Source: Candidatus Methylacidiphilales bacterium (lineage in GTDB: Bacteria; Verrucomicrobiota; Verrucomicrobiia; Methylacidiphilales; Verrucolacustridaceae). From it: a DNA stretch of 64,000 nucleotides. A model generated the notes under the pieces. It had not been told where the DNA came from and did not search any database. It saw only the letters and a list, made by a program, of their open reading frames with translations. The stretch covers positions 14,563-78,562 of the forward strand of contig JBIKTM010000005.1 in NCBI GenBank assembly GCA_044348085.1, read 5' to 3'. The translations under genes were made by a program, and so were the position numbers. Below are positions 1 through 64,000 of this stretch, piece by piece. How positions within the stretch are numbered: position 1 is the first letter of the stretch; each line of letters opens with the position of its first letter.

Positions 1-87
1 AGGTCCTGCTTTTAAAAATATCGCGACCCAGGTGGCGGAGCAGTTGCACTTAAATCGAGGGGCTGTGGTGGCACGCCGATCCTCACC

Positions 88-1548
88 ATGAAGCTGACAG
101 ACGTGATGAAAGGAGTTGAGGTGAAGGAGTGGCAGGGCGGCCAAGAGGCAGATGTGTCGAGTTTGGCGTACGAATCCCAAAAGGTACGAAAGGGTTCCAT
201 CTTTTGTACATGGAAGGGTGAAAAAAGTGATGGGCACGCATATGTACCTGATGCGCTTCAGCGCGGTGCAGTGGCCGTAGTTGCGGAGCAGAAGGCGAAA
301 GAAGCGAACGTTCCAAGAATCCGGGTCGAGAGCGGACGGAGAGCCTTGGGAAGGATGGCGGCTAATTTTTATGGAAACCCATCCAAAGAGCTGCGTGTGT
401 TGGGTTTGACGGGGACGAATGGAAAGACCTCCACGGCTTTGCTTGTGCAATCGCTGTTTCAAGGTTGTGGGTTGAGTTGTGGTTATCTTGGGACGATTGG
501 GAATGATTTAGGCAAGGGGATTCAGCCGGCGAAACAAACGACTCCAGAAGCTTTGGATCTGCAGGCGATGTTGGCTGAGATGCGGGAGAATGGGTGTCGT
601 GCGGCATCGATGGAGGTGAGTTCCCATGCATTAGAGCAGGGTCGGACAGAGGGAGTTCATTTTGCGGGCGCCATTTTCACCAATTTGGGAAGAGATCATT
701 TGGATTATCACAAAACGATGGCGGCGTATGAGAATGCAAAGGGGAAGTTATTTGAGGGACTTACGGAGGGGGCTTTCGCGGCGATTCATCAGGAGGATCC
801 TGCTGGGGTAAGAATGGGAGCGCGGTGTCGTCCGGGAGTTCGAGTGGTTACGTACGGTATCGATCGGGGCGATGTGCATACGAAGAATTTGCGAATGGGG
901 ATGGAGGGAAGTTCGTTTCTTCTTTGCACGCCCGAGGGGGAGGTGCCAGCGACCCTTCCGTGGTTGGGGCGTTTCAATGTATCCAATGCCCTGGCTGCTG
1001 CAGCCGCTGCGATGCAGGCTGGCTTTTCAGCTGAAAAGGTTGCAGCGGGTTTAGGGCGCGCACCTGCGGTCCCTGGGCGTATGGAGAAAGTAGCCCATGC
1101 GGGTGAAATTTCCGTTTTGATTGATTACGCCCATACGGAGGATGCAGTGGGGGCTGCTTTGAGTACGTTAAAACCTTTCACCCGAGGATCGTTGTGGGTG
1201 GTGTTGGGAGCGGGAGGGGATCGGGATCCGGGGAAGCGACCGGCGATGGCAGCGATGGCAGCCCGGTGGGCAGACCGGATCGTGCTGACTTCCGATAATC
1301 CAAGAAGTGAGGATCCAAAAAAGATTTTGAAAGAAATGGCGGCAGGGTTGCCCAAGGGTGCTTCTGTCCAAGTTTTGGAAAATCGCGTCGAAGCGATTCG
1401 AACGGCTGTGTTATCTGCAGCTGCAGGAGATGTGGTGTTGGTCGCGGGCAAAGGGCATGAGGAGTATCAGGAAATTCGTGGAGAGAAGTTACCTTTTTCG
1501 GATCGGCGCGAAGTGGAGCGAGCTTTGGCGGAGAGGAGTCGATCATGA
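88..1548 (+). CDS. murE: UDP-N-acetylmuramoyl-L-alanyl-D-glutamate--2,6-diaminopimelate ligase
   Basis: P-loop GLTGTNGKTST, MEVSSHAL, FTNLGRDHLDYH, DYAHT, and the meso-DAP specificity motif DNPR; dcw context. Confidence 0.97.
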   Translation: MKLTDVMKGVEVKEWQGGQEADVSSLAYESQKVRKGSIFCTWKGEKSDGHAYVPDALQRGAVAVVAEQKAKEANVPRIRVESGRRALGRMAANFYGNPSKELRVLGLTGTNGKTSTALLVQSLFQGCGLSCGYLGTIGNDLGKGIQPAKQTTPEALDLQAMLAEMRENGCRAASMEVSSHALEQGRTEGVHFAGAIFTNLGRDHLDYHKTMAAYENAKGKLFEGLTEGAFAAIHQEDPAGVRMGARCRPGVRVVTYGIDRGDVHTKNLRMGMEGSSFLLCTPEGEVPATLPWLGRFNVSNALAAAAAAMQAGFSAEKVAAGLGRAPAVPGRMEKVAHAGEISVLIDYAHTEDAVGAALSTLKPFTRGSLWVVLGAGGDRDPGKRPAMAAMAARWADRIVLTSDNPRSEDPKKILKEMAAGLPKGASVQVLENRVEAIRTAVLSAAAGDVVLVAGKGHEEYQEIRGEKLPFSDRREVERALAERSRS

Positions 1549-2924
1549 AATCCCTCTCTTTATCTACCTTGGCAGAGTTGGCGGGAGCGGAGTTGATTGC
1601 AGGAAATGGAGAAAGAGTGGCAACGGGCGTGGGGATTGATTCGAGAACGATCCAACCTGGTGAACTTTTTGTGGCGATTCGTGGGGGAAAGCAGGATGGG
1701 CATGCGCATGTACTGGAAGCGGCGGAGAAAGGTGCGATTGCGGCTCTCGTTGAAAAACCTGTGACCGTGAAAGTAGTACATGGATTTTCCATCCTTCGTG
1801 TCCCGAATACTCAGATCGCACTCCAGAAGATGGCCAAAGGGTACCGACGACTTCTCTCGGTGCGGGTTGCATCCGTCACAGGCAGTTCGGGTAAAAGCAG
1901 CACCAAGGAAATGTTGGCCGCTGTCCTTGAGACAACGGGTCGAACGCATCGGACGAAGGGAAATTTGAATAACCACTTTGGGGTCCCGCTCACCTTGCTG
2001 GGAATCGGGGCTGAGGATCGTTGGGCGGTGGTTGAGTTAGCCATGAATTCTCCTGGAGAGATTGGTGCTTTGGCTGAACTGGCGGGCCCTGAGGTGGGTG
2101 TGGTTACGAATATTGGGTGGGCGCATATCGAAGGGATGGGCTCAAAAGAGGAAACGGCGAAGGAGAAGGGCGCGTTGTATCGGGCACTTCCAGCGGATGG
2201 GCTCGCCATCAGCAATGCGGATGATCCTTTGGAAAAAATTACTTTGGAAGGGTGCCGGGCAAGAGTGGTGCGAGTCGGAAGATCGAAAGGGGCGGATTAT
2301 CGACTGGGAGAAGTCATGTGTGAGGGAAATTCAACACGATTTGTGTGTGAAGGCCCAAAAGGGAAAATGGCCGTCCGAATTTCTGTTCCAGGTGCGCATA
2401 TGGCGATGAATGCGGCCCAAGCGTGGGCGGCTGGGGTGGAGCTAGGAGCTGAGCCTAAGGCGGCGGCCACAGCATTAGAGAAGGTTCAACTGCCTCCAGG
2501 CAGGGTGAAGCTAGAAAAGTATGGGGAGGGGTGGCTTTTGGATGATAGTTACAATGCCAATCCGGACAGCTTGCTGGCTGGACTGCAAACTCTTGAGGAT
2601 CTTCCTGGGAAAGGAAGGAATGTGGCATTGCTTGGGGCGATGGCGGAGTTGGGAGCCTTTTGCCAAATGTTGCATGAAGAGTCGGGTGCTGCAGTGGCGC
2701 GACGAAAGATTGGAATCTGTCTTGTGGTTGGAGCGGATGGAAAGTTTCTTGTGGAGGGTGCCCAGCGAGTGCGACCCGGGGATTGGGTCCGTTGGTTTTC
2801 CAAGAAAGAGGAACTTCTACAAGCCTATCGGGAGTTGGCGCAACCGGGGGATCGAATTCTGGTGAAAGGAAGTCGGCGAGAAGGAATGGAGACGGTGGCG
2901 GCACAACTACGGGGAGCGAAATAG
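1545..2924 (+). CDS. murF: UDP-N-acetylmuramoyl-tripeptide--D-alanyl-D-alanine ligase
   Basis: VTGSSGKSSTKEM, NLNNHFGVPLTL, DDSYNANPDS, LVKGSR; ATGA overlap with murE. Confidence 0.96.
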   Translation: MKSLSLSTLAELAGAELIAGNGERVATGVGIDSRTIQPGELFVAIRGGKQDGHAHVLEAAEKGAIAALVEKPVTVKVVHGFSILRVPNTQIALQKMAKGYRRLLSVRVASVTGSSGKSSTKEMLAAVLETTGRTHRTKGNLNNHFGVPLTLLGIGAEDRWAVVELAMNSPGEIGALAELAGPEVGVVTNIGWAHIEGMGSKEETAKEKGALYRALPADGLAISNADDPLEKITLEGCRARVVRVGRSKGADYRLGEVMCEGNSTRFVCEGPKGKMAVRISVPGAHMAMNAAQAWAAGVELGAEPKAAATALEKVQLPPGRVKLEKYGEGWLLDDSYNANPDSLLAGLQTLEDLPGKGRNVALLGAMAELGAFCQMLHEESGAAVARRKIGICLVVGADGKFLVEGAQRVRPGDWVRWFSKKEELLQAYRELAQPGDRILVKGSRREGMETVAAQLRGAK

Positions 2925-2926
2925 TT

Positions 2927-4033
2927 ATGCTGTACTATTTAAGCCTTCTGACTGACTGGTTTGGACCTTTGAACGTCTTTCAGTATGTGACGTTTCGAAC
3001 GGTAGGTGCGGCGATGACCTCCTTTGGTTTTTGTTTGTGGATTGGGCCTGCGGTGATTGATGCGTTGCATCGGCTTAAATTGGGTCAACCCTTGAGAAAA
3101 AAGTCTGAGGTGCATCGGCTTGCGGATTTACATGAAAGTAAGCAGGGAACACCGACGATGGGTGGAGTCTTAATCTTGTTTTCCCTGACTTTAGCCTGTG
3201 TGCTTTGGGGGCGTCCCACGAGTCCGTATCTGTGGCTCGCGTTGGGAAGTACCCTTGCTTTGGGAACGCTGGGATTTTGTGATGACTACGCGAAGGTACG
3301 AAAGAAGAGTTCGGGGGGATTGGGGGGGAAGCAGAAGTTATTGGTGCAAGCACTGGTTGCGGGGGGTGTGGCGGGTGTTCTCATGTTGATGCCTCAGGCG
3401 AGAGAGGCAGCTCTGAAATTACAAATTCCCTTTGTTCGTGAGGATTTCTTTATGCTCCAGCTCCCAGTCTGGGGTGCGATTCTTTTCTTCATCTTCATTA
3501 TTGTTGGAAGTTCGAACGCAGTGAATCTAACAGATGGGTTAGATGGATTGGCCTCAGGGTGTATTTTAACCGTAGCGCTTGTTTTGGGGTTGTTTGCCTA
3601 TCTTTCCAGCCACGCAAAATTGGCTTCGTATCTATTTTTGCCTCGGCTTCCAGGTGGAGAGGAATTGGTGATTTTTTGTGCGGCTCTCTTTGGATCGTCC
3701 TTGGGATTTCTATGGTTCAACTGTCATCCCGCAAAAGTTTTTATGGGAGATACGGGTTCATTGGCATTGGGAGGTGCGGTAGGGGTTGTGGCGATTTGTA
3801 TTAATCAGGAGCTTTTGCTGGCCGTGATCGGGGGTGTTTTTGTTATGGAGGCACTTTCCGTGATTTTACAGGTCGCTTCATTCCGTCTGACCGGGAAACG
3901 AATTTTTGCCATGTCACCGATTCATCACCATTTCGAGCTCCGAGGTTGGAGTGAAACGGCAGTGGTGACACGGTTTTGGATTTTGAGTGCGGTCTTCGCT
4001 TTGGCGGGACTGGCTTCCCTGAAGTTGCGGTGA
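2927..4033 (+). CDS. mraY: Phospho-N-acetylmuramoyl-pentapeptide transferase
   Basis: GTPTMGG, GFCDDY, NAVNLTDGLDGL, FMGDTGSLALG, PIHHHFE. Start set at ATG 2927 (MLYYLS) rather than the ORF-track start 2783. Confidence 0.97.
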   Translation: MLYYLSLLTDWFGPLNVFQYVTFRTVGAAMTSFGFCLWIGPAVIDALHRLKLGQPLRKKSEVHRLADLHESKQGTPTMGGVLILFSLTLACVLWGRPTSPYLWLALGSTLALGTLGFCDDYAKVRKKSSGGLGGKQKLLVQALVAGGVAGVLMLMPQAREAALKLQIPFVREDFFMLQLPVWGAILFFIFIIVGSSNAVNLTDGLDGLASGCILTVALVLGLFAYLSSHAKLASYLFLPRLPGGEELVIFCAALFGSSLGFLWFNCHPAKVFMGDTGSLALGGAVGVVAICINQELLLAVIGGVFVMEALSVILQVASFRLTGKRIFAMSPIHHHFELRGWSETAVVTRFWILSAVFALAGLASLKLR

Positions 4034-4041
4034 AAGGAGCT

Positions 4042-5382
4042 ATGGAATCATGGATTGGAAAAAAGGTGATCGTATTGGGAATCGGTCGCAGCGGTCAGGC
4101 TGCGGCGGGGTGGCTACTGTCTCAACGTGCGGAGGTAACGATGTTTGACGAGAGCAAAACCTTGGTGGCAAAAGCCTCTGCGCAAGATTGGAAGAGTCGT
4201 GGAGTGAGCATGGTTTTAGGTTCAGAAAAACTTCCTCATACCCGTTTTGATTGCGCGATTCTAAGTCCTGGGATCGATCCGAAGCGTCCCGTCGTCGTTC
4301 AGCTTCTTTCCGACCGAGTCCCGATGATTGGGGAATTTGAACTGGGTTCACGTGCTTGCCTCTGCCCGATTATTGCCGTTACGGGTACGAACGGGAAAAG
4401 CACAACGACAGAGCTGATTGCGGCTGTTTTTCAAGCGGCTGGTAAAAAAGCAGTTGCCTGTGGGAACTTGGGCCAACCCCTGAGCGAGGTGGCTCCCATC
4501 AGCGGCGGGTTGGACGTTGTGGTTGCTGAGGTTAGTTCCTTTCAGCTTGAGAGGATTGAGACTTTTCGTCCGCGCATTGCTGTTTATCTGAACCTAACTC
4601 CAGATCATCTCGATCGATACAAGGACATGGAGGAGTACGGGGGTGCAAAGAATCGAATCTTTGAAAATCAGACAAGTGAGGATTGTGCGGTTGTTCAAAA
4701 AGGGCTTCTCCTTCCTGCTCGGAAATCGCGAACGATGACCTTCTCCGCTGTGGATTCGTCTGCCGATTACACCCTGCGTGAGGGTTGGTTGTGTGCAGGT
4801 GAGGACCGAGTGATTCGCCAAGAAGAGACCCAGTTGCACGGACCCCATAATGCAGAAAATCTTTTGGCAGCCCTTGCCGTGGCGGACGTGGAGAAAATCT
4901 CAAGGGATATCGTTCAAAAGGCATTGATTGCGTACCGGCCGCTTCCACACCGATGCGAGGTGATTCGGGTCAGGGACGGAGTGACCTGGGTGAATGATTC
5001 CAAGGCTACCAATCTGGATGCGATGGAGCGTGCTGTGATGGGAGCCAAGGGATCGGTCATCCTGATTGCAGGCGGGAAAGACAAGGGTTTCGATTTTGCC
5101 CAAAGCCGTGTGTGTCTGGCGGGGAAAGTGCGAGGGGCTTTTCTGATTGGGGAAATGGCTGGGAAAATCGAAAAAGCTTGGGCGGGGGCGGTTCCGTGCC
5201 GAAAAGTGGGAGATTTAAAGGAGGCTGTGCAGCGGGCAGCCGAAATGGCGGTGAAAGGGGAAACGGTTTTGTTAAGCCCAGGGTGCTCCAGTTACGACAT
5301 GTATAAGAACTTCGAGGAAAGAGGGGAGAACTATAGGCAGTGCGTAAATGCGCTGCCGGAGGAGAAACAAAGAAATGAGTGA
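4042..5382 (+). CDS. murD: UDP-N-acetylmuramoyl-L-alanine--D-glutamate ligase
   Basis: VTGTNGKSTTT, EVSSFQL, PDHLDRY, NDSKATN, LLSPGCSSYDMY; AAGGAG RBS before ATG 4042. Confidence 0.97.
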   Translation: MESWIGKKVIVLGIGRSGQAAAGWLLSQRAEVTMFDESKTLVAKASAQDWKSRGVSMVLGSEKLPHTRFDCAILSPGIDPKRPVVVQLLSDRVPMIGEFELGSRACLCPIIAVTGTNGKSTTTELIAAVFQAAGKKAVACGNLGQPLSEVAPISGGLDVVVAEVSSFQLERIETFRPRIAVYLNLTPDHLDRYKDMEEYGGAKNRIFENQTSEDCAVVQKGLLLPARKSRTMTFSAVDSSADYTLREGWLCAGEDRVIRQEETQLHGPHNAENLLAALAVADVEKISRDIVQKALIAYRPLPHRCEVIRVRDGVTWVNDSKATNLDAMERAVMGAKGSVILIAGGKDKGFDFAQSRVCLAGKVRGAFLIGEMAGKIEKAWAGAVPCRKVGDLKEAVQRAAEMAVKGETVLLSPGCSSYDMYKNFEERGENYRQCVNALPEEKQRNE

Positions 5383-6229
5383 TGAACTGCTGGAATACTC
5401 AGCCCAACGAAACCAAATATCCGCAAATAGCGGCGAAGCAGGCGAACGCCCGGCAAAGAGTGGAGGACTAAACCGTCTTTCCACAATCTTTCTCGTGGTG
5501 TTGGGTCTGCACGTCGTCGTGATTGTGGGGATCAGCGCGTACCACCTGCTTCGGGGGAATCCTGAAACGGGAATGAGTACGGTGAGTGAGGTCGCACCAA
5601 GCCCCACACCCGAAACGGCTGCTACCCCTGAAGCTCCTGCACAACCTGCGGCGGAAGTGACGAGCAGCATGCCTAGCCCTGACGATAAGGTTTGGCAAAC
5701 TGCTGCTCCTGTAGCGACGGAAGCACCAGCTCCCGCTCCTGCAGTTCCTATGGTGGAAAGAAGCCACGTGGTGGTGAAGGGAGATACCTTAGCAAAAATC
5801 GCAAAGGCAAACGGAGTCACGAGTTCGGCTCTTGCGCAAGCCAACGGAATCAAAGGCTCGATGGTCAAGCTAGGTCAGAAGCTAATGATTCCTGAAAGCG
5901 CAGGTGCAGGGACCGTGAAGACTGTGGAGCCCAAAGCAACGACTCCAGCTAAGGCGGTTGTGGCAGCGGCAGCGAAGCAGGAATCAAGTCCTGCTGGCAC
6001 CTACACAGTCGGCGCTGGGGATACCCTTGCGAAAATCGCAAAAAAGTTCGGAACGAAGGCTGATACCCTCGCGAAGCTGAACTCCATCACCGATCCTAAA
6101 AAACTGAAGATCGGAATGAAGCTTCAGGTTCCTGGGGAAGCTTCGGCCAAGGCGGAGGTTCCATCATCGAACCAATCTGCTGCCGGCCCGACCGACATGG
6201 CGATGTTGCCGAAAGCATCGACGAACTAA
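5375..6229 (+). CDS. Membrane-anchored LysM peptidoglycan-binding protein with two LysM domains
   Basis: One TM helix, Ala/Pro-rich linker, two LysM repeats (HVVVKGDTLAKIAKANGV, YTVGAGDTLAKIAKKFGT). Confidence 0.9.
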   Translation: MSDELLEYSAQRNQISANSGEAGERPAKSGGLNRLSTIFLVVLGLHVVVIVGISAYHLLRGNPETGMSTVSEVAPSPTPETAATPEAPAQPAAEVTSSMPSPDDKVWQTAAPVATEAPAPAPAVPMVERSHVVVKGDTLAKIAKANGVTSSALAQANGIKGSMVKLGQKLMIPESAGAGTVKTVEPKATTPAKAVVAAAAKQESSPAGTYTVGAGDTLAKIAKKFGTKADTLAKLNSITDPKKLKIGMKLQVPGEASAKAEVPSSNQSAAGPTDMAMLPKASTN

Positions 6230-6231
6230 CC

Positions 6232-7362
6232 ATGGGACGAAACTCCGCGCATATCCTTGTTGCCTGCGTAGCGGCACTGGTCGGCCTTGGGTTGACCATG
6301 CTAGCGAGCGTAGGTGCGTTTTCCCCTGATAACCGGGGCCAAACCCTTTTTTTCCTCCAAAGGCAAGGGCTCTGGCTAGTGGTGGGAACGGGGATATGCG
6401 TGGGGTTGAGTCGTTGCGACGCAAAATCGATCCTGAAATACGCTGGATGGATTTTCGGTATTGCGACTGTGATGGTTGCGATGTCGATTATCCCAGGAAT
6501 TGGAAAATCGGTGAAAGGATCGGCCCGGTGGATTCCTCTGGGTCCATTCGCAGTTCAACCCAGCGAAATTCTGAAATTAGCAACTGTTGTGTTGGCGGCG
6601 GGGTGGGTCAAGTGGAAGGGGCCAAAAATGAAAAACGCATGGGATGGTTTAATTTTGCCATTCTTGATTCTAGCCCTGCCTGTTTTGCTTTTAGTCAAAC
6701 AACCGGACTTGGGATCTGCTGCTTTTGTTATGGCTGCGGCAGCGATCGTGCTTTTCGTAGGGGGCGCGCCGATATTTCCGCTCGTCATCATGGGAATTCT
6801 GGCATTGGTCGGTGTGGGTTTCGTGGCGGTCAGCATGCCTGAGCGTATGGATCGTCTCGTTGCATTCATGAACCCTGAAGCGCACCGGCAGGGGGGCGGC
6901 TATCAGGTAACCCAAGCACTGATTGCGTTGGGATCGGGCGGGGTGAGGGGGGTGGGATTAGGGCAAAGCATTCAGAAGATGTTTTATCTCCCTGAAGCGC
7001 ACACCGATTTTATTTTTCCGATTGTGGGCGAGGAATTGGGGTTATTTGCCACATTGGGAGTTGTGATCGTGTTTTTAATTCTCACTCTTTGTGGAGGATT
7101 CATTGCGGGGCATGCGAACGATCTGCCCGCAATGGCGTTGGGAATGGGGGCGACAGCTTTAGTGGGGATGCAAGCGGTCGCGAATCTTGCAGTCGTCACT
7201 GGATTACTCCCTCCCAAGGGGGTTGGGCTTCCTTTTATTAGTTATGGGGGCTCCAATTTGGTTCTGTGTTTGGGTGCGGTAGGGATTCTGTTGTCTTTGC
7301 ATCGCGAGGCAAAATATCCGGTCGAGGCTCGTAGCCGTCGTCTGGTGGGTGCAGCGAAGTGA
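6232..7362 (+). CDS. ftsW: SEDS-family peptidoglycan polymerase FtsW
   Basis: Multi-pass membrane protein with VQPSEILK, QPDLG, LPEAHTDFIF, PFISYGGS; between murD and murG. Confidence 0.93.
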   Translation: MGRNSAHILVACVAALVGLGLTMLASVGAFSPDNRGQTLFFLQRQGLWLVVGTGICVGLSRCDAKSILKYAGWIFGIATVMVAMSIIPGIGKSVKGSARWIPLGPFAVQPSEILKLATVVLAAGWVKWKGPKMKNAWDGLILPFLILALPVLLLVKQPDLGSAAFVMAAAAIVLFVGGAPIFPLVIMGILALVGVGFVAVSMPERMDRLVAFMNPEAHRQGGGYQVTQALIALGSGGVRGVGLGQSIQKMFYLPEAHTDFIFPIVGEELGLFATLGVVIVFLILTLCGGFIAGHANDLPAMALGMGATALVGMQAVANLAVVTGLLPPKGVGLPFISYGGSNLVLCLGAVGILLSLHREAKYPVEARSRRLVGAAK

Positions 7363-8453
7363 TGGTTATGGGGGAACTCGCAATCGCTTGTGGAGGCACG
7401 GGAGGACATCTGTTTCCCGGGTTGGCTGTGGCTGAAGCCGTACGAAGAAGGGGTCACGACGTAAGTTTCTTCATTTCATCAAAAGCGGTGGATCGGCGGG
7501 CTCTGAAGGGAGCAGGAGAGGAAAAGTTTGGAATTGAGATTCCAGCTGTGGGATGGAGTGGGGTGCTAGGAGCGGGAAACTTTGCGATTCACTTTGTGTC
7601 TGCCGTACGAAAAGCGGGAGATGAGTTGCGGAAGAGAAATGTAAAGGCCTTGTTGGGTATGGGTGGTTTTATTTCGGGAGCGACAACAGTGGCTTCTCGG
7701 TTAGCAAACATTCCGTACTTTCTTCACGAATCGAATGCGATTCCGGGAAGGGCAACACGCCTTCTTGCAAAAGGGGCCAAGCAGGTTTTTGTGGGATTTG
7801 CAGAGTGCGAATCGGGATTAGGCGGTGTGAAAGCCACAGTGAGCGGAACACCTGTGCGGGGTCGGTTAGGAAAAATGGAGAAAGAGGCGGCCCTTAAAAA
7901 ACTAGGCCTTCACCCCCATCGTCGCTTGGTGGCTGTCCTTGGAGGAAGTCAGGGTGCGCGTGGATTGAATGAAGCAATGGTGAATGGGCTGGGAGCATTG
8001 AAAAGCGAGGCGCAGCATTTGCAGATTTTACATTTAGCGGGTGAAGCACATGTGGAAAAGGTGCGGCGAGCTTATGAGGGAACTGGATTTCATGCGGTGG
8101 TGATGGGTTTTTGTGACGAGATGGAGGCAGTGTATGCAGCGGCAGAACTGGTGGTCGCCCGATCGGGAGCGGGAACACTTGCTGAATTAGCGGCTTGTGA
8201 GGTGCCTGCCATTCTCGTGCCTTTTCCTGCGGCAGCGGGAGATCATCAAATGGCCAATGCCCGAGCTTATTCTCAAGAGGGAGCGGGGGAAGTGGTGGCG
8301 GAGAAATATCTTATTGGAACGGAGTTGGGACAGCGCATCGCCAGGCTTCTAGCAGATCCAAGTCGATGCGAACGAATGAAGCATTGGGCAAAAGGACAAC
8401 AAAAACCGCAAGCGGCGGAAAAGATCGCGGAGGTGATTTCCCGTGAGCTTTAA
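7359..8453 (+). CDS. murG: Lipid II GlcNAc transferase
   Basis: GGTGGHLFPG, HESNAIPG, GGSQGA, RSGAGT; exact start among 7359/7362/7368 uncertain. Confidence 0.96.
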   Translation: MMVMGELAIACGGTGGHLFPGLAVAEAVRRRGHDVSFFISSKAVDRRALKGAGEEKFGIEIPAVGWSGVLGAGNFAIHFVSAVRKAGDELRKRNVKALLGMGGFISGATTVASRLANIPYFLHESNAIPGRATRLLAKGAKQVFVGFAECESGLGGVKATVSGTPVRGRLGKMEKEAALKKLGLHPHRRLVAVLGGSQGARGLNEAMVNGLGALKSEAQHLQILHLAGEAHVEKVRRAYEGTGFHAVVMGFCDEMEAVYAAAELVVARSGAGTLAELAACEVPAILVPFPAAAGDHQMANARAYSQEGAGEVVAEKYLIGTELGQRIARLLADPSRCERMKHWAKGQQKPQAAEKIAEVISREL

Positions 8454-10719
8454 TTCTTCTGATTGGATTAAGGGGAAGAAGAGAATTCACCTGATTGGTG
8501 TTTCTGGTTCCGGAATGACCCCATTGGCTGAAATTCTCCTCGATTTAGGGCATCGGGTAAGCGGGTCGGATATTAAGCCTGTCGCAGATCGGTTACTGAA
8601 GAGAGGACTTGAATTTACCCTAGGTCACGAGTTTTCCAAAATGGATGAAGTGGATGCGGTGGTGGCATCGGCAGCGATTCCAGATGAAAACAGGGAGTGG
8701 ATGGAGGCGAAGAAGCGCAAGATATCAAGGTTTCGTCGAGGTGAGGTTTTGGCTCAGTTGGCTCAGGGAAAAAAGCTCGTGGCTGTGATGGGTTCTCACG
8801 GGAAGACAACCACAGCAACCCTTTTGGCGCAGATTTTCCATGAGGCAGGGTTAGAACCGTGTTTTTATTTGGGTGGATACTCGCCTGCCCTGGGTGTTTC
8901 AGGAGCTTGGAATAAGGGGGAGTGGTTGATTGCTGAGGTGGACGAGAGCGAGGGGGCACCCGCACAGATGAAGCCTTGGGCGGCGCTGCTGTTAAATGCG
9001 GATCACGAGCATGTGGATCGCTATGCGGATGAGAAAGCGGTAGTGGCGGCTTATCGTGAGGTTTTGGGTCAAGTCACAGGCCCTGTTGTAGTTGTGGCCA
9101 AGGAGGAAAAAGCGGCCATGGAGGCAACGATGGGGGTGAAAACCAAAGTTACTTTCGGGTGGGAGAAGAGTGAGGCTGATTATGTGGGTCGGTGGGAGGG
9201 GGAGACTGCGAACGGGATTCAATTTGGAGTAATGAAAAGTGGAAAAGATTTGGGAAGTTTTTCAGTGGCAGCTACAGGAAGGCACAATGGAGGAAACGCT
9301 TTGGGAGGGTTGGCTTTGGCAGCGGAGTTGGGAGTGGAGGTCGAGAAGATCCGTAAGGGCTTGAAAGCGTTTCGACGGGCAGATCGAAGATTCGAAATTC
9401 TTACTAGTGGGCCCGGCTTGGAGGTGGTGGATGACTATGCGCATCACCCGAGAGAGGTGGAGGCGACGATTGCGTCCGCCCGCGCAAGGGGTCGGGCACG
9501 TGTGGTGGCAATCTTTCAACCTCATCGTCACACAAGATTGGCGACTTTTATGAGTGGATTCGCGGAGGCGCTACGGAATGCGGATCACGTTGTGATTTTA
9601 CCTACGTATGCGGCTGGAGAGAAAACTATGGAGGGGGCGGGGGTCGAGCAACTTGTTCGGGCGATTCAAGAAAAGGGAGGAACGGTGGATTTGGCGGGAT
9701 CGATGTCGGAGTGCAGGTCGATTTTGGGAAGGCTTTGGCAAGAGGGGGATCTGTTTTTAATGATGGGTGCAGGGGATGTGACCCAAATGGCCCGTAAGAT
9801 GGCGAAAGATTTTCTTGGGTTCTACAAGGTAAGGGATTTGGCAAAAGGCGAGGGGGTTGTGCGTTGGTATGAGCCGATGCGGAAGCACACCACCATTCGT
9901 ATTGGAGGGCCAGCGCAAGTGTGGTTTGAGCCAGAAAGTGAAGCTGCATTAGGTCGGGTCGTGGAGTGGTGTGCAAATGAGAAGGTGCCTCTGACCGTGG
10001 TAGGACGGGGAAGTAACCTACTGGTGCGGGATGGCGGTATTTCGGGGGTGTGCGTGCATTTTGGTCAACCGGGCATGAGCAAGATCGAGGTGGTGGATGG
10101 CAAGATTCATGCGGGGGCGGGAGCTCGGCTTAAACAGATTGTCGCTGTGGCAAAAGCAAACGGAATCATGGGTTTGGAATTTATGGAAGGGATTCCCGGC
10201 GCTCTTGGCGGGGCGATGAGGATGAATGCTGGGGCGATGGAGTCTTGGACCTTTGAAACGATAGAAAGCGTGAGGGTGATGGACCGAAAAGGAAAAGTGA
10301 GTGAGGTATTGAGAGGTGAGTTCGAGGTGAAATATCGGAGGGTACCAAGATTAGTGGAGGAGATTGCGGTGGGGGCTGTTCTGCATGGGAAGCCAGGGAA
10401 TCCTGAGGAGATTGCTGAAAAACTTAAACAGTACAGCCGGAAGAGATGGGATTCGCAACCCGCTGCGCCTAGTGCGGGTTGTATTTTCAAGAATGCGGAG
10501 AAGATTCCTGCAGGAAGATTGATCGAAGAGTTGGGATTGAAGGATACAGCGATCGGAGGTGCTCGGATCTCGCCCGTGCACGGAAATTTCATCGTGAACC
10601 AAGGCGGAGCGAAAGCGGTGGATGTGTTGGCGTTGATGGATCAGGTTCGGGCAAGGGCTCAAAAGGATCGGGGAATCGATTTGGAGCCTGAGGTCATTGT
10701 GGTGGGGGAAGACGAATGA
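8443..10719 (+). CDS. murC-murB: Fused UDP-MurNAc--L-alanine ligase (N-terminal) and UDP-N-acetylenolpyruvoylglucosamine reductase (C-terminal)
   Basis: MurC motifs GVSGSGM, GSHGKTTT, EVDESE, DDYAHHP, FQPHR, then MurB motifs HTTIRIGGPA, GRGSNLL, GIPGALGGAMRMNAGA, QPAAPSAGCIFKN in one uninterrupted 758-aa ORF. Confidence 0.95.
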   Translation: MSFNSSDWIKGKKRIHLIGVSGSGMTPLAEILLDLGHRVSGSDIKPVADRLLKRGLEFTLGHEFSKMDEVDAVVASAAIPDENREWMEAKKRKISRFRRGEVLAQLAQGKKLVAVMGSHGKTTTATLLAQIFHEAGLEPCFYLGGYSPALGVSGAWNKGEWLIAEVDESEGAPAQMKPWAALLLNADHEHVDRYADEKAVVAAYREVLGQVTGPVVVVAKEEKAAMEATMGVKTKVTFGWEKSEADYVGRWEGETANGIQFGVMKSGKDLGSFSVAATGRHNGGNALGGLALAAELGVEVEKIRKGLKAFRRADRRFEILTSGPGLEVVDDYAHHPREVEATIASARARGRARVVAIFQPHRHTRLATFMSGFAEALRNADHVVILPTYAAGEKTMEGAGVEQLVRAIQEKGGTVDLAGSMSECRSILGRLWQEGDLFLMMGAGDVTQMARKMAKDFLGFYKVRDLAKGEGVVRWYEPMRKHTTIRIGGPAQVWFEPESEAALGRVVEWCANEKVPLTVVGRGSNLLVRDGGISGVCVHFGQPGMSKIEVVDGKIHAGAGARLKQIVAVAKANGIMGLEFMEGIPGALGGAMRMNAGAMESWTFETIESVRVMDRKGKVSEVLRGEFEVKYRRVPRLVEEIAVGAVLHGKPGNPEEIAEKLKQYSRKRWDSQPAAPSAGCIFKNAEKIPAGRLIEELGLKDTAIGGARISPVHGNFIVNQGGAKAVDVLALMDQVRARAQKDRGIDLEPEVIVVGEDE

Positions 10720-11624
10720 AACCCGAGAAAATGAAAGTAGCGGTTTTGGCGGGTGGAATTTCAAGGGAGCGGGATGTCTCCTTGCGGAGTGGTGCGGGAG
10801 TGGCCAAGGCGTTGCGATCGTTGGGCGTGAAGGTGTTGGAGGTGGATGTGAAGGAGAAGGGGCTCAAAGTGCCGCAGGGAACTGACATATGTTTTCTATG
10901 TCTGCATGGAACCTATGGAGAGGATGGTGAGGTTCAGGCGGAGCTGGAGGCGGCTCAGATGCCATTTACAGGAAGTGGTTCCGTAGCCAGCGCACTGGCT
11001 TTCGACAAACTGAGGGCCCGGGATGTCCTGGTGGCGGCTGGTATACCCATGGCTGAAAGTATGGAGTGGAGGAAGGATCATGATTGGAAACCTCCGTACG
11101 TGTGTAAACCCGTTGCGGATGGATCCAGTTTCGGTGTTCACCTTGTTCGTGATGAAAAAGAGGCGGCGACTGCAATGAAGAGTTCGGAAAAGTGGAAGGG
11201 TGCGATGATGATGGAGCGATTGGTAGAAGGAGTAGAAATGACCGTGGGCATCTTGGGGGAAAAACCACTTCCTGTTGTTGAGATTAGGCCCGTAAAGGGA
11301 TTTTATGATTTCGCCAATAAGTATACGGCAGGCGCAACCCAGTACCTTTGCCCCGCACCCATCACCAAAGAACAGGCGGAAGAGGTGCAAGCCGTATCCC
11401 TTGCAGCTCATCGCGCGCTGGGTTGTGAGGTTCTATCTCGCGTGGATCTGATCGTTGATCGAGATGGGAAAATCAATGTTTTGGAAGTTAATACGCTTCC
11501 AGGAATGACGGACCTGAGCCTCTTTCCGAAGGCAGGTCGGACCGGGGGAATCGATTTTGCATCCCTCTGTTTGAAAATATTAGAGCTTTCTTGGGAGAGA
11601 TTCAAAAAAGGAGTGACATCATGA
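10716..11624 (+). CDS. ddl: D-alanine--D-alanine ligase
   Basis: GGISRERDVSLRSG, LHGTYGEDG, GSSFGV, LEVNTLPGMT. Confidence 0.96.
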   Translation: MKPEKMKVAVLAGGISRERDVSLRSGAGVAKALRSLGVKVLEVDVKEKGLKVPQGTDICFLCLHGTYGEDGEVQAELEAAQMPFTGSGSVASALAFDKLRARDVLVAAGIPMAESMEWRKDHDWKPPYVCKPVADGSSFGVHLVRDEKEAATAMKSSEKWKGAMMMERLVEGVEMTVGILGEKPLPVVEIRPVKGFYDFANKYTAGATQYLCPAPITKEQAEEVQAVSLAAHRALGCEVLSRVDLIVDRDGKINVLEVNTLPGMTDLSLFPKAGRTGGIDFASLCLKILELSWERFKKGVTS

Positions 11625-12532
11625 AGTTCAAACGAGTTCCATTCTTTTCGTCAAAAAAACAACGTCAGCGAAGTCGGCGCGCACGGCATGTGCTGGCTGC
11701 GCGAATGACAGGAAAAGAGAGTGCGCGTGCATTTAGCCGGCGTGTTGGGTTTCTCCTTCTTCTTGCCGGTTCTTTGGCCACGGCTGCGTTAGTGACCTCG
11801 ATCGGGATGGATGCGATTTTAGGGGCTCTTCTATATCGAAATACAGATTTCACTCTTCGGCGGTTCGTGATTGAACCTGCCAATAAGATTGGAAAGGGAG
11901 AACTCGTGGCGGCGAGTGGTGTGAAGATTGGTCAGAACGTCTTGCAACTGTCCTTAGACGAGGTGAAGGCATCGATTGAAAAGATTCCTCACGTGGCCTC
12001 GGTACGGGTGGAGCGTCATTTGCCTGATACTTTATACTTCTTTGTGGAAGAGCGGAGGCCTGTCGCCCTTTTGGCCCCTACGCCTTCTGCGGGGATGCAG
12101 TTGGCACAACCGATGTACTATATCGACACACGTGGCTTTGTCTTAAAGCCCAAGCCAGGGGAGAAGTTGATGTCGCTCCCTGTGATTACTGGAATTTCAT
12201 CGGATGAGGTTGTGGAGGGTGAAGTAATGAATCATCCCGATGTCAAAGCAGCCCTTCTTTTTATCCGAGAGGCTTCTCTGGCTGCCGTCCGGGATGGATT
12301 GGATTTCTCGAAAATAGTGATCGAGGGGCCCGGACGCTTCCAAATATCGACACCCAGAGGAGGAAAGATCCGTTTCCGGACTCAATTCCTGAGCGAACAG
12401 TTTGAGCGTCTGAACGTCATTTTTGAGTACGCGGAAACCAAGGGACGGATCGTTCAGACCGTAGATTTAACCCCTGAACGTAACGTTCCTGTCACCTTCT
12501 TGAGCACAAAACCTGGAGAACAAACCCTATGA
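11621..12532 (+). CDS. ftsQ: Cell division protein FtsQ/DivIB
   Basis: Basic N-terminus, one TM helix, POTRA-like segment (VRVERHLPDTLYFFVEERRPVA); between ddl and ftsA. Confidence 0.88.
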   Translation: MKFKRVPFFSSKKQRQRSRRARHVLAARMTGKESARAFSRRVGFLLLLAGSLATAALVTSIGMDAILGALLYRNTDFTLRRFVIEPANKIGKGELVAASGVKIGQNVLQLSLDEVKASIEKIPHVASVRVERHLPDTLYFFVEERRPVALLAPTPSAGMQLAQPMYYIDTRGFVLKPKPGEKLMSLPVITGISSDEVVEGEVMNHPDVKAALLFIREASLAAVRDGLDFSKIVIEGPGRFQISTPRGGKIRFRTQFLSEQFERLNVIFEYAETKGRIVQTVDLTPERNVPVTFLSTKPGEQTL

Positions 12533-13779
12533 TCATGCGAAGAACCCCGACTGAAGAAATCCTCATTGCGACCGATCTTGGTACGCAAACGATGAAGGTA
12601 GCGGTTGCAGAGATGTCTGAGGACGGAGCGTTAACTTTATTAGGAGTGGGTGAGTCTGCATCCGCAGGAATGCGCAAAGCGGAGGTAACAGATTTTGGAT
12701 ATGCCCAAACGGCAGCCCGAGTCGCTCTGGCGGAAGCTGAGCGGAGGACTCAGGCAGAGATTACTGAAGTCTACCTGTCTTTGAGCGGCACCCATTTAAA
12801 CTCCAGAAACGAGACAGTGCGGGGCGTTACGGTTGCTGAGGATGATCATCGCGTGACGGAGGGATCTCTAGAGGAACTGCATAAACTAGCGGCGAATCTG
12901 CCTTTGAGTCGGGATCATGCAATCCTCCACGAACTTTTGAGGGGTTACTCGTTAGATCGTGGGGTCGGTTCTGGTCAACCGCTGGGAGTGCATACCGAGC
13001 AGATTGAGGCGCACTACCATCTTGTGACTGGGAAAAGGACACTTCTGCAGACTGCGGTGCAGTGTGTGGCAGATCAGAAGATTCGGGTGAAAGGTTGCAC
13101 CTTTTCGGCCTATGCCTCTGGGCTGGCTGTATTGAGTGAGGATGCAAAAAAGCGCGGAGCGGTGGTGATCGATCTGGGTGCCGGTGTTACAGATGTCGCA
13201 GTGTGGAGGGACGACGCAGTGGTGCATTCCGCTGTGCATGGAGTAGGTGGGGATCACCTGACACAGGATCTTTCCATTGGTCTGGAGGTTCCATACGCGC
13301 GAGCCGAGAGGTTAAAAAAAGAGATGGGCTCTGTCGTTCTGGAGCCCATGGAGAAAGACGAGAAGATTACCCTAGCCCGTGAGGTGAGTTTTGATGGACG
13401 AGTCTTCTTTAAAGAGGCGATGGTGCAGATTCTGCAGGCTCGGATGGCGGAGATATGGCAGATCATCAAAGATGATCTGGAGGAGCAGAATCTGTGGAGT
13501 GCGATTGAGACAGAGGTGGTGGTGACGGGTGGCGGGGCCCGACTCCGAGGACTTAGTCGCTTGGCATCTGAAATACTGCCACGCCCTGTGAGGATCGGCA
13601 GGACACGCGATTTTCTGGGCGAGCAGAGCGATCTGGAGCGGCCAGAATTTTCAACCGTCTTAGGCACCCTACGCTATGCGGCCGATTGTGAACGGCGGGA
13701 GTCCAGTCAGCTAAAGGGTTGGAGAAAAATTCAGAAATCCTTGGGACGGGTCGTCTCAGGAATGCGCTTTTTGGCGTAA
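12529..13779 (+). CDS. ftsA: Cell division protein FtsA
   Basis: DLGTQTMKV, VIDLGAGVTDVAV, VGGDHLTQD, AERLKK, VTGGGARLRG. Confidence 0.95.
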   Translation: MIMRRTPTEEILIATDLGTQTMKVAVAEMSEDGALTLLGVGESASAGMRKAEVTDFGYAQTAARVALAEAERRTQAEITEVYLSLSGTHLNSRNETVRGVTVAEDDHRVTEGSLEELHKLAANLPLSRDHAILHELLRGYSLDRGVGSGQPLGVHTEQIEAHYHLVTGKRTLLQTAVQCVADQKIRVKGCTFSAYASGLAVLSEDAKKRGAVVIDLGAGVTDVAVWRDDAVVHSAVHGVGGDHLTQDLSIGLEVPYARAERLKKEMGSVVLEPMEKDEKITLAREVSFDGRVFFKEAMVQILQARMAEIWQIIKDDLEEQNLWSAIETEVVVTGGGARLRGLSRLASEILPRPVRIGRTRDFLGEQSDLERPEFSTVLGTLRYAADCERRESSQLKGWRKIQKSLGRVVSGMRFLA

Positions 13780-13796
13780 AGAAAGGAAACAAAACT

Positions 13797-14990
13797 ATGA
13801 ATCACTCATCTCAAGAAAATTCATCCGTAGCCATTCTTGCTCTCGGAGGAGCGGGAGCGGCGGTGCTTGACAATTTAGCGGTAGCTTGTGAGGGGGAGCA
13901 TCGAACCCTCTGCATAGATACCGACGCGTTGGCGTTGCGTGGGACAGTGGCGGGGAAAAAGATTCTAGTAGCTCCAGAGCGAGTGCATGGAATGGGTACA
14001 GGCGGCGAGGGGGAACTTTTGGAGGGATTGAGTTTGGAAGAGGGAGATAGTTTAGATCCGTTGCTTCAAGGAATTCAGACCGCCTTGATCGTACTATCCG
14101 TGAGTGGGGGCACGGGATCTGCACTTGGACCCAGTTTGGTACGACGATTAAAGAAGCAGGGATCGGAAGTGGTGGTGTTCGCAATGACACCCTTTGGATT
14201 TGAGGGTCGAAAGAAAAAGGAGAAGGCTGAGTCGGCTTTGAAAGCGTTACGGAATTCAGCTGATGCAGTGCTGGTTTTTGGAAACGACAGGTTGCTGGAG
14301 ACTTCGATGGCAAAAGATTTAAGGGAGGGTCAGCGTGCATTGAATCGGGCGTTGGCAAAAACGATTCATGGATTAGCTCATGTGATGGAGAAGGGGGGAT
14401 TGGTGCATTTAGGCGTCGATGAGCTTCGTGAAGCTGTGGGTCAAGGGGTGGATGCGGTTGCCCAATTCGAAAATGCATGGGCAGGAGTAGCCGAGGCCTC
14501 TGGTGAGGGCCGGGAGGAGGCAGCGATAGAGGCGGTTGTGGAGGATATCCTTTTGGAGGATGGAAGGGCCTGGAAAGATGGAAATCGGGTTCTGGTGAGC
14601 GTGATCACTGGACCTGAGACATCTCTGCAGGATTTTCATGGTTTGCTTGAAAAAATCCGGCGCCGGCTACCCGTAGATCTGCCCATTTCCGCTGGGGCTG
14701 CTGTAGATCCTGAAAGAAGTGAGTCGATTGGATTGACTGTGCTTGTGACGAGGAGGTGTGAGGAGGTGATGTTACCAAAGGTCGAGGTGGCCTCGAAGTC
14801 GTCTGCTGAAATGAGCCAAGAGCAAGCTGAGTCGAAAGCTAAAAGAAGAAAGAAATTTGTAGCTGCCCAAGCCGAATTAGAATTCGATAAAACACCGAGC
14901 CGATTTGCGAGGTCATCTCCTAGCGTACGAGGGGCGGAGGATTTAGATCGGCCGACCTTCCAGCGGAAGGGGATTAAACTCAGGGTTTGA
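13797..14990 (+). CDS. ftsZ: Divergent FtsZ/tubulin-family protein
   Basis: Follows ftsA. Retains LGGAG, IDTD, GGTGS, PFGFEG, NDRL and the C-terminal DLDRPTFQRK, but the GTPase motifs are degenerate. Confidence 0.88.
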   Translation: MNHSSQENSSVAILALGGAGAAVLDNLAVACEGEHRTLCIDTDALALRGTVAGKKILVAPERVHGMGTGGEGELLEGLSLEEGDSLDPLLQGIQTALIVLSVSGGTGSALGPSLVRRLKKQGSEVVVFAMTPFGFEGRKKKEKAESALKALRNSADAVLVFGNDRLLETSMAKDLREGQRALNRALAKTIHGLAHVMEKGGLVHLGVDELREAVGQGVDAVAQFENAWAGVAEASGEGREEAAIEAVVEDILLEDGRAWKDGNRVLVSVITGPETSLQDFHGLLEKIRRRLPVDLPISAGAAVDPERSESIGLTVLVTRRCEEVMLPKVEVASKSSAEMSQEQAESKAKRRKKFVAAQAELEFDKTPSRFARSSPSVRGAEDLDRPTFQRKGIKLRV

Positions 14991-15043
14991 TTGATCGGTG
15001 ACCCTTTCCTACCCAAGAGTTCGTCTTTAGGTTAGGGTCAAGA

Positions 15044-16411
15044 ATGGCATTTCGGTTTCCATGTTTGCTCGGGTTGATCTGCTTCAGCGGGGCTTTTGCC
15101 CAAGAAGGTAGTGTTCCTGTCTTTCGCTTAGGCATCGATGTATTAGCGGATCGGGGTTTTCAGGATTTGAGGGGAAAGCGGGTAGGGTTGGTGACGAACC
15201 CATCGGGAGTTGATGGGAAGGGAGTGCCGACTTGGCGAAGGTTCCGGGATGCTGAAGGCGTAAACTTAGTGGCTTTGTATGGGCCAGAACACGGGGTTTT
15301 TGGGAAAGTTGGTGCGGGAGATAAAGTTTCGGGTGAGAGGCACGGAGAGGATCAAAACCAAGACGGAAAAATTTCGAAGAATGAAGAGACGGGGATCAGG
15401 GTTTTCTCGCTCTATGGGGATACGAGGAAACCCACTCCCAAGATGCTGGATGGTGTCGATGTGCTGGTTTACGACCTCCAGGATGTGGGGTGTAGGTCGT
15501 ATACGTATATCAGCACATTGGGGTTGGTGATGGAGGCAGCACAGGAGAGGGGAGTCGAAGTAATGGTGTTGGATCGTCCGAATCCTCTAGGAAACTTTCG
15601 CGTGGAGGGTCCGCGTCCGCAGGGAGAAGGAGTCCTGACCTCCTTTATTGGGCAGTACGACATTCCTTATGTGTATGGGCTTACGGTAGGGGAGCTTGCC
15701 AAATGGATTAACGAAGTTCATTTGAGGCGCCCGTGTAGTTTGTCAGTGATTCCCATGAAGGGGTGGAATCAGAAGATGACTTGGGAGGATACTGGACTGA
15801 AGTGGGTTCCCACTTCACCCAATATTCCGATCACTCGTTGTGCGCGAGGGTACGTCGCAACTGGGTTCTTTGGGGAGTTGGGCGTTAGCAATGGAGCCAA
15901 TCCAACGGGAGTACCCACGACGGGGTTGGATGGAACGGTGGTTCAGCCGTTTGATATCTTTGCGCTCGAGAATGTGGATGCGGAGGAGCTTTGTCGGAAA
16001 ATGACAGAGTGGGGATTCAACGGGGTTAAGTTCACTCCGTTTCGCTTCAAACCGCCGACGGGTAAGTATCGATCCGTTGTCATGGCAGGGGCACGAGTCG
16101 CAATCGATCCGCAGGCTCCAGCTAATATTACGGCCATCAATATGGCGGGTCTGGAGTTTCTGAAAAAGCTTTTACCCAAAAAGAGGTTTTTCTCGGATGC
16201 GGAGAATATGTTGATGTTTGATAAGCTGAATCGAGGCCGACAGACAAGGAAGGCAGTTGAGGGGGGGATGAGCGCAAGGCAGATTGTGGCCAGTTGGGAT
16301 GTAGGTGTGGCTAAGTGGCGAGAAGAGAGAAAGCCGTACTTGCTGTATCCGGAGAGTCCATTGCCGACACGAAAAGTCCCGGCCACGGGGTCGGCAAGGC
16401 TCAAGCCGTAA
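15044..16411 (+). CDS. namZ: Exo-beta-N-acetylmuramidase NamZ (DUF1343) family protein, secreted
   Basis: Signal peptide; GKRVGLVTNPSG, YGPEHG, SLYG, DLQDVGCRSYTY, VLDRPNP, YGLTVGELA, WVPTSPNIP. Confidence 0.88.
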   Translation: MAFRFPCLLGLICFSGAFAQEGSVPVFRLGIDVLADRGFQDLRGKRVGLVTNPSGVDGKGVPTWRRFRDAEGVNLVALYGPEHGVFGKVGAGDKVSGERHGEDQNQDGKISKNEETGIRVFSLYGDTRKPTPKMLDGVDVLVYDLQDVGCRSYTYISTLGLVMEAAQERGVEVMVLDRPNPLGNFRVEGPRPQGEGVLTSFIGQYDIPYVYGLTVGELAKWINEVHLRRPCSLSVIPMKGWNQKMTWEDTGLKWVPTSPNIPITRCARGYVATGFFGELGVSNGANPTGVPTTGLDGTVVQPFDIFALENVDAEELCRKMTEWGFNGVKFTPFRFKPPTGKYRSVVMAGARVAIDPQAPANITAINMAGLEFLKKLLPKKRFFSDAENMLMFDKLNRGRQTRKAVEGGMSARQIVASWDVGVAKWREERKPYLLYPESPLPTRKVPATGSARLKP

Positions 16412-16416
16412 ATTTA

Positions 16417-16544
16417 GGTAGGGGCGGGTCTATAACCCGACTTTTCTGAGGGGTTTAGAAGTGCTATAAAGCATTGAAGAGGATGGTGTTAAAGAGGGGA
16501 TTAGGAAAGATGGAGAGATTTGAAAACGCTGCAAAAAAGCGAAG
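16417..16544 (+). repeat. Repeat A, copy 1 (5' of the Sel1 gene)
   Basis: By-hand ungapped alignment of 16433-16530 with 18917-19014 gives about 78/98 identities; starts with GTAG plus a CGGG..CCCG mini-hairpin. Confidence 0.9.
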
Positions 16545-16606
16545 TAAGAGGATTAACCTGTTTTTTTCAGTTCGCTACGGAAGAACTAGAAGGTAATGAA
16601 TTAATA

Positions 16607-17953
16607 ATGGAGCTAATGATTTTAAGAGGATTTGCTTTTCTCTTGTTCCTTGTCACATCCTCCCATTCAGAAGAAAAATATGAACTACAGAGCTATTCAC
16701 CGGAGCTTCTGAAAAAAGCAGAATCTGGAGATCCTAAAGCGCAGTTTTTGGTTGCAAAGTATTTACGGCTCGGGAAAGGAGTTTCTAAGAATGAGCACGA
16801 GGCCATAAAATGGTATATGCAAAGTGCCAAGCAAGGTCATACAAAATCCATGAACTCCTTGGGCGGGTACTATCTAGAAAATAAGGTTGATTCCCCGGAG
16901 ACAGATGCAGAAATCGCTAAAGCATTGCCTGAGATGTCATTCTCAATAGCGAAGAAAGATAAGAAGCAACCTCATAATCTTGAACAAGCCGTTTATTGGT
17001 TTTTCTTGGCGGCAGACGGAGGGAATCCACGAGCAAAAAGAAATATTGGTTTTTTATACAGTAAGGGGATTGGGCTGGAACAGAGCGATATTGATGCAGT
17101 TAAATGGTGGAAGGAGGCCGCTTTGGAGGGCGAAGTTTCTGCTCAATGTAATCTGGCCAACGCTTACCTAAATGGACGCGGATGTGAAAAAAACGAATCA
17201 AAAGCATTTGAGCTCATGTGTATGGCCGTCAACAAAACTCCCCAAGATGAAATCGACGAAAAAAATATAGCTGATGCTCAGGCCGAATTAGGTCGCTATT
17301 ATTATGAGGGTATAGGAACCAAAAAAAATCTAAACGATGTTTTCAAGTGGGCTACAAAGTCTGCTCAAAATGGATCAGCAATAGGTCAAAACAACCTTGG
17401 GAACGCTTATTACAATGGTTATGGAACCGAGAAAAATATATCTAACTCAATCATATGGTATCAAAAGTCAGCTGCACAAGGGAATGACGATGCCATGTAT
17501 CAATTGGGCTGGTTAAGCGCAAATGGAATCGGCCTTGAGAAGTCCAATGATAAAGCTTTTAGCTATTACAAAAAAGCTGCGGATAATGGAAACCGTGAGG
17601 CTCAAAATAACCTAGCTAACCTTTACTCAAAAGGGCTTGGCGTGCAAAAAAACGAAGCGGAAGCATTTCGTCTCTGGTTGAGATCATCTCTACAAACAAA
17701 CACCTTTGCGTTTGCGAATTTAGGTTTGTGCTATGAAAAGGGGACTGGTGTTAAAGTTAATATTTCCGAGGCCTTTCGTTGGTATGAAAAAGGCGCCTTG
17801 GCCGGTGAGCCAAGCGCGGAATACTATTTAGGCAGATGCTATGAAAGTGGTAATGGTGTTGATAAAAATCTAGATACGGCAAAGCAGTTGTATCTTAAGG
17901 CGGCGGACCAAGGGCTTAAGGAGGCAAAAGAGGCATTACGGAGCCTCGAATGA
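16607..17953 (+). CDS. Secreted Sel1-like repeat (SLR/TPR) protein
   Basis: About ten repeats of type AQxNLGxxYxxGxGVxxxxxxAxxWYxKAAxQG; hydrophobic N-terminus after M30/M33 of the ORF; AT-rich (sample line 17221: 24/60 GC). Confidence 0.92.
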   Translation: MELMILRGFAFLLFLVTSSHSEEKYELQSYSPELLKKAESGDPKAQFLVAKYLRLGKGVSKNEHEAIKWYMQSAKQGHTKSMNSLGGYYLENKVDSPETDAEIAKALPEMSFSIAKKDKKQPHNLEQAVYWFFLAADGGNPRAKRNIGFLYSKGIGLEQSDIDAVKWWKEAALEGEVSAQCNLANAYLNGRGCEKNESKAFELMCMAVNKTPQDEIDEKNIADAQAELGRYYYEGIGTKKNLNDVFKWATKSAQNGSAIGQNNLGNAYYNGYGTEKNISNSIIWYQKSAAQGNDDAMYQLGWLSANGIGLEKSNDKAFSYYKKAADNGNREAQNNLANLYSKGLGVQKNEAEAFRLWLRSSLQTNTFAFANLGLCYEKGTGVKVNISEAFRWYEKGALAGEPSAEYYLGRCYESGNGVDKNLDTAKQLYLKAADQGLKEAKEALRSLE

Positions 17954-17989
17954 GAATAAGTGTCATCTGAACGCTCCCATTCCTCAACC

Positions 17990-18120
17990 AATCCCCAACA
18001 AAACCCGTAGCAGAGAGGCCTGGCGGCCGAACCAAGTGGAAGGGGGCAGGTGGAAGGTGAAAGTTGGAAAGACTTTAAATTGACTGCGGCCTTCCACTTT
18101 CCACCTCCTGCCTTCCTGCA
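17990..18120 (+). repeat. Repeat B, copy 1: long imperfect hairpin 3' of the Sel1 gene; possible bidirectional terminator
   Basis: GGAAGGGGGCAGGTGGAAGGTGAAAG (18038-18063) pairs with CTTCCACTTTCCACCTCCTGCCTTCC (18091-18116); second copy at 19934-20071. Confidence 0.88.
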
Positions 18121-18163
18121 AAGCGAAGCGGTTGGGAGCTCCGAATATTCAGTCAGCTACAAA

Positions 18164-18433
18164 TTAGCGAAACAGATCGGAATGTGTGCCAGTGCGTTCT
18201 AAACGTAAATGTTCGGCAGAGGCGGTATAAATCAGAATCCAATCAGGCTCGATATGGAGATCACGGCATCCCACAAACTCTCCATGAAGAGGATGGTCTT
18301 TATAGATTGGTGGTAGAGGTGCGGTTTCGATCAAAAGATCAATGACCTTCTTGAGTTTCGAAAGGTCTTTGCCTCTCTTCTGGGCTCGTTTGACGTCTTT
18401 CCTGAATGCGGTGGTGCTACTAACGGATCTCAC
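18164..18433 (-). CDS. yafQ: Type II toxin, YafQ family (RelE superfamily mRNA interferase)
   Basis: 89 aa; FRKDVKR, DHPLHGEFVGCRDLHIEPDWILIY, RTGTHSDLF; 4-nt overlap with the antitoxin. Confidence 0.93.
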   Translation of the reverse strand: MRSVSSTTAFRKDVKRAQKRGKDLSKLKKVIDLLIETAPLPPIYKDHPLHGEFVGCRDLHIEPDWILIYTASAEHLRLERTGTHSDLFR

Positions 18434-18690
18434 AGGCCAAGGTGGCGATAGAGGTGCTTCTTCGATTCATGGTGCTTCACGCCTTTACCCTTTCGGCTGT
18501 CCCGAAGAACTTTGGCGGTTTGCGCGTTGGGCAGCGCTACCGCAAAGGGAAGTCCGCGGTGGAGCTGGATTTGGTGAAAGAGAAGCTGAATCGCATCCGA
18601 AGCGGTCATTCCCAGTGAGGAAAGAATTCTTTCCGCTTGGGTTTTTACGGTAGGGGTGATCCGTGCGCGGATGGTGGTAGTTTTCAGCAT
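18430..18690 (-). CDS. dinJ: Type II antitoxin, RelB/DinJ family
   Basis: 86 aa; IRARI..VKTQAERILSSLGMTASDAIQLLFHQI..HRGLPF...PNAQT; upstream of yafQ. Confidence 0.92.
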   Translation of the reverse strand: MLKTTTIRARITPTVKTQAERILSSLGMTASDAIQLLFHQIQLHRGLPFAVALPNAQTAKVLRDSRKGKGVKHHESKKHLYRHLGL

Positions 18691-18696
18691 GAGTTA

Positions 18697-18721
18697 ATTG
18701 TGGCGCAAATGTAGCTACAAG
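18697..18721 (-). promoter_or_regulatory. Probable autoregulatory operator/promoter of the TA operon
   Basis: Perfect palindrome TGTAGCTACA (18710-18719) in TTGTAGCTACATTTGCGCCACAAT, immediately before the antitoxin ATG; resembles the E. coli relO layout as recalled. Confidence 0.6.
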
Positions 18722-18902
18722 CAAGCGGTTGTTTTATCATGCGTATATTTTGGCTGCCTCTGAGATAACGGCCACTGAAGAGTCCCATCATGCTGAAGGG
18801 GTTAAGCTGTGGAAGAGATAAGTTAACTAAATTCCTCAAAATTTTACTCCTTTTACCCCTGAATCCCCAAGGGAAAGGAGTTAGCGACCCTATGCGGATA
18901 GA

Positions 18903-19029
18903 GGTAGTCGGGTGGCTAACCCGACATTTCTGAAGGGTTTAGAAAGGCTGTAACATGTTCAAGAGGATGGTGTTAAGGGGGGTATCTGGTGAGGTGGGGA
19001 GATTGGAAAACGCTATGAAAAAGCCGAAG
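18903..19029 (+). repeat. Repeat A, copy 2 (5' of the PEP-CTERM gene)
   Basis: Direct repeat of 16417-16544; GTAGTCGGGTGGCTAACCCGAC hairpin, shared blocks GGGTTTAGAA, AAGAGGATGGTGTTAA, GAAAACGCT. Confidence 0.9.
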
Positions 19030-19107
19030 ATTAGAATTTAAACTAAAACATTTTATTAGCCTTTTCGGGATATTGCGGAATTAGGGGGGTGGTGCTTAAT
19101 TTAAGGT

Positions 19108-19917
19108 GTGCGGTCGCTCTTCGCTATTTTGCTTTTTGTAGCTGTTTCGACACAAGCGGCTACGACGGCTTTTCTTGATTTTCAGCAAACCGGACAATTC
19201 TCCAATTATTTTAACGGGGATTCGAATCCTGTCTGGAGTCAGAGTTCCTCTGCCGGTGTCGGAGGGACGGGAGGAGTTCAATGGACTTTGGGGGGCTCTG
19301 ATGTCTGGGTTGCGAAGGTGGGATTTCAGCCTTCGGTAGGTTCCACATACACTCTTTCCGTACAGTACCTGTGCCAGATCAACTCTGGGTATGGGGGAAT
19401 CGGTCTTACCTCGCAAAATTCAAATCTGAATTTGGCTGGATCCACCGCCGGAGTAAATCCGGGTCTTGGCATCAGTTATCACGGAGGAGGGTTTAACCTA
19501 AACAACAATTCCGTGAGCGAGAGTGATACCCTTTGGACTTTGACTTCTTACGGTGCCAGTAAGTCCGGAAATCAGGGAATTCCTAGTCCAGGATTTGGCA
19601 GCTCGGGTAACTACTGGTCGCAACTCTCCCTCAAGATGAAGTATTTGGGCTCCAACCAATTTGAACTAACGCCAGAGGTATATGATGTAAGTCAAACTAC
19701 GGGAGCCGTTGGCTCAATGATGGCATCTGGTGCGACGCGCACTATTACAAATTCAAATCTTGGTGGAGCAAGTGTGCTCTATCCGTATTTCTCAAGCAAT
19801 GGGAGCCGTTTTGTAGGAGCTGATAATATCACTATGCCTGTCCCAGAACCTTCCGCTGTTTCGCTTCTCGCCGTTGGTTTAGGCGGATTGGCGATGTTGC
19901 GTCGTCGTCGGTTGTAA
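19108..19917 (+). CDS. PEP-CTERM surface protein
   Basis: Signal peptide, Ser/Gly/Asn-rich beta domain, C-terminal VPEPSAVSLLAVGLGGLAMLRRRRL. Confidence 0.93.
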   Translation: MRSLFAILLFVAVSTQAATTAFLDFQQTGQFSNYFNGDSNPVWSQSSSAGVGGTGGVQWTLGGSDVWVAKVGFQPSVGSTYTLSVQYLCQINSGYGGIGLTSQNSNLNLAGSTAGVNPGLGISYHGGGFNLNNNSVSESDTLWTLTSYGASKSGNQGIPSPGFGSSGNYWSQLSLKMKYLGSNQFELTPEVYDVSQTTGAVGSMMASGATRTITNSNLGGASVLYPYFSSNGSRFVGADNITMPVPEPSAVSLLAVGLGGLAMLRRRRL

Positions 19918-19933
19918 TCTTTAGTCCGCTACT

Positions 19934-20071
19934 AATCTCCAATAAAAACCGTAGCACGGGACCCGAAGACAAGTGGAAGGGGGCAGGCCCCGACGCTGGT
20001 CGGGGCAGGTGGAAGGTGAAAAAACCATAGGCAGAGCGCGACCTTCCATTTTCCACCTCCAGCCTCCCGCA
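19934..20071 (+). repeat. Repeat B, copy 2, with a nested 22-bp insertion
   Basis: Matches 17990-18120 (AATC.CCAA.AAAA.CCGTAGCA, CAAGTGGAAGGGGGCAGG, TGGAAGGTGAAA, CCTTCCA.TTTCCACCTCC.GCCT); extra CCCCGACGCTGGTCGGGGCAGG at 19988-20009. Confidence 0.88.
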
Positions 20072-20136
20072 TTCAAACTGAGCAAACCGTGAATGCCGGC
20101 CCTACTTCGCTCCTAACCCGCTGCGCGGAGGAGCTT

Positions 20137-20206
20137 CCTCCTTCGCCGAGGCTTCGGAGGACAAGTCGTAGGGCTGACGCGGCCCGATACGTAGATCGGG
20201 CCCTAC
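20137..20206. repeat. REP-like palindromic elements
   Basis: CCTCCTTCGCCGAGGCTTCGGAGG hairpin (20137-20160); GTAGGGC...GGCCCGAT-N6-ATCGGGCC..GCCCTAC doublet (20168-20206). Confidence 0.6.
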
Positions 20207-20898
20207 CTTGGTAATCCCACGGGCCAAGGAACTCGGCGACGTAAAAGCCAACCCACACCGATAAGGTCTTGGATGCCCACCCAGGCTCTGCCTGCGATGG
20301 TGTATTTGGAGACTCCTGCCCGACGAGGGCGGTGGTGAACGGGGAGTTCCCCTAATCGGAGGCCAGCTGCGCCCAAAAGAGCGGGAAGGTATCGGTGCAT
20401 CCCTTTAAAGGGAACAAGGAAGCGGGAGTCTTCCCTGCGAATAATTTTGAGAGAGCAACCGGTGTCGTGTGCCCCGTCCATAAGAACGGCGCGTCGGATC
20501 GAATTTGCAATTTTGGATGCGATCTTTTTTTGCCATGAATCCATGCGAGGAGTTCGGATTCCACAAGCAAAGTCCGCTTGATTGTTTTGAAGGAGTTGGA
20601 GAAGGGCAGGCAGATCGGCTGGGTTATTCTGACCATCTCCATCCATCATTGCTGCGAAGGGACGTGTGGCGGCGAGAAGTCCAGCGTAGAGGGCGGGGCC
20701 TTGGCCGAGATTCTTTGGAAAGTGGATGACGCGGATATCCTTTTCCTGATCGAGAAGAACAGGGGTACGGTCTTTGCTTCCGTCGTCCACCGCGATGATT
20801 TCGACACCAGGCAGAGCAGACCGGGCTTCCGTAATTACTGCGGAGACGTTTTCCTCCTCGTTATAAAACGGGATGATGAGGGAAAGCTGGGCGGACAT
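20203..20898 (-). CDS. Glycosyltransferase family 2 (polyprenol-phosphate glycosyltransferase-like)
   Basis: IIPFYNEEEN, VDDGSKD, NLGQGPAL, MDGDGQNNP, DTGCSLK, HRPRRAGVSKY. Confidence 0.9.
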   Translation of the reverse strand: MSAQLSLIIPFYNEEENVSAVITEARSALPGVEIIAVDDGSKDRTPVLLDQEKDIRVIHFPKNLGQGPALYAGLLAATRPFAAMMDGDGQNNPADLPALLQLLQNNQADFACGIRTPRMDSWQKKIASKIANSIRRAVLMDGAHDTGCSLKIIRREDSRFLVPFKGMHRYLPALLGAAGLRLGELPVHHRPRRAGVSKYTIAGRAWVGIQDLIGVGWLLRRRVPWPVGLPR

Positions 20899-20901
20899 GA
20901 C

Positions 20902-21561
20902 TTATTTGGAATGGAGCAAAGAAGGGAGTCGGGCAAACAGTTTCGGAAACCGTCTTTTGCCAACTTTTTTCCATATGGAATTTGCGATCTGGGCAATCGC
21001 CCAAGTGTAGAGCATGGAAAGCGGGATAGAGGCGAGAACGTCGGTTGGGTAGTGGTCGCCCGTGTAAATACGACCTAGGCCAGCTAGCGCCACGAGGTAC
21101 CAGGGCCAACGGAGGGCGGGACCCCAGACTAGGCGAGCCGACATGGCGGCGGCGGTGGCGTTGGCCACATGGGAGGAGGGAAAGGAGCGTCCGTGAGGGA
21201 TGTCCTGTTCGGGTATGCCGGAAATGCGGACGGCGGGTTCCCAGCGTTGTTCGCCCGAGCCTGGGCTGACCTCACGGACTCCCTCGACCGACTGGTAGGG
21301 GCGTGGTCGATCGAAAAGGTGTTTGAGTGGGTTGGTGATCAAGGGATCGCCGATTGCAACAGAGAGGAGCGTGAGAGCGACCCAAGCTTTTGTCCGATCC
21401 TTGCCCCTGACGAGAAAGTAAAGAGCCAGTAGAAGAAGAAGAGGGGTCCAGAACCGACCATCGGCCACAATATTGAAGAACTGATCCAAAATAGGGTGGT
21501 TCAGGCCTCGGTTGATCCAGCGGAAAACCCTGAGGTCCAACGAATAAACTTGGGAGATCAA
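20902..21561 (-). CDS. PAP2 family membrane phosphatase
   Basis: K..FDRPRP, SFPSSH, GRIYTGDHYPTD motifs; TTG start. Confidence 0.92.
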   Translation of the reverse strand: MISQVYSLDLRVFRWINRGLNHPILDQFFNIVADGRFWTPLLLLLALYFLVRGKDRTKAWVALTLLSVAIGDPLITNPLKHLFDRPRPYQSVEGVREVSPGSGEQRWEPAVRISGIPEQDIPHGRSFPSSHVANATAAAMSARLVWGPALRWPWYLVALAGLGRIYTGDHYPTDVLASIPLSMLYTWAIAQIANSIWKKVGKRRFPKLFARLPSLLHSK

Positions 21562-21585
21562 GCATCCGAGGATAAATTACTCAAA

Positions 21586-22329
21586 ATGGTACGACAAGTC
21601 GCATACATCGGGCTTTTACTGGGTTGCACTCATCTTGGTTGGGCTCAAGAGAGGAAGACGCCCTCTGCATCGGCATCGCAAGATCAGGATGAAATCACAC
21701 CGACTCCAAGGCAGATGCAAAACTTCCTATGGAGAACGTTGGTGATGAAGGACTTAAAACTTAAAGGGCAGGTACAGTCTGGGGAGAAAAAGATACCTAT
21801 TATTGTTCGTACGAAGGATCGCCTTTTGCAGTTTGAATTTCAGGATCGACCCTTGCAGATCCGTGTTCGATTTGCTCCTGAGGGTAGTTTGATTCAGCGA
21901 CGAAAGAAGTCGGATGGTGAGTGGCAAGTGGTGACGGGTGTGGAAAAGACCCAGTCGGTGGCGGGTACGGATCTGGCATACGAGGATTTAGGAATCGATT
22001 TTTTACGTTGGCCCGACCCCCAGCCCAAAGGAGAAGATTCGGTGATGATGCTGGATTGCTGGGTTTATGAAGTGAATCCTCCCGTGGAGAGTAACTATGC
22101 GAAAGTTAGATACTGGATTAGCAAGGGATATAAAACGATGATTCGGGCGGATGGGTTAAATGCCAAGGGACAACCGATCAAGCGCTTTACCTTCAACAGC
22201 GTGATTGAGGCGGAGGACACGGTGGTGATTGGGGAGATGAAAGTCGCGAAATTGACCCCCGGGACAGATTTATCGGTTACGAGGACTTATGTGCAGGTGG
22301 ATACCGTGGAAAAAGGATCTGGCCTATAA
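21586..22329 (+). CDS. Outer-membrane lipoprotein-sorting (LolA-like fold) protein
   Basis: Signal peptide; GTDLAYEDL, YAKVRYWISK, PIKRF pattern typical of LolA-like sorting proteins. Confidence 0.6.
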   Translation: MVRQVAYIGLLLGCTHLGWAQERKTPSASASQDQDEITPTPRQMQNFLWRTLVMKDLKLKGQVQSGEKKIPIIVRTKDRLLQFEFQDRPLQIRVRFAPEGSLIQRRKKSDGEWQVVTGVEKTQSVAGTDLAYEDLGIDFLRWPDPQPKGEDSVMMLDCWVYEVNPPVESNYAKVRYWISKGYKTMIRADGLNAKGQPIKRFTFNSVIEAEDTVVIGEMKVAKLTPGTDLSVTRTYVQVDTVEKGSGL

Positions 22330-22333
22330 AGCG

Positions 22334-23047
22334 ATGAAAGTTCGAATTGATCTGCACTGTCACTCGCGATTTTCTTCGGACGGGGTGAGTGAGCCTGAAG
22401 AGATGGTTCAGGCGGCCAAAGACCGTGGATTACACGGCTTTGCCATCACCGACCATAATACGAGTGCCTGTGTTGACTATTTTTTGTCGACGGGGTTGAT
22501 GAGGGAGGATGGAAAGCCTGTGGATGGATTCCTTATTTTGCCGGGACAGGAGATTACGACATCGGCAGGGCATCTGCTGGCTCTTGGGGTGCGACTGCCT
22601 GATCTAAAGGGGATTTCCCCTGCTGAAGCTATGAAGTTAATTCAGAGTGCGGGTGGATTGGCAGTTCCTCCGCACCCGTACGATAACTTCCGTGCAGGAA
22701 TTCGTGAGTCGATCCTGCAAGATTTGCCCTTGGAGGCGATTGAGGTGTTTAATGCCGCGGTCACATTCAAAAGAGCGAATCAGCGATCTTTTGATTACGC
22801 CGTCGAACGCAAGTTGGCGATGACGGCAGGAAGTGATGCGCACCATGTGGAGGCTATCGGCACCGCCTGCACGGTTTTGGAACTGGATGATTTTACGGTA
22901 GCGGGAACTTTAGCGGCAATTCGTAAGGGGGCGTCGGGTTTAGAGCAGAGGTATATGAGTAAAACACAGGCTTTGAAGAAGACTTGGAGTAACGTGTTTC
23001 GACTGGGGAGAAAAAAGAAACGACACTCTCCTCGAGCTGCCTCGTGA
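22334..23047 (+). CDS. PHP domain metal-dependent phosphoesterase
   Basis: DLHCHSRFSSDG, AITDHN, GQEITT..GHLL, PHPY, EVFNA, GSDAH. Confidence 0.92.
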   Translation: MKVRIDLHCHSRFSSDGVSEPEEMVQAAKDRGLHGFAITDHNTSACVDYFLSTGLMREDGKPVDGFLILPGQEITTSAGHLLALGVRLPDLKGISPAEAMKLIQSAGGLAVPPHPYDNFRAGIRESILQDLPLEAIEVFNAAVTFKRANQRSFDYAVERKLAMTAGSDAHHVEAIGTACTVLELDDFTVAGTLAAIRKGASGLEQRYMSKTQALKKTWSNVFRLGRKKKRHSPRAAS

Positions 23048-23880
23048 AACACCCCGCTCCCGTCACGAGGGCGATTATCTTTGGAAATGTCGGTGTGGCA
23101 GTGGTGGATGTCCTTTTTACAATCAATAATCAAGGGCAGGATTCATGGGTTCGTCACATGCTGTCCCTTTCTCCTGCGAACCTTCTGGATGGGGCATGGT
23201 GGGAGGTTTTTACCTATATGTGGCTTCATGCGCCTCCTGTGGGGTTCTGGGTCACGCATATTCTTTTCAATATGCTGACACTTTCGATTTTTGGGAAACC
23301 AGTCGAGGCAAGGGTTGGATCTGCCCGATTCTTGGCCCTGTACTTGATTGGTGGATTGACGGCGGCAGGGGCCTTTCTAGGGCAGGAGTGGTGGAGTGCG
23401 GGTCAAAGTCTGATCGCCCTTCACAATCAAACCCAGGAGATCGTGGGAGCTAGCGGGGCCGTTCTGGCGGTGGTTGCTGCTTTTGCCGTCTATTTTCCTG
23501 ATGCTCGTCTCTTTATTTTTCCATTTCCTTTTCCAGTCAAAGCGAGTCGGGCCGTGAGAGTATTTATTCTGCTAAGTCTGGCTATGATGTTTATCCCAGC
23601 TTTATCTTTCATAGGGCATAGTGCACACATCGGAGGTCTGCTGGCTGGATTCTTTTTGGCACGAGCCTGGAGGAGTCGATCCCCTCAGCCACCTGTCTTA
23701 AGTCCAATGATTCAAAAGAGAGTGGAGGAGATGTCGGCTACGGTGGAGGTGACGGCGATGTCGGAGTCGGAATATTTACGTGAGGTGAGACAGCTTCTGG
23801 GTGAGTTGGGGAAAGGGAACTGGCGACCTTTGACTCCGCGCGAACGGGCGCTCTTACGACGGGCACATCTTCTGGTGTAG
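23044..23880 (+). CDS. Rhomboid family intramembrane serine protease
   Basis: W..FTYMWLH, HILFNM, GASGAV (catalytic Ser), HSAHIGG (catalytic His). Confidence 0.92.
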   Translation: MKHPAPVTRAIIFGNVGVAVVDVLFTINNQGQDSWVRHMLSLSPANLLDGAWWEVFTYMWLHAPPVGFWVTHILFNMLTLSIFGKPVEARVGSARFLALYLIGGLTAAGAFLGQEWWSAGQSLIALHNQTQEIVGASGAVLAVVAAFAVYFPDARLFIFPFPFPVKASRAVRVFILLSLAMMFIPALSFIGHSAHIGGLLAGFFLARAWRSRSPQPPVLSPMIQKRVEEMSATVEVTAMSESEYLREVRQLLGELGKGNWRPLTPRERALLRRAHLLV

Positions 23881-23896
23881 ATGGATCTTTTTCTCG

Positions 23897-26485
23897 ATGA
23901 ACGAGCCTCTTTCTCCAGCCCAAGCTCGTGTGGCTTGGGAAAAGTTCCTCGAATTTTCATCCGGAAGCGCCGAGCTGGTTCAGAGTAGTGAAATTCTAAC
24001 GGAATGGGCCAAGAGCCCAGAGTTGCACTTGAAGGAGGGCTCGAAGGCAAAGTACCGAATCGAGTGGAAGGAGAGGGAGAGCCTAGCAAACTCGGCTTCG
24101 CAGCGGCTAAGGATGCTTCGGGATTGGCAGCGTGCGGAGTTGGTTAGGCTGGCTTGGCGTAACTTTGCCCAACCAATCCCAGCGGAAGCAGCGGGGCGTA
24201 GTTGGACGGAGTTGGCGGAGTTCACCTTGGAGACCGAGCTAAAGTTGGCTCAGGAAAAAGTTCCTGAAATGGATCGGGGGAAGTCAGAAGGGTTTACCCT
24301 TTTGGCCTTGGGAAAATTAGGGGCGGGGGATCTTAACTTTTACTCCGACCTTGATCTTATTTTCTTTCACGGAGAGACGGATGATGAGGGGGCCGTAACT
24401 CGGCTGGCTCGATCTCTGGTCGGAGACTTGGATGCCCCAGGAGGGGAGAGGATATATCGGGTGGATCTGAGGCTTCGGCCCGAGGGTGATCGCGGAGCAC
24501 TGGTTCCAGTGCGGTCTGCTTTGGAGGATTATTATGAGGCGTACGGGGAGGTGTGGGAGCGGTGTGCATGGATCCGAGGTCGAAGAGTGGGGGGTAACGA
24601 GGAGGAGGCGTATGAGTTTTTTCAAACTCTCCAATCCTTTATTTATCCCAGAGGAGTTAGTCCATCTGCCTTGGGGGAGCTTTTTCAGCAAAAAGGTCGG
24701 GCGGAGGAGGAGTTGATCGCCGACGTAGACCGAGATCGGGAGATGAAACGCGGGCGGGGTGGGTTGCGAGAGGTGGAGTTTCCCGTTCTTGGGTTGCAAT
24801 TGCTTCACGGAGCAAGGCAACCCACGCTTCAAACGTGCGATCTCCGAAAGGCGATACGGAACCTGGAGATTTTGCGAATCCTGAGTCCCGAGGAGTCTGA
24901 GACTCTACAAGGCGGATACGATTTTTGGCGCAGGTTGGAAGATTTTCTGCAAATGCGGCAGATCCGGCAGACCCATCTTTTGCCTGATACGGCTGAAGAG
25001 ATGGATCGGTTGGCGCGTGCGATGGGCAAGGGGACGGGAGGGGATTTAGAAAAGGAGGTGGAGGGGTGGCGTCTTCGCGTTCGGAAAGTCTACGATTCGA
25101 TCTTCGGGGAGCTTCAGCCCCAAAAGATTTCAGGATTTGATGGGCTGAGTCAGGTGAAGTGGGAGGATGGCAAAGCCGCACAGTTGGCATGGAAAACACT
25201 GGAACCGGATGAGGGAGTTCATGCGACGGCGCGGACAAAGGAAAACTTCGAACGTTGGCAGCCTTTGTTAGTCGCTGAACTTGCGAAGTGCGCCCGACCC
25301 GATTTGGCCTTGTCGGGGCTTTCACGTTTTGTGGGCGTGTACGGAGCCCGATCCCTTTTGTACGAGAGTCTGTGTGCTAGCCCCAAGGCCTTGAGATTAC
25401 TTGTGAAGTTTTTTGAAAGCAGCGAAAGCATGGGGACGAGTTTAGTCGCAAGACCCGATTTGTTTGAGGCGGTTGCGCAGGCGGAGTTGGATACTCCGCG
25501 AACAATCGAATTCCACCGTAAAGCTTTCGCCTTGCCTCAAGAGGAGGAAGAGGCGATGGATGCGGCACGGGTTTATGTTCGAGGGGAGCAACTACGGATC
25601 GCCTTACGAAGTTTGCTGGGCTTGGGGAAAACTGAGGTGTTTCAGGGTGAGGTAACGGCGTTGGCTGAGATCTGTTTGGAGTGGGCTTGGAACTTTGCGG
25701 GAAAACCAAAGTGGGCATGGATTGGGTTGGGAAAGCTAGGAGGATCTGCTTTGAGTTTTGGTTCTGATTTAGATCTCCTTGTCGTTGGAGAAGGGGAAAA
25801 AGAGGTGCAGAGAGCCGTCCAATTTTTAACGGAGGAGAGGGCTTCGGGTTCCTTATTTAAAGTCGATTTCCGTTTACGTCCTTATGCCGAGGGTGCGTTA
25901 GTGGTGCCTGTAAAAAGGTACGCGCAGTACTATGCAAAGGAGGCTCAGGGTTGGGAGGTTCAGGCCCTGTGTCGGGCACGTGTTGTGGGGGGTGAGGCAA
26001 AAGTGGGGAGCCAGTTCTGGCCCAGTGTGGAGAAAAGTTGGGTGGCTTGGGGCAAGAAAAATAAGATTTTTACGGAAATCAGGGAAATGCGCGAGCGAAT
26101 CGCAACCGAGAGGGTAATCAAGGGGGAGGAGGATCTTCACTATAAGACGACTCGGGGGGGCTTGATGGATGTAGAGTTTGCTGCCCAGGCGTGGCAGATG
26201 AGGCACGGGCTGAGGGAGTGCCGGACCGATGAGATTTTGCGAGCGATGGCGAAAGAGCTTCCAGAGGCATCGGGTGTATTGAGCGAAGGCTTGGAGTTTT
26301 GGGGACAGGTAGAGTGGTGGGTGCGCTTGAGCGAAGGTCGTGGGGGAAGTTGTTTGCCTCAAGCTGGGCGAAACTTGGAGTGGTTAGCTCAAATCGTAGG
26401 GGAACCGGATGGAAAAGCCTTGATGGAAAAGGTGAGAAAAATGTACGCACGGGTGCGAGAGGCGTATGAAATTGTGTTAAGATAG
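23897..26485 (+). CDS. glnE: Bifunctional glutamine synthetase adenylyltransferase/adenylyl-removing enzyme
   Basis: Two nucleotidyltransferase motifs LGKLGAGDLNFYSDLDL and LGKLGGSALSFGSDLDL; VDLRLRPEG; KRGRGGLREVEF. Confidence 0.93.
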   Translation: MNEPLSPAQARVAWEKFLEFSSGSAELVQSSEILTEWAKSPELHLKEGSKAKYRIEWKERESLANSASQRLRMLRDWQRAELVRLAWRNFAQPIPAEAAGRSWTELAEFTLETELKLAQEKVPEMDRGKSEGFTLLALGKLGAGDLNFYSDLDLIFFHGETDDEGAVTRLARSLVGDLDAPGGERIYRVDLRLRPEGDRGALVPVRSALEDYYEAYGEVWERCAWIRGRRVGGNEEEAYEFFQTLQSFIYPRGVSPSALGELFQQKGRAEEELIADVDRDREMKRGRGGLREVEFPVLGLQLLHGARQPTLQTCDLRKAIRNLEILRILSPEESETLQGGYDFWRRLEDFLQMRQIRQTHLLPDTAEEMDRLARAMGKGTGGDLEKEVEGWRLRVRKVYDSIFGELQPQKISGFDGLSQVKWEDGKAAQLAWKTLEPDEGVHATARTKENFERWQPLLVAELAKCARPDLALSGLSRFVGVYGARSLLYESLCASPKALRLLVKFFESSESMGTSLVARPDLFEAVAQAELDTPRTIEFHRKAFALPQEEEEAMDAARVYVRGEQLRIALRSLLGLGKTEVFQGEVTALAEICLEWAWNFAGKPKWAWIGLGKLGGSALSFGSDLDLLVVGEGEKEVQRAVQFLTEERASGSLFKVDFRLRPYAEGALVVPVKRYAQYYAKEAQGWEVQALCRARVVGGEAKVGSQFWPSVEKSWVAWGKKNKIFTEIREMRERIATERVIKGEEDLHYKTTRGGLMDVEFAAQAWQMRHGLRECRTDEILRAMAKELPEASGVLSEGLEFWGQVEWWVRLSEGRGGSCLPQAGRNLEWLAQIVGEPDGKALMEKVRKMYARVREAYEIVLR

Positions 26486-26546
26486 TTCATTAGTCGCTCG
26501 ACGATTTGGTCGGGGGACGGCATACTCCAATCTTTCAAACACCCTT

Positions 26547-27782
26547 ATGGCCAAAGAGATCACCATGCCCGCTTTGAGTCCCTCGATGACCGAGGGCGTA
26601 TTGGCTAAGTGGCATAAAAAGGTCGGCGATACCATCAAACCTGGGGAAGTGATCGCCGAGGTCGAGACCGACAAAGCGACGATGGATCTCGAGGCGTACG
26701 ACAAGGGGACTATTTTACAGATTTCCGCTCCTGAAGGTTCCAAAGTGGCGATCAACGGACGGATCGCCATCGTCGGAGAGCCTGGAGAAAAGGTGGATTC
26801 GTTCAGCGCCCCGGCTCCAGTGGCCTCCGCCGCCCCAGCCACTAAGGCTGCGACGAGCAGTTCTCCGGCTCCCGCAGTTGCAGCGGCTCCTGTCGTGGCA
26901 CCTGCGAACGTGGGGCGGGTGAAGATTTCGCCTTTGGCCAAGAAGGTGGCTGCAGAGAAGGGGGTGGATGTAACCCGGGTGGCGGGCACAGGTCCAGGAG
27001 GAAGAATTGTTCGTCGGGATGTGGAAGGGGCCGGCAGTGGTGCGGGGCGTGTTTCCGTTGGAATTTTTGGTGGGAAGCCGATCGCGCAAGATGGGGTTCG
27101 TCCGGTTTCGCAGATGCGGGCGGCGATCGCCCGTCGTTTGGTCGAGAGCAAGACCACCGCTCCCCATTTCTATGTCGAACGTGAGGTGGATGCATCTCCG
27201 CTTGCAAAATTACGGGCTTCGGCGAATGCCGCACTCGAAATGGCAGGCGAAAAGTTGAAGCTGAGCGTGAATGATTTTGTTTTGAAGGCGGCGGTGGAGG
27301 CACTTCGGAGAGTTCCGGGGGTCAACTGCTCGTGGGAAGGATCTTCCATCCGGCAACATGGGGCGGTGCATCTGGCCTTTGCGGTGGCGTTGCCCGATGG
27401 ATTGATCACACCAGTGATCCGTAATGCCCATGCGAAGGATTTCCGGACGATCGCCCGGGAGGCCAAGGATCTCGGGGCGAAAGCGAAGGCCGGAAAGTTG
27501 CAGCCCGAGGAGTACACGGGCGGAACCTTTACCGTGAGTAATCTTGGAATGGTCGGAGTAGAGAAATTTTCGGCGATTTTGAATCCCCCACAGGCGGCGA
27601 TTTTGGCGGTGGGGGCAACAGTCAAAAAGCCGGTGGTAGCTTCGAACGGGGCGATTGTTCCTGGTGAAAGAATGAGTCTGACCGTTTCGGCCGATCACCG
27701 GGTGGTGGATGGCCTGATGGCGGGAGAGTTTCTCAAAGCGCTGGTAGAAGTGTTGGAGAGTCCTGGCGTACTTTTGATGTAA
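26547..27782 (+). CDS. pdhC: Dihydrolipoamide acetyltransferase (pyruvate dehydrogenase E2)
   Basis: Lipoyl domain MPALSPSMTEG..EVETDKATM, E3-binding domain (ISPLAKK..GTGPGGRI), catalytic DHRVVDG. Confidence 0.92.
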   Translation: MAKEITMPALSPSMTEGVLAKWHKKVGDTIKPGEVIAEVETDKATMDLEAYDKGTILQISAPEGSKVAINGRIAIVGEPGEKVDSFSAPAPVASAAPATKAATSSSPAPAVAAAPVVAPANVGRVKISPLAKKVAAEKGVDVTRVAGTGPGGRIVRRDVEGAGSGAGRVSVGIFGGKPIAQDGVRPVSQMRAAIARRLVESKTTAPHFYVEREVDASPLAKLRASANAALEMAGEKLKLSVNDFVLKAAVEALRRVPGVNCSWEGSSIRQHGAVHLAFAVALPDGLITPVIRNAHAKDFRTIAREAKDLGAKAKAGKLQPEEYTGGTFTVSNLGMVGVEKFSAILNPPQAAILAVGATVKKPVVASNGAIVPGERMSLTVSADHRVVDGLMAGEFLKALVEVLESPGVLLM

Positions 27783-27791
27783 GGGAAATTT

Positions 27792-29180
27792 ATGGCGACC
27801 TATGATCTGGCAGTTTTAGGTGGAGGCCCGGCCGGCTACGTCGGGGCGATCCGTGCGGCTCAACTGGGCAAGAAGGTTATCGTCATCGAGAAGGAACGTG
27901 CGGGTGGAACCTGCCTGAACTGGGGATGTATTCCCTCGAAGTCTCTTCTCAAGAATGCCGAGGTTTATCAGCACATCCTGCACGCTGAGGAGTACGGGAT
28001 CACCACAGGGAAGGTCTCCTTTGATTTTGCCAAAGTGATCGGAAGAAGCCGAAACGTTTCCGACCGGATTGCGAAGGGAGTCGAGTTTCTTCTGAAGGCC
28101 AAGAAAGTGGATTATTTGGTTGGGGAAGGAAAGTTGGGGACAGACCGCAAGATCAAGGTGAAGACTGCCGACGGGAAGAGCCAGGTGATCGAGGCGACGA
28201 ACGTTATGTTGGCGACCGGATGTCTGCCGAGGGTCCTGCCCGGGATGAAGGTGGACGGCAAGGTGGTGATGACCAGCCGCGAGGCTTTGGAGATGAAGAA
28301 ACAGCCCAAGAGCATCATTATTCTTGGAGCGGGAGCGATCGGAGTGGAGTTTGCTTATTTCCTGAATTCGTTTGGCACCAAGGTGACCCTCGTTGAGATG
28401 AAGTCGCGGGTTTTGCCAATCGAGGATGAGGAGATTTCCGACATGTTGGGCAAGAACTTGGCCAAGCAGGGGATTGAGATTCTGACCGAGACCTCAATGG
28501 AAAGCGTCACCGCTTCTGCCTCCGGGGTGAAGGTGAAGTTGTCAGGGAAAAATGCCAAGACGATCGAAGCAGATGTGTTGCTCTGTGCGGTCGGGGTACA
28601 GGCCAATCTAGATGGGGCTCTGGATGCAGGTGTGAAGCTGGAGTTGGATCGTGGGTATGTGAAGACGGATGCCCGGTACAAATCCTCCATGGCTGGTGTT
28701 TTTGCGGCCGGGGATATCATTGGACCACCTTGGCTGGCGCACGTGGCCTCGTTTGAGGCGATTGAGGCGGTGAATGGAATTTTTGATGCCAAGTACCAGC
28801 CGAAGAAGGTTGGGGCTTTCCCAGGCTGTACCTACTGCCAGCCGCAGGTCGCGAGCATTGGACTGACCGAAGCCGCGGCGAAGGAAAAGAAGCTGAAGTT
28901 CAAGGTCGGCCGGTTCCCATATCGGGCGAGTGGTCGGGCAGTGGCAAGCGGCGATTCCGAAGGGATGGTGAAGATTCTCATTGGGGAACCGCACGGGGAG
29001 ATTCTCGGGGCGCATATCATCGGAGCTGAGGCGACTGAACTGATCGCGGAGGTGGGATTAGGAATGACCCTTGAGGCCACGGCAGATGAGATCGCTCAAT
29101 CTATCCACGCCCATCCGACATTGACCGAGATGATCAAGGAAGCGACCGAAGCGGCGGTCGGCCACGCGATCCATATTTAA
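27792..29180 (+). CDS. lpdA: Dihydrolipoyl dehydrogenase (E3)
   Basis: [38 protein letters not shown]. Confidence 0.97.
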
Positions 29181-29210
29181 TCACGGCCTGCTGGACGTCG
29201 GGCCCTCCCC

Positions 29211-30005
29211 GTGATGATTCGCAAAGTTCCGGTTGCGCTGACCATTGCCGGATCCGATAACTCTGGCGGAGCTGGAATCCAGGCGGATCTAAAAACCTTT
29301 ACGCGCTTTGGGGTGTATGGAACGTCGGCTTTGACCTGTGTCGTGGCGGAGCATCCGGGAAGAGTTTCGAGAATCACGGCGGTTGAGCCAAGAATGGTGG
29401 CGGAGCAGATCAAGTTGGTCTTTGAAGCTTTTCCGGTGGGAGCGGTGAAGACGGGGATGCTGTTTTCGTCTGGAATCATAAGGCAAGTGGCGAAGCAGTT
29501 GGGAAAGAGAAGAGGGCTTAAGCTGGTGGTGGATCCGGTGATGGTGGCGACGAGCGGGGCGGCACTGCTCAAGCCGGATGCGGAGCGGGCGATGGCCAAG
29601 CTTCTGTTTCCCAAAGCGGTCTTGGTGACTCCGAATCTGGATGAGGCGGCCAGATTGGTGGGGAGGAAATTGAGAAATCCAGAGCAAGCTAAGAAGGCGG
29701 CCCGGGAGTTGGCAAAAAAATGGAAAGTGCCGTTTCTGGTAAAGGGCGGGCATCTGATGTTGGCGAAGGCGGAGGATTATCTGGCTTGGCCGAACGGAAA
29801 GTTGAAAACCTTCTCAGCGGTACGCTGTAAGGGGGTCGAGACGCATGGGACGGGGTGCACCTACTCGGCAGCGATCTGTGCTGGATTGGCTCAAGGGCTT
29901 TCTTTGGAAAAAGCTGTAGGGAAGGGAAAGAAGTTCGTCACGCGAGCAATTCGGGGCCATCTCAAATTGGGTCGGTATACGCCTTTAAATCATCTGAAAG
30001 CATGA
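29211..30005 (+). CDS. thiD: Hydroxymethylpyrimidine/phosphomethylpyrimidine kinase
   Basis: [52 protein letters not shown]. Confidence 0.96.
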
Positions 30006-32302
30006 AGACGAATTGGCCGATGCGTCGGCCTCTGTTTCCAGTGGCGGTGGCAGGATTGGTGGGAACGGTGATGGGTTTAGGGTGGGGACAAATTCCATGG
30101 ATTTGGCTTGGGGTAGCTGGAGTTGGATCGGTGTTCTCTTGGTGGGGTCCAAAAAAGTGGAGAACGCCTGCGACCTGGCTCTTTGTTCTTGGGGTGTTTG
30201 CTCTTTATGCGGGGGCTCGGGCCTATGCTCCGCCCCGGGAATCGTTGAAGGCGCGGGCTGGGCAGGAGGGTGGGACAGTGGAGGTCGAAGGTTGGATCGC
30301 TGAATTGCCGACGGAACGAATTTGGGAAAACGGGGGAAAAGCGATGGAGACCGAAATGGAGGTAATCTCTCTTTTTGGGGAAACAGGTTGGGAGAGGACA
30401 AGTGGCAGGGTGTTGTTACGAGTGGATCCGTCTCCAGAAAAAATGCCCAAGGTGGGAAATGTTGTTCGGCTAGTGGGATATCTGACTTTACCGGAAAGGC
30501 CGATGAATCCAGGGGAGTTTGATCGGGTTCGTCACCTGCAATCCAGGGGATTGGATTATATTCTTAAGGTCCGAACCCAAGATTTGGAAATAGTCGGGGA
30601 TCAAAGGGGAGTTTGGTTGGCACGAATGGCAGCGGGATTACGGTCGCATATGATACGGTCGACATCATTGGGATTGCAGGAGGATTCGGAAGCTTCGGGG
30701 TTGATTGCGGCAATGTTGTTTGGTTATCGAGATGGGGTGGGCGAGGAATTGAGGGAGGCTTTTCGCGCAACCGGTACGTTGCATCTGTTTGCTGTGAGTG
30801 GACAGAACCTAGCGGTGGTAGCGGGAATGTTGCTGTGGATTCTGGCACTGACGGGAGCGGTGAAGTGGAGATGGGCGTGGATGACTTTACCGGCGGTGTT
30901 TCTCTTTTGTTTGGCGACGGGGATGGAGGCGAGTGCAGCCCGGGCCTTTGTCATGACTGGGGTGCTTTATCTGGGGTGGATCTTGGGTAGGCCGATGGAT
31001 CCTGCAAACTGGCTGGGGGCGGCATTAATAGGATTGATGATCTGGGATCCGCGCCAAGTGGAAGATGTTGGGTTTCAGCTTTCATTTTTAGTCGTAGCTG
31101 GGTTGATGGTTTTTGCGGCTCCGATTCAAGCGAAGCTGGTGGGTTGGGGTAGGCCAGACCGGTGGATACCGAATCGGCTGGTGAGCGTCTGGAGGAGGGC
31201 GTGGTATCGAGTTTGGTCGACATTGGCAACACTTGTCGCTGCCTCGGTTGCGGCGTGGTTGGGATCGGTGTTGCCTGGGATCGTTCTGTTTCATCAGATC
31301 ACGCCGGTGGCTTTGGTGGCGAATGTGGTGGCGGCTCCGATTGCGGGAGCGGTTACTGTCTTGGCGGCGGTATCTTCGATGATGGCGCCTTTCTTTTCCG
31401 TGGGGGCGATCGGGATGAATCTTTTAAATGCCCGGTTGGTCCATTTGCTGGCGGGGGTGTTGGGGTGGATGGCGACTTGGCCAGGAGGCCATTTTTCCGT
31501 GGCGGATCCGAGAGTGTGGTTCGAGAATGGGCCGGCATTAGAGATTGTGGCTGTGGAGGGAGCTGCGCCCACCTTGGTGACAGGGGAAGGAGGTAAATGG
31601 TTGATTGAAACTGGATCCAAGATGGCTTGGGCCAATTCTGTAAGACCATTTCTGAATTATTATGGGGTGAATCGGTTGGATGGGGTGATGTTAACGGCGG
31701 GTTTGGCAAAACGATCGGGTTCCGCACAGGAGTTATTGGGGTCGATGCCCATTGGGTGGTGGGGGGAGTCCGGTATGGGTGGGAGATCAGGAGCTTTAAA
31801 GCAGTGGAGAATGGAGATGGTGGAAAGAAAAGAGGGGAGAAGGTTTTTCGGTGAAGGGGATCGTGCAGATTTGGGGAAAGATTGGACAGCGGAGGTGCTT
31901 TGGCCGCCGGACGGAAGCGCATCAGGAAGGGCAGAAGAGGATGGGTTGGTTATGATTCTAGAGTGTGGAGAGGCACGATTGCTTTGGGCCGGGTCAATTC
32001 CAAGGGGTGTGGAAAAGAAACTGGTGGAAAGGTATGGGGAGAAGTTGAAATCGGGTGTTCTTGTACAAGGACCCTCCAAGGATGTGAATCTTACGTCAGA
32101 ATGGTTGCGGGCTGTTCGTCCGAACTATTTGGTCCGTTCGTGGAAAGCTCTAGAGGATGATCCTTCCCTCTCGGTCGACTTGGATCAAATTTCAAAAGAA
32201 ATCGGGATGACCCTTGTGAAGTTAAAAGAAAGCGGGGCGGTCCAGTTGCGGCCCGAGCCTCAAAATGGAGGTTGGGCAGTCAGGAAGTGGCGACCGGAGT
32301 AA
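30002..32302 (+). CDS. comEC: ComEC/Rec2 DNA-uptake membrane channel
   Basis: NPGEFD, TGTLHLFAVSGQN, GFQLSF, multiple TM helices, C-terminal metallo-beta-lactamase-like domain; ATGA overlap with thiD. Confidence 0.9.
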   Translation: MKTNWPMRRPLFPVAVAGLVGTVMGLGWGQIPWIWLGVAGVGSVFSWWGPKKWRTPATWLFVLGVFALYAGARAYAPPRESLKARAGQEGGTVEVEGWIAELPTERIWENGGKAMETEMEVISLFGETGWERTSGRVLLRVDPSPEKMPKVGNVVRLVGYLTLPERPMNPGEFDRVRHLQSRGLDYILKVRTQDLEIVGDQRGVWLARMAAGLRSHMIRSTSLGLQEDSEASGLIAAMLFGYRDGVGEELREAFRATGTLHLFAVSGQNLAVVAGMLLWILALTGAVKWRWAWMTLPAVFLFCLATGMEASAARAFVMTGVLYLGWILGRPMDPANWLGAALIGLMIWDPRQVEDVGFQLSFLVVAGLMVFAAPIQAKLVGWGRPDRWIPNRLVSVWRRAWYRVWSTLATLVAASVAAWLGSVLPGIVLFHQITPVALVANVVAAPIAGAVTVLAAVSSMMAPFFSVGAIGMNLLNARLVHLLAGVLGWMATWPGGHFSVADPRVWFENGPALEIVAVEGAAPTLVTGEGGKWLIETGSKMAWANSVRPFLNYYGVNRLDGVMLTAGLAKRSGSAQELLGSMPIGWWGESGMGGRSGALKQWRMEMVERKEGRRFFGEGDRADLGKDWTAEVLWPPDGSASGRAEEDGLVMILECGEARLLWAGSIPRGVEKKLVERYGEKLKSGVLVQGPSKDVNLTSEWLRAVRPNYLVRSWKALEDDPSLSVDLDQISKEIGMTLVKLKESGAVQLRPEPQNGGWAVRKWRPE

Positions 32303-32309
32303 GTGAAAG

Positions 32310-32951
32310 TCAGGGTTGCAGAGGGCAACCGGCGGTGGGGGCTTGGGGAATTCCCGAGAGGCCTGGCAGGTCAGGAGAGAGAGGGGGGAGTTGGAGTCGG
32401 GAAAAGAGATCGTTCAAACCGGCCAGAGAGATTCCGGGCCAGATGGCAGAAACCAGGCCATCCGGTTGGGCGAGAATGAAGCATCCGGATTTGGTAATTC
32501 CCAAGCGGTGGCCGAGCTGGGAATAGGGATCCCGGAGGGCCGGAAGTTCTTTTCCGGTTTTTGTCATGAACTCATGAATCTGGTCCGGTGTTCCCGCGAA
32601 AAGAAAAAACCAGGTGGCTTTTGTTTTAGTCTTTTCCATCGCAACGGCGAAATATTTCGCAAACTCGAGACTGCAGTCGCAGTCGTGGGAAAAGAAAACG
32701 AATACCACGGGCTTTTCTTTGGGGAGTGAGGGCCATGGGACGACCTGGCCATCCATTCGATATAGGACGCTCTGGTGGATGTTTTGACCTGTCGATTGGT
32801 TAAGGGTTTGTAGGTCGGAAGGGGGGGAGGGATGACGGCGTGAGATCTTTTCGTTGGGAGCGGTGGGGGGGTTGGAATCGGGTCGGGTAAGCCCGTAGAT
32901 CAAGGCAGCCAGAGCGACGAGAAAGAGGGCGATGGGCCAGGGGGATTTCAC
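32310..32951 (-). CDS. Membrane-anchored thioredoxin-fold (AhpC/TSA/redoxin-like) protein with CxC motif
   Basis: N-terminal TM, KPVVFVFFSHDCDCS, LRDPYSQLGHRLGIT, C-terminal GCPL. GTG 32951 preferred to TTG 32981. Confidence 0.7.
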   Translation of the reverse strand: MKSPWPIALFLVALAALIYGLTRPDSNPPTAPNEKISRRHPSPPSDLQTLNQSTGQNIHQSVLYRMDGQVVPWPSLPKEKPVVFVFFSHDCDCSLEFAKYFAVAMEKTKTKATWFFLFAGTPDQIHEFMTKTGKELPALRDPYSQLGHRLGITKSGCFILAQPDGLVSAIWPGISLAGLNDLFSRLQLPPLSPDLPGLSGIPQAPTAGCPLQP

Positions 32952-32956
32952 GGGAA

Positions 32957-34369
32957 TCAGTGGGAGGGCATGGCGATCCAAGGAGGGACAACACTTCCCT
33001 GTATCCAGCCATTGCGGCGACGGACTTCATCCTCCGTGAGGCGGGGATCTTTCAGATAGATGTAGTAGTCGTCCTGCCTTTCGAAGAGGTCGCCTTTGGC
33101 TTCCCGGGTTTCGCTGACCACCATAGTACTGGTGATCCGAATGTGGAAATAACCACGGATCAGTTCATCATACTTTGACGGAAGCAGTCTGAATTGAAAG
33201 GGGATGAGGGTTTTAGTTGGGATAACTTCCCGGATCTTTGTGTCGGACCCCTCGGGAGTCTCATGAGGAACGGAATCCCAACGCCCGTTGGCCTGATAGA
33301 AAACACGGATGGAAGGGCCAAGGATAAAGAAGCGACGGGATGAGTCATAGTTTTGGAGGAACAGATTCGCACGGACATTACCGTCGCCATTGGCATCGAA
33401 GGAGTCCACATCGGCCCGGAGTTGGCGAAAGGCGATTTCCTCAGTGATGCGTTTCTTTTCCTGTTTCGCCCAAAGTTGGCGTCCTTGTGACCAGGCGATG
33501 ATCCGGTCAGTCGAGTAAAGGAGTGACGCTCCCAAAAGCAGGGTACCCAGAAAGAACGAGGCTGGCCCCCGCCAATCCCCGACGGGTGCGGGTTGGGGGG
33601 GGTCTTGGGTCGCCAATCCTTTGGGGGGTTTTTCGAAAACCGGCCCCTGCCTTTCGATCAGGGAAGAGCGAACAGGTGTGGCGGAGGGTTTTTCCGTGAG
33701 AGCTAATTGTCCAGCAGACATCTGGAATACTCGATCGGCAAGCGAGGCGAGTTGGTCGCCATGGGTGACGGCGAAGATCGCGAGTTTCCGTTCGTCCCGA
33801 AGTTCTTGAAGTACTTTGAGAATTTCTTCCTCAGCCAAGGGATCGAGATTGCTGGTTGGTTCATCCAATAGGAGAAGGGCGGGTCCATATTGGAGGGCGC
33901 GGGCCAGGGAGACGCGACGCTGTTGTCCTCCGGAAAGTTCATTGGGAAAGGAATCCCAACGTTCTCCCATCCCCAGACGGGTCAGAAGTTTTTGGGCCCG
34001 GGAGTAGGCCTGATGTTGGGATTCGCCGGTAAGCAGCCCCGGTAGGGCGGCATTATCTAGGGCGGTGAGTCCGGGAAGAAGAGAGTTGGTTTGGAGCATG
34101 AAGCCAATTCGGCGGGAGCGGAGTTGGGCAAGTTTTCGGGGGGAGAGTTGGAGGAGGTCCGCTCCCTCAAGGTGGAGTGTGCCCTGGTCGGGTCGGGCGA
34201 GTGCTCCCAAGAGGGCCATCAGGGTGGATTTTCCCGAACCGGAACGACCACAGACGGCGACGAATTCACCCGGCTGGATTTCTAGGGAAACCTGGTGGAC
34301 AGCGGCGATGGAACCCCGTCGGGCAGGATAGATCCGGCTGAGATTTTGGGCGGAGAGGATAACGCTCAT
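32957..34369 (-). CDS. ABC transporter ATPase (LolD/MacB type) fused to a TM helix and an extracytoplasmic domain
   Basis: Walker A GRSGSGKS, LSGGQQRRV, Walker B LLLLDEPT, then a linker, a hydrophobic helix and about 180 aa ending WIAMPSH. Confidence 0.9.
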   Translation of the reverse strand: MSVILSAQNLSRIYPARRGSIAAVHQVSLEIQPGEFVAVCGRSGSGKSTLMALLGALARPDQGTLHLEGADLLQLSPRKLAQLRSRRIGFMLQTNSLLPGLTALDNAALPGLLTGESQHQAYSRAQKLLTRLGMGERWDSFPNELSGGQQRRVSLARALQYGPALLLLDEPTSNLDPLAEEEILKVLQELRDERKLAIFAVTHGDQLASLADRVFQMSAGQLALTEKPSATPVRSSLIERQGPVFEKPPKGLATQDPPQPAPVGDWRGPASFFLGTLLLGASLLYSTDRIIAWSQGRQLWAKQEKKRITEEIAFRQLRADVDSFDANGDGNVRANLFLQNYDSSRRFFILGPSIRVFYQANGRWDSVPHETPEGSDTKIREVIPTKTLIPFQFRLLPSKYDELIRGYFHIRITSTMVVSETREAKGDLFERQDDYYIYLKDPRLTEDEVRRRNGWIQGSVVPPWIAMPSH

Positions 34370-35595
34370 TCGTTATTCTCCCGGAGAAGTTGGTAGACCT
34401 CACGGCCCGCAAGACGCCAGGAAGGAAGCAGGGCGCCGAGACCGGCGACCAGAGAGCAAAGGATGAGGCTCAGGAGAGCGGCAAAAATCTGGGAGGAGAA
34501 AGAGGGGAGTTCGAAGGTGATTCCGCGGGAGGTGAGGAGATATCCGAAAGTTCGGACGAAGACGGCCAGTCCGGTGGCACCCAGGAGAACGCCAAAAAGA
34601 GCACCCAGGAAAGCGCAGAGGGCGGCTTCCATTGCCAGCCACAAGGAGAGTCCCATTCGAGAAAGGCCCATAGCGAGGAGTAGTCCGAGTTCCGCTTTTC
34701 GTTCAGCCACGATCCCGGCGTAGACGACAAGAATGAGAAGTCCGCCCATCCAAAGGCCAACGATGGTGAATGCGATCGAGCCGGTTAGTATGGTTCGGAT
34801 CGATTGGCGGACCTGAATTCCGAGTCCAGATCCGCTAATGACCTGAACTTCAGGAACAGAGGAAAGGGCGAAACGGACATGTCCCGCCCCGGCGCCGGGC
34901 GACAAGCGAAGGAGAAGGGCAGAGGCGGAGCCGCTGACCGGAAGGGTTCCGAATGTTTGGACTCCGTGGGATCTGGATTCATTCGCAAGTTCGTCCACGG
35001 TAGAAAAAGATCCAAAGACTGATCGTTCTGTGGGGCCCACACCCGTTAGGTCGAGTTTTCCCCAGACGACCAAACTTTTTCCAAAGAAATTCATGGTTGA
35101 GCCCAAGGGTTCTGGTCGGCGTCCACCGATGAGGACATCGCCTTGGGAGAACGGGCGGGGCAGGTGTTCTCTGATCCAGGGTTGTAAGGTGAAATCAGTG
35201 GAAGGATCGAAGGCGATCAGGTCGGTTTCGCCATGGCCTTCATCCGAGGGGATGGAGAAGTGGCGTTGGAGGGAGACTTTTTCCAGCCCGGGGAGAGTTT
35301 CGATTTGTTTAAAAACCGATGGGTCAAGTTGAGGGGCGTTGGGTTCCCCCGTGAGAAGGGCGGCGGTTAGGTTGTGGGTAGTTCCTTTGGAGAGGATGAG
35401 AAGATCGGCCCCCAGACGGTCGAGGGAGGTTTCGAGTCCACGGCGAATCGAATCTCGAACGACCAGAGTGAGAAAGATCGAAGCGGAACCGATGGCGACG
35501 GCGAGTGCTAGAAGGAGGTAGCGACCGGGGCTTCGTCGGGTCTCCTGGAGGACCAGACGAAATCCTAAGGGGAAAAGGTGGAATCCGTGGGGCAG
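34366..35595 (-). CDS. MacB/FtsX-family ABC permease (start codon non-canonical or lost)
   Basis: Hand translation shows the frame open from 35613 to the stop at 34366. The N-terminal TM segment RRSPGRYLLLALAVAIG..LDRLGADLLIL lies upstream of the ORF-track TTG (35106). CTG 35595 taken as provisional start. Confidence 0.8.
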   Translation of the reverse strand: MPHGFHLFPLGFRLVLQETRRSPGRYLLLALAVAIGSASIFLTLVVRDSIRRGLETSLDRLGADLLILSKGTTHNLTAALLTGEPNAPQLDPSVFKQIETLPGLEKVSLQRHFSIPSDEGHGETDLIAFDPSTDFTLQPWIREHLPRPFSQGDVLIGGRRPEPLGSTMNFFGKSLVVWGKLDLTGVGPTERSVFGSFSTVDELANESRSHGVQTFGTLPVSGSASALLLRLSPGAGAGHVRFALSSVPEVQVISGSGLGIQVRQSIRTILTGSIAFTIVGLWMGGLLILVVYAGIVAERKAELGLLLAMGLSRMGLSLWLAMEAALCAFLGALFGVLLGATGLAVFVRTFGYLLTSRGITFELPSFSSQIFAALLSLILCSLVAGLGALLPSWRLAGREVYQLLRENNE

Positions 35596-35600
35596 GGTGG

Positions 35601-37196
35601 TTAGACCGTGCAGCTACGACTGAATTTCATCTCCTCCACTTTGGAGGGAACGATGACGCAGTCGTGGTGTCCGCCGAAGTTGGGCATATAGCCGACCTGT
35701 TCTAAAGTATCCTGCCGGAAGACAAAGGCGCCGGATTCCATTCGTTGGAATCCCGAAAAGATCACCAAGGCATATTTTCCATCATAGGTTGTGGCTGTGG
35801 TCTGAGTATCGACTCCGACATTTCGGAACTTTTTGACGACTTTCCAGTCCTTGGTGCTCACGACATAAACATCCGATTTCATCGGCTTTGGTCGGAGAAC
35901 GGTGAAGAAGCATTTTGAACCATCGATGGAGAAGTTGACGTGGAAGGGGGAGGGATATTCGCCCTGCCACTCTTTGTCCTTGATGAAGGTAACCCGCTTC
36001 CATGCCCGTGGATCGTCGCTGGAGGTGTCGAATACGGCAACGTTGTTGGCGCGTAGATTGTTCATCATAACCAGGTGATTGCCAGAAGGATTGAATCCGG
36101 TCTCGTGGATGGGGTTGCCGACGGAAGGTAGGGTGACTTCCCAGGTGTCCGGGCTGTTCGAGACTTTTTTCACGGGCCAGTTGTCAGCGAGACCTTCGTT
36201 CGCCATCACGTAGCAAACGGGCTCCATAGAGGTGCGGTCGATGATAAAACCGCCTCCGCACATGCGAAGGCCGGCGATGGAGTAGCGGTTGCGCGGGTCG
36301 TGCAGGCAAAAATCCAGACCCGTCAGGGTATGGGGGCTAGCACCAGGAGTTTGGCCTTTCTCGACGAGGAGTTCTGCCATGGGAGCCATCTCGTAGTTAA
36401 GTTTGTTTCCCTTCGTCCCGTAATAGTCGTACTTCCCGTCTTTTCCTGGGGCCAGTTTAATGAGTCGGATGGTTCCGCCCTTCGTCCAAGTTTCTGCCAG
36501 AACCTTCGAGTTGGGGACCCAATCGCCCCGGAAGGAGGTAAGGACTTTGGTTTTATCCTGGCCGCGGGCCCGGGAGAAAAATCCCACCACATCCTTCTGA
36601 CCGTCGGCGCAGGCAAAACCATTTCCATCTGGGAAAGGGACAGTATGGACGCCTAAACCGATTCCCGTCGTTTCGGAAACATCCTCAAGGAGTTCCATCT
36701 GATTTGATTTTCCATCGTACCCGACGCGGTAGATGTGATTCCCCATTCCGTATTTGTCGAGCATGCCGTGCTCTTTGATTTTCGTATTGAGGCCGTACAT
36801 TAGGACATTATCGCCACCTTGGGTGGAGTTAATGAATTCAAAGCCTTTGTAGGGGTCTCCGCTATCGGCATAGAAGGCAGCCAAATGGTGGGAGATCGGG
36901 CAGGAGTCCCCGTAGTTCCAGTAGGAAATCCATGAGAGGGTTTTTTGAGTTCCCAAATCGACGGCATGGGTTCCTCCGCCCAGCTTTTGTGGGGTGAGAT
37001 AGATATATTTTCCAAGGGATTCGCGGATGCCTTGGTAGACGGCATCTTCGATTAGGATCCCGTCTTCGTTTTTAGCGGCGTAGGAGGTACCAGGAAGGTA
37101 GCGGGTTAGACCGGCACCCGTAAGCCCGGCCAGACCAGCGAATCCGTAATAAAAGAAGCGACGACGGCTGATTTTTTCAAGGTGGGCATTCGACAT
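35601..37196 (-). CDS. Tat-exported thiocyanate dehydrogenase (TcDH)-like copper beta-propeller protein
   Basis: Twin-Arg signal SRRRFF. Motifs match TcDH as recalled: PQKLGG, WNYGDSCPISHH, DPYKGFEF, GLGVH, DGQKD, GNKLNYE, GLD, IHETGF, YPSPFH, TYDGK, GHHD. Confidence 0.88.
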   Translation of the reverse strand: MSNAHLEKISRRRFFYYGFAGLAGLTGAGLTRYLPGTSYAAKNEDGILIEDAVYQGIRESLGKYIYLTPQKLGGGTHAVDLGTQKTLSWISYWNYGDSCPISHHLAAFYADSGDPYKGFEFINSTQGGDNVLMYGLNTKIKEHGMLDKYGMGNHIYRVGYDGKSNQMELLEDVSETTGIGLGVHTVPFPDGNGFACADGQKDVVGFFSRARGQDKTKVLTSFRGDWVPNSKVLAETWTKGGTIRLIKLAPGKDGKYDYYGTKGNKLNYEMAPMAELLVEKGQTPGASPHTLTGLDFCLHDPRNRYSIAGLRMCGGGFIIDRTSMEPVCYVMANEGLADNWPVKKVSNSPDTWEVTLPSVGNPIHETGFNPSGNHLVMMNNLRANNVAVFDTSSDDPRAWKRVTFIKDKEWQGEYPSPFHVNFSIDGSKCFFTVLRPKPMKSDVYVVSTKDWKVVKKFRNVGVDTQTTATTYDGKYALVIFSGFQRMESGAFVFRQDTLEQVGYMPNFGGHHDCVIVPSKVEEMKFSRSCTV

Positions 37197-37272
37197 AGGA
37201 TCAATTTGTGTTTCGGGAATATAAGATCAAGAGTTAAAGCAATCCGGTGATTCGGACATTTTAACAAGTGTC

Positions 37273-38283
37273 TCAGCGGCGGAAGAAAAGGTGGTTGGAG
37301 AGGTAGTAAAGTTTTCCGGCTTGAAGGTGGAAGGATTCGGGAACCAGACTGACCTGAACTTTGGTGTTTGTATCCTGCTTTTGACCTAGGAACCTGAAAA
37401 GTCGGCTGAAGTGGAAGGGGGCTGTGTAGCGAATGACGGGTGCATCGACTGGGAGCTTTGCAATTTCTCGCGCGTCAGCGATTGCGTCTTGGAGGTATCC
37501 AGTGGCATCAACCAGTTTCAGATCCAGGGCTTGCTTGCCTGAAACGATCCGACCATCCGCCACCTGGGTTGGTAATTTATGGTCAGGAAAATCACGTTCG
37601 GTGACCACGATAGAGGAGAAGCGCTCAAAGGTTTCGGCAATCATATCTTGGACCAGTTTCTTTTCGGATTCTGAGGCGGGTCGGGCTGGATTCAGAAGGT
37701 CTTTGAGGGCTCCGCTTTTGAAGGTGAGGGTGGAAAGGCCGAGGATTTTGGAGAGCCCTTCGTAGTTCAGTGCTTGCATGATGACGCCGATACTTCCTGT
37801 GATGCAAAGTTCATGAGCGACGATGTGGGATCCGCCCATGGCGGTGTAGTAACCGCCCGATGCTCCGACTGAGTCGAGGTAGACGATCACGGGTTTATCT
37901 TCACGAACGAGGGTAAGTTCATGATAGAGGTTGTCGCTGGCGGTGACTTCGCCACCCGGGCTATCGATATGAAGAAGAATGGCTGCGACGGAATCGTCAT
38001 TGGCGGCCTGACGGATCTGGAGAATGACATCGTCGACCATGCTGGAACCAATTTCACCTGGGATTTCCTGAGCTATGACTCCAAAGAGGTCGATCTTGGC
38101 GATGCGTTTTTTCTGTGAATCGTCTCCTTCGACAAACTCTTCATCGAAGTAGGGGGCTGGTTGGACATGGGAGGAGTTGGAGAGCAGTTGATGGTCTTTG
38201 GAAAGGAAGAGGAGATTGGCGAGGAGGCTGCTTCCGAGCAGAATCAGGCCAACGATGAAAAGGAGTTTTGATTGGCGAGCCAT
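37273..38283 (-). CDS. sppA: Signal peptide peptidase SppA (S49)
   Basis: LHIDSPGGEVTASD, GASGGYY, TGSIGVI, KSGALKD, ADGRIVSG. Confidence 0.93.
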   Translation of the reverse strand: MARQSKLLFIVGLILLGSSLLANLLFLSKDHQLLSNSSHVQPAPYFDEEFVEGDDSQKKRIAKIDLFGVIAQEIPGEIGSSMVDDVILQIRQAANDDSVAAILLHIDSPGGEVTASDNLYHELTLVREDKPVIVYLDSVGASGGYYTAMGGSHIVAHELCITGSIGVIMQALNYEGLSKILGLSTLTFKSGALKDLLNPARPASESEKKLVQDMIAETFERFSSIVVTERDFPDHKLPTQVADGRIVSGKQALDLKLVDATGYLQDAIADAREIAKLPVDAPVIRYTAPFHFSRLFRFLGQKQDTNTKVQVSLVPESFHLQAGKLYYLSNHLFFRR

Positions 38284-39268
38284 GAGAAAGGTAAGGATGC
38301 GTCAGATTGAGGCGCAGGGCAAGGGGGTGTGGAGCCGAATGGTTCAGGCGGTGGGATCGGAGTTGGGACGGGGTGCAAAAGTGGCGGTGGGAATTTCGGG
38401 TGGAGCAGACAGCGTAGTTTTAGCCGAGGCTATTCTGAGGAGTGGAGGGGAGCCGATTCTTTTGCATTTCAATCACCGTTGGAGGGGGCGGGTGGGGGAT
38501 AAGGATGCGTTGTGGGTGAAGACGTGGGGCAAGAGGAGGGGTTTGAGAGTGGTGGTAGGGCGTTCCCATAAGCCTGGGAGGACGGGGGAGGGTGAGGCGC
38601 GGGAATTGAGATGGGACTTCTTTCGCAAGGCGATGAGACGAATTGGAGTGAAGCAGTTGTGGCTTGCGCAGCAAGCGGATGACCAAGCGGAGACGGTTTT
38701 AATGCAGTTACTTCGTGGAGCAGGGGTGGATGGAATGGCTGGAATGACAGTGCGATCCAAATCATCTGGATTGGATGTGGTGCGACCTCTTTTGGGGTTT
38801 ACGCGGAAGGAGGTGAGAGATGCGGCAAGGGAGGAGGGCTTGCGTTGGAGGGAGGACAAGACGAATGAGGATGAGAAGGGATGGAGATCCCGCGTGCGTC
38901 ACAAAGTTTTGCCGTACTTGTCGAAGACGTATGGGCGCGAGGTGCGGGGGGCGTTGTGTCGTGCGGCAGAAATCTTTGCTGGGGAGAAAGAGTATTGGGA
39001 AAAGGAGCTAGGAAAAATTTCGACTCGGCCAGATGTACGGGATTGGAGGAAAAAAGAGGTGGCTTGGCAGAGGCGTGCGATTCGAATTTGGTTGGGGATG
39101 AGGGGTCATCGTGGAGCAACTTTTGCGGAGGTTGAGGGAGTTCGTAAATACGTGGTGATGGGAAAGAGCAGTGGCTGGCAGTTCAAAGGAGGCAGGGTGA
39201 CGAGATCTAAAAACAAGCTCTTCTGGATCAAGGAGATGGGTCGCATTGCACACGCAGGGCAATCGTGA
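38282..39268 (+). CDS. tilS: tRNA(Ile)-lysidine synthetase (short form)
   Basis: SGGADS PP-loop, ARELRW, AQQADDQAETVLMQLLRGAG, RPLL, DKTN; start uncertain (38282/38297/38339). Confidence 0.9.
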   Translation: MRKVRMRQIEAQGKGVWSRMVQAVGSELGRGAKVAVGISGGADSVVLAEAILRSGGEPILLHFNHRWRGRVGDKDALWVKTWGKRRGLRVVVGRSHKPGRTGEGEARELRWDFFRKAMRRIGVKQLWLAQQADDQAETVLMQLLRGAGVDGMAGMTVRSKSSGLDVVRPLLGFTRKEVRDAAREEGLRWREDKTNEDEKGWRSRVRHKVLPYLSKTYGREVRGALCRAAEIFAGEKEYWEKELGKISTRPDVRDWRKKEVAWQRRAIRIWLGMRGHRGATFAEVEGVRKYVVMGKSSGWQFKGGRVTRSKNKLFWIKEMGRIAHAGQS

Positions 39269-39289
39269 TAATCTTTAGCTCTTCAGTTT

Positions 39290-41371
39290 ATGCCTAACCC
39301 TCGTTCAAACTCACGCAAGCCCCCCAAGTTGCCACGTCCACCCGTTCGCCGACAGGACCCGAATAAAGCGGATGGGCCGAACTGGAGAGGCGTTGTTTTA
39401 TTTTTAGTCTCTGCCTCCGTTTTGCTTTTGGCGTTTTATGCCCATCAAAGTCAGAATGCGGCATCGGTTCGTGATTTAACCTTTGCGGAATTTGAAGGGT
39501 ATTTGAAGGAGGGGAAGGTCAAGGATGTGACCTTAAATGTGGAGCCGGCTGTGAACGTGCGTTGGCTTTCGGGAAAATTCGAGCCACCTGAGGCGCTCAA
39601 GAAAAGCGTACGAACGGATGCGCAGGGTTATACGGGATACAAGGTGACGGTAGATCTGGCCTTTAAACAGAATTTGGAGCAGGTGCTGGCGGCAAATGGA
39701 TTTCCCCAGGTAAGTCAAAAGGTGATCGATAATTCAACATGGCAAGCTTTGGCGGGGACACTGCCCTTTGTCCTTTTTGTTCTGATCATGTACTTTTTCT
39801 TCCGGCAACAGATTCGGATGGCAGGGAAATCGGCTTTTAGTTTTGGTAAGAGCAAAGCGCGGATTCTTTCGAAGGATAAAAACAAGGTCACCTTTGCGGA
39901 TGTGGCTGGGGTGGAAGAGGCGAAGGATGAGGTGAGTGAGATTGTGGAGTTTTTGCGGGATCCAAAAAAGTTTCAGAAATTAGGCGGACGGATTCCTAAG
40001 GGAATTTTGATGGTAGGACCTCCGGGAACGGGAAAAACTCTTTTGGCGAAGGCGATTGCGGGGGAAGCGGATGTTCCATTTTACGGAATCAGCGGTTCCG
40101 ATTTTGTGGAGATGTTTGTGGGTGTGGGAGCTTCCCGTGTGCGAGATATGTTTGAGCAGGGGAAGAAGACAGCTCCGTGTTTGATTTTCATTGATGAGAT
40201 TGATGCCGTGGGGCGGAGTCGGGGTCACGGAGTGGGGGGTGGGCACGATGAGAGAGAGCAGACATTGAATGCCCTCTTGGTGGAGATGGATGGAATTGAT
40301 ACGGCGGAGGGGGTGATCATTATTGCAGCGACGAATCGTAAGGATGTGTTGGATCCGGCGCTGTTACGTCCAGGACGGTTTGATCGGGAGGTGCACATCA
40401 ATCTTCCTGACGTCAAAGGTCGTGAGGAGATTCTAAAGGTGCATGCGAAAAAGGTGAAAGCAATGGAGACCGTGTCTTGGGCTACGCTTGCGCGAAGCAC
40501 CCCTGGTTTTTCGGGAGCGGAGCTGGCCAACGTGATCAATGAGGCGGCTTTGATGGCGGCTCGGAGAGATGCGGAAGCGATCACTCAGGCGGATCTAGAG
40601 GAGGCGAGGGACAAGGTGCGGTTCGGACGGGAGCGCAGGAGCTTGGCGATGAGTGATGAGCAGAAAAAGCTGACGGCCTATCATGAAGCGGGGCATGCCA
40701 TGTTGAATCTTGCTCTGGAGCATACGGATCCTCTGCACAAAGTTTCGATCATACCGCGTGGTCCTGCGTTAGGGGTGACGATGATGTTGCCGATTGAAGA
40801 TCGGTATGGGTATGGAAAGAAAAAGGTGTTGGATGACCTTTGTGTTGCGATGGGGGGAAGAGTGGCCGAGGAGATGTTTTTGGGGGATATCTCCAGCGGT
40901 GCCAGTGGGGACATTAAGATGGCCACGTGGTATGCGAAGAAGATGGTTTGTGAGTGGGGAATGAGTGGTCGTATGGGAATGATCGAATATGGGGATCATG
41001 AGGATTATGTTTTCCTGGGTCGGGATATTGGCCGGTCGAGGGGATATAGCGAGAAGACGGCACGGGAGATTGATGAGGAAGTGCATCAGATCGTCAACGG
41101 AGCCCATGAGCGGGCAAAAAAGATTTTGGAGGAAAACCGGGCAAAGGTGGAACTCATTGCGTCGGCCCTGCTGGAGTATGAGACTTTGGATGGGGCTCAA
41201 GTGGAGGAGATTGTGAAGCATGGGCGAATGATGAATCCGCCTCCCAAAGGATTATCAGCACCTTCGACGCCAACCCCTAGCGAGTCTCTTCCCGTGAATC
41301 GGCCGATTGAGAAGGTGAAGGACAAAGGCGGAATTTTGCCTGGGTTGGAAGGCGCACCTGCTGGGGCGTAA
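39290..41371 (+). CDS. ftsH: ATP-dependent zinc metalloprotease FtsH
   Basis: Two TM helices, [32 protein letters not shown]. Confidence 0.98.
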
Positions 41372-41386
41372 GCTTTTCTTTCTGGG

Positions 41387-42223
41387 GTGATGAATTTCCC
41401 GGCCACAGTGAAGTGGCAGTGTGGGAATCGAAGGATCGAGATTCAGGCGGGCCGCCCTTTTCTCCTCGGAATCCTCAATGTAACGCCCGACTCCTTCTCC
41501 GATGGGGGTAAGTATGAGAAACGGGATACGGCGGTGCGGAGAGGTTTGGAGTTGTGTGAGGTGGCGGATGGGGTGGATGTGGGGGGTGAATCGACAAGGC
41601 CTGGGGCGGAGGCAATTTCAGCCAAGGAGGAGAGGCAAAGGGTGATTCCCGTTTTAAAGCAGATTCGAAGTGAGAGGCCTGATGTTTTTTTGTCGGTCGA
41701 CACCTACAAGATGGAGGTAGCCAAGGCGGCGGTGGAGGAAGCCGGGGTGGAGGTGGTGAACGATGTGGGTGGTGGAAGGTGGGATGAGGGGATGTGGGAT
41801 TGGTTGGGTGGTACGAGGGTGGGTTATGTATGTATGCATGCTGGGGGTAAGCCCCAAGAGATGCAGAAAAACCCTTCCTATCAAAACGTGGTCAAAGAGG
41901 TGGGTCACTTTTTTGAACAACGAATGAATGGAATGGAGAAAGCGGGGATTGAAGCGGAGAGGGTAGTGCTGGATGTGGGGGTGGGTTTTGGCAAGTTGGC
42001 GGAGCATAACCGAGCCTTGCTGGAAGGGGATTGGGGGGGGGTGTCTCGTCCCTTGATGTGGGGATTGTCACGGAAATCGTTTCTTGGGGTGACGGAAAAG
42101 GAGAAAGGTTTGAAAAGTCGGGATGAGGCGTTGGATTGGTGGCATAGGGAACTATTAACTAAGGGGAGGCCTATGGTTTGGCGTGTTCACGATCCTGCCC
42201 GAGTGCGAGCAAATTTGTTTTAA
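41387..42223 (+). CDS. folP: Dihydropteroate synthase
   Basis: GILNVTPDSFSDGG, DVGGESTRPGA, SVDTYK, DVGVGFGK, SRKSF, RVHD. Confidence 0.95.
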   Translation: MMNFPATVKWQCGNRRIEIQAGRPFLLGILNVTPDSFSDGGKYEKRDTAVRRGLELCEVADGVDVGGESTRPGAEAISAKEERQRVIPVLKQIRSERPDVFLSVDTYKMEVAKAAVEEAGVEVVNDVGGGRWDEGMWDWLGGTRVGYVCMHAGGKPQEMQKNPSYQNVVKEVGHFFEQRMNGMEKAGIEAERVVLDVGVGFGKLAEHNRALLEGDWGGVSRPLMWGLSRKSFLGVTEKEKGLKSRDEALDWWHRELLTKGRPMVWRVHDPARVRANLF

Positions 42224-42273
42224 TGTGTGGATTTTCTCGTTTGCGTAGGTGTGCGGTAAGGTAGGCTTATGGG

Positions 42274-42813
42274 ATGAGCGAAGAGATTCAACTGAAGAGA
42301 GAAGTTGAGGCGACGGCGATTCCTGCGGGAACAAAAAAGAAGTTGATGGAGGGGACTGCGGTTGTGGTAACGCAAGATTTGGGAGGAACCTTTACGATTC
42401 ATGCGACAGCAGAGGGCGGGCTTTATCGAATTGAGGGAAAGGATGCGGATGCGCTGGGACGAAAAGTGGCTGAGGTGAGTGGTGTTGAGTCGGGTAAAGA
42501 GGCTGGGGAGGAGGAGGTTTGGGCAGTTTTGAAGACCTGTTATGATCCTGAGATTCCTGTGAATATTGTGGATCTGGGGCTGATTTACAGCATGGAACTA
42601 AAGAATACGGACGGCGGAGGAAAGAGAGCCGATGTGAAGATGACGTTGACGGCGCAGGGGTGTGGGATGGGGCCGTCTATCGCTGCGGATGCGCGACAGA
42701 AGATTTTGAGCCTCACTGGAGTCCAAGAGGCGCAGGTGGATGTAGTGTGGGATCCGCCTTGGGGGCCCCAGATGATCACTCCGGATGGTCGCAAGAAGTT
42801 GGGGATGGATTAG
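42274..42813 (+). CDS. sufT: Fe-S cluster assembly protein SufT (DUF59)
   Basis: REVEATAIPAG..TQDLGGTFT N-terminus; KTCYDPEIPVNIVDLGLIY, MTLTAQGCGMG, WDPPW. Confidence 0.88.
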   Translation: MSEEIQLKREVEATAIPAGTKKKLMEGTAVVVTQDLGGTFTIHATAEGGLYRIEGKDADALGRKVAEVSGVESGKEAGEEEVWAVLKTCYDPEIPVNIVDLGLIYSMELKNTDGGGKRADVKMTLTAQGCGMGPSIAADARQKILSLTGVQEAQVDVVWDPPWGPQMITPDGRKKLGMD

Positions 42814-42817
42814 TCGG

Positions 42818-43537
42818 ATGTTTGTCATTCCCTCGATTGATCTGATGGCGGGCGAAGTGGTGCGTCTGGCCCAAGGCAAAGCCACCGAGAAGAAGGTTTA
42901 CAGCAAGGATCCGATGGCGATGGCGAGGCGTTGGGAGAAAGTGGATGGGAAGGTTCTTCATTTGGTCGATCTGGAAGGTGCTTTTGAAGGCCAGATGCGA
43001 AATCTGGAGATGATCGGGCAGATTGCCCGTTCCGTTAAGATGCCGTGCCAAGTCGGAGGGGGAATTCGGGATCTGGCCGTAGCTGAAAAAATACTGAAGG
43101 CAGGTGCGATGAGGGTGATTTTTGGAAGCGTGGCTTGTGATTCCCCCGAGACGATTGATGAGGCGGTAAAGAAATTCGGACCAGAGAGAGTGGTGGTGGG
43201 GATCGATGCGCGTGATGGGGTGGTAGAAACACGTGGATGGACTAAGCCGAGTGGGTGGAAGGCGGTGGATCTTGCGGCACGAATGGCGAAGGGTGGAGTC
43301 ATTCGAATTATTTATACGGACGTGGTACGTGATGGGATGATGACCGGCCCGAACATTCCAGCGGTGCAGGAGATGATCCGTGCCTTCCCTGGAAAGGTGA
43401 TCTCCTCGGGGGGAATCAGTGGCCTGAAAGATCTTCAGGCTCTCGATAAGGCGGGAGGAGTTGAGGGGGTGATCGTTGGACGCGCGCTTTACGAGGGTGC
43501 GATGGAGGATGAAGTGTGTCGGTTGAGTACGTTTTAA
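42818..43537 (+). CDS. hisA: ProFAR isomerase
   Basis: VIPSIDL, LHLVDL, QVGGGIR, YTDVVRDGMMTGPN, SSGG, GRALY. Confidence 0.95.
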   Translation: MFVIPSIDLMAGEVVRLAQGKATEKKVYSKDPMAMARRWEKVDGKVLHLVDLEGAFEGQMRNLEMIGQIARSVKMPCQVGGGIRDLAVAEKILKAGAMRVIFGSVACDSPETIDEAVKKFGPERVVVGIDARDGVVETRGWTKPSGWKAVDLAARMAKGGVIRIIYTDVVRDGMMTGPNIPAVQEMIRAFPGKVISSGGISGLKDLQALDKAGGVEGVIVGRALYEGAMEDEVCRLSTF

Positions 43538-45492
43538 AGGAAGCGGTCAGATCGGGCGACGGGCCGACGATTGATTACGCCAAGGAGTTGAATTCCGAAC
43601 AACTGGAGGCTGTCACGGCTCCTCCAGGTCCGATGTTGGTGATTGCGGGTGCGGGGAGTGGAAAGACCCGGACCTTGACCTATCGGGTGGCATGGTTGGT
43701 GGAGCATGGGGTGGCTCCAGAAAGCATTCTTCTTCTTACCTTCACAAACAAAGCGTCGAAAGAGATGTTGGCGCGTGTCGGGTCTTTATTGCCTCACGAT
43801 CTTTCCCGTCTCTGGGGGGGGACGTTTCATCATGTGGGAAACCGAATCTTGCGACGTCATGCAGATCGGGTGGGCTATCCGAAAGACTTCACTATTTTAG
43901 ACCGAGAGGATGCGGAGGATCTTATCTCTGCGAGCTTAGGTGAGGCAGGAGTGGATCCCAAGGACAAGAGGTTTCCCAAGGCTCAAGTCTTGGCAGAGAT
44001 CTTTAGTTTAGCGGCAAATCACAGAACGAATTGTGGATCGATTCTTAAAAGTCAGTTTGGGTACTTCACGGAGTTCGAGAGCTGGATCACGAAAGTCGGG
44101 GAGATCTATCTGCGTAGAAAGAGGGACAGTTCCTCGATGGACTATGACGACCTCCTGACATTGCCGTTACGTCTATTAGAGCAAGAGGGGGATTTGAAAG
44201 AGCAGTATCGGGCCAGGTTTCAGCATGTGCTGGTGGACGAGTATCAGGACACAAACCGTTTGCAGTCAGATTTTGTGGATGCGATTGGGGGAGGGCACCA
44301 TCAGATCATGGCGGTAGGAGACGATGCGCAGAGCATCTACTCGTGGAGGGGTGCCAAGGTAGAGCATATATTGAGTTTTCCCGAACGGCATCCTGGAACC
44401 AAGATGGTTAGGCTGGAGACGAATTATCGAAGCATTCCTCAGATCCTTGATCTGGCGAATCATTCGATTTCTCATAATCCGAAGCAGTTTCCAAAGAATT
44501 TGAAGGCGGTACGGGAGGCGGGTGTGAAACCCGCGGTGGTGGCGCTGGAGGATGGGGGTCAACAGGCCAATTTTGTGGCGCAGCGGATTCTGGAGCTACA
44601 TGAGGAAGGTGCAAATCTATCTGACATTGCCATTTTGTATCGAGCCCACTTTCATGCCATGGAGATGCAGTTGGAGTTAACGCGGAGAAACATTCCTTAC
44701 ACGATCACTTCTGGTCTTAGGTTCTTCGAGCAGGCTCATATCAAAGACGTGGCGGCGCATTTGCGGCTGTCGTTAAATCCAAAAGATGAGGTGGCTTTTC
44801 ACCGAATGGCAAAGTTGTTGCCTGGGGTGGGGCCGAGGTCGGCGACCAAGATGTGGCAGGAGGTTCAGTCCGGAAAGGGGCTGGGGCAGCTGAAGGTTCC
44901 GGAAAAGGGGGCAAAGGGATGGAGTCAGATGGTGCAAACCCTGTCTCAGCTCAAAGGAAAAGATCCTTCGGAGCAGGTGAAGATCGTAGTGGAGGGAAGT
45001 TATGGGGATTATGTGAAGGCAAAGTACGCGAATGCCGCAAATCGGTTAGATGATTTGCGGCAGTTAGAGGATTATGCGGCGGGGTATACGGATCTGGCGG
45101 AGTTTCTAGGCCAGTTGGCTCTTTTGGGGAATACGGAGACTGAGGTGGCTCAACGTTCGCGGGATGAGGGGGAGGAAGCGGTAAAGTTGAGCACGATTCA
45201 TCAGGCCAAGGGATTGGAGTATGGAACAGTGTTTGTCATCATGTTGTGCGAGGGCATGTTCCCATCGAGTCGTTCTATGGAATCTCCAGAGGGGGAAGAG
45301 GAGGAGAGGCGACTCTTTTACGTGGCAGCGACAAGGGCGAAGGATGAACTGTATCTAACTCACCCAAGGTTGCGGATGGGAAAGGGAGGAGATGCTTGGC
45401 AGACACCTTCACGCTTCCTAAATGAACTTTCGAAGGAGTTGGTCAATGTATGGCGGGTCAAAGGCGCGGCAGGAGCTGGGGACTGGAGTTAG
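43516..45492 (+). CDS. uvrD: UvrD/PcrA ATP-dependent DNA helicase
   Basis: AGAGSGKT, LTFTNKA, VDEYQDTN, VGDDAQSIY, NYRS, STIHQAKGLE, EERRLFYVA. Confidence 0.94.
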   Translation: MSVEYVLKEAVRSGDGPTIDYAKELNSEQLEAVTAPPGPMLVIAGAGSGKTRTLTYRVAWLVEHGVAPESILLLTFTNKASKEMLARVGSLLPHDLSRLWGGTFHHVGNRILRRHADRVGYPKDFTILDREDAEDLISASLGEAGVDPKDKRFPKAQVLAEIFSLAANHRTNCGSILKSQFGYFTEFESWITKVGEIYLRRKRDSSSMDYDDLLTLPLRLLEQEGDLKEQYRARFQHVLVDEYQDTNRLQSDFVDAIGGGHHQIMAVGDDAQSIYSWRGAKVEHILSFPERHPGTKMVRLETNYRSIPQILDLANHSISHNPKQFPKNLKAVREAGVKPAVVALEDGGQQANFVAQRILELHEEGANLSDIAILYRAHFHAMEMQLELTRRNIPYTITSGLRFFEQAHIKDVAAHLRLSLNPKDEVAFHRMAKLLPGVGPRSATKMWQEVQSGKGLGQLKVPEKGAKGWSQMVQTLSQLKGKDPSEQVKIVVEGSYGDYVKAKYANAANRLDDLRQLEDYAAGYTDLAEFLGQLALLGNTETEVAQRSRDEGEEAVKLSTIHQAKGLEYGTVFVIMLCEGMFPSSRSMESPEGEEEERRLFYVAATRAKDELYLTHPRLRMGKGGDAWQTPSRFLNELSKELVNVWRVKGAAGAGDWS

Positions 45493-46421
45493 ATTCGGGG
45501 GTGATTTTTCTTCTTGGACCTACGGCGGCGGGGAAGTCGCGATTGGCGATGACCCTGGCTCAACAGACAGGGGCTGAAATCGCTTCTGTAGATGCGTTTC
45601 AGATCTATCGGGGTTTGGATATTGGAACGGGAAAAGCGACTCAGGAGGAGCAGGGAAAAGTCCGGCATCATCTGATCGATCTGGTGGAAGCGGAGCAGGA
45701 TTTCTCTTCCGCGGACTATGGGAACGAGGCGCGGCGGGTTCTTGCTGATCTTGATCAAAGGAAGGTGAATTCTATTTGGGTGGGGGGAACCGGATTGTAT
45801 CACCGAGTGATGACCCAGGGTTTATCAAAAGCCCCGGGAACCGATCGTGCCACCGCAGAGAATCTGGAGAAAAAGACGACAGAGGAGTTGGCTGAGACTG
45901 TTCTCAAAATCGATCCTGTGTGGGCCGAGAAGGCCGACTTACAAAACCGGAGGAGGGTAGTACGAGCTTTGGCTGTTTGGGAACAGACAGGAAGAAAGAT
46001 GTCCGACTGGCAAAAACAGGAAATGACACATGGTTTGATGGCCGAAGTGGAAACATGGTGTCTTGTTCCTCCAATCGAACTCTTGGAGGAGGTTATTCGA
46101 AAGCGGGTAGAGGGAATGTTGAGTGGCGGGTGGATTGAGGAGGTAAAGGGATTGATGGGGCGGTCCGGTTGGGAAGGGTGTCCTGGTTCGCGTGCGATTG
46201 GTTATCAGGAAGTGGCAGAACTGCTTTGCGGAAAAATTGGACGGGAGAGCGCGTGTGACAAAATTGTTTCAGCGACAAGGGCGTATGCGAAGCGTCAATT
46301 GACCTGGTTTCGTGGAATTCCTACAGTTCGGGTTATCGAGATTGATCCCCGAGAGCCCCTACCTAAAGCTGGGGTGGAGATTCTGGTGCGAGCGCTGGAG
46401 GGGGGGGCTATTCCGAAATGA
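45450..46421 (+). CDS. miaA: tRNA dimethylallyltransferase
   Basis: [47 protein letters not shown]; GTG 45501 is an alternative start. Confidence 0.95.
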
Positions 46422-47818
46422 TGGTTACGACGGGTCGGGACAAGGCGATGGAGCGAGCCTTTTTGGTGGGTTTAGAGACTCAAAAATCGGGTCGTTACGA
46501 AGTGGGCGAGTCATTGGATGAGTTGGCTTTGCTGGTGCAGAGTGCAGGTGGGGAAGTGGCCGATCGGGCGACCCAAAAACTCGATCACCCTGTTGCGCCG
46601 ACCTATATCGGAAGCGGGAAAGCGGCGGAACTTGCGTTGGTGGCGAAGGCAAAAAAAGCGGACACAATTATCTTTGATGACGAGTTAAGTCCTGCACAAG
46701 CGAGGAACTTGGAAGGAATCTTTTCCTGTAAGGTTCTGGACCGAACCCAGTTGATTCTGGATATCTTTGCGCAGCGGGCAAAATCGAAGGAGGGAAAGTT
46801 GCAGATCGAGCTGGCCCAGCTGGTTTATTTATTGCCGAGATTGACGGGCATGTGGACTCACTTGTCTAGACAGTCGGGTGGAATTGGAATGCGTGGACCG
46901 GGAGAAACGCAGTTGGAGGTAGATCGGCGTCGTGTGCAGGAGCGAATCACTCGGCTAGAGAGGGATTTGGCAGAGGTGAGAAAGCATCGGATGATTCAAA
47001 GGGAAGGTCGGATGCGGCAACATTGGCCTGTCGCGGCTTTAGTGGGTTATACGAATGCGGGAAAGTCGACCCTGATGAACCGATTGACCCACTCGGAAGT
47101 GGTGGCTGAAGATCGTCTCTTTGCAACGTTGGATCCAACGATACGTCAGTTTCGGATGCCGAACGGAGTGCGGGTGCTTTTGGGAGATACGGTGGGATTC
47201 TTAAAGAAACTTCCGACTCATCTTGTGGAATCTTTTCAGTCGACTTTGGAGGAGGTGGCTTTTGCAGATGTTTTGATTCATGTGGTGGATGCGAGTCATC
47301 CTCAGCGGGAACAGCAGAGGAAAGCAGTTGATGAGGTGTTGCAGAAGATTGGTGCAGGGGACAAGCACACCTTGACGGTATGGAATAAGGCGGATCGATT
47401 GGAGAACTGGACAACTTTGGAATGGGAGGCAAGGACTGCGCCCCATGGAGTAGTCATTTCAGCGAAGACGGGAGAGGGAATCCCGAACCTTTTGTCGGAA
47501 TTGGCCTCGATGTTGACGGCATGGAGTATCCGAGTTCGGATTCGGGTTCCTCAGAGTGAAGGGGCGCTTTTGGCTTTGTTGAGCCGAGCGGGGAGAATTC
47601 TTGAAAAGAGGTACGAGGGGAACGAGGTGGAGCTTGTGGCGCACATTCCTCCCTTCTTGAGGGGAAAGGTCGCTCCGTTTATCCTACCTGAGGATGGCAA
47701 GAATCCGGGAATTACCCTCGGGAGAGAGACCGAGGGAGCGGTTGATGAGTCAAGGTCCGGAGGCCTTGGGGGCGGCGGAATTGTTAGCGATCCTCTTGCG
47801 GACGGGGTTGCCGGGTAA
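46418..47818 (+). CDS. hflX: Ribosome-splitting GTPase HflX
   Basis: [48 protein letters not shown]. Confidence 0.96.
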
Positions 47819-48389
47819 GTCAGCGGTGGAGTTGGCTGCACAGATTTTAGGCTCTAGGGAGGGGTTGGGGGGATTGGCGCGGATTACTCCGAAATCATTG
47901 CAAAAAGATTTCAAGGGATTGGGGATCGCTAAGGCGTGTCAGATCGCAGCCGCGATTGAGTTGGGGAGGCGGGTGGGCGTGGCAGAGGTTTCGGGCGGAT
48001 TACTGGATACTCCAGTCCGGGTGGAGGCGCTGATGGGGCCAGAGTTGAGGAGGAAAGATCGGGAGGAGGTATGGGTGCTTTTATTGAACACGAAGCTGCG
48101 GCTTTTGAGGCGTGCTCAGGTGAGTCGGGGTTCGGTGAATGAGACTGCGGTACAGCCACAGGAGATTTTGCGGGAGGCGTTGGGGTCGGAAGCGGTGTAT
48201 GGATTGATCGTGGTTCATAATCATCCTTCGGGAGATCCTGCGCCAAGTCCTGCGGATTTGGATTTTACGCGGAGGTTACGGGATGGTGCAAAAACGGTCG
48301 GGGTGGTTTTGCAGGATCACGTAATTATCGGCGTCGCGCGTGAGGGCCGACCTGGGTACTATAGTTTTAAGGAGGCAGGATATCTGTGA
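47694..48389 (+). CDS. radC: RadC family JAB-domain protein
   Basis: [36 protein letters not shown]. Confidence 0.94.
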
Positions 48390-49195
48390 GTGAAATTCAT
48401 CCTACGGCGATTGTGGAGAAGGGGGCTCAGTTGGGGAAGGGTTGTGTCGTGGGGCCAGGGGCGATCCTAGGGGCAGAGGTGGAGTTGGGAGAAGGCTGTG
48501 TGGTGGGTGCGAGGGCGGTTTTAGAGGGAAGGGTGCTTATGGGGGCAAAGAATCGGATTGGAGTGGGTGCAGTCATTGGGGGAGAACCGCAAGATATCGC
48601 TTATCAGGGGGCGAAGTCGGGAGTGATCGTAGGGGAGGGGAATATTTTTCGAGAGTATGTGACGGTCCATCGAGGAACAAAGGAGGGAACGAACACTGTG
48701 ATTGGAAACGGGTGTTTTTTAATGGTGGGGGCACATGTGGCGCATAACTGTCGATTGGCGGACGGGGTGGTTCTAGTGAATGGGGTAATGTTGGCGGGGT
48801 ATGTGGAGGTGGAGGAGAAGGCATTTCTGGGTGGTGCGGTGGTAGTACATCAGTTTGTGAGGATTGGAAAGTTGGCGATGGTGCGGGGGCAGACGCGGAT
48901 CGGAATGGATTTGCCGCCCTACTGTATGGCGGTGGCTACGAATGCTGTATGCGGGCTGAATCTGGTTGGGATTCGAAGGTCAGGGGTAGGGGTTGAGGGG
49001 AGAAAGGCGTTGGAAAGGGCCTACGAGGAGTTTTTCTTCGGAGGAAAGAACCGGGTGCAAGCGCTGGAGGCGATTCGTAGCGGGAAGGATATCAAGGTGA
49101 AAGAGGTGAAGGAGTTTTGTGATTTTATTGAAAAGACGAAGAGAGGGATCTGCCACGGGTTACGGGCAGGGGATTTAAGGGAAGAGGAGAACTAG
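48386..49195 (+). CDS. lpxA: Acyl-ACP--UDP-GlcNAc O-acyltransferase family protein
   Basis: IHPTAIV, hexapeptide repeats, PQD, REYVTVHRGT, HVAHNC, VHQF, DLPPY, GLNLVGIRR. Confidence 0.88.
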   Translation: MSEIHPTAIVEKGAQLGKGCVVGPGAILGAEVELGEGCVVGARAVLEGRVLMGAKNRIGVGAVIGGEPQDIAYQGAKSGVIVGEGNIFREYVTVHRGTKEGTNTVIGNGCFLMVGAHVAHNCRLADGVVLVNGVMLAGYVEVEEKAFLGGAVVVHQFVRIGKLAMVRGQTRIGMDLPPYCMAVATNAVCGLNLVGIRRSGVGVEGRKALERAYEEFFFGGKNRVQALEAIRSGKDIKVKEVKEFCDFIEKTKRGICHGLRAGDLREEEN

Positions 49196-50430
49196 AAGCG
49201 GGACTGAATGCCGACTTCGAGGGCGAAGTTGTAGCTGTTTTCGAAATCGTAGTTTCCAATCCGAGGAGTGAAGGCTCCTAGAAGTTTGAAAACTCCGTAG
49301 AAGTCGACCCCTGGGGCAACTGTGTAGTTGGCGCCTAACTGAGCGTTGTAGCCAAATTGGAACGCGCTACGGCAGTAGTTAGCTTGGATGTTTGTGGTTC
49401 CGAAAGTGAAATTATTAACATCCAACTGCTGCCAGATGGCTCCCACACCTCCGCCAATAAAAGGCTTGAAGGCAGTTTTTCCGGGCCAGCGGAGAATTCC
49501 GTCGATCTGAATTGGAACTTGGAGTAATTCTCCATCAGCAGGAAGTTGGTAGGATCCGGCAGCGAAGGTTTGGCCGTAAAGGGTGCCTTGATTTGCAACT
49601 GTTAGGCCATATTGATCCAATGCATTGTAGATCACTCCGCTTTGGAGACTGACTCCGAGCCAATCGTAAATGTTGTATCCAAATTCAACATCAAATCTAA
49701 AGCCAGGTTCAAAAGTAAAATTTTCAGCCGATATAGTCGCAGCACCTACGGAGGGTGTGGAGGGTATGTAGGGATACGCCTGCATATTGTTGCCGTTGAA
49801 CACACGGCGGGCGGTAAGCTGGCCTTGGATGGAGCCACCTACCGAGGTGTTCATGAAGAAGTCATCGTACGTGCCAAGGTCTGTAGTGCCGACGCCCCCA
49901 TCGGAGAGGGGTGCGGGTTTGCCTGAGACAGTTTGAAGTGGAGTTGGTGTTGTTGGGGCACCGGAGAGTGGATCAACGGGAGCTGAACCTCCCATGGCAG
50001 ATCCGCCCATGGGATCTGAATTTGCCATCGGAATTTGAATTGTACTATCGGCGGAAGATGGAAGTGGTACAGGAGCGGTCGCAGGTGTTGTGGCATCGCC
50101 GATTGGGGCGATGGAGAGATTTTTATTTGAGGAAGAGTTTTGGGTTGGGGTTGGCTCTAGAAATGAGAGAGTGGGTGGGCCGCCGAAATCTTTTCCGTCA
50201 TCCCAAGAGTTCAATGAGGAAAGTGGAACGACTCGTTTGGTTCCGTTCGGATAAGTTTTTAGAATCTGACCTTGTGCCTCGACAATGGGAGGAGTCGCAA
50301 GATTCGGAGCAGGCGAGGGGCTAGCTGATTCTGGTAGAGTTAAACGTTGTGCTTCGGCAGTAATCGTAAAACAGGTACTTGCTACTAATAGAAGTACAAG
50401 GGGTGATGCCCTTCTGTGAATGGGTATCCT
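49192..50430 (-). CDS. Outer-membrane beta-barrel protein with Pro/Thr/Ser-rich N-terminus (paralogue 1)
   Basis: Signal peptide, low-complexity linker, amphipathic strands (PGFRFDVEFGYN, PFIGGGVG, FQFGYNAQLG), terminal Phe (QSRF). Confidence 0.75.
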   Translation of the reverse strand, partial: RIPIHRRASPLVLLLVASTCFTITAEAQRLTLPESASPSPAPNLATPPIVEAQGQILKTYPNGTKRVVPLSSLNSWDDGKDFGGPPTLSFLEPTPTQNSSSNKNLSIAPIGDATTPATAPVPLPSSADSTIQIPMANSDPMGGSAMGGSAPVDPLSGAPTTPTPLQTVSGKPAPLSDGGVGTTDLGTYDDFFMNTSVGGSIQGQLTARRVFNGNNMQAYPYIPSTPSVGAATISAENFTFEPGFRFDVEFGYNIYDWLGVSLQSGVIYNALDQYGLTVANQGTLYGQTFAAGSYQLPADGELLQVPIQIDGILRWPGKTAFKPFIGGGVGAIWQQLDVNNFTFGTTNIQANYCRSAFQFGYNAQLGANYTVAPGVDFYGVFKLLGAFTPRIGNYDFENSYNFALEVGIQSRF

Positions 50431-50583
50431 CATCGATCTAGTGCGGATACTGAGCACAATATGTAGTACCCGCAAAGAAAAGGACTCAACTTATAGTGAA
50501 GTTATTCACATAGTTGTACAGAAGTGGCCAGTTCCCGGGGCCCGCCGTAGGGCAGGCTTGGTGCCAAGTGTAAGGTCGGAGCC

Positions 50584-51447
50584 CTAAAAACGCCAGGTGA
50601 GGCCGATTTCTGCGGTATGATTAAACATGGCGTGGCTGGTGCCGAAGTCGTCGAAGTTGGGACTGGGCATGGAGAGGCACTTGTAACCGATATCGAGGTC
50701 GAATCCAGGTTGAATGGTGTAGGTGAAACCGGTGGTGAACTGCCAAGCAAAGTTCCACTGGTAGGAACTGTAAGTACCGACTTCGGTCAGGGCAGTGCCT
50801 GAGTGGTAGATCATCCAGTTTGCTCCGACACCTGCACCAACATACCCACGGAAAGGGCCTTGGGAGAGGTAGTGGTAGGTTGCATTAAAGAGTACGGGGA
50901 CTTGATAAAGGGAGCCTGCGCCGTAACGGGTATCGTTTTGCCAGACGACGGAGTGGATCGAATTATAGATGAAGTCGCCTTCGACCGAGAGACGGAGTTG
51001 AGGGAGGACATTGTAGCCGGCCTCGAGATCGTACCGGATCCCAGGGTTGAAAATGGTTTTGCTGTAGATCGACTGATTGCCAAAACGGGTGCTCCACGGT
51101 TGAAGTAGATTCACACCGACGGCGGTGCGAAAGACAGGGCCCTCGTTGGGACCATAAAAATCCTCAAGTGTGCGAGGGGAGTCGTTCGTCTCTTCGAGCG
51201 TAACAGGGGCAGGAGTCGTGACCAAAGGAGAGTTTGTGCCAATCGGAACGATGCCAACGTCTTCAGGGCGAAGTGAAGGGGAGGGAGTGGTGAGAGTAGG
51301 CCCTGAAGAATCGGATGTTGCAGTCCGAAGAGTAACAGCCTCAGAGCTGGTCTGGGCTGAAGCAGTGCAATTGAATATCAGCGCGATCAATAAAAAGCGC
51401 CCCCAGAAGGGGAAGCTTTTCATATTGAAGAAACCGCGTGATTTCAA
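50584..51447 (-). CDS. Outer-membrane beta-barrel protein (paralogue 2)
   Basis: PGIRYDLEAGYN, YQVPVLFN, GYVGAGVG, FAWQFTTG, NHTAEIGLTWRF; ATG 51423 is an alternative start. Confidence 0.78.
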   Translation of the reverse strand: MKSRGFFNMKSFPFWGRFLLIALIFNCTASAQTSSEAVTLRTATSDSSGPTLTTPSPSLRPEDVGIVPIGTNSPLVTTPAPVTLEETNDSPRTLEDFYGPNEGPVFRTAVGVNLLQPWSTRFGNQSIYSKTIFNPGIRYDLEAGYNVLPQLRLSVEGDFIYNSIHSVVWQNDTRYGAGSLYQVPVLFNATYHYLSQGPFRGYVGAGVGANWMIYHSGTALTEVGTYSSYQWNFAWQFTTGFTYTIQPGFDLDIGYKCLSMPSPNFDDFGTSHAMFNHTAEIGLTWRF

Positions 51448-52403
51448 AACCGGTAGGCAAGTCCGATTTCGGCAGTATGATTAAAGCTGGCCTGATAGTG
51501 CCCTCCTCCCTGGAAATTAGGATTCGGGGTGGATAAAAGCTTATAGGCAAAATCCAGATCGAGTCCCGGCATTACATTGTAAGTAAATCCAGCGGTTACC
51601 TCCCAAACAAAGTTCCATTGGTAGCTTGTGTATGCTCCTAGCGGGTTAACCGAACTTTGGAGAATGTCCCAGGCGCCACCTATGCCTCCGCCTAAATAGC
51701 CTCGGATAGGTCCTTCAGTTGGGTAGGTAAAGGTTACATTTGCAATAACTGGAACCTGATAAAACCCGCCATTTCCCAAGTTGGAGCTTCCATTATACAA
51801 AGCCGCATTGTTGAAATTGAGAGAGTGGACTTGATTGTAAATAAATGAGGATTCCAGTCCTACGCGAAACCAGTCAGTTACATTATATCCAGGTTCCAAA
51901 TCAAATCGAATCCCTGGTTGGAATACGAATTTATTGTAAGTTCTTCCATCTCCGCTCCTTCCGCTCAAAGGCTGCTGGAAGGAAGCCCCTACTGCGCTTC
52001 GGAGAACAAAGCCTTCTTCGGGTCCGTAGTTATCGGTATCAGACATGGGGGATGGAGTTGTGTTCACTCCACTTGAAGATTCTTGGATCACAACTGAAGT
52101 GGAGGAGGGCATCGGAGTTGAGGCTGATGCGGACGTAGACGTTGTTGCGGCAGGTTGGCCGATCGGCACGACCCCATCTTTTCCTGGGTCGTACGCGATG
52201 ATACGGGGAGAGCCTCCGTGCCTTTCTCCGTTATCGACCGCTTTTCCGATTTCACTCCAACGGACAACGACCTTGGTGCCGTCGGGATAAACCTTCATGA
52301 CCATAGGATCGTTCGTAGATGTGGTTACCGAAGGTTCCCCCAGCACTACAGGAGAGGCAGCGAGCAAAGCGACCACAGTTATACAATTTACGTATTTATA
52401 CAT
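51444..52403 (-). CDS. Outer-membrane beta-barrel protein (paralogue 3)
   Basis: PGIRFDLEPGYN, YQVPVIAN, GYLGGGIG, FVWEVTAG, NHTAEIGLAYRF. Confidence 0.78.
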   Translation of the reverse strand: MYKYVNCITVVALLAASPVVLGEPSVTTSTNDPMVMKVYPDGTKVVVRWSEIGKAVDNGERHGGSPRIIAYDPGKDGVVPIGQPAATTSTSASASTPMPSSTSVVIQESSSGVNTTPSPMSDTDNYGPEEGFVLRSAVGASFQQPLSGRSGDGRTYNKFVFQPGIRFDLEPGYNVTDWFRVGLESSFIYNQVHSLNFNNAALYNGSSNLGNGGFYQVPVIANVTFTYPTEGPIRGYLGGGIGGAWDILQSSVNPLGAYTSYQWNFVWEVTAGFTYNVMPGLDLDFAYKLLSTPNPNFQGGGHYQASFNHTAEIGLAYRF

Positions 52404-52647
52404 AATTAATCCTTGATTGGGTTGGGAGCCGTCCCGCGTCTAATTGACGACAAATGGCGTCTCATGAGCTCTATTTGATCTATATATGGTATGTGTCAAT
52501 AAAGATGTTAATAACTTCCAAACAACTTATTACATAATATATAGTATTAACGATTTTATCGTAGCGAGACATCCGCTGATTTTTTGATCTAAAGAGGTGA
52601 ACTTTTCTATCCCGAGTAAACTCTTCGGGGGAACGCTGAGCGTGTAG

Positions 52648-53271
52648 TTAGGTTTGTTTGATTCCTGAAATCTGGAAAGTTAGCAGTTCTTTTGCGAGAT
52701 CGGTTCCCGGGGGCAGGTGAAGGGTTCGCCATCCTGATTTTCTTGGGGTTTCCAGGTTTTCAGTAAGGTCATCGATAAAGAGGGAGCTTTCCGCTTTTGC
52801 TCCTGTTGCCTGTAGCGCTTTTTCGTAAATATCAGGGTGGGGTTTTCGACATCCCGCTTGGTGGGAGTAGATACGGTGCTTGAAAAGCGGGAAGAAGTCG
52901 TAGGTGGCTTCGAGATGTTGGATATGGGAGGCACAGGTGTTTGAGATCAGTGCAAGTGGGTAGTGCTTCGCAAGTTGACGAGCCAAGGCCACCCGTTCGG
53001 GCAGGGAATAAAAGATATCGCAGAAAGCCTCTTGTAGCTCTTGCTGTGCGTGGGTGAGATCTAGATCCTCAGCAAGAAGACCAAAGTACTCATCGCAGGT
53101 ATGGCGACCTCGTTCGTAGTCGTAAGCGCGTTCATGAGACCAGATCTTATTGCAAAAAGCCTCCACGCTTTGGCCTGTGCTTTGAGCCAAGGCTTTCAGC
53201 TTTTCGCCCGAGCGAAGTCCTACCAGAACGTTTCCAAGGTCGAAAAAAAGGTGGGTGATCCTCCGGCTCAT
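52648..53271 (-). CDS. HAD-superfamily phosphatase (YihX-like)
   Basis: FFDLGNVL, ISNT, GCRKPHPDIY, FIDD..EN. Confidence 0.9.
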   Translation of the reverse strand: MSRRITHLFFDLGNVLVGLRSGEKLKALAQSTGQSVEAFCNKIWSHERAYDYERGRHTCDEYFGLLAEDLDLTHAQQELQEAFCDIFYSLPERVALARQLAKHYPLALISNTCASHIQHLEATYDFFPLFKHRIYSHQAGCRKPHPDIYEKALQATGAKAESSLFIDDLTENLETPRKSGWRTLHLPPGTDLAKELLTFQISGIKQT

Positions 53272-53292
53272 CTCGGTTTGGTGGGCCCGCGA

Positions 53293-55392
53293 CTATTTCG
53301 AAGTCTGAATATACTCTCCTGCCCAGGATTCGGGCGGGGGATTTTTCAGGAATTCCTCGCAGATTTTTTTATAAGTTTTGGAGGGGCCATCGTGAGGATC
53401 AAGGGCAAGAGCTTCCTGAAACTTGGCGATAGCCTCCTTGAACTTTTTCGTGGCATGGAGCTTCCAGCCTTCTTCAAACAGTTGTACCACCCGCGCCTTG
53501 GTCTCGGAGAGTTCGCCTTTTTTGGCAAGGAGCTCGTAGCAGGGGACGGGCTCGGTCTTTCCTTTGACGATCATGTTGGCAAGGAAACGGGCCTCGATTT
53601 TGTCCTTTGCCATTTCGTAGGTTTTCCCGCCGATCATGATATGAGTATCGAAGGGTTTGTTGGCGGGCTCAAAACGGGCGGCTTGATTTACGGCGTCGCC
53701 CATCACGGTGTACTGAAACTTTTTGTCGGAGCCCATGTTGCCTGCGGCAACCTCTCCTGTGTTGATGCCCATTCGGGCGTCGATATCACAACCGTATTCG
53801 GCTTTGAGCTCCTGCTTAAGAGATTGAAGACGTTCCTGCTGTTCCAGCGCAGACCAGCAGGCTTTCCAGGCGTGGGAGTTAGGGTCTGGATCGACCCAAA
53901 CGGGGACTCCGAAGTCGGCCATAATGGCATCGCCTGAGTACTTATCGATGTAGCCGCCGTATTTGGTAACGAGATCGCTCATTGGGGTGAGGTAACGATT
54001 GAGGATTTTGGCAAGGTCCTCGGCAGAGACCGATTCGGAGATGGTGGTGAAACCGGCAAGATCGGAAAAAAATATGGAAACCATTCTTTTTTCTCCCGTC
54101 AGGCGGAAGCGGTCGGGATCCGCCTGCATGTAGGAGAGGACCTCGGGGCTGACCATGGTGGAGAACATTCCGCTGACGCGTCGCTTTTCCCGCTGTTCAA
54201 GGACGAACTCGTAGCCGAGGCAACCGATACCTCCGAAAAGAAGGGTGAGGCAGGGTGAGACAGCCGGAAGAATCAGGCTGAGTTTATCTTGAATCACGAA
54301 AGTGAGGACGGCGTATCCCAATCCAATCACGATCAGAAGAAGAAGACGGATGATAGGCTGTTTCGTGGCCAGAATGAGAATAAATGCGAGACCAGCCGCA
54401 CCGATAACTAGAGCGGGGAACATCCATGCAGGGGGAAGTTGGAGAAAACTGCCAGAAAGAGCAGCTCCGAGTGCCGCAAGGTGGACCTCGGGTCCAGGCA
54501 TCGGGTTGGGGTAGGGAGTGCGGATAACGTCTTTTGACCAGTTTCCGTATGGGCCCACGAGGACGATCTTGTTCTTGAGCATCTCCCCGTTTTGAAAAAC
54601 CTTTTCCCATGTGGAGGGAACAAAGAGTTGATAGACGGGGATGGCCTTGTAGTTGAAGTTGGGTGGGCCTGCAAAACGAAGGATGCCTGATCCTTGGGCA
54701 GGAATTCGATCGGCATAGCCTGCTTTTTCGAGCATGCGACATGCGAGTGAGACGGCGGGAATATCTTGGAATTGGCGCTGATAATCTGCTGAGCGGACGA
54801 TTCCGTCTTTCTCAGGCCAAAGATTCACAAAACCAACACGGCCTGCGGGATTATCTTTCGAAATTTCCGATGCCCCGAGAGAGGCCAGCGCAGCGGGAAG
54901 GGTCAGCTGGACGGAGGTGCGACCTGCATTACTAACTTCTTCAAATGTTCCACCCAAGACGGCATGGCTTCCCTCCTGATCCATGACTAGGAGAAGCTCT
55001 TGGTCCCCGTCCTTGGGGGTAGGAAACATGAGGTCGAGGCCGACCACCTTCGCACCCGCTTGGGAGATTCGTTGGATGACACTGGCCCAGACGGATCGGC
55101 GCCAAGGCCAGGAACCAGTCGACATTTCGGCTAAGGCAGGATCGGCGGCGATTTCTTCTTCCGAGAGGATATCCTTGTAAGTGGGTTTATCGATGGTGAT
55201 GAAGACAATCTCGGGCGAGAGGGGTGCGGTTTGCCCAAAGCGAACTCGAAGATCGCGAGTGTAAAGCTCGGCCTCGAGGAGGGGTTTGAACTGCATGAAG
55301 TTGAGAAGGCCGAGAAGAAGAGCCGCGCCTATGCAGATTCCGATTAGAATGATCCGACGCGATGCCGCCTCCTTTTTTGCAGTTTTGGCCAT
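53293..55392 (-). CDS. CHASE2-domain class III adenylate cyclase with C-terminal TPR
   Basis: CHASE2 (WPWRRSVW, GVEVH-like PGPEVH), three TM helices, FSDLAGFT, DKYSGDAIMA, YTVMGDAVNQAARFE. Confidence 0.92.
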   Translation of the reverse strand: MAKTAKKEAASRRIILIGICIGAALLLGLLNFMQFKPLLEAELYTRDLRVRFGQTAPLSPEIVFITIDKPTYKDILSEEEIAADPALAEMSTGSWPWRRSVWASVIQRISQAGAKVVGLDLMFPTPKDGDQELLLVMDQEGSHAVLGGTFEEVSNAGRTSVQLTLPAALASLGASEISKDNPAGRVGFVNLWPEKDGIVRSADYQRQFQDIPAVSLACRMLEKAGYADRIPAQGSGILRFAGPPNFNYKAIPVYQLFVPSTWEKVFQNGEMLKNKIVLVGPYGNWSKDVIRTPYPNPMPGPEVHLAALGAALSGSFLQLPPAWMFPALVIGAAGLAFILILATKQPIIRLLLLIVIGLGYAVLTFVIQDKLSLILPAVSPCLTLLFGGIGCLGYEFVLEQREKRRVSGMFSTMVSPEVLSYMQADPDRFRLTGEKRMVSIFFSDLAGFTTISESVSAEDLAKILNRYLTPMSDLVTKYGGYIDKYSGDAIMADFGVPVWVDPDPNSHAWKACWSALEQQERLQSLKQELKAEYGCDIDARMGINTGEVAAGNMGSDKKFQYTVMGDAVNQAARFEPANKPFDTHIMIGGKTYEMAKDKIEARFLANMIVKGKTEPVPCYELLAKKGELSETKARVVQLFEEGWKLHATKKFKEAIAKFQEALALDPHDGPSKTYKKICEEFLKNPPPESWAGEYIQTSK

Positions 55393-55401
55393 GGAGTATT
55401 C

Positions 55402-56733
55402 TTAGTTTGTTGGGGTGGGGCGGGCGAGAGTGGATTCCTGCTTGGTGCTTTCTTGCTGGAGCTCGTTTTCTAATTCGCGGATCTGTTTGCGCTGGTACTC
55501 GCTGACCTCGCGTTCGATCGCAGAGATAGCAGCCCGTCGGGCGGATCGTTCCTGTTCGAGCCGTTTTTCCTGCTCGGAGTTAGCTATGATGGCCCCAATT
55601 AACATGCCTGCTAAAGCTCCTGCTCCAGCGCCGATGGCGGCTCCATCTCCCCCTCCTGCCATCGCACCAATTCCGGCTCCGGTTGCGGCTCCGCTGACCA
55701 TTCCGACTCCTGCGCCTGTAGGGACACCACTTCCTGAGCCGATTCCTTTACTTTTGGCGGCATTGGGTGCGGAGGCCATGAGCTGGGCACGGTACTGCTT
55801 CACGTCTGCTCGGATGGATTCAAGTCGGTCGTCCAGCGCTTGGGTGGCGGCTCGGCGTTTTGCGTCGCTGTTTTCGAGTTCGCCCCGGGAGCGGAGAAGG
55901 GAGGGAGGAGGGGTGGTAGATTCACGAACAAAGATTGATTCGAGTGCGGGAATTCGAGTGAAGGGGAGGAGATCAGCCTCGAGAGCCACCCATCGACCTG
56001 AGGTGCGAGTGGCACGGCGTAGGGTCCAACCTCCCTCAAAAGTTGTACCTGCGGGGAGGACGTTTTTGGCGGCAGCGAAATCAAAGACTTTTCCAGGGGG
56101 AAGATCGTATGCGTAGACAATTTTCGGCAGCAGGCGGCGGTGGTCGTCTGAACCATGTTTAGCCGTTGGTGCAGAAACGACTGGGGCGATGAGAATATCT
56201 TCTTTTGCGCGTAGAGAGATGGCGTAGTCGACCGAGACGCCCTCATCTTCGATTTTGAGGCGGCGAGGTTGAAGTGAGACGAGCTCGATTTGTTGGGGGA
56301 TGCGACGAATCAGGACTGAGCGGGCGAGGCCTTCGGGAGGGAGGTAGCGCCAGCGTTGCCAAGGGCCAAGAGTTGCCTTGTCGAGAGATAGAGGCATGGG
56401 CAGGACGGGAGTGGTGGGGGAGTTCGGGGATTCTGAGGAGAGGCGCGCAAGTTCGCGAAGAGAGGTGCTCCAGCGTGCATATTCGGCTTGGAGAGCTTGG
56501 GGGGAGCGAATCTCATCATCATTTTTTGAGTAGAAAGAGCTTTGAAAGATGAGAATGAAAGTGAGAAGAGAGAGAGTAAGAAGGGCAATTGCGGAAGCGA
56601 GCCAGGCGACATACTTACGCCATGGGCGGAGGGTTGGGGGAGGGGATTGCGGTGGGGGGGTGGGCAGTATTGTGGGGACAGGTTTGGGCTGAAGGGAGGG
56701 TTGGATGCGGCGAGGGGGTCCTGACCGGAACAT
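55402..56733 (-). CDS. Hypothetical membrane-anchored protein with glycine zipper and coiled coil
   Basis: 443-aa ORF; one N-terminal TM; GAGVGMVSGAATGAGIGAMAGG..GAGAGALAG; E/R/Q-rich C-terminus. Confidence 0.65.
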   Translation of the reverse strand: MFRSGPPRRIQPSLQPKPVPTILPTPPPQSPPPTLRPWRKYVAWLASAIALLTLSLLTFILIFQSSFYSKNDDEIRSPQALQAEYARWSTSLRELARLSSESPNSPTTPVLPMPLSLDKATLGPWQRWRYLPPEGLARSVLIRRIPQQIELVSLQPRRLKIEDEGVSVDYAISLRAKEDILIAPVVSAPTAKHGSDDHRRLLPKIVYAYDLPPGKVFDFAAAKNVLPAGTTFEGGWTLRRATRTSGRWVALEADLLPFTRIPALESIFVRESTTPPPSLLRSRGELENSDAKRRAATQALDDRLESIRADVKQYRAQLMASAPNAAKSKGIGSGSGVPTGAGVGMVSGAATGAGIGAMAGGGDGAAIGAGAGALAGMLIGAIIANSEQEKRLEQERSARRAAISAIEREVSEYQRKQIRELENELQQESTKQESTLARPTPTN

Positions 56734-56830
56734 ATAGATACCCTATCAGCGGGGAGTTGCGCGAGGAAGAGGGGCGAGGAGTGGGCTGATTCAGGCTTGG
56801 GTGCGGTTGAATTTACTGCATATTGCCGTG

Positions 56831-57133
56831 ATGGCGGTCAAGCTAACGGGACATCAGATTGAAGTTGTGCTCTCTACCTTGGACGGGTGGAAGCAGGAAG
56901 GCGGCCAGATTTTGAAGGAGTACCAGTTTTCTGATTTCATTTCGGCTGCGATGTTTGTCTCGGGGGCTAATTTGGAGGCGGAAAAAGCCAATCATCATCC
57001 CGAGTTATTGCATCGGTACCAAAAAGTGAAGATTCAGTTGAGCACGCACGACGTGGGTGGGATTAGTGAACTGGATTTGCGGATGGCAAAGAAACTCGAT
57101 GCCCGAGCGAAGTCGCTGCAGGCTGTAGGGTAA
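56831..57133 (+). CDS. phhB: Pterin-4-alpha-carbinolamine dehydratase
   Basis: [29 protein letters not shown]. Confidence 0.9.
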
Positions 57134-57137
57134 ACCG

Positions 57138-58148
57138 ATGGCAAAAAAAGCGCTGATTACAGGAATCACGGGTCAGGATGGCTCCTATTTGGCAGAGCTT
57201 CTGTTGCAGAAGGGATATGAGGTCCATGGAATTATCCGCCGATCCTCAAGCTTCAATACTGAGCGGTTGGATGGGATTTACCGGGATCGGCATGAGAAAG
57301 GGACGAAGATCTTTTTGCATTTCGGGGATCTAAGTGATCCAAGTTCGATGATCAAAATTCTCGGCGAGACGCAACCGGACGAGATTTATAATCTGGCGGC
57401 ACAGAGCCATGTAAGGGTGAGTTTTGATATTCCGGAGTTCACGGGGGACGTGACGGGATTGGGGACGGTACGGTTGCTGGATGCCATGAGGGAGGTCACT
57501 CCGAAGGCGCGATTTTATCAGGCTTCAAGTTCGGAGATGTATGGGCTGGTTCAGGAAGTGCCGCAAAAGGAGACCACTCCATTTTATCCGCGGAGTCCGT
57601 ATGCGGTGGCCAAGGTATATTCGTACTGGATCACGGTGAACTACAGGGAGAGCTACGGGTTGCATGCATCGAACGGGATCTTGTTTAATCATGAGAGTCC
57701 GCGTCGTGGGGAGACCTTTGTAACACGTAAGATTACTCGGGCGGTGGCGAGGATTCATGCGGGTTTGCAGGAGAAGCTCTTCCTCGGGAATCTGGAATCA
57801 AAACGGGATTGGGGGTACGCCCCGGAGTATGTGGAGGGGATGTGGCGGATGTTGCAGCAGGAAAAGCCGGACGATTATGTTTTGGCGACTGGGGAAACGC
57901 ACAGCGTCCAGGAGTTCGTCGAGGTGGCGTTTGCCCGAGCGAAGTTGGATTGGAAGAAGCATGTGGCGTTCGATGAGCGGTATTTGAGGCCGGCGGAGGT
58001 AGATCTTCTGATTGGAGATGCCTCGAAAGCAAAGAAGCAGCTGGGTTGGGTGCCGAAAGTGAAGTTCAAGGAGCTGACGGAGATTATGGTGGATGCGGAT
58101 ATTGAGCAGTTGGCGGAGGAGCGGGCGGGGAAGCGTATTCGGGATTAG
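57138..58148 (+). CDS. gmd: GDP-mannose 4,6-dehydratase
   Basis: [63 protein letters not shown]. Confidence 0.98.
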
Positions 58149-59080
58149 TGATGAAGATCTTTGTGGCCGGTCACCGAGGGATGGTGGGCTCGGCCGTGGT
58201 GCGGGCCTTGGAGAAAAAAGGTGGATATCAGATTTTGACCCGAACAAGAGCGGAGCTTGATTTGACGGATTCCAAAGCGGTGGCGAACTGGTTTGAGAAG
58301 GAAAAGCCCGACCAGGTGATTGACGCGGCGGCACGTGTGGGCGGGATTTTGGAGAATTCAAAGCGTCCGGTGGAATTCTTATTGGAGAATCTGCGGATGC
58401 AGAACAATTTGATGGAGTCGGCCTTTGGGAATGGTTGTCGCAAATTTCTTTTTTTGGGGAGCTCCTGCATTTATCCGAAGCATGCGGAACAACCGATCCG
58501 GGAGGAGTCGTTGCTGGGCGGGCCTCTAGAGCCCACCAACGATGCATATGCACTGGCGAAAATTACCGGTGTGAGATTGGCTCAGGCGTACCGAGACGAG
58601 TATGGAAAGAGTGCGATTTCGGCGATGCCGACGAATTTATATGGTCCTGGGGATAATTTTGATCCGGAGAGTTCCCATGCTTTGCCTGGGATGATCACGA
58701 AGTTTCACCGGGCCAAGGTTCGGGGCGAGAAGGAGGTGGTTTTGTGGGGTACGGGCTCACCGAGAAGGGAGTGGTTGTATGTGGAGGATTTGGCGGACGG
58801 ATTAATGATGTTGTTGGAGAAGTACGATGGGCGGGAGATTGTGAATGTGGGGGTGGGGGAAGACTCGACGATTGCGGAGTTGGCGGAGAACGTGAAAAAG
58901 GCGGTGGGTTTTCTTGGGGGGATCCGTTGGGACAAGAGCAAACCGGACGGGACGCCTCGAAAGCTTTTAGATGTGACGAAGGTACGGGGAATGGGTTGGA
59001 AACCGAAGGTAACGATTGAGGATGGAATTGCTTCAACCTACGACTGGTTTTTGAAGAACGCTCCCGAAGCGAAGAGCTGA
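58148..59080 (+). CDS. fcl: GDP-L-fucose synthase
   Basis: [64 protein letters not shown]. Confidence 0.96.
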
Positions 59081-59101
59081 GTGAGAGGATTTGGTTGGAT
59101 A

Positions 59102-59857
59102 TTAATAGTATTCGACGATTCGAAAGAAGGCGCGGGGGTAGTTGAGGGGGAGGGGGCATTCAATCTTAAGTCCATTACCATCGATTCCGATGTTGCCTTC
59201 CACATTGATCCATTTGTTTGTAAACAAGTCGGTGCAAACCTGTAGGTCGTAAACGAGATACTCCCTCGATTGAAAGCTGAGCAGTGCCTGCCCGTTTTGC
59301 AGCTGGATTGAGAGTTGTGGGGGAAGTTGGGCATGGAGGGTCAGTGTGAAGTCTGTGCTCGGTAAGAAGAGGTTGTTTTTGTCCTGAGCTCGAAAGGCGA
59401 TCTGATAATCTCCAGGTTGATCAGTCGTAAAGATTCTTCCGTGGGCATGAGTTTCTCCGCCTAGGATCACTGGAAAGGCTGGGCGATCAGTTTCTGTTTG
59501 GTTCCAGCCGGAGGATCGGCTCCAGGTTGGAATCGTACTTCCAGATTCCCAGAAGGAGAAAAAAGCTCCTGTGGGGCCTGTCACGGAAACTAGTTCGATG
59601 ACAGGGTCGGATCCATCGGCTGAATTCAATACATTGACCTCAGTGGTGAACGTAAGTTCGCATGCAAAGTATCCACCGGGAAAATCTGGGGCATAGCCAC
59701 TGAAGGGTTCGCCTTGAGGAACAAAAAGGGCGATCTGATAACTTGGGCCATCCAGACCAAGTTGGCTTGGGTTCTGATAGGATTGGCCTACCTCCACATG
59801 ATCGTGGGCTTGTGCCCAGGCGGTGAAGATAAGTGCGGGAAGCAGGAGTTTCTTCAT
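59102..59857 (-). CDS. Secreted/surface His-motif protein, putative metal-binding
   Basis: ATG 59857; signal peptide ending AQA, then HDH; internal ETHAHG..FTTDQPGDYQIAF; C-terminal RAFFRIVEYY of the kind seen on verrucomicrobial surface proteins. Confidence 0.65.
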   Translation of the reverse strand: MKKLLLPALIFTAWAQAHDHVEVGQSYQNPSQLGLDGPSYQIALFVPQGEPFSGYAPDFPGGYFACELTFTTEVNVLNSADGSDPVIELVSVTGPTGAFFSFWESGSTIPTWSRSSGWNQTETDRPAFPVILGGETHAHGRIFTTDQPGDYQIAFRAQDKNNLFLPSTDFTLTLHAQLPPQLSIQLQNGQALLSFQSREYLVYDLQVCTDLFTNKWINVEGNIGIDGNGLKIECPLPLNYPRAFFRIVEYY

Positions 59858-60483
59858 GGGACCAGGAAAGAGGAGTTGGCTTGTGTGAGTCGTCTTTGGA
59901 CTTCGGTCCAAGAAAGGTTTTCTGCATGGCCGTCTGCAAACAGATAATTGGCGGATGGGCCGTGGCAGTTGACGTTTACTTCTCCACGAAACTGGTTCGG
60001 TGTTATTCGGGAAGCACCGCCACGGGTACCTGAAAAGTGAAAATGCTCGCCAGTCAGATTCGTGGCCAGTTCTGTGACCACCATGGTGCTGGAGGGACTT
60101 CGAAACGAGGGTGCTGTCACTCCATAGCCTTGTGCATCTGCTAAGGCATCGTTCCACGCGTAGGTGAGTTTCGATCGATGCTTAGGGACGGCACAGCAAC
60201 TTCCTAGAAAGTTGGTCTTCAAAAAATCGGCCAGAGTATTGGTCCATGAGGAGGCGACCCCCTGATGAGAAGTGCTCGGAAAACGCCCTGAATTCTCTCC
60301 GACGTAGAGTTGAACCGCTACGCCCACCTGTCTCAAGTCGTTCAAGCAACGGGTCGTTTTTGTTTTTTCGGTTACTCCGCGGGTGGCTGCAAGTCCAAGA
60401 GTTGTGAGGGTCGCGATGATGGTCACAACGGTTAGCAATTCGACCAGAGTGAAGGCTGGCGATTTTGTGAAAGATCGTTTCAT
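59854..60483 (-). CDS. Prepilin-type N-terminal cleavage/methylation protein with H-X9-DG motif
   Basis: AFTLVELLTVV, CLNDLRQVG.A..LY, HGPSANYLFADGH (exact H-X9-DG); ATG 60483. Confidence 0.9.
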   Translation of the reverse strand: MKRSFTKSPAFTLVELLTVVTIIATLTTLGLAATRGVTEKTKTTRCLNDLRQVGVAVQLYVGENSGRFPSTSHQGVASSWTNTLADFLKTNFLGSCCAVPKHRSKLTYAWNDALADAQGYGVTAPSFRSPSSTMVVTELATNLTGEHFHFSGTRGGASRITPNQFRGEVNVNCHGPSANYLFADGHAENLSWTEVQRRLTQANSSFLVP

Positions 60484-60523
60484 AAAAAAAGGGAAAGCCC
60501 CGCCCTCCTTTGCGGGAGGGCGG
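60484..60523 (-). terminator. Probable intrinsic terminator between the PEP-CTERM and pilin genes
   Basis: Minus strand: CCGCCCTCCC-GCAA-AGGAGGGCGG stem, then GGCTTTCCC and T7 directly before the pilin ATG. Confidence 0.6.
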
Positions 60524-60538
60524 AGTCCCCAATGGGAG

Positions 60539-61432
60539 CTAGCCTTTGCGCCTCCGAAGCAGGGCCAAGAGGGCGGCGCCGCCCAGAAGCAAGAAACCGG
60601 TTGAGGGTTCAGGCACCAGACCGACGGTGACGTTGGCCCCGTAAGTAGGGAATGTTGTGGGACCTTCCGTCGTCTGCAGGGCGTAATTCGCACCCCCGAC
60701 GAAGAAGGAGTAGTCGCCCGCTGCCAAACCGGAGAAGGTGGCGGTGACGAATCCGTCCGCCGTGCCGTCGCCGACAATCCCGGCCGCATTGCCGAAGTTG
60801 GCGGAGGTGCCATCCGCGGCATGGCCGATATAGGCGAAGTTCGCCAAACGTGCCGCGATCAGGATGCCGCTGGCGGGATCGCCGGCGGTGTTGTAGGTCG
60901 GGTCGTTGCCGATGGACCAGTTGCCTAGGGAGCGGAAGGAACCCTCTTTGCCGCTACCACCGAGGCCGGAGCCGTTGCCGCTTCCAAACTGATCCACCAA
61001 CGACTGGCTAGACAGCGCAGCGCCATCGTGCGCGAGCGCCTCCGTGCGGTAGATCGAGCCCTGCTGGACGCCTTCATTATTGGCCCGCTGAGCCAGTCCC
61101 AAGAAGAGGGAGAAGGCCGGCAGGAAGGTGCCGTTGGGGCCGGTGCCAAGTAGATTACGTTCGGCGGTGATCCTGACGCTCTGATCCGCAGTGAGAGGAT
61201 TTGCCAACGTGAACCGGAAAAACCTTCCGCGGTGACTATCGCCCCAGTCGGCATCGGTAGCATCGGCCCAACCGAAACCGCTTGAGATGGTTTGTGTGGT
61301 GTTGGACACGTCGGCGCTGATGATTAGGGTGCCGAAGTTCCGGTTGCTGTAGCTAATGTGAGCCAAGGCTTTGGTTCCAGCGATCGCCAGAATGCCACAA
61401 GCCATCAAAATATATTTAGTAATCCAGTTCAT
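60539..61432 (-). CDS. PEP-CTERM surface protein with predicted N-terminal His
   Basis: ATG 61432; signal peptide ending ALA, then HISY; DWGDSH, AHDG, GHAADG; C-terminal VPEPSTGFLLLGGAALLALLRRRKG; GC-rich (line 60721: 40/60). Confidence 0.92.
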   Translation of the reverse strand: MNWITKYILMACGILAIAGTKALAHISYSNRNFGTLIISADVSNTTQTISSGFGWADATDADWGDSHRGRFFRFTLANPLTADQSVRITAERNLLGTGPNGTFLPAFSLFLGLAQRANNEGVQQGSIYRTEALAHDGAALSSQSLVDQFGSGNGSGLGGSGKEGSFRSLGNWSIGNDPTYNTAGDPASGILIAARLANFAYIGHAADGTSANFGNAAGIVGDGTADGFVTATFSGLAAGDYSFFVGGANYALQTTEGPTTFPTYGANVTVGLVPEPSTGFLLLGGAALLALLRRRKG

Positions 61433-61506
61433 ATCTTTCTTCTTTCCTCCCGGACGAGCCGGGAAATCTGATCCAAGGGTTCGGACCAGCGGGTTAAATC
61501 TCAAAT

Positions 61507-61540
61507 GGAAGCCAACGCGTTGGCGTGGTTTCCAGAAACC
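61507..61540. promoter_or_regulatory. Adjacent inverted repeats in the leader-to-PEP-CTERM spacer
   Basis: Perfect 14-bp palindrome GCCAACGCGTTGGC (61511-61524) and GGTTTC-CA-GAAACC (61527-61540). Confidence 0.5.
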
Positions 61541-61553
61541 AAGCAGTTGAGAT

Positions 61554-61931
61554 TTAGGCTCTAGGAGGGGGGAGGAGTGGGGAGGCGCGATCCGCGCCCA
61601 TCAGATATTCAGTTGAGGAAAAGTGGGAAACTTCACGGGAGTTGGAAATGCGGCCTGTGACGGTTTCCAGAGCCCAGAGAAAATCAGCGGGGAGTGTTGA
61701 AAGTGCGGAAAGGGTCGTTGGGGTGGAATCGGGACGGGTCTGGGCAATTCGTTCGCACAATGAGCAGGGGTGTTGTCCGTCGAAAGTTTTCTTCAGCCCT
61801 ACGCCGAAACCGGATTCTTGGGAATAGGAGGTGAGCATCCAGCCCCACGCGACCGTTTGAAGGAGCCCTTGCGGCAAGCCGATCTGCCAAGCTAGGGCCA
61901 AGGTCATAACAAGGGCACAAAAACGTTTCAC
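61554..61931 (-). CDS. Small membrane protein with CxxC and C-terminal polyproline (DUF2946/CruR-like leader)
   Basis: 125 aa; hydrophobic N-terminus, TFDGQHPCSLC, C-terminal RASPLLPPPRA; first gene of the 59.1-61.9 kb operon. Confidence 0.65.
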   Translation of the reverse strand: MKRFCALVMTLALAWQIGLPQGLLQTVAWGWMLTSYSQESGFGVGLKKTFDGQHPCSLCERIAQTRPDSTPTTLSALSTLPADFLWALETVTGRISNSREVSHFSSTEYLMGADRASPLLPPPRA

Positions 61932-62020
61932 TTAAGTTGTCTTACTCCTATCCACAGGGACGGTCAACTTATGGAAGAAAGATAGTTGCGGAGTAAGATG
62001 GTATTGCGGATCGTTTTGGT

Positions 62021-62719
62021 ATGTCTGAAGTTCTAATTATCCAGCATGAAGCGGGGGAGGGCCCAGGCACGATTGAGGAGGAGCTCATTCGTGTGGGGCA
62101 TAAGGTGCGTAGGGTTCGGATCGATCAGGGCGATAAAGTGCCAAACGAAGTGGGCGTGATGGGTGGTTTGGTCGTGATGGGTGGATCCATGGGTGTGGGG
62201 GATCAGGGGAAATTAGGCCACCTCAAGGATGAGATCGCACTTTTGAAGCAGTTTCATAAAGCTGAGAAACCGATTTTGGGGATCTGTTTGGGAGCGCAGT
62301 TATTGGCAGCGGCGTTGGGCACCGAAGTGGCGGCGGGAGAAAAGGAGATTGGCTGGTTTCCTGTTCGAAAACTTCCAGACGCGTTTAAGGATCCGGTTTT
62401 ACGAAGGTTGCCTGAGAATTTTCCTGCCTTGATGTGGCATGGGGATCATTTTGCGTTACCCAAAGGGGCAGTCCATCTGTTGAGTACAGACAAGTGTGTC
62501 TGTGCTGCTTTTCGGCATGGGAAAAAGGCGTATGGATTGGTTCCGCATCTGGAGATGACGGCCGCGATGGTGGATGAGATGGTGGCCGGTTCGAGAAAAA
62601 AACTGGAGTCGGCGGGCGTTGAGGTTTCAGGGATTCTGGAGGATACTTCGGAAAACGCCGAACCAGCAGAGGAGTTAGCCCGAGTGATGTGGAGGGCGTG
62701 GATCGGATTGTTGAGTTAA
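62021..62719 (+). CDS. Type 1 glutamine amidotransferase (GMP-synthase-like)
   Basis: QHEAGEGPG, MGGSM, GICLGAQ, WHGD, PHLE. Confidence 0.9.
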   Translation: MSEVLIIQHEAGEGPGTIEEELIRVGHKVRRVRIDQGDKVPNEVGVMGGLVVMGGSMGVGDQGKLGHLKDEIALLKQFHKAEKPILGICLGAQLLAAALGTEVAAGEKEIGWFPVRKLPDAFKDPVLRRLPENFPALMWHGDHFALPKGAVHLLSTDKCVCAAFRHGKKAYGLVPHLEMTAAMVDEMVAGSRKKLESAGVEVSGILEDTSENAEPAEELARVMWRAWIGLLS

Positions 62720-63816
62720 CTGTTTTGGGAAAGACACAGATCCGCAAGGCGGAGGGATGCATCGGGCTTAGAGGCTGCGGCTAGTTTAGCTTTCCACTCT
62801 TTCCAACCCTTTGCATTTTCAGCGATTGCCTGCCGGATCACCTGAACAGCCGTTGCTCCATCGGGGGTAAGTTGGGCGACACCAATCTCTTTGAGGAGGG
62901 CAAAGTTGCCCTCCTCTTGGCCCGGGACAACTTGTGTGACCAGAAAGGGAGTGCGGGAAGCAATCGTTTCTTGGGTGAGTGCGCCACCCGCTTTGCCAAT
63001 GACGAAGTGGTGCTTGGCGAGGATGGATGGCATTTCCGTGGTCCAGCCGAGGAGTTCGACATTCTTGCGAAGGGGGCCCAGCGCCTGTTCGACGCGACGT
63101 GCGATATTCGGGTCCCGTCCTGTTCCAATCGTAACCGCCCAGTTCTCTTGGGCGGCCAGTGACTTGGCCAGTTGGGGCCCGCCCTGAAGGCCTGAGCTAA
63201 GAAGGTAGAGAACGCGGGGTGTTTTCCCCGGAGGTTCGTCACCCGGATGGGGGGTGGGGGCGGCAAAGCGAGGATCCACGGGAAAACCAACAGGTTGAAT
63301 CTTATCCATCGGGATTCCGAGACCGTGAAGGGATTGGGCTGTGGGAGGATTGGGTACGATCCAGAGGTCTGCTGGGGCCGTGGACCAGAGGCGATGAACC
63401 GAAATCGAATCGGTCACAATCGTGATCAACCGAAACGTGGCCCGCAGATCTTTGGGAAGGCGGGCGATGAGGTGAGCGTAGACAGGGAAGGTAAGAGCGA
63501 TGACTTTTGGGCGGTGTATTTCGATCAGTTCCCGAAGGCGGAGTGCGGCGGGACGATTTGTGAAGAGAGTGTTTTCGATCAAAGGGAAGTGGTGACAAGC
63601 CAGATAGAAGAGATTCCAGGCTCTCGGATAGCGATTGATCAGCGTCAGGTAGAGGCGGCGAAAGAAGTCGTTTAATTTCGGTCGGGATTCGGCGAAGGGA
63701 TCCGCAACCACGGCTGTTCCGCCCCGAAGTTCGATCGCACTGGCCAGACCTCGAGCTGCGGCGTTATGACCATCGCCGAAAGCGGCGGTAAGGATCAGGA
63801 CGGGGGTAGTGCTCAC
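62716..63816 (-). CDS. MGDG-synthase/UgtP-like diacylglycerol glycosyltransferase
   Basis: TAAFGDGHNAAA, IVTD, GFPVDPRF, IGKAGGALT, VVPGQEEGN. Confidence 0.85.
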   Translation of the reverse strand: MSTTPVLILTAAFGDGHNAAARGLASAIELRGGTAVVADPFAESRPKLNDFFRRLYLTLINRYPRAWNLFYLACHHFPLIENTLFTNRPAALRLRELIEIHRPKVIALTFPVYAHLIARLPKDLRATFRLITIVTDSISVHRLWSTAPADLWIVPNPPTAQSLHGLGIPMDKIQPVGFPVDPRFAAPTPHPGDEPPGKTPRVLYLLSSGLQGGPQLAKSLAAQENWAVTIGTGRDPNIARRVEQALGPLRKNVELLGWTTEMPSILAKHHFVIGKAGGALTQETIASRTPFLVTQVVPGQEEGNFALLKEIGVAQLTPDGATAVQVIRQAIAENAKGWKEWKAKLAAASKPDASLRLADLCLSQNS

Positions 63817-64000
63817 ATTAAACCATCGCGTTCCAGCTCATCGAGCCGACGGTCGTCCGACTGGTCGACTATTTCCGTCACGCCTGTGAGTTCAAGAAGG
63901 ATGTCCAGGCAAAGTGCAATTTTTTCATTTGGGAGACCTGTCGTTTCGATGACGCGACGGTTTCGGGTCAGGTAGGCCCAACTGAAGTCGTCTCCTTGGA
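63813..64000 (-). CDS. 3' end of a hypothetical protein that starts beyond the window
   Basis: Open frame QGDDFSWAYLTRNRRVIETTGLPNEK...DELERDGLM* whose TGA (63813-63815) overlaps the GTG of the next gene. Confidence 0.6.
   Translation of the reverse strand, partial: QGDDFSWAYLTRNRRVIETTGLPNEKIALCLDILLELTGVTEIVDQSDDRRLDELERDGLM

Follow-up and report, generated by a model that had tools for sequence, protein, structure and literature searches.

A two-unit array of putative integrase-less gene cassettes with tRNA-Pro-derived tails in a freshwater verrucomicrobium

Within the analysed window (the whole 64,000-nt stretch of DNA), a 3.8-kb stretch between the core genes namZ and GT is best explained, with a rough probability of 0.58, as a two-unit array of integrase-less single-gene cassettes that were placed in trans by tRNA-type site-specific recombination and then reshuffled by homologous recombination. 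The host, a freshwater verrucomicrobium, would hold two units and a toxin-antitoxin (TA) pair from a lake-wide cassette pool in which one leader and one tRNA-Pro-derived tail accompany dozens of unrelated genes. Through such cassettes, genomes without an integrase of their own probably gain new surface and defence genes. The features, by window position, are:

15044-16411, plus strand: namZ, left flanking core gene, exo-beta-N-acetylmuramidase, formerly DUF1343 (Pfam NamZ_N/NamZ_C)
16412-16429, plus: left junction ATTTAGGTAGGGGCGGGT, the left arm of the A1 hairpin (compared with CTACTTAGGTAGGCCGACGGGCC in L069)
16417-16545, plus: A1 core, with hairpin 1 (CGGGT-CTATA-ACCCG) at 16425-16439, hairpin 2 at about 16445-16459 and a purine-rich conserved block whose 3' end is GAAAACGCTGCAAAAAAGCGAAG
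16546-16606, plus: 3' part of the A1 leader, specific to its cargo and reaching the sel1 start codon (A-copy alignment; spacing analysis)
16607-17953, plus: cargo 1, secreted Sel1-repeat protein, 448 aa, 42% GC (genome 53%) (Pfam Sel1, 9 repeats, 249 bits)
17970-18012, plus: B1 tail (B5') AACGCTCCCATTCCTCAACCAATCCCCAACAAAACCCGTAGCA, conserved right 3' of the stop codon in many unrelated cargos
18017-18033, plus: degenerate tRNA-Pro 3' fragment (t') GGCCTGGCGGCCGAACC, assigned by eye from the alignment
18034-18117, plus: hairpin H1, long imperfect inverted repeat with convergent genes on either side
18130-18171, plus: T element GGTTGGGAGCTCCGAATATTCAGTCAGCTACAAATTAGCGA, in relatives directly adjoining A (L045 9794-9973)
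18130-18974, unstranded: portable T-yafQ-dinJ-U-A(5') module, with a counterpart at the MiH-22 tRNA-Pro(cgg) locus
18164-18433, minus: yafQ toxin, 89 aa (PF15738, 112 bits; TIGR00053, 90 bits, above cutoff)
18430-18690, minus: dinJ/relB antitoxin, 86 aa (PF04221, 46.5 bits; TIGR02384, 61 bits)
18876-18901, plus: U end GGAGTTAGCGACCCTATGCGGATAGA, repeating TTAGCGA from the end of T
18902-19029, plus: A2 core, with hairpin 1 (GTCGGGT-GGCT-AACCCGAC) at 18907-18925
19030-19107, plus: A2 3' part, a 32-nt insert followed by TTGCGG-N17-TTAATT
19108-19917, plus: cargo 2, PEP-CTERM protein, 269 aa (PF07589, TIGR02595, above cutoff)
19918-20068, plus: B2, with tail 19918-19957 and hairpin H2 19973-20068, the latter with a nested GC hairpin insert
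20090-20100, plus: terminal tRNA-Pro fragment, left piece TGAATGCCGGC (unsplit in L058, CCATCCCGGCGGCCCGAT)
20101-20180, unstranded: C element, 80-nt palindromic MITE/REP-like insertion
20181-20202, unstranded: tRNA-Pro fragment, right piece GGCCCGAT, and inverted copy (from sequence; identical in L070)
20203-20898, minus: GT, right flanking core gene, family-2 glycosyltransferase (PF00535, 105 bits; synteny)
20203-20220, minus: island-borne GT stop codon and last five codons CTACCTTGGTAATCCCAC, replacing the native GT end
20221-20225: right boundary of the island, conserved GGGCC

Repeats A and B, both secreted-protein genes and the opposite-strand TA pair are present as described in the initial annotation. 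The island itself is real, with the unit ending at 20220 instead of the 20206 given there, and the overall interpretation, a gene-capture system of modular units, is partly supported. The degenerate tRNA-Pro fragment of B and the 80-nt MITE-like element (20101-20180) are additions to that first description.

A1 (16425-16540) and A2 (18909-19024) are 78% identical over 116-121 nt, and BLAST against the whole 2.03-Mb assembly found only three copies of A (E 1e-20). Each cassette has one leader of ~170 nt, built from a T-arm-like hairpin, a conserved core of ~125 nt and, up to the start codon, a promoter-like stretch; in A2 this stretch (TTGCGG-N17-TTAATT) stops 6 nt 5' of the GTG start codon. 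RNA contigs starting at 19017 and at 18876 cover the A2 3' part, and cargo 2, whose ortholog in L058 is 99% identical in amino acids, is transcribed, with an RNA depth of up to about 70 in lake metatranscriptomes. A and B had been proposed as recombination sites. Most of A is instead an expression leader, which may act as a promoter, and the att-like sequences are the tRNA-Pro T-arm/acceptor fragment inside B and the T-arm-like hairpin at the extreme 5' end of A. The right arm of this hairpin is constant and the left arm varies with context; the inner four pairs form in all 23 copies and the outer pairs in 11-13 of 23. Its loop is hypervariable, which counts against the cassette mechanism because this is unusual for an overlap region.

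B starts with a conserved tail, whose onset lies 10-16 nt beyond the stop codon or which itself provides that codon, followed by the degenerate tRNA-Pro 3' fragment and a long imperfect hairpin. The tail (17970-18012 and 19918-19957) is common to B1 and B2, and their hairpin parts (18034-18117 and 19973-20068) are 74% identical. H1 (-47 kcal/mol, z -0.9; copies on contigs C48 and C4) is probably a bidirectional terminator. The fragment t' occupies the position of an intact pseudo-tRNA-Pro plus t in relatives (L045, L038), and small inserts and hybrid joints fall exactly within the T-loop, directly after GGGTT. The terminal tRNA-Pro fragment is interrupted by the C element (fold -44 kcal/mol), which is missing here from L058 and L057 and has further copies dispersed across the genome; the right piece of the fragment pairs with its inverted copy as the GT terminator hairpin.

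The namZ stop codon lies at 16409-16411, and synteny around it is kept in 14 related loci. The namZ-GT site is empty in strain MiH-22, with 19 nt between the stop codons and flanks 92.5-96% nucleotide-identical to the window, and likewise empty in four more distant genomes. One cassette occupies the site in L057 and L058, two with the TA pair in the window, and four in G001; every occupied allele lacks 23 nt of ancestral spacer. Close relatives thus provide both the empty-site alleles and the swapped cargo expected of modular units; their gene content is not fixed, and A and B were not found independently of each other at many unrelated loci. The left junction recurs in L057, L058, L041 and L163, and its TTAGGTAGG is probably the displaced target end, because the GT gene of the empty-site allele has a matching 3' end. 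On the right, the island's last 18 nt of the GT gene are fully matched in L070 (25/25), whose GT gene is otherwise about 75% and whose flanks are about 75-78% identical to the window, whereas the GT end of the empty-site relative L069 matches at only 17/25 positions in a gene otherwise about 98% identical. High identity ends exactly at GGGCC. The island ends have been shared horizontally. The L070 remnant represents an internal deletion and no clean excision, and the assembled contigs contained no circular or excision joint. Lake metagenome contigs of four runs cover the window allele; in one run, contig X4 joins 16552 to 19071 and lacks unit 1 and the TA pair.

Among 61 genomes searched, the A/B system was confined to one genus, Verrucolacustris (Methylacidiphilales), with 2 to 8 copies per genome among close species. 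Each of the two tRNA-Pro genes of relatives, tRNA-Pro(cgg) and tRNA-Pro(ggg), is followed by a tandem array of such units, in which partial tRNA-Pro copies stand between the units and the 29-nt tRNA-Pro end is repeated. About 100 A-led ORFs in lake metagenomes represent at least 57 unrelated gene families behind one leader; the forward cargo is usually secreted or PEP-CTERM.

The initial annotation saw no integrase or transposase in the window, and the searches, which covered tyrosine recombinases, serine recombinases and Y1 transposases, found none of these there. No recombinase is linked to the island in the host assembly, which encodes only two XerC/D-like recombinases, both on other contigs, and carries an integrase remnant (C8:5344-5505). 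No integrase adjoins an array in 13 genus genomes. One environmental tyrosine integrase has as its last codons the 29-nt tRNA-Pro segment. The integrase-plus-t contig L218, whose host does not belong to Verrucolacustris, is 98.8% identical to L128/L217 until ...GGCGGCCC and unrelated beyond, where L128/L217 continue into a linker-T-A-AIPR cassette.

These data bear on an explanation without any dedicated mobility, which we regard as unlikely but the most serious competitor. A would be the conserved 5' and B the conserved 3' untranslated region of a secreted/PEP-CTERM gene family that diversifies fast, content would shift only by homologous recombination (between A copies, B copies or flanking core genes after DNA uptake), duplication and illegitimate recombination, and the tRNA fragments would be relics of unrelated elements. 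The genome without an integrase fits this view, as do the near-identical C-terminal tails of PEP-CTERM cargos (about 40% of all cargos) and the PEP-CTERM coding remnants 3' of some non-PEP cargos. The G013 and window alleles differ within A, away from the hairpin, which points to homologous recombination; a population variant similarly fuses A1 to A2. Homologous recombination could not, however, have newly joined the leader to 57 unrelated families of cargo, and the island ends are identical despite 22% flank divergence, with identity stopping at one base. A replaced GT end and partial-tRNA repeats are what site-specific integration classically leaves behind, and one tRNA-Pro segment is both the end of an integrase gene and the point at which two contigs diverge.

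The yafQ and dinJ genes overlap by 4 nt on the minus strand between the two forward units, and the T element provides the final Arg codon and stop codon of yafQ. At the MiH-22 tRNA-Pro(cgg) locus (L039 9571-10348), the T-yafQ-dinJ-U-A module recurs with 95% (18130-18787) and 88% (18875-18974) nucleotide identity, 18788-18874 being unmatched. Among metagenome A copies, T lies on the left of about 26/85 and U of about 48/85, and at least 12 of 80 metagenome contigs carry the yafQ-dinJ pair. TA pairs (YafQ-DinJ, HicAB) recur in one fixed slot and may stabilise the arrays.

Under the preferred cassette reading, the array would have been inserted in the 3' end of the GT gene beside namZ. Each forward unit would comprise a hairpin mimicking the tRNA T-arm, the A leader, a variable cargo gene and the B tail, in which the conserved tail is joined by a tRNA-Pro pseudo-gene or 3' fragment and by a terminator-like hairpin; on the reverse strand, addiction or defence genes, here YafQ-DinJ, would fill the slot between T and U. 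The natural home of the units may be the 3' end of tRNA-Pro genes, where they would pile up in tandem, each closing with a partial tRNA-Pro copy. We infer that units are inserted and excised by a tyrosine integrase whose gene lies elsewhere, with crossover in or beside the T-loop-like sites; that the window locus is a secondary site, the interrupted gene end there being rebuilt from the element; and that the arrays are afterwards reshuffled through homologous recombination, A copy with A copy and B copy with B copy. Counting against this reading are the arrays without a neighbouring integrase in 13 genus genomes, the L218 host from outside the genus, the lack of circular or excision joints in assembled contigs, the G013 breakpoints within A, the L070 internal deletion, the 23 nt of lost spacer and the absence of A and t-linker from a viral contig collection.

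It is improbable that the units are instead decayed remnants of separate full-size integrative elements, each once with its own integrase, which never move as cassettes and share A and B as one element family. Integrase remnants do exist (the C8 one above), degenerate tRNA fragments are common, as are internal deletions of the L070 type, and the published model for how tRNA-linked islands grow is of this kind (10.1101/2020.12.28.424599). Against it, the units uniformly have 1-2 genes, and a few nt separate their boundaries from start and stop codons; the same TA module occurs in many arrays and at different loci, and none of about 115 copies was an intermediate with an integrase in the unit.

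A chromosomal integron or CALIN, with attC-bounded promoterless cassettes moved by IntI, is very improbable. The array of small AT-rich genes, the inverted TA cassette and the TAAC...GTTAA motifs of A had suggested the analogy; the motifs are present and conserved, but no stem forms between them on folding, the repeats have neither an attC-like fold nor an Rfam match, every cassette has its own 170-nt leader, and both recombinases score 116-128 bits on TIGR02249 (cutoff 265) and fit XerC/XerD. For the assembly, which leaves 7% of the genome unassembled, the integron/CALIN candidate was rejected, with no IntI and no attC fold. An assembly or binning artefact joining wrong contigs of the MAG through repeats is just as remote: contigs C40 and C48 break within these repeats and unitigs at 16408/16420, but the namZ-A junction and island ends recur in independent assemblies (L041, L057, L058, L163), and Logan contigs from four lake metagenome runs, breaking at 16408/16420 with the namZ-A junction unspanned, cover the remaining island.

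The initial annotation called the system unrecognised; its kind is partly known from tRNA-linked additive islands with partial-tRNA repeats and from integrase-less att-flanked elements. The tycheposon islands of Prochlorococcus are tRNA-linked additive genomic islands built by integrative elements, with tRNA-Pro among their targets (bioRxiv 10.1101/2020.12.28.424599). As there, flexible genes stack beside a tRNA gene in a streamlined planktonic host, tandem units are split by partial tRNA copies, remnants are degenerate, integrases occur rarely and transiently, and the cargo serves adaptation or defence. Unlike there, the units have 1-2 genes without integrase or replication module, all carry one ~170-nt leader and one tail, every repeat has a tRNA-like pseudo-gene before it, the 3' end of a protein gene serves as a secondary site and is restored by the element, and no viral-particle link was found (no copy of A or of t-linker in a viral contig collection). 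CIMEs (cis-mobilizable elements), considered together with accretion-mobilisation by ICEs/IMEs (reviewed in PMC5704250; listed in ICEberg 2.0, PMC6323972), are similarly att-flanked, lack their own recombinase, form tandem arrays at tRNA or gene 3' ends and are presumed to be mobilised by a related integrase, in trans or after accretion. They differ in usually being deletion derivatives of one ICE, few per genome and without a standard expression leader; here the pool is large (at least 57 cargo families) and no ICE or conjugation genes were seen.

Like integron cassettes (IntI, attI, attC), the units form single-gene arrays whose non-coding margins are very short and whose cargo is hugely diverse, they have a hairpin-type site at the border and a tail able to provide the stop codon, and TA pairs, some inverted, are interspersed as in chromosomal integrons. 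They depart from integrons in having no IntI, attC or common Pc promoter, but an own leader per cassette, sites derived from the tRNA T-arm and acceptor end, and arrays at tRNA-Pro. Neisseria minimal mobile elements and capsule/O-antigen locus replacement are homologous-recombination cassette hot spots, which depend on conserved flanking core genes. The namZ-GT locus resembles them in its varying content between conserved flanks at one site, for which no element-encoded enzyme is needed; unlike in those hot spots, the conserved parts here move with the cargo, at several loci, and the ends are att-like tRNA fragments.

The island, which lies between namZ and a glycosyltransferase (GT) gene, resolved into the following ordered parts.

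Parts of the island in window coordinates, several borders being placed by eye on alignments
16409-16411: stop codon of namZ, the island's left neighbour
16425-16439: T-arm-like hairpin at the start of A1, the first copy of the leader (A) that precedes cargo genes
Next: A1 core, then the sel1 gene, then the B1 tail (17970-18012), with which the first copy of the trailing part (B) begins
18017-18033: degenerate tRNA-Pro 3' fragment, then hairpin H1
18130-18171: element T, which provides the yafQ stop codon
Next, reverse strand: yafQ-dinJ, 3' of element T in island order
18876-18901: end of element U, carrying a second TTAGCGA; then A2, the PEP-CTERM gene, the B2 tail and hairpin H2
20090-20100 and 20181-20188: terminal tRNA-Pro fragment, interrupted by a MITE-like element (20101-20180, 80 nt)
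To 20220: terminator hairpin, then the last 18 nt of the GT gene, the right end of the island
GT 3' end, site sequence: CGACGGGCCAAGG

The initial annotation had described two secreted-protein genes, each preceded by a repeat A and followed by a hairpin repeat B, with a toxin-antitoxin (TA) pair on the opposite strand between them, and this description held. A1 (16425-16540) and A2 (18909-19024) share 78% identity across 116-121 nt; in a BLAST search of the 2.03-Mb host assembly this match had an E value of 1e-20, and A totalled three copies. B1 and B2 share a tail directly 3' of the stop codon and a long imperfect hairpin, and Pfam and NCBIfam searches supported the calls of a Sel1-repeat protein, a PEP-CTERM protein and an opposite-strand YafQ / RelB-DinJ pair. 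The right end of the island moved from 20206 to 20220, because the ordered parts run through the final 18 nt of the GT gene.

The YafQ toxin scored 112 bits with PF15738 and 90 bits with TIGR00053 (cutoff 87), the DinJ/RelB antitoxin was above cutoff with both PF04221 and TIGR02384, and the two genes form one operon with a 4-nt overlap. Judged by profiles and gene order, the pair is a type II toxin-antitoxin system of the YafQ-DinJ type. TA pairs in chromosomal integrons are the model for a stabilising role, and by this analogy the pair may stabilise the island. The PEP-CTERM cargo (PF07589, 23.7 bits, cutoff 20.7; TIGR02595, 22.9 bits, cutoff 16) ends in ...VPEPSAVSLLAVGLGGLAMLRRRRL and carries the PEP motif, transmembrane helix, arginine cluster and signal peptide of its class.

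Empty-site alleles and swapped cargo, proposed as the check on a gene-capture reading of the island, both occur: among relatives the namZ-GT spacer varies from empty to four genes. In the complete genome of MiH-22 only 19 nt separate the two stop codons, and the site is also empty in four more distant genomes. Single cassettes occupy it in G004 and in G013, where the cargo is the PEP-CTERM gene of the window (99% amino acid identity), G001 holds four PEP-CTERM genes, and a distant genome (L070) retains an 87-nt remnant. MiH-22 is no farther from the window than the occupied genomes are (flanks 92.5-96% nucleotide identity). At the GT gene end (last 18 nt), the window matches MiH-22 at 17/25 positions, the remaining gene being ~98% identical, and matches L070 at 25/25 positions, the remaining gene being ~75% identical. 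Since this stretch is identical to that of the divergent L070, unlike that of the otherwise near-identical MiH-22, it travels with the island. The right limit of the sequence common to the islands is GGGCC, and TTAGGTAGG, adjoining the namZ stop codon, agrees with the sequence that ends the GT gene in the empty allele. Interruption of a gene 3' end with a replacement copy brought by the element typically marks site-specific integration. The site is a presence/absence polymorphism with a restored gene end, as in tRNA-targeting integrative elements.

The host belongs to a group of lake Verrucomicrobiota (Methylacidiphilales) whose complete genome is that of Verrucolacustris abundans MiH-22, obtained by dilution-to-extinction culture (PMC12381374). 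A was present in 13/32 genomes of the genus, at 1-5 copies per genome, and in 0/29 other genomes of the same family and order. In the relatives, arrays run from tRNA-Pro through a linker, T, optional reverse gene(s) with U, A, cargo and tail to a ~110-nt pseudo-tRNA-Pro and a perfect 29-nt tRNA-Pro 3' end (t), after which linker and T follow again. Such 29-nt ends stand between units at L037, L038, L045, L047 and the C40/C48 locus of the host, with 2-8 per genome; the copies of t range from 2 in MiH-22 (real genes only) to 8 in G013, in species whose core genes are 93-96% identical, most of the genomes compared being MAGs, in which arrays break assemblies. Within the window itself both tRNA-Pro ends are degenerate. 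The T-loop, directly after GGGTT, is the exact location of small inserts and hybrid joints. A recurrent mini-insert of ~95 nt (GGCCCCCTAAGAC...GGAAT) lies in the pseudo-tRNA-Pro T-loop between GGGTT and CAAATCCC (host contig C48:100-252; L038 8478-8600; many metagenome loci, e.g. L097, L119, L120, L132, L157). Derivation of the pseudo-tRNA region from an integrase 3' end was rejected, the similarity being no higher than with shuffles.

The third A-cargo-B unit of the host starts contig C48, with a tRNA-Pro 3' fragment, hairpin H, T and a reverse-strand gene on its 5' side. The end of contig C40 carries a true tRNA-Pro(cgg), an att remnant and T. Because these two contig ends form a single locus in the complete genome of the close relative, the host has a tRNA-Pro(cgg) array that was split by the assembler; its tRNA-Pro(ggg) locus holds remnants only. 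The C48 cargo (C48:1338-1940, L003) has a VHL-beta domain (PF01847, 36 bits), a eukaryote-type domain, like Sel1. The att remnant (X, ~95 nt; C40:122-200 and C4:134091-134170, both reverse complement; L021 ~1440-1530) sits 3' of both tRNA-Pro genes and of one further tRNA. At its 3' end X reproduces the T-loop and acceptor sequence of whichever tRNA precedes it, and so is the footprint of another T-loop-targeting element. The palindromic MITE/REP-like element inside the window's terminal tRNA-Pro fragment has dispersed copies in the host assembly (C36:8409, C48:2056, C48:2161, C45:16223, and on C1, C29 and C53).

A pattern scan of lake metagenomes returned at least 120 contigs, from which 80 loci with 89 A copies were taken. 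Among the copies listed, the left neighbour of the A hairpin was U in ~48, T in ~26, pseudo-tRNA in ~6 and the namZ site in ~4. Among the matches listed, ~100 A-led ORFs fell into at least 57 clusters (30% identity), and PEP-CTERM proteins made up ~40% of the cargos; others were BspA-type LRR / FGE-sulfatase proteins, Sel1 proteins, a lectin-like protein and an AIPR abortive-infection protein. The slot between T and U held YafQ-DinJ in at least 12 and HicAB in at least 2 of the contigs listed, and G013 has a reverse-strand cytosine methylase gene 3' of T, with a probable restriction partner. The tail starts 10-16 nt past the cargo stop codon; in several unrelated cargos it encodes the C-terminal residues (...TNPQQNP) together with the stop codon. 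A second tail family occurs 3' of cargo at L114, L117, L147, L150, L151 and L036, its first 25 nt as in B, followed by ...GCTACCCACACCACAGATCTTCTGTGTCTCCACAGAGAATGTGG... in place of the pseudo-tRNA.

Every forward cassette has its own leader of ~170 nt with a -35/-10-like pair adjoining the start codon. In hairpin 1 of A, the right arm AACCCGAC is invariant, the left arm varies with the neighbour and the loop is hypervariable; the inner four pairs form in 23/23 copies and the outer pairs in 11-13/23. Hairpin 2 is conserved in 22-23/23 copies, one of its pairs showing two compensatory changes, and the core outside the hairpins is purine-rich with no stable fold. The distance from core end to start codon is 49-57 nt in 22/37 non-redundant copies, also where the sequence varies, and 23/37 have a T[AT]NNNT hexamer at 4-9 nt 5' of the start codon (shuffles: mean 9.8, maximum 19), with a TTGCGG/TAGAAA/TTGAAA motif 16-17 nt farther 5'. 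The 3' part of A thus resembles a promoter set directly against the start codon, for which the core would serve as an upstream control region, and the spacing and -10-like hexamer suggest that this promoter may be leaderless. Metatranscriptome contigs showed expression of the PEP-CTERM gene and the TA pair; RNA contigs over A2 begin at 19017 and at 18876.

Other readings of A were discarded. Fold z-scores of +0.4 and -1.1 did not favour a structured RNA overall, leaving two small hairpins, and Rfam scans of the island and one intact array gave a weak tmRNA-like T-arm match only, the island having no match at E<=1. A conserved small ORF was rejected because the frame shifts from copy to copy. 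A general PEP-CTERM regulatory site does not fit either, as A stands at only 1 of the ~16 PEP-CTERM genes of the host.

As the initial annotation had noted for the window, no recombinase is linked to the island: the sole tyrosine recombinases of the host assembly are two XerC/XerD-like genes on other contigs. Profile searches of that assembly found no serine recombinase and no Y1 transposase or RAYT above cutoff (best RAYT score, PF01797, 19.6 bits; cutoff 23), and no integrase lies in or beside the arrays of 13 genus genomes. The only physical link between an integrase and an array was found in two environmental contigs, L128 and L217, where tRNA-Thr is followed by a tyrosine integrase of 429-459 aa; the 29-nt tRNA-Pro segment makes up the final codons of the integrase gene, and directly 3' of it come linker, T, A and an AIPR gene. 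Contig L218, from a host outside this genus, matches them at 98.8% identity across the integrase as far as ...GGCGGCCC, beyond which the sequences are unrelated. On the alignment, this divergence is a recombination breakpoint in t beside the integrase, and that t may be an attR or an attI-like capture site. Homologs 50% identical to the L128 integrase adjoin tRNA-Arg and have no tRNA-Pro segment. Right of the breakpoint, L218 (10148-16416) encodes a reverse resolvase, a BspA-type LRR protein, an FGE-sulfatase protein and an HNH protein; the largest cargo cluster behind A among the matches listed is likewise of the LRR and FGE-sulfatase kind. The tRNA-Thr(tgt) gene, where the integrase with the tRNA-Pro segment is located in the environmental contigs, was not found in the host assembly (93% complete).

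A second group of integrases, int-V (402-404 aa, weak PF00589 match), lies beside tRNA-Leu, tRNA-Ser or tmRNA (L037 1279-4110, G024:C5; L078 4691-9154, G002:C6); the host keeps a 54-residue remnant only (C8:5344-5505). In two genomes the TTGTTT iterons at the far end meet a truncated tRNA-Pro fragment in reverse orientation, with the joint at one and the same base; this joint could be MAG chimerism. For a phage or satellite vehicle, three patterns gave 0 matches in viral contigs.

We favour, at a probability of about 0.6, a model in which a trans-acting tRNA-type tyrosine integrase would insert and remove integrase-less cassettes, with a crossover in or adjoining T-loop-like sites and later homologous recombination between A copies and between B copies. 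The enzyme, the crossover point and the promoter are parts of the model that we infer. The predicted circular joint of the window island is ...CTACCTTGGTAATCCCAC-GGGYC-TATAACCCGAC..., and circles from tRNA-Pro units would carry P-left|A-right (P, the pseudo-tRNA region) or t-linker-T; the read data consist of assembled contigs, which are unable to show circles or rare variants.

Homologous recombination alone would explain why it is within A that the G013 and window alleles differ, and a population variant with an A1-A2 joint; it fails for new leader-cargo joints, the travelling gene end and the partial-tRNA repeats, and we hold it possible but unlikely as the whole account. Tentatively, and with somewhat less confidence still, the tyrosine integrase with a tRNA-Pro T-arm/acceptor mimic site in its own last codons could be a second, independent integron-like platform that captures and shuffles ready-to-express single-gene cassettes (T-arm-like hairpin plus standard leader), the Verrucolacustris arrays being its deposits. 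That the units are fossil elements seems doubtful, and an assembly artefact is very improbable. Equally little credence goes to an integron, since IntI, attC and Pc are all lacking: the host recombinases reach 116-128 bits on TIGR02249 (IntI; cutoff 265) and best fit XerC/XerD, the TAAC...GTTAA motifs that had been likened to attC are present but unpaired in single-sequence and consensus folds, with no stem between them, and the cassettes carry their own leaders instead of being promoterless on a common Pc.

Streamlined planktonic bacteria dominate lakes and have large pangenomes; to our knowledge they hold almost no classical mobile elements. The cassette system proposed here would offer a concrete, testable route by which such bacteria gain flexible genes, in a verrucomicrobial genus that is abundant in fresh water and of which one member is now in culture. 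A single standard expression leader and a single tRNA-derived tail serve dozens of surface-protein and defence genes that are unrelated to one another, and the units are deposited both at tRNA-Pro and at the 3' end of a gene, the genomes concerned having kept no integrase. The cassette-genesis problem of integrons recurs in this second, unrelated system, for which defined DNA sites and a candidate integrase are now on hand for experiments.

Compared with integrons, the units show several working likenesses to a cassette system, yet on every feature of integron membership they fall outside. As in tRNA-targeting integrative elements and additive islands, direct tRNA 3' repeats flank the units; those elements have their own integrase, whereas the Verrucolacustris units have none in or beside the arrays (13 genomes). 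In Prochlorococcus, tRNA-adjoining islands of tycheposons grow by successive integrations that leave partial tRNAs and remnants (10.1101/2020.12.28.424599), and CIMEs are att-flanked elements without an integrase (PMC5704250, PMC6323972). The units here resemble CIMEs, which have att flanks and no recombination or transfer genes, in being bounded by t or T-arm-like sites and holding cargo only. Unlike tycheposons and CIMEs, they consist of one or two genes, enclose very diverse cargo between a standard leader and a standard tail, contain a pseudo-tRNA in each unit, keep addiction and defence genes in a fixed slot on the reverse strand, and use a secondary site in the end of a protein gene.

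Follow-up and report, generated by a model that had tools for sequence, protein, structure and literature searches.

The four genes that lie between comEC and sppA in a 64,000-nt stretch of Candidatus Methylacidiphilales DNA (contig JBIKTM010000005.1; hereafter the window) raise the question of whether a copper enzyme resembling TcDH, together with the genes that follow it, forms a system not yet described, and what such a system might do. An initial annotation had proposed the former, reading the locus as a copper enzyme of unknown substrate with dedicated ABC/redoxin partners in maturation or electron transfer. The arrangement that it described is present, with both flanks confirmed by Pfam: four co-oriented, translationally coupled minus-strand genes (~5 kb) that encode, in 5' to 3' order, a TcDH-like propeller, an FtsX/MacB-type permease, an ABC ATPase fusion and a CxC redoxin (Table 1). 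All four abut or overlap, as in the ATGA shared by permease and ATPase at 34366-34369 and the 25-nt overlap of ATPase fusion and redoxin at 32957-32981.

Table 1. Coordinates of the cassette, its genes and their parts, and the flanking genes, in window positions.
Feature	Position	Strand	Basis or remark
ComEC	29855-32302	+	flank; Pfam-confirmed
Four-gene cassette, presence/absence polymorphism in genus	32249..37274 (5,026 bp)	.	empty site in G019 (L092)
Membrane-anchored ResA/TlpA/CcmG-like thioredoxin-fold protein, 223 aa	32310..32981	-	Pfam, profile, AF2, Foldseek
ABC ATPase fusion protein, 470 aa	32957-34369	-	ORF translation
Exported Ig-like beta-sandwich 'MPxH' domain, end W-I-A-M-P-S-H-COOH	32960..33502	-	alignment A2, AF2 model
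Single TM helix joining ATPase to exported domain, ~residues 266-289	33503..33574	-	hydrophobic stretch in translation
ABC ATPase domain, LolD/MacB type, fusion residues 1 to ~226	33692..34369	-	Pfam ABC_tran E 5.8e-33
MacB/FtsX-type (type VII ABC) permease: TM1, periplasmic core domain, three TM helices	34366..35613	-	stop-to-stop frame, Pfam
TcDH-family seven-bladed copper beta-propeller, Gln-482 clade, 531 aa	35601..37196	-	phmmer vs PDB, residue map
Codon for Gln465, equivalent to Cu3 ligand His482 of tpTcDH	35802..35804	-	alignment map
Tat signal peptide, residues 1 to ~41 (KISRRRFFYYG...SYA|AK; SRRRFF motif)	37074..37196	-	read from translation
SppA/S49	37273-38283	-	flank; Pfam-confirmed

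Judged from its sequence, the first gene encodes a true TcDH-family protein that is predicted to be Tat-exported. Searching the PDB with phmmer aligned its residues 55-530 to 8yu5 (E 1.4e-127), 8q9x (7.8e-127) and 5f75 (8.5e-112), and BLASTP gave 44% identity over 473 aa to pmTcDH, the Pelomicrobium methylotrophicum TcDH that we take to be the 8Q9X enzyme. The kinship with TcDH drawn in the initial annotation is thus a real homology, and the low similarity that it had named as grounds for giving up the link proved, in alignment, to be high similarity instead. The N-terminus, KISRRRFFYYGFAGLAGL...SYAAK, reads as a twin-arginine signal, whose RR is invariant in alignment A1, so that fold, length and Tat signal are all shared with the TcDH (EC 1.8.2.7) of Thioalkalivibrio paradoxus (5F75, 5OEX) and with the 8Q9X enzyme. 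Against the published active-site list and numbering of 5F75 (PMC6504805), 13 of 14 residues are kept, comprising the copper ligands His135, His206, Asp314, His381, His437 and His528 (here H103, H184, D295, H364, H419 and H511) and the catalytic or cavity residues Lys103, His136, Glu288, Gln156, Phe436, Asp529 and Arg544 (here K71, H104, E269, Q126, F418, D512 and R527), and 13 of the 14 positions are near-invariant across 324 family sequences.

What sets the protein apart from the characterised TcDHs is Gln at the Cu3 ligand His482, together with E365, L72 and four more clade-specific changes. Of the 324 family members, 243 have Q here, 79 have H and 2 have E, and in an IQ-TREE phylogeny, an analysis that the initial annotation had called for, the Gln sequences form one clade (100/100 support) that traces to a single H-to-Q change. 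This clade is nested among His-type sequences, a grade that includes both characterised enzymes, tpTcDH and pmTcDH, and the window protein falls inside the clade and apart from those two. Seven substitutions including H482Q are diagnostic of the clade, and the six others include Glu (E365) for Gln beside the Cu1 ligand His381 and Leu (L72) for Phe beside the catalytic Lys103; cysteines are also enriched at positions 99 and 513. Because a copper ligand is changed and second-shell changes co-vary with it, substrate or copper nuclearity may differ in the clade. Calling the substrate unknown was therefore a fair caveat, but its basis is a different one, the replacement of His482 by Gln throughout the clade, a point that the initial annotation did not draw on here. 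Engineered H-to-Q variants of TcDH exist in the PDB (6sji, 8yu5), and we found no report of activity for any Gln-type enzyme in the literature searched. On the tree, the Gln-482 clade is a large, widespread, monophyletic and uncharacterised branch of the TcDH family. Its hosts live in lakes and soils and are not sulfur oxidisers but heterotrophs, methanotrophs, cyanobacteria and Melainabacteria; one locus (L046) is from a thiocyanate bioreactor metagenome. The origin of the clade from a His-type grade holding both characterised enzymes supports thiocyanate as the ancestral substrate, and in Afipia a distant 489-aa homologue has been linked to the breakdown of thiocyanate (PMC8061750).

Turning to the helper genes, the permease is longer than the 246 codons first assigned to it, as its reading frame runs for 415 codons without a stop (34366-35613). 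The 494-bp gap downstream of the TcDH gene is only apparent, because the frame extends 169 codons further upstream, and these codons encode TM1 and the MacB periplasmic core domain and have evolved under purifying selection (pN/pS 0.17-0.20 against relatives). No in-frame ATG, GTG or TTG occurs upstream of 35106; an ancestral TTG start, kept in relatives L011-L018 and L042-L045, is TTC in the window, and translation likely starts at CTG (35613 or 35595). RNA contigs run across the TcDH stop into the permease frame. The Pfam match to FtsX (34.8 bits) is over its cut-off and that to MacB_PCD (24.8 bits) slightly below the 27-bit cut-off, while homologues in L001 and L086-L088 match both families. 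Residues 1-224 of the ATPase match NCBIfam MacB (E 7e-58) and LolD (E 1.9e-57) at the level of the domain, below the full-length equivalog cut-offs. The cassette accordingly resembles the type VII ABC systems MacB, LolCDE and FtsEX in its MacB/LolD-class ATPase, FtsX domain, 1+3 TM topology and periplasmic core domain; it differs from them in the extra TM helix and exported domain of its ATPase, and has no adjacent TolC-type or adaptor gene.

That exported domain, which we call MPxH after the motif that forms its C-terminus in 57/57 loci, is modelled by AF2 with a pLDDT of 91.4, and is preceded by a linker region modelled as one long helix (A2 residues 13-62). Its invariant residues are Y407, H409, M467 and H470, with no Cys among them, as defined in alignment A2 (38 sequences from several phyla, where H155, M213 and H216 correspond to residues 409, 467 and 470). 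It matches no Pfam family; Foldseek against the PDB returned generic Ig-like folds only (TM < 0.5) and no copper chaperone in the top 50, and CopC, CusF, PCuAC, NosL and Sco were matched neither in sequence (Pfam) nor in fold (Foldseek top 50). The redoxin shares a membrane anchor and thioredoxin fold with ResA, CcmG and TlpA but has CxC (C101, C103; DCDCS) where CxxC is expected, and its C-terminal extension holds one more invariant Cys, C219 (in GCP). CxC is kept in 40/41 homologues, and the invariant cysteines are C42, C44 and C160 of alignment A4. Its Pfam matches (AhpC-TSA, Redoxin) are weak; a profile search against the PDB found ResA (E 9e-8), aligning CxC to CEPC minus one residue, and the AF2 model (pLDDT 94.6) resembles ResA, DsbF and DsbE in Foldseek at TM 0.62-0.76. 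The translation begins with a hydrophobic N-terminal helix, and the protein does not resemble Sco. The invariant His, Met and C-terminal His of the exported MPxH domain and the ResA/TlpA-like character of the redoxin both support a link to copper.

Surveying related loci, we found that the three partners co-occur with the enzyme's homologues across phyla, as anticipated, and that this grouping is far beyond chance: the permease directly follows the TcDH-like gene in 72/80 loci drawn from seven or more phyla, the ATPase fusion is found in every related locus with enough downstream sequence, and the redoxin is adjacent in 41. No other gene family is conserved in these neighbourhoods, and no gene for further sulfur oxidation is conserved nearby. 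The MPxH domain is missing genome-wide from six Gln-type genomes (Methylococcales, Nitrospirota; positive control 4/4) and three further loci have no adjacent ABC, so the helpers are not universally required. The redoxin is missing from Melainabacteria and cyanobacterial loci and from His-type operons, although the ABC-MPxH part is kept there.

The ABC partnership is nonetheless not undescribed, as the initial annotation had it, for classical TcDH operons already contain the ABC genes and an MPxH-type protein. In four His-type operons (L086, L087, L088 and L091) TcDH is followed by MacB_PCD/FtsX permease and ABC ATPase genes and then by a single-pass MPxH protein, a stand-alone version homologous to the C-terminal domain of the ATPase (blastp 1e-28), and the published Thioalkalivibrio operon (Berben et al. 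2017) comprises MacB/FtsX-type ABC genes and a membrane-anchored hypothetical protein (PMC5328954, PMC5744179). These genes rise 4.5-6.8 log2-fold together with TcDH when Thioalkalivibrio thiocyanoxidans grows on thiocyanate, and its authors recognised no metal-binding domain among the ABC proteins (PMC5744179). Window and Thioalkalivibrio/His-type operons thus share TcDH followed by a MacB/FtsX-type permease and ATPase, plus the MPxH sandwich, but the window has one permease/ATPase pair rather than two, has MPxH fused to the ATPase rather than separate, adds the CxC redoxin, and has no second hypothetical protein, sigma-54 two-component system, copCD, fccAB or cytochrome c. The partner genes are to that extent less novel than the initial annotation supposed. 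The fusion already occurs in one basal Gln-clade locus. Elsewhere, TcDH loci adjoin copCD (PMC5328954) or Cus genes (PMC6504805).

We further found this streamlined form of the TcDH operon to be a mobile four-gene cassette. In a same-genus genome (G019, L092) whose flanks are 95-96% identical to those of the window, sppA and comEC are 49 bp apart and exactly the cassette interval is missing (alignment blocks at window 41218-37275 and 32248-27000, 49 bp in between), so the cassette was gained or lost as one unit. The TcDH-like gene is present in 18/25 genomes of the genus and in 0/16 genomes of other genera in the order. The host is a heterotrophic lake-water verrucomicrobium with a 2-Mb genome. 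The initial observation that cyanase and cytochrome c genes are lacking nearby extends further: no cyanase gene occurs anywhere in the genome (93% complete), and the cassette's contig encodes no CxxCH protein. Neither fcc nor copCD lies near the cassette, and another contig (C33) encodes an ACIII-like pentahaem protein and the cbb3 subunits FixO/FixP. With a host that has no cyanase and hosts that are not sulfur oxidisers, the benefit of producing cyanate and sulfur is questionable, which counts against thiocyanate.

What, then, might the cassette do? We give roughly even chances to a reading in which a TcDH-type copper oxidoreductase has an altered Cu3 site and is assisted by a periplasmic machine that uses ATP to build its copper centre; the substrate and the helper role are what we infer. 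The Gln-clade enzyme would keep TcDH-type chemistry, a two-electron oxidation, at the remodelled cluster, of thiocyanate or a closely similar small anion (sulfur or pseudohalide), with electrons going to c-type cytochromes and the cbb3 oxidase of the cell; nothing pointed to the electron-transfer role once suggested for the partner genes. MacB-type ABCs (MacB, LolCDE, FtsEX) act as mechanotransducers, performing work on the periplasmic side, and the ABC-MPxH complex may likewise use cytoplasmic ATP hydrolysis to load or repair the copper cluster of the apo-enzyme once this has reached the periplasm, with Cu(I) carried by the invariant His, Met and C-terminal His of MPxH. TlpA is a reductant for the copper sites of Sco and CoxB, and the CxC redoxin could similarly keep cysteines or copper reduced. 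Against this reading stand the genomes and loci in which helpers are missing, the want of any copper-chaperone match for MPxH, the Thioalkalivibrio ABC proteins with no metal-binding domain recognised in them, and RNA coverage that is far better for the enzyme gene than for the helper genes. Such machinery would play a part like that of NosDFY/NosL in the assembly of nitrous oxide reductase, another Tat-exported copper beta-propeller enzyme that has an ABC system and partner proteins in the periplasm. The likeness would be one of function and not of descent: NosFY is of ABC-2 type and NosD a beta-helix, whereas the cassette has a MacB/FtsX-type ABC and an Ig-like sandwich. A bolder version, which we hold only tentatively, is that the Gln-482 clade is a functionally distinct copper enzyme (other substrate or nuclearity) common in lake bacteria, and that the MacB-type ABC with MPxH, fused or separate as in classical operons, represents a novel class of machine that assembles metal centres in the periplasm at the expense of ATP. 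If true, this would make it a non-homologous counterpart of NosDFY.

The evidence also bears on three other readings. The fixed H-to-Q change at a copper ligand, six further diagnostic substitutions (two beside catalytic or ligand residues), the enriched cysteines at 99 and 513, and lake and soil hosts that are not sulfur oxidisers, with no cyanase in this genome, would all suit a clade that has ceased to oxidise thiocyanate, acting on another substrate or through a two-copper site of different chemistry, in a cassette that merely resembles TcDH. We find this rather improbable, since the K103/H136/E288 triad, the cavity residues Q156, F436, D529 and R544 and 6/7 copper ligands are invariant, which argues for the same reaction geometry; Gln is also able to ligate copper, and the clade has one locus from a thiocyanate bioreactor metagenome.

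Rather than assembling copper, the helpers might handle product, the redoxin taking up, as persulfide or trisulfide, the zero-valent sulfur that TcDH turnover deposits on the cluster and the ABC-MPxH complex stripping it or moving it away in LolCDE-like fashion. MacB-type ABCs do extract or expel periplasmic substrates, and the redoxin has three invariant cysteines. In Thiohalobacter and Guyparkeria, a sulfur-accepting role has been suggested for a thioredoxin-fold protein encoded beside TcDH (PMC6504805), and the co-induction of helpers and enzyme on thiocyanate (PMC5744179) would fit as well. Yet ABC-MPxH occurs without a redoxin in Melainabacteria, cyanobacterial loci and His-type operons, the invariant His, Met and Tyr of MPxH, with no Cys, suit metal better than sulfur, and no conserved downstream sulfur-oxidation gene lies nearby, which together leave sulfur handling unlikely. 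Least probable by far is a role chiefly in copper homeostasis, with propeller and helpers sequestering, oxidising or exporting copper in the periplasm instead of turning over a sulfur or nitrogen substrate. MacB-type ABCs frequently act as exporters, and the basal Gln-type gene of Tautonia sociabilis does lie within a copper-resistance island (two multicopper oxidases, CopB, Csp, an outer-membrane efflux protein and a P-type ATPase), but a copper enzyme is equally expected beside copper-supply genes, the other 80 or more loci have no copper-resistance genes nearby, and the non-ligand catalytic residues, unnecessary for copper handling, are all kept. Lake metatranscriptome contigs cover the TcDH-like gene, revealing that it is expressed in lakes, with the enzyme gene covered far better than the helper genes.

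To our knowledge, thiocyanate dehydrogenase (TcDH) is the only enzyme with its kind of three-copper site, and studies of it have been limited to a few sulfur oxidisers. The initial annotation had called the window enzyme a TcDH homologue, an identification that stands, as it matches the solved TcDH structures over residues 55-530 (E 1e-127 to 1e-111) and shares 44% identity with the 8q9x enzyme. Solved structures were needed to place the propeller because Pfam and NCBIfam searches gave nothing meaningful, the sole match being hydrazine synthase beta at 14.8 bits. Comparing the enzyme with the active-site list published for 5F75 of Thioalkalivibrio paradoxus (Lys103, His135, His136, Gln156, His206, Glu288, Asp314, His381, His437, His482, His528, Asp529, Arg544; PMC6504805) plus Phe436, we found the same residue at all positions except the Cu3 ligand His482, which is Gln465 in the window; the engineered PDB chains 6sji and 8yu5 have Gln there too. 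Neither the activity of an H482Q enzyme nor any Gln-type homologue was the subject of a paper in our literature search. In Afipia, a distantly related His-type protein of 489 aa has been implicated in thiocyanate degradation (PMC8061750), so thiocyanate oxidation is probably ancestral for the family.

Among the matches listed, comprising 324 full-length family members, position 482 was Gln in 243, His in 79 and Glu in 2, a biased sampling drawn from the best 120 matches each to Gln-type and His-type queries, and the remaining active-site positions were near-invariant. Gln-type hosts are lake, soil and reactor bacteria, not sulfur oxidisers. An IQ-TREE phylogeny of 46 dereplicated sequences placed all 28 of its Gln sequences in one clade (support 100/100), nested within a grade of His sequences that holds both characterised enzymes; on these sequences the H/Q pattern is explained by one change, overturning the four changes of a first FastTree of the 324 sequences. 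The cassette enzyme belongs to this distinct clade of the TcDH family, which has six further diagnostic substitutions (L72, E365, S423, L434, S441 and R485), with L72 replacing the Phe beside Lys103 and E365 the Gln beside His381. Cys99 and Cys513 are enriched in the clade as well, and we rejected the idea that they track the redoxin, both cysteines being present in redoxin-free lineages too. A 50%-identity representative library proved unusable for splitting His-type from Gln-type members, its clusters being mixed and most of the hits being fragments. Gln-type homologues of 591-592 aa (P0064, P0073, P0078, P0091, P0093, P0102, P0111 and P0113) possess an N-terminal extension before the Tat region that matches PF01527 (transposase-type helix-turn-helix); either their start was mis-called or the fusion is an unusual one.

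The four minus-strand genes proposed between comEC and sppA were confirmed, all abutting or overlapping, and the claim that they co-occur with their homologues also held, with the permease immediately 3' of the TcDH-like gene in 72 of 80 related loci and the ATPase fusion at each related locus with sufficient sequence. Carriers span Verrucomicrobiota, Planctomycetota, Myxococcota, Melainabacteria, Cyanobacteriota, Acidobacteriota and others, and the redoxin adjoins the TcDH-like unit in 41 loci, downstream in verrucomicrobia and upstream in planctomycetes and Myxococcales. When the 973 ORFs of the flanks were clustered all against all, no further neighbour turned out to be conserved, be it a cytochrome c, a cyanase, a regulator or a sulfur-oxidation gene. 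In a same-genus genome with flanks 95-96% identical (locus L092), sppA and comEC are separated by a short gap that lacks exactly the cassette, and neither direct repeats nor mobility genes were seen at the cassette junctions. An RNA contig from metatranscriptome run X26 carries the empty-site junction sequence, ending at window position 32247, so that cassette-positive and empty alleles seem to coexist in lakes; these natural strains, which at this site differ only in having or lacking the cassette, lend themselves to direct comparison. Of 25 same-genus genomes, 18 carry the enzyme gene, as do 0 of 16 from the order's other genera; the gene's closest relatives are planctomycete (~75% identity), which suggests that it was acquired horizontally. 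The four genes act like one mobile unit. Promoter and terminator scans gave matches at chance level only. In lake metatranscriptomes the enzyme gene is covered by contigs of depth 10-66 that barely touch the helpers, contig depth being a poor expression measure and DNA carry-over being possible.

Coordinates of the cassette, its empty counterpart and features at compared loci
Feature	Location	Coordinates	Strand	Remark
TcDH-like enzyme	window	35601-37196	minus	
Permease	window	34366-35613	minus	415 codons open
Permease upstream region	window	35107-35613	minus	169 codons
Conserved CTG codons	window	35613; 35595	minus	
ATPase-MPxH fusion	window	32957-34369	minus	
Redoxin	window	32310-32981	minus	
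Cassette	window	32249-37274		5,026 bp
Housekeeping flank, one side	window			LpdA-like, ThiD, ComEC
Housekeeping flank, other side	window			SppA (S49), TilS, FtsH
sppA-comEC gap	L092	3945-3993		49 bp
Copper island	L089	795-13344		Tautonia sociabilis
YtkA-domain protein	L088	17368-17781		PF13115
YtkA-domain protein	L091	16737-17156		PF13115

At His-type loci the gene order is TcDH, a MacB_PCD/FtsX permease, an ABC ATPase, a second permease (L088 and L091 have two at this place), a further ATPase and at least two hypothetical proteins, ending with a histidine kinase, a sigma-54 regulator or both. The same arrangement has been published for Thioalkalivibrio (PMC5328954), where thiocyanate raises the expression of the four ABC genes, and of a hypothetical protein that has a single N-terminal TM helix, by 4.5-6.8 log2-fold along with TcDH (PMC5744179). 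Because the TcDH-ABC partnership was thus already published, though unexplained, calling the cassette an undescribed system was too strong; seemingly new are the clade with Gln at position 482, the fusion of MPxH to the ATPase, a permease lacking a canonical start codon, and the cassette's clean presence/absence polymorphism. In L088 and L091, on Nitrospirota-like contigs, the ABC genes of the His-type operons are followed by an extra YtkA-domain protein and a third FtsX permease.

The first hypothetical protein of the His-type loci corresponds to window ATPase residues ~285-470 (blastp 1e-28 to 7e-12) and has a C-terminal MPPH. Compared with the His-type and Thioalkalivibrio operons, the Gln clade has this MPxH protein fused to the ATPase, already so in a basal Gln-clade locus, and keeps a single permease/ATPase pair. 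The exported MPxH domain was modelled (pLDDT 91) as a long helix and an Ig-like sandwich for which Foldseek gave no informative structural relative; its invariants include Tyr407, His409, Met467 and the C-terminal His470, and MPxH is the C-terminal end in 57/57 homologues. The cassette carries a fused single-pair ABC-MPxH partner together with a ResA-like redoxin of the ResA/DsbF/CcmG-type fold, in which the CxxC of that type is replaced by CxC and another Cys, the third, is also invariant.

The permease gene predicted by the initial annotation is present, its length requiring correction to the longer open frame. The upstream region encodes the first TM helix and MacB-type periplasmic core domain and contains no ATG, GTG or TTG. 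Where the TcDH proteins of relatives are 91-95% identical, the permease frame has a TTG at about its 11th codon, which is the ancestral state; the window's sublineage has TTC instead, with two CTGs conserved. Given these CTGs, purifying selection on the upstream region (pN/pS 0.17-0.20) and two metatranscriptome contigs that pass from the TcDH gene over its stop codon into the permease frame, the gene is full length and its translation probably begins at CTG via translational coupling. According to the Thioalkalivibrio paper, there are related permease entries whose annotation omits the N-terminal helix (PMC5744179), which may be the same start-annotation problem.

The Gln-type enzymes of Methylococcales (L069, L071, L074, L076, L078, L079) and Nitrospirota (L054) have no adjoining ABC-MPxH module, and a search of the whole genomes of L069, L071, L076, L078, L079 and L054 (positive control 4/4) found no MPxH domain anywhere. 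Methanotrophs possess an elaborate copper supply of their own, and we speculate that this may make the ABC-MPxH helper dispensable. Three other loci have no adjacent ABC, the Tautonia one lying inside a copper-resistance island. This island (L089) holds a basal Gln-type homologue with no adjoining ABC or MPxH gene, and its other genes encode two multicopper oxidases, CopB, Csp (a copper storage protein), a P-type ATPase and an efflux protein of the outer membrane. The Methylolobus gene is flanked by genes for a protein of the GDPD family, one with a TIR domain and others without a Pfam match.

To interpret the cassette, we propose that the enzyme, although its Cu3 site is remodelled, would retain chemistry of the TcDH type, that the helpers, working like NosDFY/NosL and by MacB-family mechanics, would build or repair the periplasmic copper cluster through mechanotransmission powered by ATP, and that the His/Met tail of MPxH could act as copper carrier. 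The Thioalkalivibrio papers explicitly leave cluster assembly open (PMC5328954, PMC5744179), and the fusion, physically joining a formerly hypothetical protein to an ABC ATPase, provides a concrete testable model of it. That the Gln-482 clade has instead changed function or substrate is favoured by its altered copper ligand but opposed by its otherwise near-invariant active site, and we consider it rather unlikely; testing thiocyanate oxidation by Gln-type enzymes would reveal either widespread thiocyanate/cyanate turnover in freshwater heterotrophs or a second chemistry in the family. That the helpers are machinery removing the sulfur product seems to us quite unlikely, and copper homeostasis would be a very improbable role for the enzyme and its helpers. 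Returning to a TcDH-type oxidation, the genome encodes an ACIII-type pentahaem protein and cbb3 oxidase cytochromes, and therefore electron acceptors exist; no cyanase was found in the genome (93% complete), so that cyanate use via CynS is not possible. The genome also encodes a Sco1/SenC homologue, and no PCuAC was found in it. Sulfur auxotrophy as a motive for scavenging thiocyanate sulfur was unsupported, a sulfite/nitrite reductase gene being found.

The window (C36:14563-78562, C36 being contig JBIKTM010000005.1) comes from a 2.03-Mb genome in 69 contigs. Near-identical loci occur in lake-water MAGs labelled Verrucomicrobia subdivision 6 or Candidatus Methylacidiphilales, one of them a closed 2.05-Mb chromosome, and many lake-water metagenomes contain the stretch. 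Across the whole window, GC skew of the plus strand is strong, uniform and positive in every 2-kb bin (0.11-0.39), persisting in regions with minus-strand genes, and a single bin (16001-18000) has low GC (0.44).

Follow-up and report, generated by a model that had tools for sequence, protein, structure and literature searches.

The locus described here raises the question whether a protein that shares nearly the whole active site of the copper enzyme thiocyanate dehydrogenase (TcDH), but carries glutamine in place of one histidine, still oxidises thiocyanate, does something else or is a mere relic. The protein, 531 residues long, is encoded within a stretch of 64,000 nucleotides (the window) from the small genome of a freshwater verrucomicrobium. 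It has Gln465 at the position of His482 of the Thioalkalivibrio paradoxus enzyme (tpTcDH; PDB 5F75/6UWE; EC 1.8.2.7), a residue that we take to be a ligand of the third copper, Cu3. To our knowledge only few TcDH enzymes have been studied, all of them with histidine at this site (His-type), and our search of the literature retrieved no paper on the TcDH of Pelomicrobium methylotrophicum (pmTcDH; PDB 8Q9X), on His-to-Gln mutants or on "TcDH-like" proteins. The comparisons reported here favor the view, to which we assign a probability of roughly 0.6, that the protein is a functional periplasmic copper oxidoreductase of the TcDH family, belonging to an old and widespread Gln-type sister clade in which the equivalent of His482 changed to Gln once and has been held by selection.

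The TcDH-like protein and its active site

Searches with phmmer against PDB chains aligned residues 55/60–530 of the protein with the TcDHs of Pelomicrobium and Thioalkalivibrio (E-values 1e-127 to 1e-111). When the AlphaFold2 model (mean pLDDT 86.8, pTM 0.86) was compared with solved structures by Foldseek, the top 20 matches of the model were all TcDH structures (target-normalised TM 0.92–0.94, rmsd 1.5–2.4 Å); matches beyond these 20 chains had TM-scores of at most 0.62. By homology to the solved TcDH structures the protein is a predicted seven-bladed β-propeller. The best solved relative is pmTcDH, by sequence (E = 8e-127, ~43% identity) as well as by fold, and tpTcDH has the same fold (TM 0.92–0.93, rmsd ~1.7 Å) at ~38–39% identity in the structural alignment. 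Pfam assigned no family to the protein. Its sole NCBIfam match, hydrazine synthase beta, scored 14.8 bits and is meaningless, reflecting generic propeller similarity. A Tautonia homologue (P0353) bears the UniRef label selenium-binding protein/methanethiol oxidase; membership in the SBP56/SELENBP1 family was rejected, given no Pfam match and no SELENBP-type structure among the 50 best fold matches.

The translated N-terminus shows the motif S10-R-R-R-F-F, followed by a hydrophobic stretch and the residues SYAA, between whose two alanines cleavage is predicted. We read this as a Tat signal, which tpTcDH has in common and which has been reported for TcDH (PMC5328954). The call comes from reading the sequence, since the Pfam TAT_signal model did not match the 531-residue protein; in the AlphaFold2 model the signal-peptide part had pLDDT values below 50.

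Active-site residues of TcDH were taken from the legend to Fig. 4 of PMC6504805, and Phe436 was included as a pocket residue on the basis of the titles of mutant PDB entries. Chain numbering of 6SJI was converted to that of 5F75 by adding 78, which was checked on K103, H135/136, H482 and H527/528. Twelve of the 13 published residues are kept, the exception being His482. In the alignment to the solved TcDHs, Lys103 corresponds to K71 (PQK), His135/His136 to H103/H104 (SHH), His206 to H184 (GLGVH), Glu288 to E269 (NYE), Asp314 to D295 (GLD), His381 to H364 (IHE), His437 to H419 (PFH) and His528 to H511 (the second His of GHHD); Gln156 (Q126), Phe436 (F418), Asp529 (D512) and Arg544 (R527) are retained as well. 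Seven of the eight metal-binding residues (His135, His136, His206, Asp314, His381, His437, His482, His528) are present, and the catalytic and substrate-pocket set (Lys103, Gln156, Glu288, Phe436, Asp529, Arg544) is complete and invariant in the Gln clade. The residues listed are also shared with pmTcDH except for His447, its equivalent of His482. A sequence-only reading of this DNA had proposed a TcDH active site conserved but for one His-to-Gln change, and alignment to both solved enzymes bore it out: every residue it had named, from Lys103 to His528, sits at the place given (5F75 numbering), and its list of T. paradoxus residues matches that of the published legend.

The DMHT motif of His482 reads DTQT, as proposed, and the region aligns without gaps to both solved TcDHs, Gln465 being encoded by CAG and flanked by D463, T466 and a YDGK motif. 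No other histidine was found at or beside column 482 in the alignment to the TcDH structures. In TcDH, the sulfur of the substrate binds Cu2 and Cu3 (PMC9456337). A compensating ligand was not detected: none of the His or Cys residues conserved in the Gln clade is lacking in the His clade. Met273, which corresponds to Gly292 of tpTcDH, occurs in the crown group only and not in basal Gln lineages; it is therefore later than the His-to-Gln change and not a required partner. About 20 positions co-vary with the Gln/His split, e.g. Gln382 to Glu beside His381, Trp452 to Leu and Gly292 to Met, and those at 102, 104, 153, 154, 292, 382, 441 and 442 adjoin active-site residues. Approximately nine of the 20 columns lie within five residues of an active-site residue versus roughly 30% expected, an excess too weak to claim.

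The Gln fixed by nature in this clade has also been engineered, in tpTcDH H482Q (6SJI) and pmTcDH H447Q (8YU5, 8YU6). These solved structures represent, in reverse direction, the mutants that the sequence-only reading had suggested, and 8YU5 is the top match to our protein by both sequence and fold. In these mutants, however, only the one residue was exchanged in an otherwise His-type enzyme, and the changes that co-vary with Gln in the natural clade are missing.

The near-complete site bears on two further readings. The protein might be an ordinary TcDH, in which Gln465 ligates Cu3 well enough for three coppers to be held and for SCN- to be converted to cyanate and sulfur at useful rates, in the service of sulfur or electron use or of detoxification. 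We hold this possibility only tentatively; it is backed by the invariance of all published substrate-binding and catalytic residues but His482 (Lys103, His136, Gln156, Glu288, Phe436, Asp529, Arg544). Alternatively, a copper enzyme with a different job, having two coppers or a remodelled third, might use another small substrate containing sulfur, selenium or nitrogen, or take O2 as acceptor, which would be a new activity. That the sister clade has one ligand replaced throughout and carries a block of substitutions of its own, several of them adjoining active-site residues, points in this direction, as does the molecular oxygen held by 8Q9X according to the title of the entry. The unchanged catalytic base and anion-binding residues, however, argue for closely similar chemistry, and we regard a different job as possible but doubtful.

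Table 1. Features of the TcDH-like locus (positions within the window).
Feature	Position	Strand	Basis
Gln-type TcDH-family protein, 531 aa	35601..37196	-	ORF, PDB phmmer, AlphaFold2/Foldseek
Putative Tat signal peptide, residues 1–40	37077..37196	-	read from translation
Codon CAG for Gln465, equivalent to His482 (T. paradoxus TcDH) and His447 (P. methylotrophicum TcDH)	35802..35804	-	alignment, codon survey
MacB/FtsX-type ABC permease, ~396 aa	34366..35556	-	Pfam FtsX 2e-8, MacB_PCD 3e-5
ABC ATPase (residues 1–225), linker, transmembrane helix and periplasmic β-sandwich	32957..34369	-	Pfam ABC_tran 6e-33
ATPase tail domain: transmembrane anchor and β-sandwich	32960..33586	-	alignment, model pLDDT 89.5
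Membrane-anchored thioredoxin-fold CxC protein	32310..32981	-	homology to AhpC/TSA-like genes; weak Pfam

Distribution of His and Gln in the family

Relatives of the TcDH-like protein are encoded in at least 335 species genomes. Among 246 full-length members, column 482 holds Gln in 164, Glu in two and His in 80, Gln-type sequences outnumbering the His-type by about 2:1 in this sample, and the other 12 active-site columns are invariant or almost so. Mapping of the His/Gln states on the family tree, as the earlier reading had suggested, separated a Gln clade that holds the 531-residue protein (support 97–100) from the His clade with pmTcDH and tpTcDH (support 99), placing our protein outside the clade of all characterized TcDHs. 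The remaining His forms belong to four distant outgroup lineages, one of them the cluster (P0137) of the Thiohalobacter thiocyanaticus TcDH. The latter is a member of the same family with His at the site, but is only ~35% identical and has a different gene context (Cus system); T. thiocyanaticus grows on thiocyanate (PMC6504805). That TcDH-associated lineages bracket the Gln clade on the tree is in line with ordinary TcDH activity, whereas the perfect His/Gln partition together with the co-varying columns looks like a functional split and not like neutral drift.

Forcing all Gln rows into one clade was not rejected (p-AU 0.66, likelihood 3.3 higher), so that Gln need not have arisen more than once. 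When the His/Gln labels were shuffled on the tree, none of 500 replicates had as few changes as observed; given this and the H80/Q164/E2 split, the pattern is therefore far beyond chance. Gln is fixed in 164 of the 166 Gln-clade sequences, which stem from several phyla, and Glu, an oxygen donor of the same length, is the sole alternative tolerated within the clade. Although a single base change at the third position would turn a Gln codon into one for His, CAY was found in none of 86 related loci, which have CAG (65 cases), CAA (20) or GAA (one) at the position of Gln465.

Loss of one histidine, and nothing more, would suggest a decaying or inactive relic of TcDH. This reading is extremely improbable: dN/dS values among species of the genus are 0.016–0.039 (dS up to 2.4), 18 of 25 species genomes of this genus, whose genomes are small, have an intact reading frame, and lake metatranscriptome contigs cover the gene at a word depth of 10–70 with the Gln codon kept, contigs from four lake metatranscriptomes showing no difference at this codon. 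Presence of Gln in nearly the whole clade across phyla and use of both its synonymous codons likewise speak against decay, and we rejected the pseudogene reading on the grounds of dN/dS, intact orthologues and transcripts. Gln465 is thus kept under strong purifying selection. The sequence-only reading had treated the change as a feature of one protein; instead, it marks an entire sister clade, in which it is fixed. Such fixation under strong selection argues that Gln465 is a designed-in alternative site and not a lesion.

Gene neighborhood

The TcDH-like gene is the first of a four-gene operon that continues with genes for a permease, an ATPase-tail fusion and a thioredoxin-fold CxC protein (Table 1). 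The permease frame is open to 35613 but offers no ATG, GTG or TTG near the N-terminus; translation likely starts at the CTG at 35556, located 6 nt after AGGA (35566–35563). The permease is 36% identical (E = 3e-72) to the first of the permeases at a His-type TcDH locus; its gene immediately follows the TcDH-like gene in 67 of 79 loci. The ATPase fusion, which is conserved in Planctomycetota, Melainabacteria and picocyanobacteria, terminates with WIAMPSH (MPxH). Among 15 aligned sequences of its tail domain, L56 (start of an LRAD motif), His148 and Pro207 are invariant, while at least 90% of the sequences have R57, Met206 and the C-terminal His209. The tail is homologous to stand-alone proteins of 213–224 residues at His-type TcDH loci (E = 1e-29 to 1e-31), where an MPPH end is found too; a fold search with the tail domain returned generic β-sandwiches only (TM ≤ 0.5), among them no copper chaperone and no informative PDB neighbor. 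In the CxC protein, whose gene is present in 45 of 88 loci, His50 and C101-x-C103 (CDC here) are invariant, and a WPG loop and a C-terminal GCP motif nearly so. Its Pfam matches to AhpC-TSA and Redoxin were weak and below cut-off, and it is homologous to AhpC/TSA-like genes upstream of planctomycete orthologues (E = 1e-16 to 1e-19).

Linkage of the TcDH-like gene to the permease and the ATPase-tail fusion was seen in at least 60 loci from different phyla; homologues of permease, ATPase and tail domain also occur at His-type TcDH loci. Thioalkalivibrio TcDH loci have been described with ABC/tail-type accessory genes (Berben et al., PMC5328954). Downstream of tpTcDH, as in the window, come MacB-type ABC genes and a homologue of the tail protein, but there are two ABC pairs instead of one, and only in the window is the tail fused to the ATPase. 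Accessory genes common to both types would fit an ordinary TcDH. Neighbors were clustered from all reading frames flanking the related loci, in all fetched loci but three. Only permease, ATPase fusion and thioredoxin-fold protein recurred, and no conserved electron acceptor or sulfur gene was detected near Gln-type genes. Genes for flavocytochrome c (fccAB), cytochrome c and a sigma-54 regulator, which are linked to tpTcDH and seen at His-type loci, are missing from the Gln-type loci. The lack of a linked cytochrome c, FccAB or cyanase argues against an ordinary TcDH; on the other hand, no neighboring gene points to another substrate, which weakens the case for a different job.

The basal Gln-type gene of Tautonia lies in a copper-resistance island with genes for a multicopper oxidase, CopB, Csp, an outer-membrane efflux protein and a P-type ATPase, and the picocyanobacterial Gln-type operon ends with an adjoining multicopper oxidase. 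MacB-type pumps are exporters. These features would suit a role in copper homeostasis and not in catabolism, with the propeller binding copper or oxidising cuprous ions in the periplasm and a MacB-type exporter serving it. We consider this improbable. No copper-resistance gene is linked to the Gln-type gene in the window or in most loci, and a protein that did no more than bind copper would have no need of invariant catalytic Lys, Glu, Phe and Arg. Neighboring copper genes are to be expected with a copper enzyme, as the copCD or Cus genes at true TcDH loci show (PMC5328954, PMC6504805).

Carriers of the Gln-type gene

Gln-type genes were found in Verrucomicrobia, Planctomycetota, Melainabacteria, picocyanobacteria and methanotrophs, among them abundant freshwater and marine bacteria and the cultured Singulisphaera, Tautonia, Methylolobus and Methylotetracoccus. 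Whereas the host of tpTcDH is a sulfur oxidiser, the freshwater verrucomicrobium is not, nor are the other carriers. That they are heterotrophs, methanotrophs and picocyanobacteria speaks against ordinary TcDH activity, and ecology and gene context unlike those of true TcDH agree with a different job. In favor of thiocyanate oxidation, one carrier MAG originates from a thiocyanate bioreactor and possesses cyanase. IMG labels many Gln-type members "thiocyanate desulfurase", which can be counted on the same side.

Ten carrier genomes were checked for cyanase, which was absent from that of the window and from eight of the nine others. Nitrogen acquisition from SCN-, as judged by co-occurrence of cyanase, is thus unsupported (absent in 9/10). 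This absence is not decisive with regard to thiocyanate oxidation, because Thioalkalivibrio also lacks cyanase according to a passage in PMC6504805.

Discussion

Our verdict is that the locus probably encodes a functional, selected variant copper enzyme. The caution of the sequence-only reading, that thiocyanate oxidation should not be assumed, is justified: one copper ligand is changed in an otherwise intact site, and the protein lies outside the clade of characterized TcDHs. Since Gln is the fixed hallmark of a large uncharacterized sister branch, activity is not to be copied from the known enzymes.

If the protein is such a variant, the propeller would still build a multi-copper site, in which Gln465 could contact the third copper through its side-chain oxygen or a hydrogen bond, replacing the imidazole nitrogen. 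In stellacyanin-type sites, the side-chain oxygen of Gln can ligate copper and lower the potential; stellacyanin is, however, a mononuclear type-1 site in an unrelated fold, and Gln there replaces the axial Met and not a His. Gln465 might similarly harden and retune the third copper, so that its potential would drop and Cu(I) would be bound less tightly. Catalysis would keep the logic of TcDH: a small anionic sulfur/nitrogen substrate, which may be thiocyanate or a compound closely akin to it, would lie across the coppers, the Glu269/His104 pair would activate water, and the oxidation would involve two electrons. If the engineered H482Q and H447Q enzymes proved inactive or devoid of Cu3, a TcDH-like tri-copper mechanism would become less likely, unless the approximately 20 co-varying positions compensate.

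ABC module, tail domain and CxC protein may form an ATP-driven copper-loading machine, by analogy with NosDFY/NosL, which assemble CuZ. N2O reductase is likewise a periplasmic multi-copper β-propeller and needs an ABC ATPase/permease and a periplasmic Cu(I) chaperone (PMC6530538). The likeness is one of analogy only, as the ABC types are unrelated (ABC-2 in NosDFY versus MacB/FtsX here) and there is no NosD or NosL homologue in the operon.

A bolder proposal, which we judge unlikely though worth stating, is that the Gln clade is not TcDH at all but a widespread periplasmic copper oxidoreductase for another substrate or acceptor, possibly O2, with a remodelled Cu3 site built by a dedicated machine of MacB-type ABC transporter, MPxH tail and CxC thioredoxin. 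In this case, metagenomic annotations as "thiocyanate desulfurase" would be wrong for the most part. The question can be put to a direct test, given the cultured carriers, the protocols for recombinant TcDH and the deposited structures of His-to-Gln mutants. The shared accessory genes would point, by the same analogy, to an unstudied ATP-driven maturation system for TcDH-class copper enzymes. If the Gln type does not oxidise thiocyanate, a common copper enzyme awaits functional discovery and current annotations mislead; if it does, thiocyanate turnover would be far wider than thought, and a Gln(O) ligand would work in a tri-copper redox site.

Identity and active site of the TcDH-like protein

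By fold and by residues, the product of the TcDH-like gene is a member of the thiocyanate dehydrogenase (TcDH) superfamily. When all PDB chains were searched using phmmer, TcDHs were the sole matches, residues 55/60–530 being aligned; E-values were 8e-127 for 8Q9X, the Pelomicrobium methylotrophicum enzyme (pmTcDH), and about 1e-112 for 5F75, 5OEX and 6UWE, the Thioalkalivibrio paradoxus enzyme (tpTcDH). The AlphaFold2 model (pLDDT 86.8) matched 20 TcDH chains with target-normalised TM values of 0.92–0.94 and an rmsd of about 1.6 Å. For the alignment to TcDH structures, 6SJI chain numbering was converted to 5F75 numbering by adding 78, an offset verified at Lys103, His135/136, His482 and His528. 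The active-site residues that a sequence-only reading had named were all in the places assigned to them (K71, H103/H104, H184, E269, D295, H364, H419 and H511), and the site also comprises Q126, F418, D512 and R527. Likewise, the reported change from DMHT to DTQT at the His482 column was borne out: the protein reads D463-T-Q465-T, the alignment is ungapped nearby, and Gln465 is encoded by CAG (35802–35804, minus strand). Tikhonova et al. 2020 reportedly assign His482 to Cu3. The residues named by the sequence-only reading match those published for the active site in PMC6504805 (Figure 4 legend).

TcDH proper has the full ligand set and lies among the characterised enzymes, whereas the present protein carries Gln in the His482 column and is placed outside them. 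Its top match, in sequence and in fold, is 8YU5, which is entitled as the H447Q mutant of pmTcDH, and entry 6SJI is a tpTcDH mutant with the title 'His 482 replaced by Gln'. Therefore, the natural state of the protein has already been crystallised as two laboratory copies, which suggests that TcDH specialists have considered residue 482.

A Gln-type clade next to the known TcDHs

Among the 120 closest database proteins (54–90% identity), column 482 is occupied by Gln in 119 and Glu in 2, without variation in the remaining 12 active-site columns. A family set of 246 full-length sequences, composed of the closest relatives, 119 pmTcDH relatives and distant full-length representatives, showed Gln in 164, His in 80 and Glu in 2, the remaining active-site columns being essentially invariant. 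Mapping of His/Gln states onto a family tree, as the sequence-only reading had proposed, was carried out with 40 representatives and revealed that the states track clades, His and Gln sequences standing apart. A single His clade (support 99) contains both pmTcDH and tpTcDH, the TcDH-like protein lies inside a large Gln clade (support 97–100), and two more Gln lineages are found near the base. On the free tree two changes are needed, but a tree constrained to one clade of all Gln rows had a slightly better likelihood and was not rejected (p-AU 0.66). Because all four distant outgroup lineages, among them the Thiohalobacter thiocyanaticus TcDH cluster, have His, the simplest history is that His changed to Gln once, at the root of a clade sister to the known TcDHs.

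About 20 further columns distinguish the clades, including, from His to Gln clade, Gln382 to Glu (adjoining His381), Trp452 to Leu, Asn459 to Ser and Gly292 to Met. Read from the basal Gln lineages, Glu382 preceded the Gln change, while Leu452 and Met292 followed it. Among the papers searched, none described Gln-type proteins as a natural clade, where they occur or the operon that encodes them.

When one genome was scanned for each species, at least 335 species encoded a relative. The best 80 of these are all Gln-type and include Pirellulales, Gemmataceae, Singulisphaera, Myxococcales, Nitrospirota, Melainabacteria/Obscuribacterales, filamentous cyanobacteria and Methylococcaceae. Picocyanobacteria (Cyanobium, Vulcanococcus) form another Gln-type cluster, with a DUF411 gene close to their operon (L089/L090). 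Near-identical operon copies, verrucomicrobial or planctomycete, are on contigs (L009, L015, L016, L023, L028, L033) whose record titles name Akkermansia muciniphila, Aliarcobacter sp. or Candidatus Kuenenia stuttgartiensis, labels which look unreliable, as taxon names in MAG titles are. Carriers in culture include Singulisphaera sp. GP187 and Ch08, Tautonia sociabilis, Methylolobus aquaticus and Methylotetracoccus oryzae. In IMG, many Gln-type proteins are labelled 'thiocyanate desulfurase'.

Maintenance and transcription of the gene

His (CAY) and Gln (CAR) codons are one third-position base apart. In 86 loci the column-482 codon is CAG in 65, CAA in 20, GAA in one and CAY in none; thus, synonymous change occurred repeatedly and a change to His was never retained. 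Inside the genus, dN/dS relative to the present gene is 0.016–0.039, with dS up to 2.4. Of 25 species genomes in the genus, 18 have an intact gene and the other seven are mostly incomplete MAGs; the gene is absent from all 16 genomes examined in 15 other genera of the order. The closest relatives beyond the genus are planctomycete genes of about 75% identity. Taken together, this distribution suggests one horizontal acquisition at the genus base, followed by retention in 2-Mb genomes; the host is a freshwater verrucomicrobium with a genome of 2.03 Mb.

Contigs of lake metatranscriptomes covered the gene at a word depth of 10–70, which is a poor measure of expression, and showed no difference at the Gln codon. 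Their cover was good over 35512–37167, the enzyme gene, and almost absent over 32400–35500, the three downstream operon genes, suggesting that the first cistron has a much higher steady-state level or that there is a separate transcript end. A decaying gene or inactive relic is excluded by retention of the Gln codon, dN/dS, the intact orthologues and the metatranscriptome contigs.

The operon and its accessory genes

Features of the TcDH-like operon and related tail proteins. Positions refer to the window; L087 and L088 are His-type loci with stand-alone tail proteins.
Feature	Position	Strand	Description
TcDH-like gene	35601-37196	-	ORF, 531 residues; gene 1 of four-gene operon
MacB/FtsX-type permease	frame open from 35613	-	gene 2, directly after TcDH-like gene
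ABC ATPase with fused tail	32957-34369	-	gene 3; last 245 residues are linker, transmembrane helix and beta-sandwich domain ending WIAMPSH
Thioredoxin-fold protein, membrane-anchored	32310-32981	-	gene 4; invariant His50 and CxC, near-invariant C-terminal GCP
Tail domain	32960-33586; L087 14484-15155; L088 13912-14550	- (window copy)	periplasmic beta-sandwich on long transmembrane helix

No ATG, GTG or TTG lies near the permease N-terminus (35554–35613), and translation likely starts at a CTG (35556) that AGGA precedes by 6 nt. CTG is also found there in several species of the genus; others have an in-frame TTG a few codons upstream.

In at least 60 related loci from several phyla, the TcDH-like gene is followed by the permease and the fused ATPase. 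Forty-five loci have a linked thioredoxin-fold gene, which lies downstream of the TcDH-like gene in Verrucomicrobia but upstream of it in Planctomycetota and Myxococcales. Among the loci compared, it is missing from those of Melainabacteria, and Methylococcaceae loci have none of the three accessory genes. Its CxC reads CDC in Verrucomicrobia and a few planctomycete loci (L023) and CPC in most planctomycetes. The tail domain, for which Pfam and structure searches returned no family and no informative solved relative, has one invariant His, and a Met and the C-terminal His in at least 90% of sequences. It ends in M-P-x-His-COOH and is a candidate copper-handling part.

His-type loci are arranged differently: two permease/ATPase pairs are followed by stand-alone proteins of 213–224 aa, which are homologous to the ATPase tail (E 1e-29 to 1e-31) and end in MPPH. 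They further comprise a histidine kinase and a sigma-54 regulator, and the Pelomicrobium-like locus has flavocytochrome c and cytochrome c upstream. The Thioalkalivibrio TcDH locus described in PMC5328954 matches this arrangement. Beside Gln-type genes, no cytochrome, sulfur-oxidation or cyanase genes recurred in the loci compared, and the window's genome lacks cyanase, as do 8 of 9 other carriers.

GC skew, (G-C)/(G+C), is positive in all 2-kb bins of 1–64000 (0.11–0.39), including the minus-strand operon at 32–38 kb, and its cumulative value climbs steadily; the strand bias is unusually strong and does not switch inside the window. GC content is 0.44 at 16001–18000, which may be an island or RNA gene region, versus 0.50–0.57 elsewhere in the window.

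Possible function of the Gln-type protein

The protein is a selected, expressed propeller that has the TcDH fold and a Tat export motif; all published active-site residues but one are present, and its accessory genes are shared with true TcDH enzymes. It could be a normal thiocyanate dehydrogenase, which the phylogenetic bracket and the invariant pocket favour, but carrier ecology, the gene context of Gln-type loci and the sharp, functional-looking His/Gln split argue against this. Alternatively, it could serve copper homeostasis. The basal Gln-type gene of Tautonia sociabilis (L091) sits in a copper-resistance island (two multicopper oxidases, CopB, Csp, an outer-membrane efflux protein and a P-type ATPase), and a multicopper oxidase ends the picocyanobacterial operon; however, cop or cus genes are present at true TcDH loci too. 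A different substrate, or the use of O2, is a further possibility.

By analogy to NosDFY/NosL, which serve the N2O reductase CuZ site (PMC6530538), copper may be brought to the exported apo-protein by the MacB-type ABC pair together with the MPxH-tailed domain and the CxC thioredoxin-fold protein; the protein would still assemble a multi-copper site. Gln465 would offer the third copper a side-chain oxygen, or a hydrogen bond; Glu, the only natural alternative in the Gln-type clade, is also an oxygen donor of equal length. With an oxygen ligand replacing the imidazole nitrogen, the third copper should shift towards Cu(II) and have a lower potential; in TcDH this copper binds the substrate sulfur jointly with Cu2 (PMC9456337). 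Since the anion contacts Lys71 and Arg527, the Glu269/His104 base and Phe418 are unchanged, the chemistry of the Gln-type protein is probably TcDH-like.
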